Source of the DNA: Adineta vaga
Taxonomy: Eukaryota > Animalia > Rotifera
NCBI GenBank assembly: GCA_021613535.1
Contig: CP075496.1
Location: 7,440,001 to 7,504,000 of the forward strand
Reading direction: 5' to 3'
Length of the DNA stretch: 64,000 nt
The position numbers were made by a program, and so were the translations under genes. Positions 1-64,000 of the stretch are shown in pieces. The notes under the pieces were generated by a model that had not been told where the DNA came from, made no database searches, and was given only the letters and a program-made list of their open reading frames with translations. Within the stretch, counting starts at the first letter, position 1, and each line of letters starts with the position of its first letter.

Positions 1-1117
1 TTTGGTAAGTAATTTCAAGAAATACCATTGTAATTATCTCAGTATGACATACTATACGTAATCTATATATGAATACAAGCATGTCGACTTAGTTTTCAGT
101 CGGAAACCAAATAAGAAACGTTCAGGTTAGAGATAAGGTGTGCTTCAATGTTCACAATGTTGAAGGTCAAGAAGACTAGATCTTGACTATCACTTGAACA
201 GAATAGAAAAAGAATATAGCTAAGTACTATTCGTAGAATGATGAGAAACCAAGCAAAATGCTAATGCAATCAGAGTACAAATGAATACGTGTGAGAAAAA
301 AAGAATTCCTTCTCTTTTTCTCAAGATACCTGTTCAATGCTCGATTACACGCAATGATGATGAGACGAAGAAGACATTGAAAAAGTGTATGAAGTATTCA
401 ATACAAAGGTTAACCTTTCAAATACTTGTTCATTCTACTAAATTATTTCTTAGAAATATGTCTCTCTCTCTCTCTCCATCTCTCTCTTTGCTATAATTTA
501 TCCTTCGATCTCCTATTAGTTTCATTAGAGTTAAGTATGGACTGATTTTTCTTCTCTGTCTAGCTTGTGTCATACTAATGGTAGATTTCATCTAATGCAT
601 GTTTAGTTTCAAATCAGAAGGTCGAAATAAGAAACTATTATAGTATTAATCATAACAATATGATCGATTTTTGCTTGTTGTCGATTCTATTCGTGTTAAT
701 TGACTTATTAGTATTCTACATTTATCGAGCACTAAAGACAGACGTATATGTTTATTTTTCGCATGTCATTTGTCTTCATTAACAAGCACGCGATTGTACT
801 AACGACATGTTTGTTCACTATACCGGTTCATACAATCAATGAACATCGATTAAAAATCAACAATGAATAGGTACTTGTTAATAAAATGTTTTTTGTTCTA
901 TTAGTGAGTAGTAGACATGCTTCACATTTAAACAATTGGTGTCTTAATTTTAATTACTCATATACATATGCATGCATGTGCAATGAAAGATATATCTATA
1001 AAAAAAAGACGGAAGCATGTGTATACGCCTTCTTTCAGCTCTAACTTTCCGGTTGCTTGATTGAACAATTACAGTCAACAGAGTTAACCGATGAAAAAGA
1101 ATCAAGTGGCTTCGTTT

Positions 1118-1143
1118 TTCTTCTTCTTCTTCTTCTTCTTCTT
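1118..1143. repeat. (TTC)n microsatellite
   Basis: Directly visible. Confidence 0.9.
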
Positions 1144-3734
1144 GGACTTTCTCTTTTTTCTTTCTCTTGTCTTTACTGATAGTCAACGACGAAGATCTTT
1201 CTTTCTTCGTCTTCTTCTTCTTCTTTTTGTTGAAGAAATAAAGTCAAAAAGTGGCTACTCGAATTTTAATAGAATTGATAAGTATCACTAAGTTATGTAT
1301 GGATAGCGTTCAAATTGAATTTGTACTCATTGAGCAGAAAAACTGCCAAGATGAAAATCCGATCAGTTCTGAGGTAAATTGATTATCTTTTTTTTCCTCT
1401 GTCTATTTCTCATTCTTTTTTTCTGTTCTGATTGTCGATCACCTGTCTGAAGATGACCTCGTTTGTATTATTACGTACTTCTTCTTTATCTTTTTTTCTC
1501 TTTTATTCTATTTCTATAATCGATGACTACTACTAGTTCCAATAAACGTAAAAAGCAAGTTTCACTCGTTCAGATCATCGGCAATTGTCTCATGATGATT
1601 TATTCCCTGAGGAGGGTGAGAAAATGAAAGAAAGAACAAAAAGAAGAAGAAGAAGAAGAGAAACACCAAAACGGACATAAGAAAAAGAAAATTTATTTAG
1701 TACGCCGAAAATCTCTTGAGCGTTCTTTCCTCTTATTGATCAAACTCTTTGTTCTACATCATCTTTCTTCAATCGATTGGCTTGCTATCCATTGTAATTG
1801 TTTTTTTTTCGGAGGTAAGTGATATAGGTCTCGACAATCATTTCAACAGAGACAGAATCAGATAGACAGACATGAGGAAAAAGAAAATAACACTAGATAT
1901 ACATATATTTATACATATATCTGTATCTATGTGTCCCGAGGTAATCGATGCATACTGTGTTGACCTTGTTACAGTATCTCGTGTTTCATTTGTAAGAATC
2001 AGTTAAAACTATCTACAGCTGTGCCAGCTGGTCTTACGCAGATTTGTACGAGTCTAATGACTTTCATTTTTACAGGCATTTTCATTTTTATTTGATGACC
2101 CTTATTGTTGTAAATTCAATTGAACAAAGAAGGAAACTGAAGAAAGAAAGAATATATATATATATGTGTGTGAACAAAACAGATAGACAAAAAAAGGCAA
2201 AAAGACGAGAGTTATAAAAAAACGTTTCATAATCTCGTTGACGCTTGCGGCCATCATTTGACTTCTACTGTCTCTAACTTTTTATGTGTATGTGTGTGTT
2301 AAAGAAATCATTATGGGATTCGAGCCGTTTCGTCAATATTAGAACTTGCTTTCTTGCCAGTCACTTCCTGCTTGATGTGTTCTGTGTAGCACAAGTGTAT
2401 ATATATGAGTGTGTGTACGACGATAATTGTTTCTCGCATGCAAGCCAAGTTTCTTGTCCGATCAATTCTCTTGAATTGTTTTTTCTTTTTTTTCTTTCTC
2501 TCTCCTCTTCGTTCTAATGATTTATCATACTATTACTATCAATGAATGGTCAAGTAAATGAACAATCGAACAGTAACAGATTAGTATTAGTATGATTGCT
2601 TTCGTCGATTTGTTATTGTTAGTCACTTCTTCAGCTAAAGAGCAGAGTACTATTGCATTCAATCTGATATGTTGATGACTAGAATGCTGTCAATGATCCT
2701 GAACAGGCATCTCACTCAGTTACTCACTCACTGATAAGAACAGACGAGACAAGAGAGGGAGAGAGATCGATCTGTTTGTACAAGAGCTCAAGAGAAAACG
2801 TGTAACGAAGGACGCATCATTCTATAATGTAACTTGACAACAATGGTGAGGTTGTAGCCGGGAGAGATAAAGAAAGAGAAAGGGAATACTAAGGGGAATT
2901 AGCAAGTCACTCGATTAATCGTATATAATACATATATGTAAAGTAAAGAAGAGAGAGAGAGAGTAAGAGAGTGAATGAATGAGTGAGGACACTAGATAAG
3001 AGTTACTTCACGCGTCAGAGGTGATTATTATTTTTGTTCAACAATTGGACTCTCCTCCCTGACTGTGTGAGACGTGCCATGATTAGTAACACTACTCAAG
3101 AAAAAGACGAATGATCATTTGTATATAGTAATCTATTGACTTTTTCTTTTTCACATCATCATCCTCACTATCATGTCGACATCAAAAATGTCTACATATT
3201 CTATATTTTCATTTTGACACGTTCATCATGCAACATCATTTACTAATCAACTCCTGCAGATCTCATAATTCATTGTCTATTCCCTAACACAACACGATGA
3301 TATCGAACATATTACTTCAGTCATAATGAAATATATCAATCTATCGAACTGATTGAACAAGAAAAAAAATCTCATTATGACCTACTGATTTATTACACAA
3401 TACATTTTAATCGTATGTATAAGTCAATATTAAAAATATAATATAGACTTAAAATAGACATTTACTAGATCGATATACATATATTCGTTTATATTATCTG
3501 CTTACATCTATATTATAATGGACGACAAAAAGAATATGTCATATATGATGACATTATCTGTCACTAATTGACAATCTAGATGTTTGAAACGACATTATAA
3601 TTCTTTCGTTCTTTGTTTATGACCTTTACCTCTGAAGAAAAAATCTCTTTTTTTGCTTGTAGATAATCATTTTCTATATATTAATATATCGACGACTATG
3701 TTTGTCTCATCATTGTCGTCAATAATATTATCAC

Positions 3735-6700
3735 ATGTATACAATTGAATATAAAAAAGCATTTATTTTTTTCCTTATTTTATTTTCTATTCAAATTAAA
3801 ATGATATCAACTGATAATCAGGAAGATAATACTCGTTTTGAAACCATCATTCGTACTGAAAATAGTCATGTTCGTTTAACCTGTGATTTAACTGATGTTG
3901 CTTGGTGGAAACGACCAGATCTTCTAGCTACAAGATATGGTATTATCTTATCTAAATATCGTTTAAAAATGGCTCTGGAAAAGCTTGATGATGGAACAAA
4001 ATCAAGTGGTATACAATTACAAATATTGAATATTCGTCAACTTCAATCAAATGATTCAGGAACTTATGAATGTGAAACATTAGGCGCTATTCGACAATTT
4101 AATTTAACTGTAACAGGTAAGACCTTTTTCTGACTCAAGTGCCATTTCTTTTCTTCATCGATTTATTTCTCATTTAATATTTATTGAATTTCAAATTATT
4201 TTTATACATTTTCATCCTATAGAACTATTGATAATCAAAATCTTAGCATTTTTTTCTTCGACCATAAATCTACAGCATACTAAACTTTAATAGTTTCCTA
4301 TTTTGAACATCAAGTGTTAATAAATCATTACTTATCTATAAGTATAAATATTCTGTTGAAGAGATTCAATATTGAAAATACATTCAAGGAGAGAAGAATA
4401 TTGATGACAATCAAGTTCTTCTTTTCTTTTATTATTAAATCCGATCGTAATTTCCTAGAATCGATAGAATCTGTATATGTCTGTTAGTTCAGATTCTGAG
4501 TTGTTTTACAGAAGTATGATATCTTTATTTGTTTTTCTTTAGTACTTTAGGCGAAATGTTTACAACGATATAAATATCAAATAGTTCTGGATATTTTGAT
4601 GCTATCAGAAAAGACAGATATACACAAACGAATAACACTAAATAACGAGAAAACAACAAATTTTAGTAATAGCCAATTGCAAATACTTGAGAAAGACTCG
4701 TTTTGCCTTCTTTTCTTTTTATTAAATTTCTCTTTCGCTAAAAGCGAATATTCTTCGTTGATATATGGACAATCTTATATTGCAAATATTTGTATCATAC
4801 AGAACTTTCCGAATAACTAGTCTTTGTCAATGATTAACTAAATATCAATTTATTAGTCAAATAAAGAATGTATTTGTTTGTTGTTGACTGAGAATACAAT
4901 AATAATATATAAATCTAATAGATTTCTAACGATAATTGAATGACTAAAGTTTATTCAAATATTTAAGATTAGAAACAAAATCATATGTTTTTTATGTGTA
5001 AAATATTTTGAATTGCTATCAGCCTAGAGATGTTAGACATCGCGTATGGTTTTATTTGTGTAAGGGTAATGTTTCTTGTACGTTTAAAAAGTATGTACTG
5101 ATTTAGAATTTTCTTCTCAAAAAGGGAGAAGCAAATTAGTCTTGTATCTTAATGTAATGTGTTATTATAAGCAATCCGATTGAAATATTCTTTTACAAGT
5201 GAATTTACAACATAAGCATCTTTTACTAATTATATTTGATACGACGAAACTCAGGATTGAGTAAATGCGATTATTTCATATTATATTATTAAAGTTTCTA
5301 TAGAAAAATGAGAATCGTTGATTTTAAGTAACGAAAGAAAAGAAATCTTCTTTCTTGTCATCAGTAAGTTAAGTTTCCGAAACAAAGGTTTCTTTTCAAT
5401 GAAATTAGATTTAGTATATTGAGTTTTTAAGTAGAGAAAATTGCCTATTCTGAATGATTATTGAATTACTTATCGACACATTTTTAATATCCTACTCAAC
5501 ATGATCTTGAGTATCTGTCGTCTTTGTTCTCACATACTGTGACATAATGTATACGATGTATGTATGTGTGTGCATCAAGCGAATGAGCAAGAGAGATGAG
5601 AAGAAGAGAAAGAAAATGAGAGCTCTTGTCTCTACCAAGTAGGCAATTGTATATGTATGCGAATGACAGAGTAATTCTTTCTCTTTTCTCATCGTAGACA
5701 GATATATATATATATGTGTGTATGTATTGATCTTTAGTTGTCTTTTCCAGACTTCATCATAATTTTAATTTCTCCTTTGAGATATTAACAACTGTTAGAT
5801 GATTTAACCCGTTCACATCGATGTGTGTTGCTTTAGAATACATAAATTCAACGAAGTTGATAGAATGGGAAGGATGCGTGTTGCACACTTTTCCGAAATA
5901 ATTTCCGATTTTCTTTTCCCTTTTCTTTCTCTATTACACATAAAACTGATACAGCACATACATGCACACACACTCTTGATGATCGATAGTGCACAGCGAG
6001 AAACACGAGTAATATTACGTCAAGTGGCTGTGAACACACACCCGAGTTCGATCGTAATATATAGGGGCATTTGTGTACGATGCTGTGTCTATTGTATTTG
6101 CTCTAATGTGCACGCGCGTACACTGTCATCGATCGATCGATCGATCGATTGCATTGAGCTAATATTAATTTTATGAGAAAAATAATAGATGTCTGTCTTG
6201 ACAACTATGGGTTTGTTAATTGTGATTGTATTGAAATTATATTTGGAAGTCTCATTGCACAAAACTATTGTTAGTGATTTTCTATGAATGAAAAGAAATT
6301 GGAAAAAATCCACATAGTGATTGGCATGCTCCTTTTGTTTTCTATTTCTTTTTTTCCCTTTTTTTCGCTCTTCTCTCTTTCTTTCTTTCGCTTCATCGCT
6401 CACATTTGACTAGAAGAACATCATAAGAAAAAAAAGAATCTCCAAGAATCTGATCATTGTTCTTATTCGCTTTGACAACATTGCTATAAATGTCGTTGTT
6501 TCATTCGTTCACACTTAGAACAACTAAGCCAGAGATTACAACATACTTCTCAGGAGACCATAGGCAAAGATGAAGATGAAACTTCTTTGTCTTTATCTTC
6601 AATGATCAACCTTGCAACTAATAATGCTACCAGTTGGGTGTGGTTTCTTCCGGGCGTCTGATTTCAGATCCTCTTTATTTCTTTTCTTCTACGCCTTCTA

Positions 6701-8894
6701 TCGATGACTATGCGTGTGCCTATTTCCTCTATCACTCTCTTAATGTGTCGGTATTAAACAGCCGTACTAGCATACTCGGTAAACGACATCTCTATTCTTT
6801 CTATGAACTACTTCTATTATTCATTTTCTCATTTTTTTTCTCATACCTCCCTCTTTCTTCTTTATATCATTCTCTTTTAATACGAAGATCATAGTTGTGT
6901 GTTTCCGCCCGTTAAACTTTCCCTATGCTATCATTACCCGTTGCGTATGTTATTCTAAAAAGTGCACACACATATGACGAGTGTCAAGATGACTAGAGAA
7001 ATTGAATCCTATCGTAGTACGTGTGCTTCTCGCTCGCTCTCTGTCTTTTACTGTCGCTTTTCTCACCTCTTCATTACTCATTCATTTACACCCTCGAAAA
7101 GAAAAAAATGTATAAAGGGCATTGTCCACGGGAAACCACTCGACAACACACGTTACCCGATAGAATGAGAACGAAACAGAAAAAAAACGATAAAAAAACC
7201 GGAGAAGAAAAGAAAAATCTATTGTTAGATGAAATAAGAGATGACAAGTCATATAAGATCATTTGATTTCAAATTTGTATTTTAGTTCGTCTTACTTCTG
7301 TCGAACTTGGTGCTCAAATTTTATCAACACACGATTCTTCAATTCCTTCAATATCAAATCAAACCAATAAAGATCTTTTACATCAATCATCATCATCTAC
7401 ACATTTCCTTTTTTATTCGTTATTATCAAATAATGGACACATACGCTTGCATGAAAATCAATTAATACGTATTACATGTGTTGTATCTCGTGCATTACCA
7501 GCTGCAACAATTCATTTTCCATTTGATATTGAATACCGTGTAGAGAAAAATTCGACGATAGAAAACGACGATAAAACTTATCGAACAATAGTGATTATAA
7601 CTCTTCGACTTAATCGCTTTTTTCATAAACGTACATTTCATTGTGAAGCCGTTCAAACTCAACTTATCGATGAAGAAAGCAAACAACAAGAACAGCAGCA
7701 GCAACATCAAATACTTTCCAATACATTTCAAACCGATGTAGTTTGTAAGTATAACATAAAAGGAATATTTAATTTCCACCATCTCTTATCAAAGTCATAA
7801 ATAATTAATTTTACGTTTTTCCAATTAATAAAAAACGGGTTTTAATAAGGAAAAGATAGATGAAACCTTTTTCTCGCTCTCAATGACACAAATAGATTGT
7901 ATCATAGGCAGGAAAAAAATAGAAACATATTTGTGTAATCTTAGCACCTTATAGAAAGAAAACAGATGGAATGACTAAAAGCAGACAAACACTTGACTCT
8001 TATATGAGATGTCCCTTGGAGCAATGCATATTCAGTGGTGAAAAGAAGAGCGATGATGATGATGATGATGATGATGATAAGGCCTTATCTTCTAACCCTG
8101 CATGGTAAAACTTGTACAAAAAGGAAAGATGATCGCACATTTTCTTCTCGTCCATATGACTATCGTCATCTTCAATTTACGGCATAGTTTTACCCTACTT
8201 TAATTCTATTTGGCGTGTCAGACTGTTCTTCATCGAACATTGAGCGACGCCATACTTCATTCAATTTAGTCAATTTCTCTGTTTCTTCTCTTCTTTTTTC
8301 TTTGTGTTCCATCATATACAACGCCGCTTATTTCTCGCTTGATTGCTTCGCGTACATTTATTCGTCTTTCGTTCGGTTGATCGATTGAATCAGTAAATGG
8401 TGGCACACATGGAATATAAATATGGTGAACATGAAGAGATAGACAACCTGAGGGCTCGAATCTCTTCTGCTTTTGCTTTTCCTTTCTTTCATAGTCTTTA
8501 GCCGAAAGAGACAATAATGATGAATATTTATCGAATGAAAGAGCATCAACTAAGGTGCATCATGTTATTTTTATCTTTAATGATCGAATTCATTCATTTA
8601 CTAAGGATAAACATCGTCAATAGATGATATAATTATAATACCGTCTTCGTAAAAATTCAACTATTCCATTTAACAGATGCGAAGTCAAGAGCTTTCCTAT
8701 CTATATTTATATACATATATGTGTTAACGTCGTCCAATTTTGCGACCAATTAAAGCTGACACGCTATTAATCAACAATAGTCTAGCTAAGGCTTCTTCTT
8801 CCTCTTTTCCTTGTTTCATATGCTTTGATATCACCTAAACTTCTGCTATTAGCTTGTATATATACATATATATCTGTGTATGTATATATGTATG

Positions 8895-8934
<40 letters not shown>

Positions 8935-11900
8935 GCACATCTTTGAACTATCTATTACTAGAAAATGAGAGATTATGTGTCGTGCTTTACTGTTACTTTC
9001 TTTGTTAGTATCAACGCCTTGAGAAGAAAAAAGAGAAAAAGAAGAAAAGACGGCAAAATGTTCTCTCTTCTATTCTTTCCTTCATGCTTTTCTCTCATCT
9101 TGGCATCAGTCTTTATCGTTAATACTTATACTTTCTAACCATTACTATCATTATCATAGAATATTATTTCTCTAAAAAAAACACACATATATATATATCA
9201 TAACTACCAGATATATCTTGAAGTAAGTTATTTATTAAATAGAGTTGTTAAGGCTCATTGACATTCTATCTGTTATTTAAGAGGAAAAAACGTGAGATAT
9301 AAGAATATTAGAAAAAGGGCAAACAACAAATCATTATATCTATAGAATTGTTTCCCTACTTGATTGTTAATATTTAAAGAGAAAGGAAAATGTGCGAGAA
9401 GTATAGAAATTGAAGATAATTTATAGAGCGATGAAATTAAGTAGCCAATAGAATGACAATGGTATTATTATATATTCTATATGGAAATGGTCTGCTTTCT
9501 TAAAATGTTAAGAAAGTGCGTACTTGACGCGGATATTTGTTTGAGATTGAATCTATAATGGACGTTATAGTTTCTTGTCAATGGCAGCTGAATTGAATAG
9601 GTTAATGTTTAGCTAGAAATATACATACATATAAATATATAGGTTATAGTTTCTGTTAATCTTGTCATATATGTATGGACGTCTGGCGGATGTCATTCGA
9701 GCGCGTGCTAACATGTCAACAAATCAATCTATCATTAGAGTAGAAAAAAAAGCAGCAATCGAAGAGATTTTTTTTTGATGTGTTGATTTTATTGTTTAGA
9801 TGGTCCAACATGTGCACATAAAGTTCAATCTTCACATCAAATTTTTACTGGAATTCATCGACCTATAAACTTAACTTGTTTTATGAATGATGCCAATCCA
9901 TCGAAATTAAATTTTACTTGGATTTTACCCAATGGAAATACTCGTTTAGGACATCATTTAAATCAAACTTCTAATTATATAACAGTCATACCAAATCAGA
10001 TCGAAGATTTTGGACAAGCAACTTGTCGAGCACAAAACGAATTAGATTTATTTGCCGAGTGTCATATTAATATGATAATGGGAGGTATAAATTGTTCATT
10101 AATATATTGGCTTCTTTTTTTTATATCACAAAAGAAAATCTTTTGAATTTATAATTTTAGGCATACCTGACCCGATAAAATCATGTGGTTATACATATGT
10201 TAATGCTACTTTAACAGTCAATTGTGTTGCAGGATTTCATCAAGGTGATGAAGATTTCTTTTGTTATATGTATAAACGACAAGATAACGGTGAATTTTCT
10301 GAACATGCACGATTGAAAGGTAAGATAGTAAGTTATATGAAAAGATAGCAAAGCTTTTTTTTCACAGCCAATTGTGCATTTATTCTTCCTGATCTCAAAC
10401 CTGAACTACACCATGATTTTCGTGTATTTACACAGAATAAATTTGGTAGTAATATGGATCGAAGCTATTCTATTACAGTTGGAAGACCAAAAGGTAATGA
10501 TCAATATAATTAATTAATAAACAAACACTTCGATTATTGAATTCTCTTTCGTTATTTAGCTGAATCACTTATTGATAAAACTCGAACTTATTGGCCATAT
10601 ATGGCTATTTGTGTTATTGGCGCATGTCTTGTTTCATTATTAATTATTTGTTGTTGTTGTCATCAGATACGTCGATCATTATATAAAAGAAAAACGAAAG
10701 GCAATTTTGACAGTAAGTGATTAATGAATAACTATTAGTGATTGATTATATCAATTTTATAGGTCTAACTTATCAAAATCATAGTCCAAATACACATATG
10801 AATTCAAATGGCAAACATTCATTAGGTAAAGAAAGATCTTTCATTTTATGTTACGATTGAAGATGTTCCTTTCGTGCCTCAAGGAATAATAAAGGATCCT
10901 TAACGGAATATGAACTATATGACAGAAAGGGTATTATTGTTATTCGGAATCATTGAGAATTGATCTGGATAAATCTTATGATAAAATCATGCATGCATAA
11001 TAAGACTTGTATTATAAATCTTCTGTCTTTCACTCATCTCCGTTTCTTTCTTTTTTTTTGTGTCTAAAGAAAATCAATAACTCATTTGTTTCCGTATAAC
11101 TCATAAATCAACATGAATGTCTATCAAGAACGATAAAGACCTTGTTGATTGATATATCGACATTTGTGTAGGCTCGTGTTTGACTTAATGGAATATCACT
11201 TCATCTTGCCTTTTTTTCCTTCTTTTCTAGTACATTTAAAACAGAATGGCAATGGAACAGCTTATCCCGTCCGTCCCTATCGTTCAAAAGATTATTTAAT
11301 CTCGACAGATATATCTACTTCACAACGTAGTAATCCTCCAAATCGAGGTATTTATACGCCTGAAGATGAATGCTCGTCTCCAAGACGAAATACTTTAAAG
11401 GAAACTGATCTTGATCAATTAATTGGTTCCTCAAATACAACTGGTTCATCTGCAACAGCAACAATTAAAACATTACCACTAAATCGAACACGTCCACTAT
11501 TTGCCGCTTTCTCTCCCCACGATCAACTACAACAACAGCAACAACAACAACTGCAACAGCATTTACAACGCGATGAAACTAATCACAATCCATTAACAAT
11601 TCAACGTCGTTCAAGTTTTCAAACTGCGACGAAATTAAATAGTTTAGATTTCTATACCGCACAAGAACCCTTCTATTTACTCGATCGACAGATGATGAAG
11701 GTCAATCAACGAAATAGTTATTCACCTGAACGTGATCTTCGAGCACGCGAACACTATCGTGAAATTCGTCGTGAATATTCACCGTATTCGAAAGACGAAA
11801 ATTTACTTGATATTCATCGACAAACTCTATTAGACGTCGATCGTACACGAGAAAATAGTTTGATTGTAGAAAATCACATGTTAATGAAAGGTGAAGACGT

Positions 11901-12177
11901 TAGTCGAGCGAGTTCAATGGCTGATCAACATTGGCGTGAAATGAACGCTATTGATGAAATTGATTATCATGATCGTTATATGGATTCAAATGAAGTTGAT
12001 GTCGAACATTTTCAAGATAATTCCGACGATAATCATCAATTTATTTCAAATGATGATGATCGAGATCGACGAAGTCTTGATCGAATATCTGTTGATTATC
12101 GACGTGATGATGATACAACTATTGCTAATTATGATCGCGATGATGATCGTTATCGTGATGATGGTATTTTTGTGTGA
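3735..12177 (+). CDS. Single-pass Ig-superfamily receptor (3 Ig + FN3-like + TM + long acidic cytoplasmic tail), Sidestep/nephrin-like
   Basis: In-frame GT-AG exons ~3735-4116, 7286-7744, 9800-10084, 10161-10319, 10368-10493, 10560-10712, 10763-10825, 11231-12177. Signal peptide; Ig motifs (LTC..VAWW..DSGTYECE; ITCVVSRALPAA; YGPTC..NLTC..FTW..GQATCRAQN); FN3-like GIPDPIKSC..VNCVAGF..FRVFTQNKFG; TM YMAICVIGACLVSLLIICCCC. Confidence 0.85.
6128..6149. repeat. (ATCG)n self-complementary microsatellite
   Basis: Directly visible, intronic. Confidence 0.85.
8052..8078. repeat. (GAT)9 microsatellite
   Basis: Directly visible, intronic. Confidence 0.9.
8893..8927. repeat. (TG)n microsatellite
   Basis: Directly visible, intronic. 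Confidence 0.9.
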
Positions 12178-14332
12178 TTTAATCTTTATTTCGATTCTTC
12201 TATTTGTAAAAAAAAGAGAAACAAACAAAAGAGCTCTTTGTCTTTTTCTATATGTTGTTTGTTTGTTTGTTTGATTGTTTCTATCGTGCGCAAGTTCTTT
12301 TTTTTATATAAATGCATTCAAATGTAATAAGTATATACATAAAAAACGTTTTTCTACTTCTACAGATTCCTTTAATAGAGAAAAAGAAACTAATAAATCA
12401 ATCATTGATAAAGATATTTCTTTAATTTGAATAGACGATTTTCAATAGGAAATGAGATAGAGTCAAGTAATCTTAGTTTTCTTTTGTTTGTCTATAGAAG
12501 AAAAAAGGGAGTTGTATTTGTAACAACAATATAGTTATGATACATAACCTTCCCCGGAAAAAACTAATTAGACAAACAATCGAATATCCATTAATCTTGT
12601 TGGTTTTTTCTAATTATACAATAAAGATTCTAATTAAATCTATATGAAAAGCTATTAACAAATCATCAAACCAGATTTATTATACTATCCTAGTAGAATA
12701 ATATTATTGTCACAACCAAAAGCATATTTCAAGATTACAACACTTTCCTGAGTAATGACAAAATGGTTTTTTCTTCTGCTATTGACTCGTCAGAGTTGAT
12801 ATTGACAACAAAGAAGACAATTATTGGAATCTCTCGTATATATATATATATATTCACAACGAATTGAAATCAAATCAGATACGTCAAGTTTCGTAGAATT
12901 TAGAAAGTGATTCTATTCCGCAAGGGAAATCTGATATAACTAACATATTGATTATTTATACAAAACGGATTACACTGAATTTGATGTGGATGAAAAACTA
13001 ATTTCTCATTTTGACGATTTAGAATAAAATAGGTTCAAAGACGAGAAGTTAACATTACTCATTATGACAACTTTAAATGACTACTTGAGATTTTTAACAA
13101 ACAGATTGTTTTCCAATGACGTAGATGTTACCATTTTTCAAGTAAAATTTTGTTTTCTTTTAAAAGGGCAACTTGTTCAGATTTATACTCGAACTTTTTA
13201 ATTGATTATTTACCATTTGTGTCTTGAACGTGAATTATTAATTGAGATAAACACGATTAACAGAGTGCAAAAGTCTTCTGTTAGTTCATCGTCACAATAT
13301 CTTTCAAAAATCAATTGATGTAAACCAGATAGATCATAGATTGTGTACTTTTTCAAAACATGTTTGATCCATTCATGACATACAGCCTGTTATTTTGTAT
13401 TATTATTGAATCTTTTTTACTTTTCGATTTGTTTTTATTTGTACATTTGAGTCAGATCTTCAGTTGCTTTGTGTGCTAAAGAATGTATCAAAAGTTCGTC
13501 ATGAAATTTCATCATTTGCACTGCAAATAATCCTCTTTCGAAAGCATGAAGCCGAAAATCTCAATTAAAAAACGAATAAATATTTTTTTTGTGCGTTCTA
13601 TTCAAACTTCATTGGAATATGCATAAAAATTGTCATTGACACATATCAGTATCTGAAACTAATTTTTTTCTTCTAGTCAGCTGCCAAAAGAAGACTTTTC
13701 AAGTTCGAATTGCTTTATTTCAATGTAAACGAATGAAACCTTTAAAATCGAGACTTTTCTTTCTTTTTCTTACTTTGTATGAAACTAACACCCGAATATT
13801 TGGAATTAGAATTGATTTGCTCTGTTTTTCTCTGTATCTAAACGACTAATTCTAATCTTGGTCATATTTTCAATCGGAGAATTTTAATTGGAAGAAAACA
13901 TATTTTGTTTTACTATTGTTGTCAAGTTTTAATATAATCCAATCGAACATAAAAAAAATATTTTTGCATAGTTGTTTTCAATTATTTCAGCATAACTAAG
14001 TTTTTTAAAGCACGCAGCGACCATTTTGCGTTGCTAAATAGACACGCACATACTTAAATTCACATTATCGAGAATTCTTTTTTTCTTTGTGTATGTGTTG
14101 GAAGCGAATACAGAAAAAAAACGAACGAGAAGGTAGGCAGAAAGAGGGAGGGAGAGAGCGACAGAGAAAAAATAGAAAGAGAGAGAGAGAAAGAAAAAAG
14201 TCATCGATAAAAAAAATTGAACAATGATATTATCGTTTAGATTCGATTGAAGTAACAAGAAAGAAACAATTCAAAGAGAACTTGTCAAACTTTCTTGAAT
14301 AACATACTTTTTTCAAATAACAAATCATCAAT

Positions 14333-14919
14333 ATGAGTCGTGCACCGTAAGTTATTGAAGAGATATTTTCGACTTTTTATTAGTTCATTGTCATTTAGAA
14401 ATCATTCATCTCATCCATCTGTTGTTAAACAACAATACGATACACAAAACGTATGGAACTTCGAAAACCAATGGCGTTCGGAATTATTCAGTTGTAAACC
14501 GTGTAGTCAATGTGAGTTTTCATAATTTTTCAAGAACAATTTGATTATTTCGAAAGTTTTTAGTCTGTTTTGCTTGTTGTTGTCCATGTATTTTTGGATG
14601 TAAATTGGCTAAACGCATGGGAGAATCATCTATCATTGGTTGCTGTCCTGGTTCAATATCCTATTTTCGAACAAAACTTCGAACAGCAAGACGTATTGAA
14701 GTCCGTATTTCTATCTTTTGAAAAAAGAAGATTTTATGCATTTTTCTTCTATTTTGATAGGGTTCATGCTGCGGTGATTATTGGGCAACAAGTTGTTGCG
14801 GTGCATGCGTGGCAAATCAAATCGCAAATGAACTTGATTCACAAGGTTTATGGGAAACACGAGGAACACGAAAAACTCATCCACGAAATGATCGTTCCTA
14901 TCATGGTGACACCTATTAA
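14333..14919 (+). CDS. PLAC8/cornifelin-family Cys-rich protein, copy A (4 exons)
   Basis: Spliced product MSRAP..NQWRSELFSCKPCSQFCFACCCPCIFGCKLAKRMGE..RTKLRTARRIEGSCCGDYWATSCCGACVANQIANELD, matching PLAC8 motifs (W..L..C, CCPC, R..R....I.G..C.D, C...Q...EL). Confidence 0.85.
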
Positions 14920-15532
14920 AACCTACAAAAGAAAACTCTTTTCAACTTTTAAACCTTTCGAGTTCATTTTATTCAACAAATGTCTGTATAATCATATACA
15001 AATATGAATAAAAACATAATAAACTCAAACATACGCATATACATATACATATACATAGAAATATTATTTTTCATTTTTGTTTCTTGATCGAAAGTCAAAA
15101 TTGTGAAATATGATCTGATTGTTTGTAGCTATAATTATTCCATTGAAATCTTTCCATAGTAACAAAAGTTGCGTTTTTTTACTCATGTTAATACGAAGAC
15201 AAAGACATGACAAAAATAAAAATGCGTATTTTTCATGCTTTTGTGCAGAATTGTGTTGCTAAAACAAACAGATTCGAACAATTTTTTTTCACTCCATCTT
15301 TCTTTTTCTCAGTCAATTTCAGTTATTTTCTTTTTGTTTCTTTCTGATGCACTATTCTCTTACCTGAAGTTGTTCGATTAAAACAGTTAAACGATTGTGT
15401 ATGTTACTACCTTGACGACAATTTTGCCTGCGTTCATTGAGTGATTGATTGGAAGAAGTGTCATTCATTCAAAGAATACGAATCAGTTCATCGGGTTTTA
15501 AGTAAACTAATATTGAATACACCTGAGTAAAC

Positions 15533-16110
15533 ATGTCACGGTACATATATTTGCCTTACTAATTCTTTTTTTCATTCATTTATCTATTTTTTTTAAAGTT
15601 ACGCTCCACCTCCACCTCCTCCTCAATCTCAACCTATTGAAAGAGTTGTCGCTCAACCACGTGATTTAAGTTATCTGTTTGCATTTAATCATGAATGGCA
15701 TTATTCATTACTTTCATCATTTAAACCATGTCCAAAATGTATGTCTTCGTTTGTATAAGAGAATCGAATTTTTACACTAAATATTAATTTTAGCGGCTTT
15801 TGCTTGTTTCTGTACACCATGTTATATTGCTAAAGTAATCGATCGTACAAATGATAATTATTGTATTGGTTTTTTTAATCCATACGCATTAATGGCATTA
15901 CGTACAAAAGTTCGAACATCTTTTCGAATTCGCGTAAATAGAAAAGTTTTATTTTAACATTTAATATTTCGTTGTGATTTATTTTAGGGAAATCTTGTTG
16001 AAGATTGTTTATTAGCAACATTATGTTTAGCACCTTGTACTGCAATGCAAATTGATCATGAACTTGATTGTCAAGGTATTCCCACAATCGCTGGTAAACA
16101 TAGGATGTAA
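15533..16110 (+). CDS. PLAC8/cornifelin-family protein, copy B (4 exons)
   Basis: MSRYAPPPPPPQ..HEWHYSLLSSFKPCPKSAFACFCTPCYIAKVIDR..LRTKVRTSFRIRGNLVEDCLLATLCLAPCTAMQIDHELDCQG; same intron positions and phases as copy A. Confidence 0.85.
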
Positions 16111-16850
16111 ACTTGTGAATATTATCTTATGAAATGAAAAATAATTTATTCGACTAGTTTTATTTATAAAAATGTAATTCTGCGAGTGAATTTTATTTGG
16201 AATATTTTATTGAATAATAAAAAAAAGAATGTGTATATCATTTACTAAAAGTATTCAAAATTGTATTGATATTCATCATTGCTTCAGATTTCTTTTTTGT
16301 CTTATATAGTACAAAAAGTTTTCTATTCAAGGACATGATGACAAAGATATTTAAATTTGCAAATTTTCATTCATATGTTCTGTGTAAGTGCTTTTCAAAC
16401 AAAGAGTGTCTCGCCATACATCGCAAGATTTCCTTCGAGATATATTAAATATAGACGATTTGCTCATATTGTGATTACAAAAGTAAGAAATCCAATAGAC
16501 TATATGTGTGAAAAAGACCTGATCTATTCAAAGTAGATAATGTTAATACAATATATTATTATTATTATTTGAAAGCATGGGTTGATGTAATTGTTCACCT
16601 CCCTTTTTCCACGCATGATCTTTTGTTTGTTAAATGACAGAATGAAAAAGAACCTTCGAATTCAAGTTTGAAAAGTTTTCTCTCGAGTAAATACTATGGG
16701 ATACTTGTAAACATCATTCGTTTTGAAGTGGATCAATATTTAACTAATGGGCTCGGTCGTTACTGTTTCGTTCCCGTAGAAGCAATAACAAGCGTGAATG
16801 CCGTTAGTGTGCACTTCACCAGTTGCAAACGTCTCTACGAGAGATTAAAA

Positions 16851-17369
16851 ATGCAAACTATTCTACCACCACCAGCACCGTATGAAATATCGAATAATTT
16901 AAATTAAATTCGAAGAGTTTTCATTATAGAGTTCTAGTACAAACAAGACCAGGCGATGATATTTGGCGATACGATCGTGAATGGAAACAAACATTATTCA
17001 ATTGTTGTGCCAGCAAAAAAACTTGTAAGTAACATTGAATCGGAAAATTGTATTTCATATTGAAATTCTCCTCTTTGCTTAGGTTGTTTAGTATGCTGGT
17101 GTTGTCCATGTAAATCGTATACTATGTATTCACGTGCAGGTGAAAATTGTCTTGCATGGTGTTGGCCAATGACTCTATGGTCATTACGAACAAAAATACG
17201 AACTTTATTTCGTCTTCGAGTCTGTTCTACCTTCTCCTAAAAAGAATTATCTCATTCATTTTCTTATTCAATATAGGGAAGCATATGCGGTGATTGTGCA
17301 GCGGTTCACTGTTGTGCATGTTGCGCTATTGTTCAAATGAACCGTGAATTGGATTTACAAGGTTTATAA
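16851..17369 (+). CDS. PLAC8/cornifelin-family protein, copy C (4 exons)
   Basis: MQTILPPPAP..REWKQTLFNCCASKKTCCLVCWCCPCKSYTMYSRAGE..LRTKIRTLFRLRGSICGDCAAVHCCACCAIVQMNRELDLQGL*; same intron positions as A and B. Confidence 0.85.
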
Positions 17370-17477
17370 AAAAAAGAAACCAAATATTCTATTATATATA
17401 TATATATATATACTTTGCAATCAAAAAAACAAAACATTAAATAAAAATACAGAGTGTATCGCTTTCTTTTCTCTCTT

Positions 17478-18799
17478 TCAAACTTCAGCTTCTTGTTTCA
17501 CAGTTAAAACTGATCCTGGCGAATTCGTTTTCGGAGGCGATGGAGATCTTGTATTGACTATTGTTTCAATTTCTGTTTGCATAAATGCCCATGGAATATT
17601 TGTTGAACCAACTAATGGACATTTTAAACCACTTGGACAATAGATTTCTTTTTCACCCGTTTGTTTTTTAATAAAATTCTTACAACATGGAAAACAATAT
17701 CGATGCTCTGATGACGATGGACATTGGACAAAATGCGTATCTTCTAAAATTTGATGACATTCACTACATCGAAGAATTAATAAAGGTATTGATGATGGTA
17801 CTGTTTCATTGATTTGTTGATGAATACGTAAACGTTTTGATAAACGATATTTATTAATACAACTTATATCAATATCATTATGCTTACGTTTTGATATTGA
17901 ATTACGAATTGATGGTAACTTAATCTGTTTTGGATCGAGATGACTTTCAGGTAAAAGAGTTTTGTTCGGTAATTCTTTGAATGAACGTACACGTTCATTA
18001 AGTAAATCATTTAATAAAAGCCAATGATTTGTTGCATCATCAGTTGTTGATTTGATTCGATATTCAAATGCTTTATAAGGATTTTTTATTGATTGATTAT
18101 CTTCATTCGATGACGATTGTTTTACATCAGAATTCATTTGTCGAAGAAGAGAATTGATATTTGCATGAACATTACTTGAACCAATTGGATATTCTATAAA
18201 GATTCGTAATTCATATTCATTTGTATCTTCTGTAGATGTATGTCTTTGATGAGAATCAAAAAGAAATAGTCGAGCTTGAATAGTTGAATCACGTTTAAGA
18301 CGGATATCGAATGGAGTTGATGCTACTAGTAGACGTAAACTATCCTTGACTATTTCTGGTAAGGAAAGATCATCAGGTTCCTGTGATGAAAGAGTTTCAT
18401 TGGGTGGAGAGGATGATGTTGAATGTATAGAACGAGATGATGTGAATGAAACTGGTGGTCGATGATGGCCATTTGATAAAGATTTATATGGATAATGATT
18501 ACTGTTCGTTGAAAGAAGAGATGATGAGGGTGGTAAAAATGATTTGGAAGGTGTTAAATTATTAGATCGATCAACTAATGAAGTACGTCGAAGTATGCGA
18601 GCATTTTCAATAATTGTTTCAATTCGATCAGCACCTAAAAAACATATTAAATATGAAGAAAGAATTAAGAGAGAATGTTTTTTTCACCTTCATAATTGAC
18701 ACAACCACGACAGACAGTTTCGGAAAAATCATAAATCATTGCCCAAGGTGTGCGAGGCAGATCACATAAATAACAATGTTGTCGACTCAATCGGTACAT
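17478..18799 (-). CDS. IRF2BP: Interferon regulatory factor 2-binding protein homolog
   Basis: N-terminal zinc finger [38 protein letters not shown]|ADRIE (one intron) and C-terminal [44 protein letters not shown]. Confidence 0.95.
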
Positions 18800-20257
18800 C
18801 TTTGAATTAATCAATGAACAAATGTAGGTCCTCTCTCTTGAGTATGATGATGAGTGAATGGAAAGAACTTGCTTCTCTATATTTCATCGTTTCTTTTGCT
18901 CTCTCTCCCTCTCTCTCTGTCTCTCTCTATGTGTGCGTGTGTGAATGCGTGCTTACACGCACCGCTGTAATCATACGAATGCTCGCGCGCGGACATATCC
19001 GTGTACGTGCTGTGATGGTGATGGCGTGCTCAAACAGAATTTGATTTCGACGCTCTTGCTCGTTCGCATGTGCGTGATCCCCATTCACATATACACAAGA
19101 GAAGAAGACGAAGACGATGATGAAGAAGAAGAAGAAGAAAGTTGACTGAGCTATATAGTGTAGAGCAAAGAAGAGCAAGTAAATATATGTCGACGTGTTT
19201 GGAATCAACATTTGAAGATTTAGTAGCTATTGCACGTTGCATCACAGATGAGAGAAAAAGAAAGGCTAATGATATGGACAATTTTTTAACAAACAAGTCA
19301 CGTTCAATTCTCTAAGGCATTGTTGAATTAGAAATGTCTTTTCTTGTACTTTATTATCTTTTGAACACAATCTGTGAATGATGTGATCAATGATGAGTTA
19401 GGTATGCATGAAAACATTCGATTTTCATTTTTAAAACTCTCAAAGAAAATAATAATCTAGTTAATCGAAGGACGAATCTTTCCAGAGTATATATATATAT
19501 ATATTCATGCACGAAAAAGTAATTGTTGACGGATGGTTTTATACTCGTGCAAGCATCGAATATGTATGTAAGCACGCAAAGTTCGCCATCACTTTGCGTC
19601 GTCTTTTTTCTCTCTGTATATGCATTAGGTGACACGCGAATAGCCAGCTATTGCCAGTTATCGTAGACATTGCTATCGTTTGTCACGATCTGAATATAAT
19701 TGTTGAATAGTTTTGGGCGGAAAGAAGACAAAGAACAAAGAATAAATGAAATAAATACGTGCACTATAACTATACAAAATATTGTCTTATATTTTCAAGG
19801 TATGAATAATAAGATTGAAGTATAAGTATAATAATAAAAAAGCAAAGTAACTAAAAGAATGAGAGAAAATATCAAGAGAAAATTGATGATTTATTCTTTT
19901 GTTTTGACGGATTTTCAAACTACTGAAATATTCATACTGTTCATGAAGGAAGCCACGAGCTAGCACGGTTAATTTCAATCAATTCATCGTCTAGATTTCT
20001 TTATTATTGAATGTTGTATAGGATAAAAAGTTTCCAAAGAATGATAATTATAAGATATAGTCAAAAGCGGAAGAGTCATTTTCTGTCTTGACGATGATTC
20101 GGTTAGCGAGATAATAAGAAAATGTCTTAGATAAGTGTATGAACATACATTTTTATTTAAAAACTACTATATCAATCGTTACTACTTTTATTAACTAGAA
20201 ACGTTTGAGAAATAAAATAAAGACGAATTATTCATAGAAACGATTTTATAAAGGTCT

Positions 20258-22048
20258 TTACTTTTTTTCGTCCTCTTTCTTCTTTCGTTTTTCTCGAATT
20301 TGAACTATCTCTTCAGCACTTGTTGGATGTATACCAATTGAATGATCGAACAATTCTTTTGTTGCTCCTGCACGTATTGCCACTGAACACATTTGAATAA
20401 TTTCCGGTGCTGCATGATCCATTATATGAATACCAACGACACGTTGATCTTTGTTTTCAACAATCAATTTCACATATGATTTTCGATCACGTTTAGGTAA
20501 TTGAACAAACATTGGTTTAAATGATGATTCATAAACATCATAGCCATCATCTCCATATTTTTCTTTTGCTTCTTTTTCTGTTACACCACATGTACCAATA
20601 GCTGGTTCACTAAATACAGTTGTACCAACAGTATCATAATCAACTTTTCTTGGTTGTGCATTCTTAAAAAGCATATCGGCTAGATAATGACCTTCTTGAA
20701 TAGCAACTGGTGTCAAAGCTGTACGATCTGTACAATCACCGACCTGTATGAAAAGAAGAAAGCAATATAAATAACTGGAAATATGAACATATATATATAT
20801 ATATATATACCGCATAAATATTTGGAACGTTTGTTTGTGAATAATCATCGACTTTAATAACACCTTTGTCATCTGCTTTCACACCAGCCATGTCCAAACC
20901 TAGGTTATCTACGTCAGGACGACGACCAATAGCAAACATAATAAGATTGGTGTCGACGATTGTATTGTCATTTTTGAATTTCACACGAAAAGAATCTTCG
21001 GAGACTTTTTCTACACGTTCAACTTCCGTTTCAAATCGAAAGTTAATTCCATTTTTTTTAAGTTCATCAGTCAATTTTGATCGAACATCTAAATACAATA
21101 ATGACAAGTATATAATTCTATTGATAATCGATTATACGAGGATGTTGTCTTCAAATCTCTGTACAAACCTTCATCAAAGCTTGATAAAATTGTCTTTCCA
21201 CGTAAAATCAATGTTACTTCACAGCCAAATCCATGGAAAATACAACCGAATTCTAACGCAATATAACCACCACCTGAGAGAACAAATTAGAAATATTCTT
21301 ACAAGAAAAAACAAACTTACCAACAATAATCACTTTTTTCGGTAATTTTTCGAGGAAAAATGCATCATCTGATGTGATTACATGTTCACTTCCCTCAATT
21401 TTCGGCAAAACCGGACGACCTAAACAATATACATATATTTCAGGCATATTTCAACAAAAAACACCTACCTCCAACAGCAAGAAGTATATATTTCGATGTA
21501 TATTCTTTGTCATTTATAACAACTGTATGTTTGTCTTTTAAAACTGCATATCCTTTGATAATTTTAACATTATTGTCTTTTTGATTCTTTTCATAAGCAT
21601 TATTAAGACGTTGAATTTCGGTGTTTTTATCTTCTATAAACTTCTTCCAATTATGATCCTCTAATTTCATATCAATTTTTGGCCATCCATAACCTTCAGC
21701 ATCATGAAATAATTCACGAAAATGTGATGCATAACAAAACAGTTTCTTTGGTACACAACCGACATTTACACATGTACCACCTAGTTTCTTGGCTTCAGCT
21801 AGAGCAACACGAGCTCCATGTTTTGCTGCTATACGACTAGATCGCACACCTCCTGAACCACCACCGATAACAAAATAATCAAAATCATATTTAGTATTAT
21901 CATCTTTTCCACTAGATGATGCCATGGTTCGATGAAGTTGAAATGGAATTTGTAAATAATTCGAAGTAAGACGATAGAATTTATAGGGAACTTGGAACTG
22001 TTGCTGATGATGGTGACAAAACAAAATACGATAGTAATGACCAAGCAT
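20258..22048 (-). CDS. gor: Glutathione reductase, proteobacterial/plant-type signature, with N-terminal extension (second in-frame ATG at 21925)
   Basis: YDFDYFVIGGGSGGVRSSRIAA, redox motif GGTCVNVGCVPKK, GGGYIALEF, GDCTDRTALTPVAI, C-terminal IHPTSAEE; 5 exons with GT-AG introns. Confidence 0.92.
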
Positions 22049-22413
22049 ATTCTTCTGAATGAATCATTGAAGGTTTTTTTCTTCCCTCGTAGTTTCATTC
22101 GCTCTATGCTAACTACCAATTATATAGTAGTACGTGAATTACAGTAGTTTAGAGATAACAAGTATTTCGTAGTGACTATATCTAATCTTTATAAGTTTTT
22201 TATACAAAATGAATTGCAAAAGAGAATATATTCATCTTTATTTATCTTGTTAAGTATCGTTAAAACTTTAATAAAGAAAGAAAACATCTTCTTATTGAAA
22301 TGTTTTGTGCAGATCATTTGTATTATTCTTATCCAGAAGAGATTTTAATGAACAAGTAACAAGAGAGATGGAGAAAGCATAGTCTGAGCTTTCATGAGTA
22401 ACATAATTTCAGA

Positions 22414-25020
<2,607 letters not shown>

Positions 25021-25181
25021 GGATGTATTCGTAATGTCGATGAATGATATTAAGAATTGTTTCTAGAAAGAAAAAACTTCCAAATCATGTTTTATTAACC
25101 TTTTATGGAATAAAATGGGTTTGAAGAATTCTATTAAATGATAAATCAAAATCAAAATCAAAATCACAGATTAACAAAATT

Positions 25182-26538
25182 CTAATTTGACACTTCATAT
25201 TTTCCTAATGATGCCAAACCATTTTGCTATAAGAAAAGATCAATACAATATTTGTCTTATCTCTTCGAATTTCTTTTACCTTAGTTAAACGCATAAATTC
25301 TTTTCGAGCTTGTTCACTATTACTTTTATTACCTTTCCAAGCTCGTAAAACAGATGTTTGCAATGCACGTCCATAACTAAATGATAATGTCCATGGTTTA
25401 TATAATGGCACATGATTGATTGCATTTAAATATAGTGTAGAATTCTCTTCGTTATGTCCACCTTAATTAAGGAAAGAAACTCTATCGATTATTTTGCGTT
25501 CGAAAATTCAATTTAGTTGTACCGGAAAGAAACATAATGCCAGGTACAGCAGTTGGAACTGTACGACGGAATGCAATTACAGTTGCTTCAGCAATCTGTT
25601 CGATTGAATATTTTTTTGAACATGTTGCACCTACAATATTCATTTGAATTTAAAAAAACAAAATAGTAATTATCAACTTTTTTACCGGGTGTTACTATAT
25701 TTGGTTTCAGTAATGTACCCTCAAGATAGACATGATGATCACATAATGCCTTATAAACAGTTGATAAAACTTGTTCAGTTACACGTTGACATTCTTCAAG
25801 ATCATGATCACCTTCCAATGATACTTCTGGTTCAACGATTGGTACAAGACCACACTAAAATAAGAAATTATATATCATATATTGTCTATTAAAGATACAG
25901 ACTTGTTGACATATTGACGCATATCGTGCAAGTTTTGAGGCATTCTCATTCATAGCTAATTGTGAAGGACAATTCGGTGCAATTCTCAATAAAGCACGCC
26001 ATTTGGCAAATTGTGCACCATTCTTTTTATATTCTCGACAACGCTCTTCGAGACCGTCTAACCCTAGAATCATTCTATAATATTCAGTCAATATTTCTTG
26101 CTTTTATTGACAAACCTTGAGTTATAGTTTCGTTATCAGTACCAGCTAATACAATTAATCCTCTGTCAACTGTAATACCAGATAAAATACCAAGATCTTT
26201 TAAAACACGAGGAAAAACCATCTCATCATCATCAGTTTTATGATAGAATGTTTCATGACACAATATGATTGCACTTAAGTATTGACTGCATTCTTTTGTT
26301 CGAAATAACAACTGACGATAATAACGACGATTTTCTTCATTGTTCTGAATATTCATTGGCGAAAAACGTGACTCAATTATACCTGAAAATGAAAAGTTTG
26401 ATTCAATTTTCGAACTGAAACATATTGATAACCTGCGGATTCATCGGCAGCTAATATACCCTTGCCAGGTGTAGCAATACTTTGAGCTATCTGAGCTAGT
26501 TCTGCTTGCTTGTCTTTTGATAGATAATAGACAGCCAT
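25182..26538 (-). CDS. ALDO: Class I fructose-bisphosphate aldolase, divergent paralog
   Basis: [49 protein letters not shown] (Schiff-base Lys), [14 protein letters not shown]; ends ..[11 protein letters not shown]. Confidence 0.93.
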
Positions 26539-27800
26539 ACAAATCGACGATAACCTTCACAAGCAGAAAAAAAAATTGATTTAAAATGTTGTTTCTTTTT
26601 ACGATATATAAATCAAAAAGAATGTAGTACGATAAGATGAGGGTTGAAACCGACAGGGTGAAACAAACGAAAACGGTAGAGTGAAAGAGAGAAATAAAAC
26701 TATGTATGAAATAATAACAAGCTAAAACGTACGCACGTTATCTATTTCTCTATATTTGAAGAACTGGATAAAATCATATGGTATGTAAGAGAAAAGAAGC
26801 AAATACATGAAGAAATCGACAAAAGATTCTTACAAAAACGACATGTTTCTTTATCATTTGAAAGAAAAGTTACAATAATTTCTTATCATAAAATATATTC
26901 ATACATTTGTTTATCTTTGTATTCTATTGTTGCCTTTATAAATTGGTCTAGTCTTCTAATATTTTTCTTACAAGAAAACAGAGGAAATGGAAAAATAACA
27001 TATGATTCTCCATGAAACTAAATATTTAACTTCTCTCTGATTAATAGAATCAATAGAGCACACTGATAATGTTGAATTAGCGTTGTAATCATGATTAGTA
27101 TTCATGAATAGGAACGAGAAACAAATTCTGGTGTGTTGTGCTTCGTAATATTGGAACTTCACTACCAATTAAGGAAGAAGCATGTCATTGACTTACTTTG
27201 CTGAAAATATAGCTTCCGTATCGAAGACAGAATTGATATAGATCCGATACTTTTGTTGTGCTTCATTGATTAGAAGTCAGTATCTGGAGAAATGAAAGAT
27301 TTGTCGATATAAACTTTCCATAGAGTGATATTCTAAAATAAATCAGTCTTCTTTGAAAAATATATCAATAGAAAAAAAAACAAGATAATCTTCTTCGAAT
27401 GTATTTGAATTGCGGTCTGATTCAATTGGCATTTTATACAAATTCTTATCATCGATCTACGTTGAAGACAAATCTGGAAAAATATCAATACATACGGCTA
27501 TTCTTCTACCAATTACGTTTAGAAGAAGATCTATACAAAAGATAATAGTTAATCGAAATGTGTTTTTTTTCTGAAAATAGAATGATCATTTGAAGATACA
27601 ATATCATAGATTTATGAATGAGAACAGTGTTGGTCTGCACTGGTAACTGTTTAGAAGACGAAAAATAAGGAAAAAGATTCGATTCATTTCAATTTATATT
27701 ATTGCAGAAAAATCATAAGAAGAAGACGACACTCACAATGAATCAAATATCTTTCATAAAATTTATAAAAAATCACGAATATCAAATCACATAAAAATAT

Positions 27801-28900
27801 TCATTCTTTCTTTTGTTCAGATGGTAGAGATAATCCGGCATTGATTCTTGTTGCATCACCTATAACTGACCAATCCATATGTTTTAAACCATGTCCTATA
27901 GTTGAAACTAATTGTTCTCTCATCACACTACAGAATGGAAGAGGGACGCCAACTTGATCACCACTCGATAACATTGCGTTAACATCTTTTAAACCGCCTT
28001 CTGCTCGAAATCCTTCACCTTCTGCTATTTCATAATTTCGATTTCGTATACGATCTTCATATGCTAATAAACCTGGATGTGAGTAGAAAATTTTAAGTAT
28101 TTGTTGAGTAACATCATGATCAACGCCCCAACGTTCATTCAATGCATAGATTTGACCAAAAAGAGATAAATTAGCAGAAAGAACCATATTTGCTGTTAAT
28201 TTAATTACATTTGAATGTGCTGGATTGTCACCCACAACAATGATCGATCCACCAGAATATGCTTCAACTACGGGTCGAGCACGCTCAATAGCTTCACGAT
28301 TACCACCCAAAAAACTACGCAATTGTCCAGCAGCTGCCACATCTGGACGACCAAGAACCTAATTAAAGATATAAATACAAAATATTTGAATTATATGATA
28401 CGTACAGTTCCAGCAACATAGTAAGCGCCATATTGTTCATGTAATTTTTCCAATTGACTCGAAGTATTTGGACTAATTGTTGTAGTATTGACATGTACAG
28501 CATTTTTTTTGATACCCATCAAATAGCCATTCTCTCCTTATAAAAAAAAGACGAATTCATTCATTCGAAGTGAATTAAAATTAATTAGATTAATAGTTAA
28601 TTACCTTGAGCAGTTTCTAAACATGATTTATCATCGTACAAGCAGCTGATAATAATATCAGCATCAGCCACAGCTTCACGAGCACTTGTTGCTGAATGTG
28701 CACCAGCTTTGATCAAATCCTAATGAAGAAAACTAAACTTTTCACAGTTTTTTGTATAGTTTCGGTTGATCTACATCTGCTTTCGATGCTGTTCGGCTCC
28801 AAACAACGAGTTGAAAACCTTTCTTAACAATATTCTTTGCTATTGCACTACCCATACTGCCCAGTCCAAGAAAGGTTACTTTCATCGATGAGGTCGACAT
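27801..28900 (-). CDS. NAD(P)-dependent beta-hydroxyacid dehydrogenase family protein (COG2084-like), bacterial/fungal type
   Basis: MKVTFLGLGSMG Rossmann motif, WSRTASKA, VHVNTTTISP, YVAGTVLGRPDVAAAGQL, VIKLTAN, GGLKDV; 3 introns. Confidence 0.88.
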
Positions 28901-29636
28901 TATGACTATCTAAAACACATGACAATTTTACATATAATTATGTACTTAATACATGATTTAGCAAAACAATTTTACAAATAAAAACCATTCAAATAAGCAA
29001 TTCATTATTCTATTCTTAAATAATCTATATGTAATAAGATTTTCATCAAGTCAGATTTTATGAAAATAAAACTTGAAGAAGGCTCTATCTTTATGATTAT
29101 ACGTGTAAGTCACTATTGAATTTCGTCGTATTCTGAAGTTCTGATCATATTCTGAAAACAAATGGTTTCGATTCAGTAAACTGCACCTAGATGTGTTTAA
29201 GTACTTGATTCAGATTATCTCTCATTGACAGAAAAAAAAAGAAAAAGTTTTCTTCAGTCGTAAATCGTGATTAATTCATTCTTTAATATGTAATTCTTAT
29301 TGGTTATAACTACGATCAAATTTCATATTGAATTCAGCCTGTTTTTTCGAAGAATTTCTTTAGAGTTTATTCAGATAAATTCAAATTTTTATACAAGATG
29401 TTTTATCTATACTGATAAGTTGTTTTACATAATTTATATAAATAATGAAAGAATATTCATTGGTCTATTAGTACACAAAGACAGTGGCGCTAATCATTTG
29501 TTTATTATTCTTATTCCCATTCAAGCCGAAGAAAGTTAGAGAAAAAAGTGGCCCGAGAGAAATATTCCATTACATCAGTGTTTTCATTTTTCTAGGACGT
29601 TTTTTTCCGCGACTATCACCAACAAAAAACTGAAAA

Positions 29637-30614
29637 ATGGGTGCTCAAATCAGCAAAGTCGAAGATACAATTCATGAGGTATACAAAAAAACATGGCCCC
29701 AAGCTTGGTACGAAGGAAATGCTCTGTTTAATTGAATAATCTTATAATCTTTTATATGCAGGTATTTGGCTCCACCATTTCTTGCATCACTTGGTGCTGC
29801 AGGTTACGTTGGCTATGCGTTAGCCCAATCAAAACCTATTCCATCATCAACAAATGCATCATTTTTACATTTACTTGGTGTTGCTGGTAAAGTTTTTAGA
29901 AGATTTGTTAATATGAGAGAATTTTTTCAATGTTTTCTAATAGGTGGATTCGGTGTTAGTTTCTGGATAACAGCAGTACATGGTAAAATTCTATTGATAA
30001 GATTTTTGTCTGAACTATTCATAATTGTGATTAGGTCGTGCTATTCAACGCATGTTAACACGTCATGAATTTGCAACAGTTCAATCTCAATTTTCAACGG
30101 TCTATTTTGCTTCATCAGCCGTATTTGCTGGTCTCAGTTTAGGTTCATTTTTACTTCGTCATCCAATTAATACATGGTCGAAAGATGCAACAAATTTAGT
30201 ATGTATTTAGACGGAAAAAAGATCGTGTTTCATATATTCGAAAGTACTTCTTGTAATTTTTTTCATTCGAATAGGGTGTTGCATTGATCATTGCACTAGG
30301 TGCTGCTGAATTAAATAGTCTTGTACTCAATCCATTAGTTACAAGTTTAATGTTTGATCGAAATAATATTGAATTTTTACAAGCAGCTAAAGTAGAAATT
30401 GAATCTATTTTTCGAAATAAATAATTATTTAAAATATTTCTTCGTTTAGACAACGGATGATATTGAACGATTAACTCGTGATGATGCCAAATATCGTATT
30501 ATTAATAATAAATTCAATTTATTTCATTCAATTTCAATGGTATCAGGCCTTGTCTATCATGGTGTTCAATGGTATCATCTCTTCTTTCTTGCTGACAAAT
30601 GTTTAGTCCTCTAA
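29637..30614 (+). CDS. TMEM205: TMEM205-like (DUF4149) membrane protein
   Basis: Six spliced exons: FLHLLGVAGGFGVSFWITAVHG..LTRHEFATVQSQFSTVYF..LNSLVLNPLVTSLMFDR..KYRIINNKFNLFHSIS. Confidence 0.8.
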
Positions 30615-31370
30615 ATCCAGAAATGATCTAATCTTAACTTCTTTACTCCCAAATCTTGTATACCTCCTTCTTTTCCCTCTGTAGACGCTTAGCGCTTGTG
30701 TGTACGTCCTCTAGAAAATCTTCTTATCATCATTCTTATGCCACTAGTCATTCTTTGTCTTGAATAAATAGAAAATAAATACAAGAATCAATGTAGAATT
30801 GACACTTTCAATCAGAAGAAGCTATACAAACAATGATTATGAAAAGAAAAGTAGTACATATTGATCTTTCTCAAGATCTAACACTTATGTTCGATGTTAT
30901 TAATAAAAATTCACATGAGGCTTATAAAGAGTAATTGTTTTTTCAAGGAAATTCTTCTCATCAGAGACAAGTATATATTCTCTTCCATACAAGCAGCTTA
31001 CTTTATAATATTCGACAAAAAAGAAAGATTTCTATCACAATTTCTCATGATGATTACGAAAAACAATACTACTAAATTAGAATGTCTTCTTTGACTCATA
31101 AACAAAAATCATGTAGAAACCCGTACTTATGTTTGCACAACAGTTTTTCGTATTCGATTGTATTTCTTTCTAACTCGTAATCAAAGTACAAAATGTTTAC
31201 AATAATTTTAATAAATACTCAATCAATGACTCAACGTATTGAATCATCGAATAAATTTGTAATCCACGTCGACTATATGACAATATGATAGTCTTTGTAT
31301 CGCTAGATACCTATAAAAAGAAAAACATCAAAATAAAAAACGAAATAGAGTCATTCAGTAGCTAATTATA

Positions 31371-32149
31371 ATGTCGCTAAGTTTAGCAGCGAATGTTGAA
31401 TATGATCATTTATTTAAAATAGTCATTATTGGTGATAGTGGAGTAGGGTATGCATTCTTTTCGTATCTCTATCGAGTTCTGTTTTATATAAAGTTGATTT
31501 TGTCTAGGAAAACTTCGATTCTACAACGATTTGCTACTGAACATTTCTCAGATGATTACGTTGCAACAATAGGTGTAGGTAAGAGTAACTTTTCTAAATT
31601 CATATTCTATATATAAAAGATATCATGTTCATGAAAATAGATTTTCATATCCGAACAATTGATATCGATGGTAAACGTTGTAAATTACAAGTATGGGATA
31701 CAGCTGGTCAAGATCGTTTCAGATGTGTTGTATCAACATTTTATCGTGGGGCACACGGTGCAATGATCTGTTTTGATATGACTGATAAAGAGAGTTTTTA
31801 TAATGTCGATTGTTGGCTTGAAGCACTTGAGAGATCTCAACCTAATGATATACCGATGCTTCTTATTGGAACAAAATGTGATTTACAATTTAAACGTGTA
31901 ATATCATATTCAACAGCCAAGGCATATGCAGATAAAAGACAAATGACCTATATTGAAACGAGCTCAAAAGCAAATGAAAATATTCAAAACTGTTTTTTTG
32001 ATTTTACCCGAACAATATTAATACACAACAATCAGATGAAGATCGATGACAAAGATGGATCAAAATCAAAAATTAAAGTTGATTTAAATGATCAAACAAA
32101 ACCAATAACAAGTGGAGGATGTATGACAGGATATAACTGTATCATTTAA
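31371..32149 (+). CDS. Rab-family GTPase (Rab1/Rab8-like, divergent)
   Basis: YDHLFKIVIIGDSGVGKT, TIGVDF, KLQVWDTAGQDRFR, IGTKCDL, ETSSK; 2 introns; ends GGCMTGYNCII. Confidence 0.92.
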
Positions 32150-32611
32150 ACTCTTTTCATCAGTTGTATTTATACATATGAACATTAGTTTATCAACTAT
32201 TTCTATGACTTCTCTATGCGTAATCATCGAGAACGATAAGACGTTTTTTTTCCATTGTATTGAAAATAAATGACTTGTTCATTTTTTTTGTCTGATTTTA
32301 ATTTTTATTATTACGAATATTCAACATTTACTAAAGCAATATAATGTAATACGTTAAGTAAAAAAAACTGTTTTCACAATCAGCGATTGGACGATATAGA
32401 GAAAAGAAGTGCAAATTAATTGGAATGATTAGTAGATAAAAGTAGATGAGGGTATAGAAAAAGACTAATTTTCATTGAGAACAATTAGGACGGTTAAAAG
32501 CGAGAAAATAATCTTTCACCTATCTAAATGTCGAAAATACACACGTTTCGTCGTATCACAGAAAATCTACTTCGATGACTGTAATATACTGTTAGAAAAA
32601 AAAAGAAACTA

Positions 32612-34233
32612 TTAAACGATTGATTTCGTTGCAAAATTATTCGATGTTGATGATAAATAATTTCCGTCATCATGAAATTTCAAATAGGGTAAAGTGAACC
32701 AACCCCATTGTTCGTCTGGCCAAACATGTAGCACAAGATTTGCTTGAGGATGTTGATATTTTATAAGTAAATATGCACAGACAACGATAGCTTCGTTACT
32801 ACTAAATATAATTAATACATGCCAAAAAGAATGTAAATAAGGAAAAGAAATGGAAAGCCAAAATGAACAAAACATTCGATCACATATCCATATTGTCACA
32901 GCAACGGCCCACATACCCAAACAATGAATACCAAGATTTTTAATATGACGATTATCACACCTGAAAACATAAAGTTAATTTAAATGGAAATAGATGTTAT
33001 ATTTACCTTGAAAGATGTATAGCTAGAAATGCAATCGAAGGTAAACCAAGAATCATTAAAGCAAATGCATTAGCATATGGGTAAATAATAGAAAGGCAAG
33101 TAATGACAATCGTCAATACAATACAACTATAGATAAACTGATGTCTAAATGAAATATAGAACTAAATATCATTTAAAATAATCATTAGTTTCATTTATAT
33201 CATGCATATCATAATTAGCCATTCCGAATCATTCATTATGCTAGCTAATCTTACTGTCGAGGACGATAGCGTATACCCCACGTATATAAAACTCTGTAAT
33301 ATGTTCATTTAATTCTTATATCATCGAATTCTTAGAATAGAATAGAGAAAAGAGAATTTACCGTTGTGCACGAAGTGACTGTGGAAAATAAGTAGCTGGT
33401 AAAAATAATGCATAACCTGCCATCAGTACCCATAAGATAGATATTTCATCAACTAGTTGTCCAGCCTAAGAAAATAACGACACAACAGCAAAATATGAGT
33501 AATTCAATGTTATATTTTCACTTACAAGACTAAGTGTTGCATGAAAATAGACAGAACCAATACCAATAATAATCAATAAAATCCAAAGAATTGCAATTCC
33601 ATTTGCTGTTCGTTTAGAATAAGATGCAAAAAGTATAATCATCATCGGTGGAACCAAAAAGAAGAATATATTGGATACCTTGAAGATAAAAAAGTATATC
33701 ATTAAACATATTGGGATAATTGCACAAGTCTACAAACAAGTAAACGCATACATTTGCGATCTAAGAAAATTCTTATTTCTATCTAGCACTAATTAATTAT
33801 CAATAGCAAGCAAAAAATTGGAAAAAAAACGAATGATCATGCAATTAACAAATGTAATAAATAGCATTCCCGAAATGAAGGAAAGAAAAAGGAATGTTGA
33901 AAAGTTACCTTTGATCCACACATTTACAATGTTAGCCTGCAATACAAACTATAGTAAGTAATCAATTCAGCAGAGTTATTTCAAACTAATTCATTCCAAA
34001 AGACAAGTAAAAGAGAAGATATTTCATACAGCCAATAAGAACATGTAAAAATATTCTAACTTGATTGAAAAGAAAATACGTACTGTATTCCAAAATTCAC
34101 TAATATATGCACTAACAGCATAATTAGGTTCACACCAATCAACTTTGCTGGAACCAATTCGAAATGGACTGTCATTGATATTCTTATCAATACTATTCAA
34201 AGGAATGTTGTCTAATTTTGATGAGATATACAT
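32612..34233 (-). CDS. ACER: Alkaline ceramidase (ACER1/2-like)
   Basis: SSKVDWCEPNY, EFWNTVSN, GIGSVYFHATLS..GQLVDE, WICDR.FC, PYLHSFWH (CREST Zn-binding His residues). Confidence 0.93.
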
Positions 34234-34395
34234 TCTTATCTAGAAATATATATGTTCGATTTTAATTATTCATGTTCAAACAAGAATACATATGTATCTA
34301 TGCATATATGAAGAGAGAGAGAGAAAAAAATATCTGACTTATTTACATCGAATAAGAAGGTTATATATACATCAATTGGACTGAAATTACTTATT

Positions 34396-37240
34396 TTACT
34401 GAGAAAGAACAAGAGTTGAAAGTGTATCAAGATTTTGTTTATCAGATGAATAACGTCGATTTGTATTATTCGATAAATATTCTTCTGATTTGGATAATAG
34501 ATATGTTGGTGGTTGTTCAGGAATAAGTGATGTACGATTATCAATTGTGGATATAGATTTCAAAAGTGTTAATTGCGAATCACCAAAGATCCATTCTGAT
34601 GATCGACATAAACGTTTAGAAGTATTTTCATTCGTATAATCACGACGATTTTCATCATTTTCTGATACGGTTCGTTTTCGACTACCGAATGGTTTTATTT
34701 TCGAAGCAGATAGATTTGATAGAGAAGATTTTCGTCGATTGATTGATGATAGAGAACGTACGGGTGATGAAATTGTATGAAAAATAGATGAAAGAATTGT
34801 TTTACGATTTGTTAAACCATATTGACGATGTCGAACAAGTGTCGCAATATTATGGGAATGATTCGTTGTTGGAAATGTATTGGGTAACGAACATGTTGAT
34901 GTAGAAATTTCATTATCAAACGATAATGACCAAAGACGAACTTGAAAATCATCGGAACATGTGATAAACTATGAAACAGACAACAAATGAAAAATTTTAT
35001 CCTGTAAAACATATAAATTCGTACCGAAAATGGATTCGTTGGATGATAAGCAACGGCAGTTACTTCTTCGCAACTATGTTCAATTTTGATCGGTTCGATA
35101 GATGGTTGATTAATCTAAATAGATAGATTTGCTGATCTATATTCATTCTTAACTTATATTTTCGCGTATGTATAGCAATTATCACGCAGTATATTTGAAA
35201 TTATATTCAAATTTTCCAACAAAAACTTACTCGATAAATGTATGAGGCAAAATCACTCGATCCTGTTAGTAAAAGTTGATCATATGGACTAATTGCTATT
35301 TTAATATTAAAAGAACCAACACGATGACCGGTATAGGATGAAATTTTTGATTTCGTTGAATAAGAATTTTCATGAAGATCAAATTGATAAATTTTACTAT
35401 TTGTACAATTAGCAAAAAGTGTCGTACGATTCGAATCCATTTTCATATCCGAAAAACCAGCAAGACGATTGATTGATTTCACATCATCAATCGGTACACA
35501 AAACATACGTTTTGGTTTTGGCATATGATTTGTATTTAAACGTGAATAAGTATATCGAAGATCCCACACTTTGAGTGCACTAATTCAACATTAATAGAAG
35601 ATATGGAGAAATATAAATGTTTACAAAAAGGATTTTTTTTGTTTACCTATCAGCACACGCACATGAATATAGATTATATTCATCTTGAAATTCAACAGCA
35701 GTCACACTACGTGTATCTTTCTATAGGAGAAAAAACAATCATTCTCTTTCTTATTGAATAACTTTAGAAATAGAATTATATATTGTCATTATTTACTCGT
35801 GCTGATTTTTGTAATGCTGTGGAACTTATATGAGCACAAACAATAGAACTAATTGGATATAATGCTCCTTCTAGCGAAAAGAAAAATGACGATGATTGAA
35901 GTCTCACGTAGAAAATAATCGATTAATTACGTTTTTTTGAATAACGTCGATCATAAATATTAATGATAGAATCTCGACCACCTGTCGCTAGCACGTCTAA
36001 ACATGATGTTAATATTAATTTTTGCTTGTTAAATTTCAATTAACCTACGTGTACTATAATGTAATTTACTAACACTTCGAACACTCATTGTATGGCCACG
36101 CAATAAATCAATTTCAGCACCTGTTTCAATATCATAAATTACTGTTATTTGATCACCTGATGTTGCACATAATAATCGATCGCTTATCCAAGCAATAGCA
36201 AAGATACATTGAGAATGACAAGTAAATTCTAAATGAAAATGGATATAAAAAATACTCGTATTTTAAAGTTTTTTTCAGTCTTTTCTTCGAAATATCATGT
36301 GAATTATGAAAGAAAAATTAGATAATGTATGCGATTAGAAACATATAGGAAGCAAATAAGCATGCTTGAAATTTTATTCATCATACCTTTCACGAGTTTT
36401 AGAGTATCATTATAAGTTGAATAGAGATGAATTTTACCATTATCATAACTGATTGCACATATATCATGATCTATGAAATTCAAAAGCAAAGACTTCGAAT
36501 GATATGGGTTTTATATTAGTATGTAAATAATAACATTCTTCAACATTTAAAACTAAAAATAATACCATATTATCTATTGTTCTTTCGACTTAGAAAAAAT
36601 AGAAGAGCATCCTAGAAAATACTCGATCATAAGTGATAATTCGAATTCTTTTTTCTTCTAGTAATTAAAAAATAAAAATACATTCTATATAACTATTATC
36701 ACACGACAAAGGATTTCTTTTGACATACGATTCTTCTTTTTCTAGTATCCGTTAATACACGTCCTTCGTAAACGGATCGTATCAAGATTTGTATGATCAT
36801 TAAACCTTAATAGTAAAAATCTTTTTTCTCTACATCTAGCAAATGTATCTCTTTCCTCACGAACTAACTTTTAATAAATTCCTTATATAAAATAATGCTT
36901 AAGAAGATTAGTTGTCTACTGCAAAGTTCTCTTTAAAATATTTTATCAATGTAGAGAGCGAATCACTACAATAGATGCCTGAATAAAAATATATATCCTA
37001 AAGAAGTAAAGGCATATTCCTGAATTTCTGGTTAGATTTAACTAGAAAACAAAGAACCGGAAAGTTAATATTTTACTTGGATGATAAGCACATGCACATG
37101 GTACTCGTTGATACTAGAAAAGTGAAATAAAACGAATCAGCTTCAAAAAGAAGTGGTACAGTTACACTTACATTTGCTTCGTAATCAATATAAGTATCTG
37201 TTCCCACTTCCTGTATTTTTAATTTTCGATAATTAGCCAT
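34396..37240 (-). CDS. DTL: Denticleless/Cdt2 WD40 protein (CRL4 substrate receptor)
   Basis: Spliced WD40 repeats: ICAISYDNGKIHLY, HSQCIFAIAW..TSGDQ, GHTMSVRSV, LATGGRDS, SVTAVEFQDE, LKVWDLR, LLLTGSSD, TCSDDFQVRLW; start MANYRKLKIQEVG inferred. Confidence 0.8.
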
Positions 37241-37515
37241 GAAATCATTAAAAAAGAGAATCTTGATTAATCTAAATGGAAAGTTTTATTTTCATTGGTT
37301 TTGCTTCTAGTAATAATATAATCGATCAATTGACTGTATATATGTATGCGTGTCTTTTTTTGTTGGTTTATTTATTTTTTAAATCTCAATCCCATTTATT
37401 GTCTAGATGATAATACAAAACAAAACTATAAAAACAATGCTTATCTATTGTTCTTATTTTGTTATATTAAATAGGATTGATCGGAGATATTTTTCTTTTG
37501 CTTGTCGATCTGTTC

Positions 37516-37977
37516 TTATTGAAAACCAGCTCGTCGAGCATAACCACCTTGTTGTCGGTCACCATGTGAACGTTGATTACCATGACCTTGTTGATTTTGT
37601 TGATCATTTGCTTCTTGAACATCAACATTTTGTAATGATTTAAAGTCAAATGCATTCAACATATCCTTTGTATCTTGATCAATGGCAATCATTGTGGATG
37701 GTTCAAGTGCAGAAACTTCAGGAACATAGTTATCTCGTCGTTCACGTTCTTCTTCTTGAAGTTTAATTGAGATACCACGTACAGGTCCAGCTTGAATACG
37801 TTTCATTAAATGTGTAATAAAACCAGCAATTTGATTACGAAGACGTTTTGTTGGAATAATAGCAATTTCTTCCACAACACGTTTGTTGGTATGAAAATCG
37901 AGCGTCAATTTTGTATAATATTTTTCAATAATTTGACGCGATGCCTTTTTAATGGTTTTTGTACGAACGCGACCCAT
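37516..37977 (-). CDS. RPS17: 40S ribosomal protein S17 (eS17), intronless CDS
   Basis: [49 protein letters not shown]. Confidence 0.99.
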
Positions 37978-38111
37978 TTTGTTTTCAAATGATGTTAGAG
38001 AAAAACAATCAGATGATCTGAAAAAGAAAAGGAAAAAATCAGGATATTTTTATTTACAGAAGAATATATAAAATGCAGAAGACGTATTATATTCGTAATT
38101 TATAAATAAAT

Positions 38112-38480
38112 TTAAGAAGATTTAGGGTCACCAACAATTAATTTAACTTTAGGTTGCCGATTTTCAGGTTTCGCTGCATAGTCAGATTCAGTATGATATC
38201 GACAATGTGAACAATTATCAAATTCATCGACTTCAGTTGTTTTCTCATTGTCCAATTCAGGGTTATGTGGTTTGGTGTAAATACAACAACATTTGGATTT
38301 TTTCTTATTCATGAATTCGTTATCAATTGTTCCTTCAGTCCAATGTACACGGGCACCAGTATCAGTTGGACGATGTAGTTCAAGAATAAGAGCAGGAGAA
38401 TGTGCTCTAACTGGTTGATCTGTTTCAGTTGTAGTAATTGTAGTAGTACCAGAATCGTTGGTTTCTGCTGCCATTGCCAT
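38112..38480 (-). CDS. PPP1R11: Protein phosphatase 1 inhibitor-3 (PPP1R11/Ypi1)
   Basis: RVHW PP1-docking motif followed by [18 protein letters not shown]. Confidence 0.93.
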
Positions 38481-39093
38481 TTAATGGCTACAATACGATC
38501 AGAAAAAACGTTTATATCTGAAAGTAAAAAATAAATTAATAGAGATAGCCATCTTTTTAAGCGCGAATTTGAATTGATATATATATGTATGTTTACTTTT
38601 ATCTGTATTCGCAATCGTTTTATGATCGATACGTGATATGATATAACAATAAAAATATCGATGGGTATTCGTTGATGATGCATAAAAATGATCTGATAAC
38701 CGTTTAACATACATATATATTACTTTCTTCTATTCGCGAATTCGTGAATACAAAGAAAATAAACCGATTTAATTATGTTAATTTTCATGAAATGTTATGA
38801 GAAAAAAAAACTTCTAATAAATAAGTGTAAATTCTTATTTTAATAATGCCATCTAGTTATCCATTACATATCTATCAATCCTCGCTTTACCACCACTCTT
38901 TATTTCATCCGTCCTCTCTTTCATAATTTTATTTATTTTATATCACTAGTGACCTCTATTGAACATAGAGAGTATCGATGATGGTTGTATCTAAGGAATC
39001 GAACATGTCGGATGTACTTTCATCACACTATAATTCTTATTATTAAGTAAAATCGATAGTTAATCCACTGTCTATTCACTATTTATTGAATGC

Positions 39094-39666
39094 ATGGGTC
39101 TACTTGATTCATTAATCGAATGGCTCGGTTTTGGTCGACGTGAAGTTAATGTTCTCGTAGTAGGTTTAGATAATAGTGGTAAATCTTCACTTCTAAATTA
39201 TCTTCGACCACGAGACACTCAATCAGAATTCATTGCACCAACAGTAGGTTTTAATGTTGAACAGTTTACATGTAAAGGATTATCATTTAATGCTTTTGAT
39301 ATGAGTGGACAAAGTCGATATAGAACATTATGGGGAAATTATTATCGTACAACGAATGGAATCATATTTGTGGTTGATAGTGCAGATAAAACACGTGTTC
39401 TTGTTGCTCGAGAAGAACTTCAACAGTTACTTTCACATTCCGATATATCATCACGAAATATTCCAATCTTATTCTTTGCAAATAAAATGGATATACGTGA
39501 TGCATTATCCGATGTTGGTGTATCATCGGCATTAGGTCTTGATGGAATTAATAATAAATCTTGGCATATATGTTCCAGTAATGCACTTACAGGTGAAGGT
39601 GTAAGCGATGGTATTGGATGGTTAAGTTCAGCGATTAAAACTTCACTTGAACAAGCCCGGCGATGA
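39094..39666 (+). CDS. ARL6: ADP-ribosylation factor-like 6 (BBS3), intronless
   Basis: MGLLD, GLDNSGKS, PTVGF, FDMSGQSRYRTLW, IPILFFANKMD, WHICSSNALTGEG. Confidence 0.93.
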   Translation: MGLLDSLIEWLGFGRREVNVLVVGLDNSGKSSLLNYLRPRDTQSEFIAPTVGFNVEQFTCKGLSFNAFDMSGQSRYRTLWGNYYRTTNGIIFVVDSADKTRVLVAREELQQLLSHSDISSRNIPILFFANKMDIRDALSDVGVSSALGLDGINNKSWHICSSNALTGEGVSDGIGWLSSAIKTSLEQARR

Positions 39667-40535
39667 AAATTCATTCGTATTTTTCTTTCATTAGACATTT
39701 TCGACAGATATGTGCAATTTTCTAACTCAAATTTCATGTCTGTGTTATCATTACCTAACAAATAAATCCAAAAAATTATTTATTTATTTAAATGAATAAT
39801 CGTACAAGTTTTAAATAAATCTCTAATATTGTCATAGTTTTCAGCCATAAAACAATACATATGAACTTCACTATAGTACATTAAAATTCAGCATGTCAGA
39901 TAAGTAGGCATTCAATGGAACAGATCTTCAATTTTAGTACATACTTAATTAAACGTTGAAAACTATTTCGATTGCTTTAGAAATAATCTTATTTAATTAA
40001 CAAAAGCAAGGTACACGTTATTTGTGAGAACTCTATGTACCAGATCAATGAAAATCATGATTCTATGGTAAACCTTTCACTTCCATCAATGTCGAACACA
40101 GATACTGATCTTATCTTTTACAAATATTTTCTATTTGAAATGATTCAAATAGCTTAAATTAGTTCGATTGTTTTATATTTCTTTTTATTTGTCTACTGGT
40201 CAGAAGATTTTCCTAGTGATTATTATTGATACAATCAAAACTGGTATTCTCATTTTCTTTTTCTTACATCTCGTAGGGAAGTATCGCTCGAAATATCTAT
40301 CAACAGTCTGACGTCATTGTACATTGAACGAGTATGTTCCGATTATATTTATATTAATTGAGACACGTTATTTGTTTCACTTCACTGAATCGGCATGGAT
40401 TAAAGGAAAAAAAATAATGAACATATAAGAAACACAAAAAATAAATATCGAGAGGATATTTTAAATCAAGCCTGACTATTTAAATAATGGGAACACAGAA
40501 AAAAAATAAGATACCCAAATAAAAAAGAAAAACTT

Positions 40536-43500
40536 TTATGATAAAGATGATGGTAATGTTCGAATATCAACAAAATAATTATGTGTATTTGATTTGATCG
40601 GTATAGTTGTTGAATGAATTTTATCTATCATTGCTAATGTGATATTTCCTAAAGAATAAAATCCTGGTTTGAAGAAACATGCATGTAAAGTTAAAGATAA
40701 ATGTTCATATGCCGATAAATGAAGAAATTGTTCCGTCATACCAGACCACAAACAACATGATGATAGAAGTGGATCAGAATCTAATGATGATCTTGAAAAA
40801 CAAATTTGATACATATCTCAAATGAAGAATTAAAAAGAATTTTACCTAATCAGTTGTAACTGTAAATCTATTTGTTCATTGCTTCGATTAAATACTTTCA
40901 ATTGAACAGGTAAAAATAAAGTCTTTGTAAATAGATGTTCAATTACAGGAGGATAAATTAATTCATACTGTATTATTTCATCTAATCCTGATTGAGTGTT
41001 AGGTAAATCAATTGAAGGTGAAATTATATGTAAACCATGACGTAATTCAATTTGACCTAATTGATTTGACATAGCTATTTGCCAGAGAAGAACAAGTGAT
41101 ATAGGAGGAATGGGTGGTAATGGATTGGATTGTTTATGACGATTTGTTGAATGTATAGAATCGATATTTGAAATAAAACGACGAAAAAAATCACCGATTG
41201 GATTTTGACTAATATCAATCTATGTATAAATAAACGGTGAATGATCGATTTTTAGTGGTTAACAAAAAATTCACTTACAAATTTATCTTTCGTTGTCTCA
41301 TCAGTTGATAGATAAATATGTTTCATATGTAATGAATCATTTTCATTTTCTCCCTGTGTACATTTGAATAAAAGTGATAAATTTTCACCATAACGAATCG
41401 AATCTAAGAATTATAAATAGTTATTATATTAATTTCGATGAAAATTTTACTCTTTGAATTGAATGAAAGATTATGAATATGCCAATTTTTACTAATACAA
41501 GAAAGTTGCTGAATATTAATACTTAAAGTATTGGGTGTCTAAAGAAAGGTAACTATTATTTCAAAAGATATTAGAAAAAGATTCTTACTGTCATTAGATT
41601 ATCGATTTGAACCGGTAACATAAGTTCACCAAGTCCTGTTGATTGAGTTTGAGTATTGAAACCAATGGAATGTGTAATTATAAATAAGGATGAATGTTTT
41701 ACAGTTCGATGTCTAAAAGAAAAGATTAGAACTTCACACATTCTTTTCTTTCAAAATTCTCTCGGTTTTCAGTATCGTTGAAAATATTTCAAACAATACT
41801 TCTCAATTTGCTCGTAGCTGAGTTTTAAATTTGATTGAATTAGGTACCTTAATGGTTGTTGAAAAACATCTGATTCATAGAGAAATAAAAAGTCCACATT
41901 CATTTCACCAGCTAAATGCGATGCACGTAACCATAGACGTACAGTTCGAGTTGAATTTGCTTGTAAAGGATGATGATGATTAACAAGAGTTAAAACCGAT
42001 GATTGTTGACTTAAAGAATGATTCCATATCGATTGAGATTCATTCGTATATGTAAATAAAGAATCATCATTCGATGAAGATACTGTGATGAAATTAGGTT
42101 GATTTATTGCTAATCGTATACGATTTATTGCATGTGTTGGACTTCGATTGATCAAATGAATTAAACAAGATTGAATTTCACCACAAAACATTGCAGTTGG
42201 TATTGGAGAAAATTCAATCTACAAAAAAAACAATATTATTTCATAGTAAGATGAATCTTTATGAAGATCGGTTACATGAAGAAGTGGTGCTTCAGGCACG
42301 ACTTGTAATTCCAATCGTTTATCAATGCCATACATTACATTCAAACGTTCTTTACGATTTGAATTAAGTCGTATACCTTTAACATGAAATAATGTCTTGC
42401 CCATAATTCCATATGGCCATGTTGTTTGATCGCTTATATTTTGCACGAGAACATTAAGACGATAACATATACCTAGAATTGTTACGTAACCAGGTTGAAG
42501 TGGTCGTAATGATAATTCTATCTATATTAATGAGAAAAACATAAGTATAGATAAATTATATCATACAATAATTTGCATTTTCTTACTTTGGAAGTATCAT
42601 TTGGGAAAATCACACAATCACTAACAATATCACATTCGACAGGTTGATCATTCTTCAAAAAGAAAAGATTGAAAAAATAATTTCAAAAGTGAATTATCTT
42701 ATTTCGATCATTTTTTAACAAGACTGAAAACATTACGCTTCATTAACACATATGAAAATCTTCTTCTCATGATGAGACATTCTCACCTGCTTTGTTAATG
42801 TATCATTTGTATGTTCGTGGAAAACATCTGCCGTCTCTGCAGATACACTTGTTTTACGTTTCCAACCTGTCACTGAATGTTTCCATAGTATTTGTACTTC
42901 ACTCAATAATAATGGCACTTGAAGAATGTTTCGGACATAGAATTCGACACGAACAGTTTCTGAAAACAAAAATCGACAAGAAATTTTCTTATTAAATATA
43001 CATGTATCTATGAACGAACCATTAGCAACAGCAATTGGATGTTGTTGGTTATGTGTACGATTGGTAAAAAGATTTATTTGTGTACGTGTACCACTAGCTC
43101 GTCGATCATGTGCAATGATTGTTCGTTCGAGATCTGACCATATTTCTCGTGTTTCATCAAAATCAAACTCATTACAATTGGCTATATGACCACCTTAAAA
43201 GAAAGGAAAAGAAAATATCTTCTCATTATTTGACGACAGGAAAGAATAAAATCAGTTTCATACCCATCTGTGCTTGCTGAGAACTAGCAAGAAGTATTTT
43301 AATTGTCGAATTATCTACAATTGGAACTGGTAGTTCAGGTAGAGTTGTTTGAGAGTTAGTTAGTTGCTGAAAAGAATAGAAACAATGTTTTGAATACAAG
43401 TAAGAAAAGAACTTACATTAAATACAGTTAAATACTCTTTGAAGAAATTAATTTGTTGTTGAGCATTTTGTATACGATTATTTGGTGTAAAAAGAGCATT

Positions 43501-46493
43501 GAAACTTCTTATAGCATCATTTGAATGATTTAATAGAGCACTTTGTTTTCCCAATGTAAAGTTGACATGATCCTAAAATTAGAAATAAATAAATACAATT
43601 ATAAAATTGTAACTAGGAAACAAGAAACATCATTGTCAACATTTAGAATTTGTATACATCGATTGATTATTACAGAACAGGTAGATTTATTGCATTTGTA
43701 GAATGAATGCAATATGTGATTATTTTGATACATCAATGAATAAAACACTTACAAGAGCTAATGTCCAGTTAGGTTTTTCATAGATAGTAAGAATATCATT
43801 ATAACATCGTAGAGCATGGACTCGCTAAAATATAAATCTAATTAATACATGTCGACAATGAAAAATTTCTGTATTAAACCTGTCCGGCTTTTAGAAATCG
43901 GTGGCCAGCAATGACCATATAGAATGAATATTTTCGTATAAATGGTGGTCGATAATTAAGAAAACAGTGAGAAGCTTGTTCAAGAAAGAGAGCACCACGT
44001 AAATCTGAATCCTAGAATCATTCCCATATTCATATTGGAAATCAAACACTAACATCAAATCTACATACTTCCTGAGAAAGTTTCAAAAATTGTTGCACAG
44101 CTTGATCATATGCTTCTCTCGATTTTAATATTTCTGTAGACATCAATACACAACGTGTCGCAAAAATTGGTAATCTAAATACTTGAATTTTTCCAAAACA
44201 AATCACTATCCTCAGTTTCTCGGCCTTTACCTGCTTGCATTGGCATAAATTTCGATTGCTTCATCCATATATTGAGTTGGATAAGCTTTACTAGCAGGAG
44301 ATTCTTGCATAAAATTTGCTAAACAACACATTTCCTTAAAAATAAAAGAAAAAAAATACTATTCTATCCCGTTTGTTCAATATGAATGTGATACTAACTA
44401 ATACGCCAGCGTAGAAGGTCGGTGCTTGGTCTCGTGATAAATCTCGTTTAGCTGTATAATAACTGTTATAAGCAAATTCATAATTTTGAAAAAGAAATGC
44501 TAAATCTCCAGCACGACGAAGAACAATTTCCATTGAATCATTTGTCAAACTGAAGTTAAACAATCAGAAATCGAATCATGGAAAAAATTTCTTTACCTTG
44601 AGGAAGAAGTTGAGGGAACACTTTTCGATGTTGAAGTATTACTACCAAATAATTTTTTAGGCATCGAAAAAAATTTTGTTATACCACGACGGGATGTAAT
44701 CTAAACAAAAGAAGATTCAAAGTCTATTTCTTTGTGAAAGTAGATGATTTTTTCTACTTGTTCATTGAATGATTTTAAATTTGTTTCTACCCATAGAAGA
44801 AGACCTTTTGTAACAAATTCATTCCTATAAACAACGAGAAAAACGATAAGATTACATAAGTTAAAATTTTAATTACATAAAGACATGAATTCTATCATGA
44901 TCACTGAGTGTTAAACAAGCACCATGAATGATTGTAGATGCATTATTTACTGATGCACCATCATATCCTTCATCCGTAGTTGTAATAGAAGTCATATCAC
45001 TACTCGAAGGATCAAATGAACCCAATGGATGAGAAATTGATGCTAGAAATGAGAATAAATTTGTAAATTTGAAGAACAAATGGCTGATATTGATTACAAT
45101 TAAGATTAAGTTCTTGATCAATAAGTTCTGTTAAATTTGATAATGAATCACTAATCGAATTTTCTTGTTTTGATATCGTGTTAGATTGTTGTTCTTGAGT
45201 GTTAGTAGTCGAAGATGATGATTGTTTAACATAAAGACGCCATGGATCTGGCATATTCGTTGTTTCACTTGTTTCGCCACTGGTTTGACCAGCACGTTTC
45301 GAATTGATTTGTAATAAATGACAATTTCCAGCTCCATATTGTTGCTTTAAATCGGCAAATACTGATACAGCTCTGAAAGAATTTAAAATTCAACTCTAAT
45401 AAATCAATAATTATACAAAAGAAAGTAAAACAGAAGATAAATCATATTCAAAATCATTTCAATTTCAAACTTGACCATTGCCTCTTAATCAAATTAAACC
45501 TATATTTTCCTCTGTTGCAAATGAACTGAACATAGAATGATATCAGACAAAGTTTCTTTTCCCCAAACTTCCCGAACAGAACAACAAGACAAGCATATCT
45601 TACTTTCGTATTGAAATACTGAAAGAAATTTTTACATATAAATATAAGGAAACTCAAGAAAAGATAACTTTGAAATTCTCTTCAATCGATTAAGCTATTT
45701 CGTTAGACATACTTGGATTCTTCTCCTTCCGTAACATCATGTAATAAAACAAAATATTTATAGATATTTGCCATAAACCATTTGGGTAATTTTGCTGGAG
45801 ATTGTTGTTGTTGAAGAGCTTGTTGTTGAACAAGTTTAGCAAATGCATCCATTGGATCAAGATGTGATGTAGAAACAACCATAATACCTTTTTTTGTTTT
45901 AGATTTGTAAAACTGATCGGATCATTAATTCATATTTAAACTTACAAGCAAGATAATTCTTTAGAAATTCATGTTCTCCATTGTATGTAATACGTAGAAA
46001 ACAATCACGCCAAGCATCAAACCATGGTGTTGTATCTAAAGATCAAATTAGTTATGATTTATCACTATAAGGAAATATAATTTACTTTTGATATTTAGAT
46101 CATATTGTTCTGTATGAATTTCTCGTTCATTATTTGCAATTGAACTATTCAATGCACTTGATACTGAATCATTTAATAATTTCTTTGCTAAAGTATTTTG
46201 TGGAGGTAAAGAATTAAAATCTTTAATTTCTAATCGTAGATTTTTTAATGTTATCAAATTATTTGATGGATCACGATAACTAACTAGAAATAAATTATGA
46301 AAATAAGTTTTATATAAAATCAAAAGAATAAATAACCTTCTGATGGAAGACGACAAAATGGTTGAATTAATTCTGCAAATGTTAAATTATTTTTTCGACA
46401 AATACTCTCTGCATCATAACTGCATAGAACAGCAATTGTTGGACAAAATGCATCTTGAATAAATTCACTAACAGATTTTTTTGTTTGAGCCAT
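40536..46493 (-). CDS. TRAPPC8: Trafficking protein particle complex subunit 8 (Trs85)
   Basis: MAQTKKSVSEFIQDAFCPTIAVLCS..LTFAELIQPF, HEFLKNYLAC, HGACLTLSDHDRI, RRAGDLAFLFQNY, RKYSFYMVIAGHRF, KGIRLN..YGIDKRL; more than 20 exons. Confidence 0.93.
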
Positions 46494-47032
46494 GAAAATT
46501 TCTTTGAAAAGAAAATCAATCAGTTAGAATTATCTATCTGTTTTTCAGTTCTTAGAAAATTTATCTTTATCAAACATATGTCTAATAATAATATATGAAA
46601 TTCTATTCATAGGCTATTATTTCATCGAATCGAATAGACAAATGAGATTTTGAAGAGGACGCTAATGTACTTATTGTTCTATTATAACACCACAAGATCT
46701 TATATACTTCTTATGTTTATCTCAATCTGCTCTTTGTGAAGTTCTTTAAAACTAAGTTTTCTAACAATAGCATTAGAAAAAAAAACAGATTGATTTATAG
46801 ACACAGTCATTGATATATTCGATTTTACGTTAGTTTGAAATTAAAAAAAAGAATCAAAAATGACTATCGTTATTATAAACCTGAGTACTAATTATTTTGT
46901 TCATATGTAAATTCATGATATATATATATATATATATGTATATAAAAGAAAATTTAAATCGAGCGACAATATTCGAAAAGAAGAAAAAGATGAAAAAGAC
47001 GACAAGGAAAAGAATGATCAGTTTAGTTCACA

Positions 47033-48617
47033 TTAAATTGTTATTGTTTCACTTGTTTCAGATGTACGTTGTTTTCGTATACGCATCGTTGTTTCTTTCA
47101 TTGAATGATATAAAGCAAATGTATTCCAATGTAAACCATTTCGTGCTGTATTTTGTAGAGCTAATGGTGAACGTACATATGCCCCATTGAGATGAGATTG
47201 AAAACAACTTGTAAACCACCATGCCCCATGATAAGTTAACGCACAATTATCATAAAAAAGATTATCATGATCACGATCAAATGTTGAAAATGGTGCACCA
47301 TTTGCATTATCCCATGGTGATGAAAGTGAATCACCAGCCGTTGATAATAAAGATTGATATTGAGAAATTTGTAATTTATAGTTTTGATTTTCATTATCTA
47401 AGGAAAATTTTCCATATTCAGCTGTACGAATTGGACTATCCCATGGTTTTAAATCAATATGTAATCTATAGAATTTGGAAAAGAATTACAATATTGATGA
47501 TGAGAAATCCAGATAGATAGATAGATAGATATACATACACATATTGTCCTTGATTTGTTAATTGATAAATTTTTTCATTTCCTAACCAGAATTCACTACG
47601 TAGCTCTCCAAATCCATTTTTATAATCATCCCATCCACGATAAAAATCAATTGTACCATTCATTCTTTGTTGAATTACTGTCCATCCTATTTAATTAAAT
47701 AAAATAACTTTCCTCTATGTCTGTATATATTATTCTTTATCAATTATTACCGATATTATTCTCAAAAATACATTGTACATCAAATGATTCCGGTGATAAT
47801 CGTGGTTTTATACGAAAAATCCCTGAAGAAACAAGTGATGGTTGTTGCCGAAGTATATCATCACAATCTATTGAAGAAGAAAAGAAACAAATAAGTTATT
47901 CTTTGTTTTCCAATTAACAAAAAGCGTGTGGATAGATATGCTCCAGGGAATGTGATAACGAACTCATCTTTCTGGTATCTATTATTACATAATGTATATG
48001 TATATGTATATATTGTTTGAGATAGATGATATGATAATTAAAAGTGACCTATTTGTTTGTAAGAGGAAAATTAGCAATTTACCTGTTGGTGTTTCATTTT
48101 CTTCGATATCTTTTTTTATCGGAACAAGTCTTCGAACATGTTGAACTGGTTTTTGTAATTCATTCAATAGATCATTTAACACATTTGTTAAATTCTTAAT
48201 TTTATGTTCTATTGTTGTTATATTCGATGCAAATGAACGTTGTTGTTTAGACATACGAAGAACTAAATCATTTATTGTTGTACCATTTGGTAAAAGTGGT
48301 GATGATGAATTTTTTAAATTAACTAATTCTTTTTCCAAACGATATAATTTTGATGTTTGACTATTGTAATAATCGATCATTTCTTCTAAGACAACATCAG
48401 TTATTTCACCTTTTAAACTTGTCATATAAGTTAACATAGTTTTTCGAACTTCTTCTTGAACTAATTCTCGACGACGAAATCGTGAACGTACTCGATTTTG
48501 TCCACCAAAAACAGAACGTAATGATGGTGTTGATGTTGTCGTTGAAGACAAATGAGGAAAACCTTCGACCATAAGTAGAATACAACAAGCAAGCAAAGCG
48601 AAATAGATTGCGTGCAT
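47033..48617 (-). CDS. Secreted coiled-coil + fibrinogen C-terminal domain protein (angiopoietin-like/FReD)
   Basis: Signal peptide, RSRFRRR basic site, coiled coil, then [79 protein letters not shown]. Confidence 0.92.
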
Positions 48618-51600
48618 CTTTTTATCTAAAAAAAAGAAAGAAAATCATTTACCAGATGCTGAGAAAAGAACTTTATCAGATCGATCATCACCAATAATTG
48701 TGATTCTATGGAATTGATTTCCTGAAGATCAGCAAGTCTAGACACAAAAAGTGTGAATCAACTCAAATCTCATCTATAAGAATAGAACCGTTCAACAAAT
48801 GACTTATTCTACAGTAGAAAAACTAGAAGTAAATGTCCTTGTATCTATATCTACACAGTGTGACTTTTTGTATTAGCACTGGAAGCATCTCTCATCTCAC
48901 TTGATATGCATATATACATCTATATATGTATATAGATATATATATATATATATATACATGTATATGCGATCTTATTATGACAAGATCAAGAGAGACATTG
49001 GTAGAAGAAGAAAAACGAGAAAGGCAATTTATCACTCTACATCAATGAACATATCATAAAGAAAAAGTAGTCGTCTCTATCATAAGTTAAGGAACCTTGC
49101 ATTCGCCATTAGACATGTCTTGATATACACTTTCTGCAATGCATTATATCATAGAATGCGAGAACGTTTGAGTTATCCATTGGCATGAAAAAAGAGAAAG
49201 AAAGAAAGAAGAAAAGAAACAGAGAAAGTGGCATGTTCATTCTAATTCATGCCACTAAATAGAAACGCGTGCACAACTGGAAAAGTGATATGTCTATATG
49301 TATAATAACTATCAAAGAAGGTGCCGCAATCATTTTATCTATCTGTTCACCAGACACGCCCTATATTCAAAATACAACGACGTATACTGTTCTATCACTT
49401 GCCTTTCTTCCTTTTCTTCTGTATTCATTTCTCTATTTTTCTATACATCTCTATCTATCTATATGTTCATCAATGATGATCGATTATATTTTCTAACAAT
49501 GAATATTCACGTTTCTCAGCGATTTATCTTCAAGCTCTTTCGTTTTACTGCATAAACAAACAAAACGGAAGGATAGTCATATATGTCATGTTTATGGGTC
49601 TCTGCTTGTCTACTGATATCACCAGCAGGGAACTAACCGCTTCCTCTATCAGTCATTTATTGAACGATTAAGGACAAAATAGTCAGTAAGCAATTAGAAT
49701 CTTGATTTCTTTATTCATTTATCAGACGCATACACTGTGATGTTCAATGCCAGACCTCTGACCTTTCTTCTAAATGAGAGACAATTGATTAGAATAAAAT
49801 TCTCTTCGAATATAATTTAGTTACTCTTTCTATTTACAAATCTAAACAAAAAAACAAGGATAAAGAAACCTTCCGGAATGATTGTCTCGTCATGATAATA
49901 CAATTTGTAGTATCGATATGATGGCAATATAATGCGTTTTGGTCAGTTCATCAATACAGAGTATATATATGTATATGGAAGAGAAAGGACACGTTCATTC
50001 TAGTTATATGCTTATTATAGTTATCAATAGAATTGATTTTCTATGAAGAAGAGAGGAAAAAAGATCAACAACATCTGTTTAACTAACTGAACTAAATTAT
50101 ACGAATGTCATGATGGAAAAACAGAATAGAAATCTACTGTTCTATTCGTTATTTTAATGTTTCAGTATATAAAAGAGAAGGGCAACTGATGAAAGTGGAG
50201 ATTTATCTCGATATTTTTCGAAATGGCATCCGACGGTTAGGTCAAAATATTTATTTTTCATTACGTCTCAGTTCTATCCAGATGGTTTGATTCTATCTAT
50301 CACTCGATCGATCAATGAAAAAGGATAAAACCTTGAAGGAAAAAAGATGATCGATAAGATCGATCTTCACTTCAACTTACTTGCCATACTAATTCTCTAT
50401 AACGATATCTGACAGAATGATGGTAGCACAGCCCCCAAAAAAAGAAGAATGAATGAAATTACGTATATATGTATGTGTGCATACGTGCACGCGTCAGCAT
50501 TGTTCGTTAATTTTAGAGTAGTACCATTCTCTTTTTTTTTCATTCTCTTCGTTCAATTTTGATGATGACGCAAAACAGTTCAAACTTAAGTGATCGGCAG
50601 AAATTATTCTTCAATCTTTTCAATTGTCAAAAATGAATACCAGGCACTGCACTTTGTTTCATAGATGATAGAAAGCAATGTATTGCTAGGGTCAGTTATT
50701 TATTCTGATTGGAAAGGCCGCTAGTGATTGTGCGATTTCTGTTATTATTTCAAGGCTATTGATTGACATGATGAATGAGGTTAATCGAATGCACATGTTC
50801 TTCATGACTTCTTCATAGTTGTCGATTAAATATTAACAAATCAGCAATGTGCATATGTGTTCTTTCACTGAATAGATGCAGTTTAGACATATACCCATTG
50901 GGAATGTTATACTAGAAATGTTCATTCAACTTGTATGTATATATATATATATATGTAAACAAACAATTGATTTCTTAGAAAGAGAATCTTATACATTGTA
51001 GCAGATGTTTGATTGTCGATGATAATATTACAGTAAATAAATACAGTGTTATTCAGTACTTATTGTGACGCAAAAATTAATCGGATAATAAATGATAACA
51101 AATCGCTTTTTTTTTGTTACAAAAGTACATACAATGATTGAAGTATGTTTTTTTCAATTATTTTCTCGCATCGTTGAATTAGTTATTTAATAGAGTGAAT
51201 AATTCATAAAATTGAAGTGTAGGACATTATTTGGCAAAGAAAGAAATCGATTTCGTCTTTTGTAACATACGGATTATTGATTGACATAAACAATAACTTT
51301 TATAAAGTTCAAGCGAGATATCGTTCAGTAGAGAGAGAAAAACGCAACCAATCTTTTTCTGCACATCGTTAGACAGTTCATTAAAAAAATATATATATAT
51401 ATATATACTATCATGGAAAGAATGTACCTAGAATGTTAAAATAGACACCGACATTGACTTTATCTTCAATGTCTTTTCTCAATATACTGTTTTGTTAAGA
51501 TATAGGGCTTCTAATTATTTTCCGATATCAGCATAGATGAAAACAATAGAGATGACGGTGGAAACATTTCCGATTATTTCTTTCATCTGTTATATTCTTT

Positions 51601-51644
51601 CTATTTATTTTGTTAATAATGAAAATAGAGATGATTGAAAACTA

Positions 51645-53491
51645 TTAATATCCACCTTGATCTTTGAATACACGTTCAATGTCTGCATTATGTGGATTAA
51701 CAGCAGGTAACCATTGTGGTTTTTCTTTTTGTAAATGTGCCCAAAGAACATCGGAAACGAGTGCATGACCATATTGATTAATATGAAATCCATCGACACT
51801 TTCAACAATTTGCCATGGTTGACCACCTTGAGCAACCCATTCTTGAATAACAGCATCAAATGGAAAATCAAGATATTCTATATCATAATTATGTGGTTGA
51901 TAACTTAACGAAGCGTTTTGTACAGCTTGTGATAATGCAACAGCATGTTGTGTGGTTAAATCACGAAGTGTAGCATTTGATGTTAACCATCCATTACATG
52001 GTGAAATTTGTAAACAAGAAAGATAATCATACATTTGTGGATATGTAAGTGGAATACCAACACGACCAAATGGATGAATATGATTGTGTAAAAGATCATA
52101 TAACATACTACCGTTAGCTAAACCAGTTGTTAATACATGACTACCTTTTGGTAAAACTGTATCCAGATAAGTAAGCGCAGTGTATACATTTTGACGCATT
52201 TCTTCGACTGTAGTCATATGATCAAGTGTATCAGGATGACCATTACAAACATCATTACCAACTAGGGAATAGATAACAAGTAGAGGTACATCGTTTTGTG
52301 GATCACGTGATAAGGATTTCATAATATCAAGCATAGCTCCACTACGAGCTCCATTAACAGCAATATTTTGATAATCACGATGATTACAATGATCAAGATC
52401 AAACAAACGACTATAGAGTGATCGAGTAGGTCCTACAGAGATAAATAGTGTCATATACAAGAAAAGAAGAAATTCTTCAAAAGCAATTTCATCTACCTTC
52501 AATATTCGGCCAACTAACATTAACGTGACCTGTAGTAGCAGACATTTGTGGCCAATCAAGTTCATTTTCAAGAATATACGATAAATGTTCAAAAGCAGCA
52601 GCAGAAAATTGACGAGCATCAAGCCATTGTTCAGGAATATGAAAATGAGCTGAAATTGAATCACCTAAAACGGCTATACCCATACGTCGTGTATCATTAC
52701 AAAATGCATTTTCCCATGGTAGTCCTGTTGTTGAATCCATACCAAATATACCATTACAATTATGATCAAGAACTGCATCACTTTGCACAACACGAGCACC
52801 AGGATGAATTTGTGCAGAAACATCATCACAATCTTTGCCTCGCCATGCACTACCACGAAGTGTAGTTTCTGTGCCAAATTTATCATGATCAAGATCGACC
52901 AAGGGCAAATGATTATTGAAAACATTTTCAAGTATCTTACAAATTTCTTTTATACCAGGAAAATCACATATTTTTGATTTCATTAGAACAAGATTTATAA
53001 TCGGATGCCGTTGTCGAAGATTTTCAGCTCGTTCTGGAACTGATATTGTAGAATCTGTTGGATAAATTCGACATTTTGGTTGACCAGGTGTGTCATGACA
53101 TAGTTTAAGACTATGACAAATAACATCAGGATTGTCTCCTTTGATAAAAGCGTCCACAATATAGGGACCTATAAACAAGCGATAGTTGTTGTTTTCTATT
53201 TCGAATTTTTCTCTTTTTTTCAAAAAATTAAAACTTACCGAGAAAATCGACAGCTACTTTACAATATAGTTTAAAGTCACTTGGTAAAACTGAACAAAGT
53301 CTTTCAAGAGCAGTAACAGTGCTTGTATTATAGACAATGGTAAGTTTATCAACAAGACCTAAAACAATTGAACATACTGCACAATCTGAACCTCCATTTG
53401 CACCATCGGTAAATCGTGTTAAACGACCGTCAATTATCGGAACAAAAACAATTAATAATAAACATATCCAACTAAAATTTGCGTACGTCAT
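51645..53491 (-). CDS. AOAH: Acyloxyacyl hydrolase (LPS lipid A deacylase)
   Basis: Signal peptide, saposin-like CAVCSIV, GDSISAHFHIP (GDSL Ser), CNHRDYQNIAVNGARS, GNDVCNGH, CLQISPCNGW, VDGFH; 3 exons. Confidence 0.95.
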
Positions 53492-55690
53492 TGCTGCTAC
53501 TCCTCTTCACAAAATATGATGATATAAATATGAAATATATATATATATATATAATCAGAGTATAAGGTCGAATTTATGTAGATGAGAAATAAAACATCTG
53601 GAATTTTGTTTCGTTATTTACGTATTAAAAGAAAATATTATGTGTTTTTCTTCTTATTATTGTTCTAGAATAATATCGTCCGAACAAGGTCAAGATGACG
53701 AATATATAGATTATCTCTTCTTGTAAATTTCATATAATTCAAGATCCGAATTGATTTATTCAGAATATAATCGCTAATTTGTATCGGATTAAACTTTCGA
53801 AGTTTAATATGAGATTGAGTTTTGAGAAACTGGTACAATCTGAAGAATAATAGCGATACCTAAATAATTTTCCATCGTTCTGCACAAAAGAATGACAATT
53901 TTCTTGCTGAACAAGATAATTCTGACACATATGAGCTATTAATAAAAATTCACTTAACGATATTGTACGTCATTGTAAAAATGATAAAACTATATAATAA
54001 AAGAATTCATAATAAGAATATATGGCTTCCTTTTTTCTCCTAGATTTGTATTATGTATGGAAAAAAAAGTTGTTAAGAAATAAACTAAAATTTGTGTGTC
54101 ATCTAATTTTGTAATAACACAACGGAAGAGTTCAGTGACCTCTAACGAACCTGATACTATCATCATAAATCATTCGTCGTCACTCGATGTATATAGTTTT
54201 TCGAGATACATTATTTTTACTCTTTCTTCAAATTTCTTTACATTTTTTATTACACTTTAATCCTTCAAATAGGTCTAAGAAAACAATTCCTCTCGTTATT
54301 TATTGTTAGTTACAAGATAAGTAGGTGGATGCGATATTTTTCTTCATTTGTCGTTTTGACAGAAAGGAAAAAAATTTGTGTACGCGTATTTACCCAACTA
54401 TGTCGCGTATATTTTTCTCCGCGGAAAGGAAGACGCTGGTTCGCTTGAACTAGATGAAACAGAGAGAAGTACACGATTAATGTAAGTTAGATAACCAATA
54501 AATTTCTTTCAAATTTCTTTCTATAAGAAAACCAACTTGATGCTTTTAGTTAAACAAATATTTTTATGAATACCAAAAGACAATCTATATCTCATTTTAA
54601 TATTATAATTTATTTTTCGAAACAATATTATTTCTTTTTTTTATAGTGAACACAAGTGACAAGGAAAAGCAGTTACATTTTTAAAACTATATAAACTCTT
54701 TTCATATTCATTCAATATAAAAAGTTGATGGTTTTTGTTTCTATTTAAAACACACCAATTGCGTATATTGTCATTGAATTTATACGCAATAATCAATCGA
54801 TCCATCAATCAGCGTGAAATAGTTTTTTTTAATAACTATACCTAAGCCATAGAAAGTTTTTTTTAGAAGTACAACAATTCATTCAGTTTTCATGGTGACT
54901 ACCAGAATTTCTAATGAAACGTCAATGCTCGCTGAAAACGATAAGCACAATAATAATTTTTTTCTTTTCTTTCTCTTGACTCATCATTTCATAGTCACAT
55001 TCTCGACGAGCAACACACACACAGGAACATTTTACGTATTTTTTTGTGCTTTAGCAAATAGAGAAAAAAACATGACGTCGCCTTTTTTTTCTTTTTTTTA
55101 TGTAGAAGTTTACACGTACTCGTTTAAAGAGCTGAAAAACAAATCTGACATCAATGACGATTCTTTATTCACACCGCAACAATCGATGAAGACGAGTATG
55201 ATCTCTTAATCATCGTGTAAAACGAGGTAAATCAATATTTAGTGTTTGAGTTTCGGCTTTTCTTATCTATCTTTAACGAAGTACAATAGGAATAGATTCT
55301 GAACACATTTTTTGTCTCTGAAAGCCTTCAATCCTCTTTTCATTGACGAGATAAAGAAAAGAAAAAGCAGGTTACACCCTTCAAGCGAATATTTATTCAG
55401 CTTCATTTGAGTAAAACTAATACTTCAAAAAATAAGATGATATATAAATAGAATTAAGAAAATCAAATATCAAACATCTATATTTTCTGTCACTGAAATA
55501 TTGGACTTAATCTCATATAATAGAGAAATGAGAAGTTAAACATGTGTTTTGTCGATTCAGCCTGAAAAATAAGAAATACATTTCTGACTATACTTTCATT
55601 CTATCGAGAAAATATGTTTTTGATTACAAAAAATATGTTCGAAATAAACCAATAAAATACGACTTCTTTTTTTCATTCCAGATAATAGCC

Positions 55691-57226
55691 ATGATGATGT
55701 CGAGTGAAGAATATTGGAATATAATACCATGTCATGGTCCAATAACTGTTACCAATGAATTTCCTTTAAATCTTGATGATTGTTTATTCACTGATGAATT
55801 CAATGCGAATTTAATTTCAATCGATGATGATTTCGAGGAGATTTCTTCATCATCTGAGGTTGAAATTTAATTAAAAGTTATTAATTTAAATGAAAAATAT
55901 TTCTTTTTTTCTTTATAGACCGAACATTATTTATCACAAGCATCCTCAACTTCTAGTCCACCACAACCAGTAGATTTAATCTGCAATGTTTGTGGCGCAC
56001 CAGCACATGGTTACAATTTTGATCAGATTACTTGTGAATCATGTAAAGCTTTTTTCCGTCGAAATGCCTTGAAAAATATAGTAAGAGTAGTGACTTTGCA
56101 AAATAATTCATTTCAACTTTTTTCTCTCTCTCTCTCTTAGACTAATTTCAAATGTCGTTATTCGGGAAACTGTGTGATAAATGTCCATACTCGTCGTCAA
56201 TGTGCACATTGTCGATTAAAAAAATGTTTCGATATAAATATGAGAAAAGACTGGATACGTACAGAAGAAGAACGTGCTTTACGATTATTAAAAAATTATC
56301 AAAAAGAACAGAGAAAATTGAATGGATTACCTCCAAATCATCAATTATTCGACAAACTTCCAATAGTTGTTCGAAAGAAAAAACGTATCGTACCAATAAC
56401 AACCACACCAACACAGCAGAAAGTGCCTATTCCCAAAACGGAACTTGTAAATATCGATTTTATTCGATTAACTGATTGAATTTCTTTTCATTTTTAGAGT
56501 TTAGAAATAAATCCTTTTGGTATTCATCGTAATTTAGCATCTGAAGATCAAATTCTATTAAATAATATAATAAGTATGTATAAATATGGAGCTGATCGAG
56601 CTGATTGTTCTCATATAAATCGATACACAAAATCAGCAACATTGACACAATTTGTGAACGATGAAAGTGTCAATCATCAATCATTAGTTTATTTCTATAA
56701 ATTTATTCCAGAATTTAAACAATTTGAACTTGACGATCAAATTCTTTTAATTAAATGTAATATGTTAAGTATTATACATTTACATTTGATTATTGTGGAA
56801 AATTTTCATGAAAATCCTCGTATGGGTGAACATATGCCAAGTTGGATTACACCCGATTTTCATCGACAAATGTCTCGGACACGTGGAAGATTTGATCGTT
56901 TTATGAAACATCCACACATTTTACAAATCGCTTTGATTGTCTTCATATTTAGTATGAATCTATCGATTCCACGTGGTAGTAGTCAATATATGCATTATAA
57001 AAATCGACGAAAATTATATGAAATTCAAAATTTTTATGTATCATTACTTTGGCGTTATTTAATTTATTTATTCGATGAACAAGAAGCACAACGATCAATG
57101 AGTATTATTGTAATGCAAATTCTACGTTATCAATTGTTAATGGATACGATGGATAAAGCTGTAAGAAAAACTGGACAAGCAGATTTATTGAATCCATTGA
57201 TGAAATCAGTGTTTGGATTGACTTGA
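55691..57226 (+). CDS. Nuclear hormone receptor, NR1J (HR96/DAF-12/NHR-8)-like
   Basis: C4 zinc fingers CNVCGAPAHGYNFDQITCESCKAFFRRNA and C..CRLKKCF..MRKDWI; LBD signature FYKFIPEFKQFELDDQILLIK; 3 introns; probable upstream non-coding exon ending ~55226. Confidence 0.92.
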
Positions 57227-58279
57227 AAATAGAGTTGTTGTATTGTTATCTTGTTCATTTAAGTATGAGATGTACAGAAAATATATAAGTATACGTTTTT
57301 AGTTAGATAACATCGATATTTCATGAGAGAACTGAAATAATCAAAACAACAAACGAAATAACATTCGTTTTTCAGAAAAATCTCCTCTCGTCTTCAACAA
57401 ATTTTTTGTCTTGTGAATATTTCTTTTTCAAATTAACGTTTCTAAATTTTATGATAGCGATGGTATATGGAAATTACGTCTTGCAAACAAGGAGAAAATA
57501 ACGTGATAAAAGTTAGCAGCGGATTCGAGTTTTTCCTGCTAATATTCGCTCAAGAACTTGGGATTACAACGAATGATGTCGGCTGAGTGGGGATCATTGA
57601 TCAAAAACCAGGGTTTTCACCCAAAATACTTTTATTTTGGCTTCTACTCAATCAATTTTATTAATTTTCTTGTTTTACAGCTCTGGAGGTGCTCCTTTTC
57701 TTCTGAGAAAAATTAAGCTTCTAGCTCTCGTGTTTCACGAAAGATTGAAAAAAACGATACAAATTACGATTTTTTCGTCTCATTATGCTTCTTAAAATTA
57801 TATTGTTAGCTATTTTTGTAGATCTTGACAAGGGCTTTCAGAATATATTACTGCTTTTCAGTTTGGACAAGGTTTTTCAGTCGCAAAGATATTCAGAACA
57901 ACCGAGTCCGAACACTTCTCATTTTTTGTCTAGAATGAAATTAAAATCATTGGTTCTCTATTCATAACAATTCAATCGTTATAAGCTGGATTGCATGTGA
58001 AAGAAGGCGGAAGAGAAAACACTTTAAAGAGGATGTATGGGTGTGAGAGTGTAGATAAAAGACACTCACATCTTCACCTAAGTATTTAAAAAGAACAAAA
58101 AAATATGTTTATTAAGAAATAATATTTTACTTAAAGGCACAAAAACACGTATTTGAGTTATTTTTAAATAGTGATATGAGCAAAATAAAACAACTCCAAA
58201 AATCTGGCCTAATAACAAATATAATCGTTCACAAGAAAAATGAACGAGAAGAATCAAGGAAGAACATAATATTAATAAA

Positions 58280-58690
58280 AAGTGGGCTTCTTAGCACAAT
58301 CAGTAATTCACATGCAAAATTAACCATTGGTTTTTCTCTTACTAATTGTTGTCCACCAAAACTTAGAAAATGCACTTTAGGAATGACTATATTGAATTGA
58401 AATATATCGAAATGTACACCATTCCATCCAAGGGTGAGATGTGAACATGTGTAATCATCGGATATCTTCCAGAGTAATAAGAAAGATCTTTCCATCGTAC
58501 ATCGAGACAGAAAAGATGAGATGAGGTGAGGCATCCAAAATTATTTGTAATAGTGAATGGCGCCGTAAATCGCCACGGACAACATGTATATGTTGAAATG
58601 TCCGAAATGTCAACGAACGAAGAGAATGACATAAATTGGTATGTGTTGGAATTATGACAAGTTTTGCTGGATTCTAAACTTTGCAATGAT
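58280..58690 (-). pseudogene. Frameshifted fragment of an LRR-like (F-box/LRR-type) protein
   Basis: Pieces in different frames join into LCHSLRSLTF..LLQIILDASPHL / CLDVRWKDLSYYS..ITHVH / LTLG..FDIFQFNIVIPKVHFLSFGG, an LxxLxL periodicity; needs at least 2 frameshifts; no start codon. Confidence 0.45.
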
Positions 58691-58932
58691 ACATAATTCA
58701 GTTATTTCGTAAATCTTTTTTCAGTGTAACACTTTTAAAAGATTAAAATTAAAACTAAAGACTAAATATAAATAAACCTTAATAATAATGAGAAATAGGT
58801 ACAACGAAGCGTCTTAACGTTTTTCATTGTTTGAAGACTTCTAATTAAAACGTAGGTAAAGTTAGCACCATATTCGAGTATTTTTTGGCCAGATTTGCCT
58901 GTAAACTTGTGCTGGTCTCTGAAAAGGTCGTG

Positions 58933-59333
58933 TTGGATGCAGAATTTAATTCTCTATCGAATGGTGTTATTTTCTAACAGGATCATCGGGAGAAAAAAAA
59001 CCATACACCCACGTCCCAAACCCACAGCCTCACCCACAAGAGCAATTTGAGTTATGTTAGATTCTCCCGTTGTTTCTGGTGAATCTGTATGTAAGTTCAT
59101 CACTGCATGTAACAATTTAATATTTTTAATCATCTCGCCGTAAGTAGATAAAACATGAATATCATTTTCTTTAATTAATTGTTCAATTAAATTTTGTATA
59201 TTCTTACGACCAGATGTTTTTTTTATCAGCGTAAAGCTAGCACGGCAAAACAAAGATTCAAAATTTTTTCTAAAACATAAGTTCCGTTCATAAAAACGAG
59301 TTCATTCGATTAAGAATTTAACTCTGCATCGAA
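58933..59333. mobile_element. ~400 bp unit bounded by 31-bp imperfect inverted repeats (MITE-like relic)
   Basis: 58933-58963 TTGGATGCAGAATTTAATTCTCTATCGAATG versus reverse complement of 59303-59333 TTCGATGCAGAGTTAAATTCTTAATCGAATG: 26/31 identical. Confidence 0.5.
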
Positions 59334-59973
59334 TGGTGATAGTTTTATTCATGGGACAAACATTGGAAAAACTTTACGTCTTTATTTTTCTTCCATACGT
59401 ATATTTATAAAAGAAGAAAAAATCTTGAGGGTGTGGATGTCAATTTACCCTGTACTCACATCCTTGAAATTTATTTATTCAATCAGAAATTCAACAATAT
59501 CGATTAGGTATGCACCCAGTTGGACCGGTACCCAGATGGTTCCTAGTCGAACTGTACTGGTACATGTCTAGTATCGATTAGTAAACTGATCTTCATTAAC
59601 ATAAGTAAAATATTGTTTAAAAACATACTTATAAGTTACTCAAATCTTTGTACAGTTCTATGTAGAAATAATAACAAAAAATTCTTGTTTTATAATCAAA
59701 TGTTAAAGCCACTGGTGAAGAAAATGTAAATGATTATTTCATACTTGATATTCGAAAAGAATCATAAACATGAGTATCTTATAATAGACTTCATAAATCT
59801 ATTAATCATCTCGATAAGATGAAGAATTGTATTCATAATAGCAAGTTTGACATGTTTTTTTTCTTTTTCTTATTTCAGTCTTCGACTGTATGATGTTAAT
59901 GTAGTCACCGGTGTCATTCTGCAAACAAATACTGAGACTCCATTGAAGAAAAACAGCTTGAAAGACAGACATA

Positions 59974-60024
59974 TTCCGAAGAATGTTATTCATGACGTCA
60001 AACGGAAGAGGAATGTGTATAAAA
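59974..60024 (+). promoter_or_regulatory. Putative core promoter of the ART-TPR gene
   Basis: TTC-N4-GAA (59974-59983), perfect CRE TGACGTCA (59993-60000), CGGAAG ETS-like core (60003-60008), TATAAAA (60018-60024) about 50 nt before ATG 60072. Confidence 0.55.
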
Positions 60025-60071
60025 AGCACTGCAATATGTTGTTAATGTGCAAAAACAGAATACATATATCG

Positions 60072-61712
60072 ATGTCGAACATAAAATCGAATTCAAAGAA
60101 TACTAAACGAAGAATAAATGAAATTAATCAATCATTATCGATCAATATATTTAAACCAATAAATGAAAAGCTTGGAACATTAAAAGGACTTAATGATGGA
60201 TTTATACATTATCAAATCTTAACGGATGTACTTCTACGTATGAAAATAACTAATGAGGATTTTTATGAATTAATGTGTTTATGTCGTAGTGAAATAAATA
60301 ATGATCAAGATGAATTGAAAATTCTTCATGAATTTCAAGAAACTTATTCTTCAACTCAAGCATTATGGTGGTATACAAGAGAATCATTTGTTTACCTTCT
60401 ATTAAATCTCGCATTACGTTTTCAAGATATTGACCTTCTATATTTATTTCGATTTTTTATATGTGATTTACAAAATCAATTGAAAATCTATCAATGTACA
60501 GAATCGATTCGTGTTTATCGCGGTCAGTATATGTCGGAAGAAGAATTACAAATACTTAAAAGTTCTCTCGGACAATTTATCTCAACGAATGCATTCTTAT
60601 CAACAAGTATTAGTATGGATGAAGCTTTATCCTTTCTTGATCATAAACTTCTTACAGATAATTTTCAACGTGTTTTATTCGTTATCGATGCTAATCCTAA
60701 AATCAAAGGAATTAAACCATTTGCTAATATTGCATCACAAAGTTATTTTCCTGATGAACAAGAAATTTTATTTATGATTGGATCAATCTTTCAAATTATG
60801 AAAATTTATTTTTCGAATAAAGAAAATGTTTGGATAATTCATATGACTTTATCAAATGATTCGAAACATGAATTGAAATCTGTATTTGATTTGATGAAGA
60901 ATGAATATGGTGCTGGAGAAACAGGTCTTTTATCTTTAGGTCGAATTCTACGACAAATGGGCAAATTTGATCAAGCCGAAAAGTTTTATCAACGATTTCT
61001 AGATGAAAAACAAGACGAGAATGATCAAAATCTAGCACAATGTTATCATTTACTTGGAAATAATGCTTTTGATCAAGGAAAATATGTTCAAAGTTTTAAA
61101 TATCATTTAAAATCTTTAGAAATCAAAAAAGAAAATTTTCCATCAAATGATCCAAGTCTTGCCTATAGTTTAAATAGTCTTGGTATTGTTTCATGGAAGA
61201 AAGGAAACAAAGAACAAGCACTTGGATATTACCAACAAGCATTACATATCTGGATCGAAGCATATGGTGAAGATGATCTACGAGTGGCTATGTGCTATAA
61301 TAATATTGCTATTATTTATGATGATGAGAAGAATTATTTTCAAGCATTAGAATATTATGAGAAAACTTTATCGATTCGTTTAAAACATCTTCCGAAAGAA
61401 CATTATCAAATCGGTGATATTTATAATAATATTGGTACTGTTCATCATTCTCTCAATCATTTGGATCTTGCTTTAGAATACTTGCATGGTTCATTAGAGA
61501 TTTTTGAAAAAATCCTTACATCAAAACATCCATCAATTGCATCGACATGTAAAAATATTGGGATTATTTATGAAATGAAAAAGAATTTTATTGATGCATT
61601 AAGATTTTATAATAAAGCTGAAAATATTTTTCATCAAACATTAACAAATCAACATTCGGATGTGATAGAAATTAATCGATTGATTCGACGTGTTACTTCG
61701 CAACTCACATAA
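60072..61712 (+). CDS. R-S-E class ADP-ribosyltransferase fused to C-terminal TPR repeats, intronless
   Basis: ALWWYTRESFVY.LLN.ALR, VYRGQ (R), FLSTS (S), FPDEQEILF (ExE), then ~7 TPRs (LAYSLNSLG, VAMCYNNIA, IGDIYNNIG, IASTCKNIG). The ORF is open from 59847, but the TATA position favours ATG 60072. Confidence 0.9.
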   Translation: MSNIKSNSKNTKRRINEINQSLSINIFKPINEKLGTLKGLNDGFIHYQILTDVLLRMKITNEDFYELMCLCRSEINNDQDELKILHEFQETYSSTQALWWYTRESFVYLLLNLALRFQDIDLLYLFRFFICDLQNQLKIYQCTESIRVYRGQYMSEEELQILKSSLGQFISTNAFLSTSISMDEALSFLDHKLLTDNFQRVLFVIDANPKIKGIKPFANIASQSYFPDEQEILFMIGSIFQIMKIYFSNKENVWIIHMTLSNDSKHELKSVFDLMKNEYGAGETGLLSLGRILRQMGKFDQAEKFYQRFLDEKQDENDQNLAQCYHLLGNNAFDQGKYVQSFKYHLKSLEIKKENFPSNDPSLAYSLNSLGIVSWKKGNKEQALGYYQQALHIWIEAYGEDDLRVAMCYNNIAIIYDDEKNYFQALEYYEKTLSIRLKHLPKEHYQIGDIYNNIGTVHHSLNHLDLALEYLHGSLEIFEKILTSKHPSIASTCKNIGIIYEMKKNFIDALRFYNKAENIFHQTLTNQHSDVIEINRLIRRVTSQLT

Positions 61713-63241
61713 TAATTACTTCTTCTTCTTCTTTTACGACGATGAATTTTCGAAGTATTTTAATCGTCTTTCATATAATTTTTATAAAGCATTGTTATTT
61801 AACAATAAGTGTTTCTTGTTATTTGTAAAAATAATGATACAGTCAGTTAATGTACTCTTCTATTGCGTTTTAATCTTTTGTTCTGTAGAATAGAACAACG
61901 AGTATGTGAATGGGAAAGATAAATACTTATGAAATAATCGAAATTGATTTGTTAGTATTCATTAGAACTAAAAGGTTTGCTTCGCAATTTTCTTTTTACT
62001 ACCCTTTTCAGACATACATTTTCTAACTTACACTCATTTAATCTTCTTCTTGTTCTTTTTCTTCAATTGTGACATCGTCGCACGTCGACCTCTTAACTGA
62101 TAAAAGTAATTCACACAATGGTCATAACAGTAGTATATAAATATGCGATATGAATCATAATCTTGACTCTACAATAGATTACATATCAGCTTGGAAAAAA
62201 TGAAATACAAGTTGAAGATTTCGGATGTAAATGATATTAAATTCTTTCATCATTATCTCATGGATAAAAGATAATGAAATAAAAGTGATGGAATATGCAA
62301 CAATGTCTCTTCAAAATGTTTACTTAACGCAACACTTGATTTATTGAAAGAAAAGAAAACGTCTTGTTTTAAATAACAATTTAATAGAATTGAAATGCTT
62401 ATTGATAGACAATTCAATGAAATATCATTCAGATTCGTGATTATACAATCCTGTTGCATGATAATGTCATTGCTATTGGCACAACTTTTGTAACATTGTA
62501 TGATCAGAATACGGAAATACATGCAATTATCAGAATTACCAGACTTTTTCACAACATATAGATAAATGTTAATTGATTAAGAACAGATTGATGTTTTTTT
62601 TTCTCTCACTTATAATTAATCAATTAGATATCTCGAAGACTAGTGGAACGTGTATTGATTTTCATTGTCAAGCTCGACTGACATGCAATTATGAACATCA
62701 GATCATTTCAGATGATCCTAGGAAACAGTTAAATTATAAGAATAAGAAGATGAAGTAGAACTTTTCTTCTCTCTTTCGTCTGAAAGGTAATAGAGGGAAA
62801 AAAACAATTAGTAATAGTTTAACCACAAGAGAAATTGACAAAAGAAGGGCAGATTTTTTTTCTCCTTCCTTTTTTTCCTTCTCTCTCTATTCTAGAATGA
62901 ATTTTTTGTTCGTTATCGCAGTCCCGACAATGTCGCGCGATGCGATGAACAACACCCTATATCGATGCCGTCTAGAAGGCATAAAAACAAGAAAATATAT
63001 ATTGAGACACAGCTCTCATCTTCTCTTCTTTGCTACCCGTTCACGTTCTTTTCTTTTTCTGTGTTCTCTTCTTTCGTTCAGATCAAGAAATTTGATGCGT
63101 CTCTCTCTCTCTCTTTCTGTCCTATACACATACACATGGCATTATTACCCTACGACATACTGACAGCGTCTCCATTCGTTTTTTTCAATTGATCTCAACT
63201 TGGAAGCAAGTGTCGCCAAATGATGCAAATAATCGGTGGTC

Positions 63242-63388
63242 ATGAGTAATGAAAACGATTCGAAATGGTCACCCAAAATGTTAATGACATGGGCAATTTT
63301 AATTGATATTGGTGTACTTATTTGCTTGTTCATCATGCCTCTATGCAAATTAATTCAAGATATTTTTCAACTAATCTATCTCATCATT
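63242..63388 (+). CDS. Possible first coding exon (hydrophobic N-terminus) of a gene running off the window
   Basis: MSNENDSKWSPKMLMTWAILIDIGVLICLFIMPLCKLIQDIFQLIYLII then a strong GTAAGT donor; CT-rich promoter-like DNA upstream. Confidence 0.35.
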
Positions 63389-64000
63389 GTAAGTCGTTTT
63401 TCTCGCATATTATTTTCATTCAGATGATTTACAATAGAACGACAGAAATTATTCTTCCATTGTATTTTATGTAGCTATGAATGCAAATCGATTTATCAAT
63501 TGAGGGATTGAAAAATAAGCAAGACTTCATTTTCGAATGAGAAATGAAGTTTAAAAAAACACCAAACGAGATCGATATTGAATGATAACGAAAAAAAGAA
63601 ATCGAACAAATCTTTTCAATTGTTGTGACAGTTACGATTAACAATCAGTTTGTGTGATGTTTGATCAATGAGTATCATTATCATAGATGTGTCGTGTCTA
63701 AACAAGATTTGCGTAAAATAAATAGATTGTTAATTTTATTATCTCGAGATGTCATCAACGAAGATTTTTATGACGTAGACAGTTGTACTTAGAAGAAAAA
63801 AAAATTTTGCACATCTGTTGATAGTTGGATCGCGTAAATATTAGAATTGAAAGTTACAGCATAAGACAAGTGATTGACTTTTATGAAATATAAATGAAAT
63901 GAAATGAAGTGAAGAATATTATTCAAGATCGATTATTAAGAGAAAAGCTTGACACTGTCAGTATCCTGATTGAACTTCGAGAGTTCATTTAAGACATGAG

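Follow-up and report, generated by a model that had tools for sequence, protein, structure and literature searches.

Nematodes, tunicates, flatworms and chaetognaths have operons whose transcripts are resolved by spliced leader (SL) trans-splicing. Here, a run of four co-oriented genes, PPP1R11, RPS17, DTL and ACER, on the minus strand of Adineta vaga is compared with these systems; the window is the whole 64-kb stretch of DNA analysed, and the gaps between successive genes are called junctions 1, 2 and 3. Like the operons of Ciona and Oikopleura, the run is composed of unrelated housekeeping genes with very short 5′UTRs in an organism with one SL family, and the very short or absent spacers of those operons, with the acceptor placed right where the upstream message ends, have counterparts at junctions 1 and 3. 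It differs in the spacer of ∼100 nt at junction 2, and in that the A. vaga unit is a candidate, proposed from sequence layout. The SL1-type operons of Caenorhabditis elegans are matched by AATAAA 29 nt upstream of the acceptor at junction 1 and by an A/T-rich hexamer 19 nt upstream at junction 3, but most species do not have this layout at junction 2. Junction 2, where conserved poly(A) signals lie 94–122 nt upstream of the acceptor, is closer to the SL2-type operons with their ∼100-nt spacer, except that no U-rich element was identified. We know of no division into SL1 and SL2 in bdelloids, nor of a leader specialised for downstream genes.

In the chaetognath Paraspadella gotoi, a gnathiferan relative, 18% of genes are in SL-resolved operons [PMC12460157]. 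The criteria used there were a gap of less than 250 bp and the presence of SL reads, and ribosomal protein genes are among the members. In that work SL reads were mapped, whereas RNA-like support for the A. vaga cluster is confined to the RPS17 junction and comes from other species. According to a methods paper from 2021, no operons had been reported in rotifers [PMC7986045], and the literature searched, which describes trans-splicing, yielded no report of rotifer operons, including none later than 2021. If this run and others like it in the genome are co-transcribed, Rotifera would join the operon-bearing phyla. This would be relevant to the question of whether SL trans-splicing is always accompanied by the rise of operons, and to how genes are regulated in an animal that is anciently asexual and tolerates desiccation. 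Gene prediction would also be affected, as in the DTL-ACER fusions of Rotaria annotations. By itself the cluster is no proof of rotifer operons, but it supplies exact sites for testing them.

The features of the locus are listed in Table 1. The earlier note had correctly placed the start and stop codons, the stop-to-ATG gaps of 134 bp (PPP1R11-RPS17), 275 bp (RPS17-DTL) and 162 bp (DTL-ACER), the hexamers and the acceptor AGs. The four gene identities it proposed are upheld by Pfam matches and, for DTL, by the A. ricciae ortholog, whose best match among solved structures is human Denticleless protein (E 5e-19), seven orders of magnitude better than other WD40 proteins. Genes on the opposite strand bound the run at both ends. 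Rotaria and contigs L017 and L028 have the Arf neighbour as well, and A. ricciae and Rotaria the Ras/Rab-family neighbour. The divergent region on the Arf side includes an E2F-like TTCGCGC (38561–38567, minus strand), one of only 3 TTSSCGC sites in the whole 64 kb, which A. ricciae shares. Rfam and tRNA scans of the window gave no matches.

Table 1. Features of the PPP1R11-RPS17-DTL-ACER region of A. vaga. Positions are those of the window; a slash marks the predicted splice site.
Feature	Position	Strand	Remarks
Ras/Rab-family small GTPase gene	31371..32149	+	Convergent downstream neighbour bounding the unit
ACER (alkaline ceramidase)	32612..34233	-	Multi-exon; ATG 34233, stop 32612; Pfam Ceramidase on three exons
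ACER acceptor AG (ATATATTTCTAG/ATAAGA)	34240..34241	-	5′UTR only 6 nt; candidate, from conservation
ATTAAA of junction 3	34261..34266	-	19 nt upstream of ACER acceptor; AATAAT or ATTAAT there in other species
DTL/CDT2-like WD40 gene	34396..37240	-	Multi-exon, first intron ∼700 bp; ATG 37240, stop 34396-34398
DTL acceptor AG (TTTCCATTTAG/ATTAATCAAG...TTTTTTAATGA)	37272..37273	-	5′UTR 37241-37271; candidate, from conservation
Distal AATAAA of junction 2	37285..37290	-	11 nt upstream of DTL acceptor; not kept in A. ricciae, L017 or Rotaria
Two overlapping AATAAA, second proximal RPS17 poly(A) signal	37367..37376	-	Kept in A. ricciae, L017 and Rotaria
Structured domain of RPS17 3′UTR	37381..37483	-	Conserved; z-scores -4.5 to -7.0
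RPS17 (ribosomal protein eS17)	37516..37977	-	Single exon, 153 aa; ATG 37977, stop 37516-37518; Pfam Ribosomal_S17e E 3e-60
RPS17 acceptor AG (TTTTCAG/ATCATCTGATTGTTTTTCTCT)	38018..38019	-	40-nt 5′UTR, 37978-38017; acceptor and leader kept in 9 loci
AATAAA, likely PPP1R11 poly(A) signal	38049..38054	-	29 nt upstream of RPS17 acceptor
PPP1R11 (Ypi1-type PP1 inhibitor)	38112..38480	-	Single exon, 122 aa; ATG 38480, stop 38112-38114; Pfam PPI_Ypi1 E 1e-18
Divergent intergenic region	38481..39093		613 bp; only long promoter-sized space adjoining the cluster
PPP1R11 candidate SL acceptor AG (CTTTCAG/ATATAAAC)	38518..38519	-	37 nt upstream of ATG
Arf-family GTPase gene	39094..39666	+	Divergent upstream neighbour bounding the unit; Pfam Arf E 4e-50

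The likeliest reading of this layout, held with about even confidence, is that the genes of the run share, at least in part, a single polycistronic precursor transcript. Co-transcription of at least some adjacent pairs may likewise be put at roughly a toss of the coin. Transcription would begin at a single promoter in the divergent region, common to the cluster and the Arf gene, and would read through the four genes. Each upstream message would be cleaved and polyadenylated, and the 23-nt bdelloid SL would be joined at a YAG/AT acceptor 6–40 nt upstream of each ATG, presumably also at DTL and ACER, so that the precursor yields single mRNAs. Counting against co-transcription is the much greater output that is usually required of a ribosomal protein gene than of a gene for a PP1 inhibitor. 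A more far-reaching proposal, which we find doubtful, is that bdelloids have true SL-resolved operons that include this four-gene unit, that the E2F-like site belongs to the divergent promoter driving it, and that a stem over the RPS17 poly(A) signal sets the balance between processing and read-through into DTL and ACER.

That the organism uses SL trans-splicing, as the earlier note supposed, was borne out: the genome is that of a bdelloid rotifer and carries SL RNA genes, and trans-splicing is documented in bdelloids [PMC1925144]. The bdelloid SL (GCTTATTACAACTTACCAAGAG, 23 nt) [PMC3795323] followed by a GT donor is present in 58 copies in the A. vaga genome, and the reversed-pattern control in 0. 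The SL genes are ∼105 nt with a conserved upstream box, and variants of the SL exon are also present.

Eight short ENA contigs from related bdelloids, all of one assembly series, carry RPS17. Seven of the eight start between -6 and +3 nt from the homologous acceptor, and none of the eight enters the upstream pyrimidine tract. Two start with CAAGAG/ATTATCTCG, in which CAAGAG, the last six bases of the SL, is located exactly at the acceptor. Judged from these contigs, the RPS17 acceptor is the 5′ end of the mature mRNA in related bdelloids. RPS17 is the sole gene of the four recovered in RNA-like contigs, and its leader is unusually conserved among the loci compared. As a motif across the genome the leader gave 56 matches against 27 for the control and is not a general element. 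The RNA-like contigs and the conserved leader of RPS17 would fit an arrangement in which some pairs, such as DTL>ACER or PPP1R11>RPS17, are co-transcribed while an internal promoter additionally drives the highly expressed RPS17, as known from the hybrid operons of C. elegans. DTL and ACER are annotated as one fused gene in four R. magnacalcarata assemblies, in keeping with such an arrangement, but fused gene models may be prediction artefacts and no conserved element was found in junction 1. We consider this arrangement unlikely.

Searches of metagenome contigs for the SL tail joined to the conserved DTL leader returned 50 matches, all by chance and none with the SL upstream or DTL downstream. 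A search with the last exon of DTL for spliced RNA contigs reaching ACER found only exon-sized ORFs or annotated genome fragments, and no RNA that was recovered crosses any of the three junctions. Contigs L017 and L026–L030, from Logan and other ENA assemblies, which carry PPP1R11 and RPS17, were rejected as evidence of co-transcription since they contain promoter regions or opposite-strand genes and so look like DNA; a contig spanning these two genes is ambiguous between RNA and DNA because both genes are intronless.

A pyrimidine-rich acceptor had been proposed for each gap. The AGs were confirmed, but the tract at junction 3 is weak and fails a stricter acceptor rule. Conservation across bdelloid families and in both ohnologs holds for all three junction acceptors and for the one ahead of PPP1R11. 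The position homologous to the RPS17 acceptor is YAG in 9/9 genomic loci, and a YAG/AT acceptor lies 24–45 nt upstream of the PPP1R11 start in all nine bdelloid loci compared. A. ricciae, L017 and Rotaria share the DTL acceptor and leader, and the ACER acceptor, ATATATTTCTAG/ATA, has the same letters in A. vaga, A. ricciae and Rotaria. However, an acceptor ahead of the ATG is no mark of a downstream operon gene, because PPP1R11, as first gene, has the same layout and over 50% of bdelloid mRNAs undergo trans-splicing [PMC1925144]. These two points favour four separate transcription units in a compact genome, with small promoters in the 3′UTR or coding end of the upstream gene and a short outron removed by SL trans-splicing, so that acceptors would be present without an operon. 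The lack of reported rotifer operons as of 2021 [PMC7986045] also fits this explanation, which is a real possibility though one short of an even chance.

The structure of the junctions bears on both possibilities. The earlier note described a poly(A) signal abutting the acceptor at every gap, as in SL1-type operons, and the nearest hexamers do end 29, 11 and 19 nt upstream of the acceptor AG at junctions 1, 2 and 3, respectively. Junction 1 fits this layout, although an A-rich hexamer at the comparable position in other loci is only loosely conserved, and junction 3 possibly does, with non-canonical and variable hexamers. At junction 2, A. vaga and the species from which contig L011 comes are the only ones in which AATAAA abuts the DTL acceptor; it is the signals 94–122 nt upstream that are conserved. 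A poly(A) signal within ∼30 nt of the acceptor is thus not a feature of every junction, and other bdelloids do not conserve the hexamers that the earlier note named at junctions 2 and 3. The RNA-like contigs L011 and L012 extend to the distal AATAAA of junction 2 and end there; the six A's that end L012 (...ATGAAAAAA, compared with ...ATGAAATAAAC in L011) are too few to call a poly(A) tail.

Mean column identity over junction 1 is 44%, with only the acceptor and leader conserved, and a comparison of eight loci shows no conserved promoter element upstream of the acceptor. This argues against separate units, as does the distance of no more than ∼30 nt between the last hexamer and the acceptor at junctions 1 and 3. 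On the other side, junction 3 is 75% conserved over its full length across families, and either this junction or junction 2, in the ∼95–120 nt that follow its conserved poly(A) signals, could conceal a small promoter. A cis-spliced 5′UTR intron at junction 1, with a GTAAAT donor overlapping AATAAA, was also considered and rejected, as the donor is not conserved and the RNA-like contigs begin at the acceptor or bear CAAGAG.

The caveat that such motifs arise easily by chance was assessed by scoring a hexamer with a pyrimidine-rich AG 5–45 nt further on, the AG being no more than 60 nt from the end of the gap. Dinucleotide shuffles of each gap showed the arrangement in 1.5–4% of cases, and random segments of the window in 2%. 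This background frequency and the unconserved hexamers of junctions 2 and 3 are in keeping with chance. Chance motifs in AT-rich DNA combined with an accidental gene order would leave unexplained both the conservation of the four acceptors across bdelloid families and ohnologs and the fact that mRNAs of related species begin at the RPS17 acceptor, and this explanation is very improbable.

Conservation of gene order across rotifers, which had been suggested as a check, was found between Adineta and Rotaria. The order PPP1R11>RPS17>DTL>ACER is kept in A. ricciae (gaps of 127, 261 and 164 bp) and, with similar gaps, in Rotaria magnacalcarata. However, the genes flanking the cluster, in other orientations, are as syntenic between Adineta and Rotaria as the cluster itself, so that order conservation is not specific to the cluster. 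In Didymodactylos the layout is looser, with a gap of ∼480 bp between PPP1R11 and RPS17 and neither DTL nor ACER found in the 2.8 kb downstream. Other same-strand gaps in annotated relatives are 394–1781 bp, only ∼2–5 times larger than those in the cluster. Syntenic flanks, modest gap differences and the Didymodactylos gap would all be compatible with separate units. The cluster lies on A. vaga chromosome 4, and its ohnolog on chromosome 1, like contig L029, has PPP1R11>RPS17>ACER with DTL lost. The acceptor is retained there, and the resulting gap is still tight (256 bp in A. vaga); this tight spacing argues against separate units.

For the polycistronic unit advanced in the earlier note, the tight gaps, the acceptors, the conserved order and the tight DTL-less ohnolog are suggestive, together with the bdelloid SL genes and the RPS17 mRNA start, while the acceptor on the first gene, the equally syntenic flanks and the looser layout in Didymodactylos suggest the opposite. 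The part of the proposal that did not survive is the SL1-type layout at junction 2.

The structured domain of the RPS17 3′UTR has a 13-bp closing stem that overlaps a conserved poly(A) signal, AATAAA at 37395–37400. The fold is shared by both types of ohnolog and includes one compensatory pair.

PPP1R11, RPS17, DTL and ACER are established as a compact, conserved cluster of genes with putative acceptors for the spliced leader (SL), arranged in that order on the minus strand. Reading 32400-38800 on this strand together with the ORF list gave stop-to-ATG distances of 134, 275 and 162 bp for the PPP1R11>RPS17, RPS17>DTL and DTL>ACER gaps (junctions 1, 2 and 3). The coordinates assigned in the earlier note to the genes, gaps, hexamers and acceptors were all correct on this reading, and its gene names were backed by Pfam or, for DTL, by the A. 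ricciae ortholog, which has human Denticleless protein as its top solved-structure match (E 5e-19), with other WD40 proteins far behind. The DTL and ACER genes contain introns and were searched one exon at a time, by reference, with the exons unjoined. The closest relatives of RPS17 and PPP1R11 are those of Adineta ricciae, A. steineri, Rotaria and Didymodactylos. A divergent region of 613 bp separates the cluster from the Arf-family gene upstream. The first DTL intron (36472-37170, minus strand) is ~700 bp, long for the window; it is shorter in A. ricciae, and the introns of the two species do not align.

Features of the cluster and its borders (positions within the window)
Feature	Position	Strand	Assignment
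PPP1R11	38480-38112	-	Pfam PPI_Ypi1
RPS17	37977-37516	-	Pfam Ribosomal_S17e
DTL	ATG 37240, stop 34396	-	A. ricciae ortholog vs human Denticleless protein
ACER	34233-32612	-	Pfam Ceramidase
Acceptor AG, junction 1	38018-19	-	
Acceptor AG, junction 2	37272-73	-	
Acceptor AG, junction 3	34240-41	-	
AATAAA, junction 1	38049-54	-	
AATAAA, junction 2	37285-90	-	
ATTAAA, junction 3	34261-66	-	
Arf-family gene	39094-39666	opposite to cluster	upstream neighbour
Ras/Rab-family gene	end at 32149		convergent downstream neighbour

The bdelloid SL exon sequence (PMC3795323) followed by GT has 58 matches in the 100.8 Mb, six-contig assembly and none for a reversed control. These exons sit within ~105-nt genes bearing a conserved upstream box. 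The SL RNA genes (loci L001-L006) often occur as divergent pairs ~156 bp apart, as at 2551158-2551338 on the chromosome 1 contig and in many other places, and variant exons TTAAAACTT, CAAATTACC and ACGAAGAG are found beside the major one.

All RNA-like evidence comes from bdelloid relatives of A. vaga. The complete RPS17 coding sequence is present in eight short ENA contigs of 509-717 nt from one assembly series (ERZ22157xxx, ERZ22158287), which we take to be RNA-derived. Seven of the eight start between -6 and +3 nt from the base homologous to 38017, none enters the upstream pyrimidine tract, and two begin with CAAGAG/ATTATCTCG (slash, splice point), in which CAAGAG is the SL 3' end, only six SL bases being visible. 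Every genomic locus, including the close relative L026 (environmental bdelloid DNA), has YAG at the homologous site. Given these contig starts, the CAAGAG on two of them and the genomic YAG, RPS17 mRNA is taken to be SL trans-spliced at the conserved acceptor in these relatives. Among the relatives' sequences, no RNA was found for the PPP1R11 3' end, DTL or ACER, or spanning any junction.

A poly(A) hexamer followed by an acceptor is present at each junction as the earlier note had it, but the hexamers of junctions 2 and 3 are unconserved. Conservation at junction 1 is limited to YAG/ATYATCTCRTTGTTTTT, the acceptor and RPS17 leader, in eight to nine loci (both A. vaga ohnologs, A. ricciae, R. 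magnacalcarata and four or five environmental bdelloids); mean column identity over the remainder is 44%, and an A-rich hexamer 25-45 nt upstream of the acceptor is loosely kept. At junction 2 the acceptor and DTL leader are conserved, YATTTAG/ATT...TTTTTTAATGA, and the AATAAA at 37285-90 is absent from A. ricciae, environmental locus L017 and Rotaria. The RPS17 poly(A) signals that are conserved, 37395-37400 and 37367-37376, lie 94-122 nt upstream of the DTL acceptor; the RNA-like RPS17 contigs L011 and L012 pass these proximal signals and reach as far as the counterpart of the distal AATAAA, where they end shortly before that acceptor. In the A. vaga DTL leader (37241-37262, minus strand), the ATG inside TTTTTTAATGA starts a short upstream ORF that is out of frame with DTL, and a small deletion in A. 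ricciae turns it into the annotated start. At junction 3, ATATATTTCTAG/ATA is invariant in Adineta and Rotaria, and other species have AATAAT or ATTAAT in place of ATTAAA. The entire junction 3 gap is 75% identical between these genera, a strong conservation that would suit the main rival to an operon, in which each gene has one small promoter and ordinary trans-splicing removes the outrons. Against separate promoters, no conserved element was found in junction 1, and junctions 1 and 3 leave next to no space.

When the gaps were shuffled, the hexamer-plus-acceptor combination arose in 1.5-4% of cases, and it was present in 2% of segments drawn at random from the window; the junction 3 acceptor fails a stricter acceptor rule. 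The case that the acceptors are real is carried more by their conservation than by motif statistics.

The first gene, PPP1R11, also has an acceptor, YAG/AT at 38518-19, 37 nt upstream of its ATG and kept in 9/9 loci compared. A pre-ATG acceptor is therefore a general trait of trans-spliced bdelloid genes and no mark of downstream operon genes, a point for separate promoters, as is the high output expected of a ribosomal protein gene. The PPP1R11 acceptor is preceded, 42 nt upstream, by an E2F-like TTCGCGC (38561-38567, minus strand) that A. ricciae shares; such sites number only 3 in 64 kb. The RPS17>DTL gap has none, although in other animals DTL is a classical target of E2F.

Gene order is conserved in A. 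ricciae (gaps of 127, 261 and 164 bp) and in four R. magnacalcarata assemblies. In the latter (L020-L023, about 10731-15388) the annotation merges DTL and ACER into a single gene encoding 799-834 aa; the tiny gap and the unpaired acceptor probably misled the gene prediction here. The flanking TRAPPC8, Arf, Ras-like, DUF4149 and dehydrogenase genes are likewise kept between Adineta and Rotaria, and Didymodactylos has a ~480-bp gap before RPS17, with DTL and ACER not found in the 2.8 kb downstream. Both the equally conserved flanks and this looser layout would argue against special constraint on the cluster, and synteny extending beyond it favours separate promoters. So does the size of the gaps: neighbouring genes on one strand are 394-1781 bp apart, only 2-5 times the spacing inside the cluster.

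Chromosomes 1, 2 and 3 of A. vaga are homoeologous to 4, 5 and 6 (PMC8494291). DTL is single-copy in this genome and absent from the ohnologous cluster (C1:5704083-5706657), where a 127-bp gap separates PPP1R11 and RPS17, and ACER follows 256 bp after RPS17. The same three-gene form occurs in an unrelated environmental bdelloid contig (L029), so the arrangement is old. It retained the tight gap and an acceptor for ACER, and this tightness, outliving DTL loss, speaks against separate promoters. Taken together, the data would fit an operon with its promoter in the divergent region, co-transcription being a proposal. Co-transcription of at least part of the cluster is slightly favoured; a full four-gene operon is somewhat doubtful.

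In layout, the cluster is closest to tunicate single-SL operons. The C. elegans SL1-type layout invoked earlier holds for junction 1, but junction 2 is nearer the SL2-type spacer. Rotifer operons were unreported according to PMC7986045 (2021), and no report of bdelloid operons was found in the literature searched. Chaetognath operons are described in PMC12460157, which mentions rotifers solely in a general sentence on how patchily trans-splicing and operons are distributed.

The RPS17 3'UTR (37381-37483, minus strand) contains a conserved folded domain of ~100 nt (fold z-scores -4.5 to -7.0), found in at least 7 bdelloid loci of both ohnolog types and with no Rfam match. It is closed by a 13-bp stem, UCAAUCCUAUUUA paired with UAAAUGGGAUUGA, whose 3' arm overlaps the conserved AAUAAA poly(A) signal. 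One compensatory pair distinguishes the ohnolog types (CCU:GGG or AGG vs CCC:GGG). The domain may be an autoregulatory or poly(A)-site-choice element.
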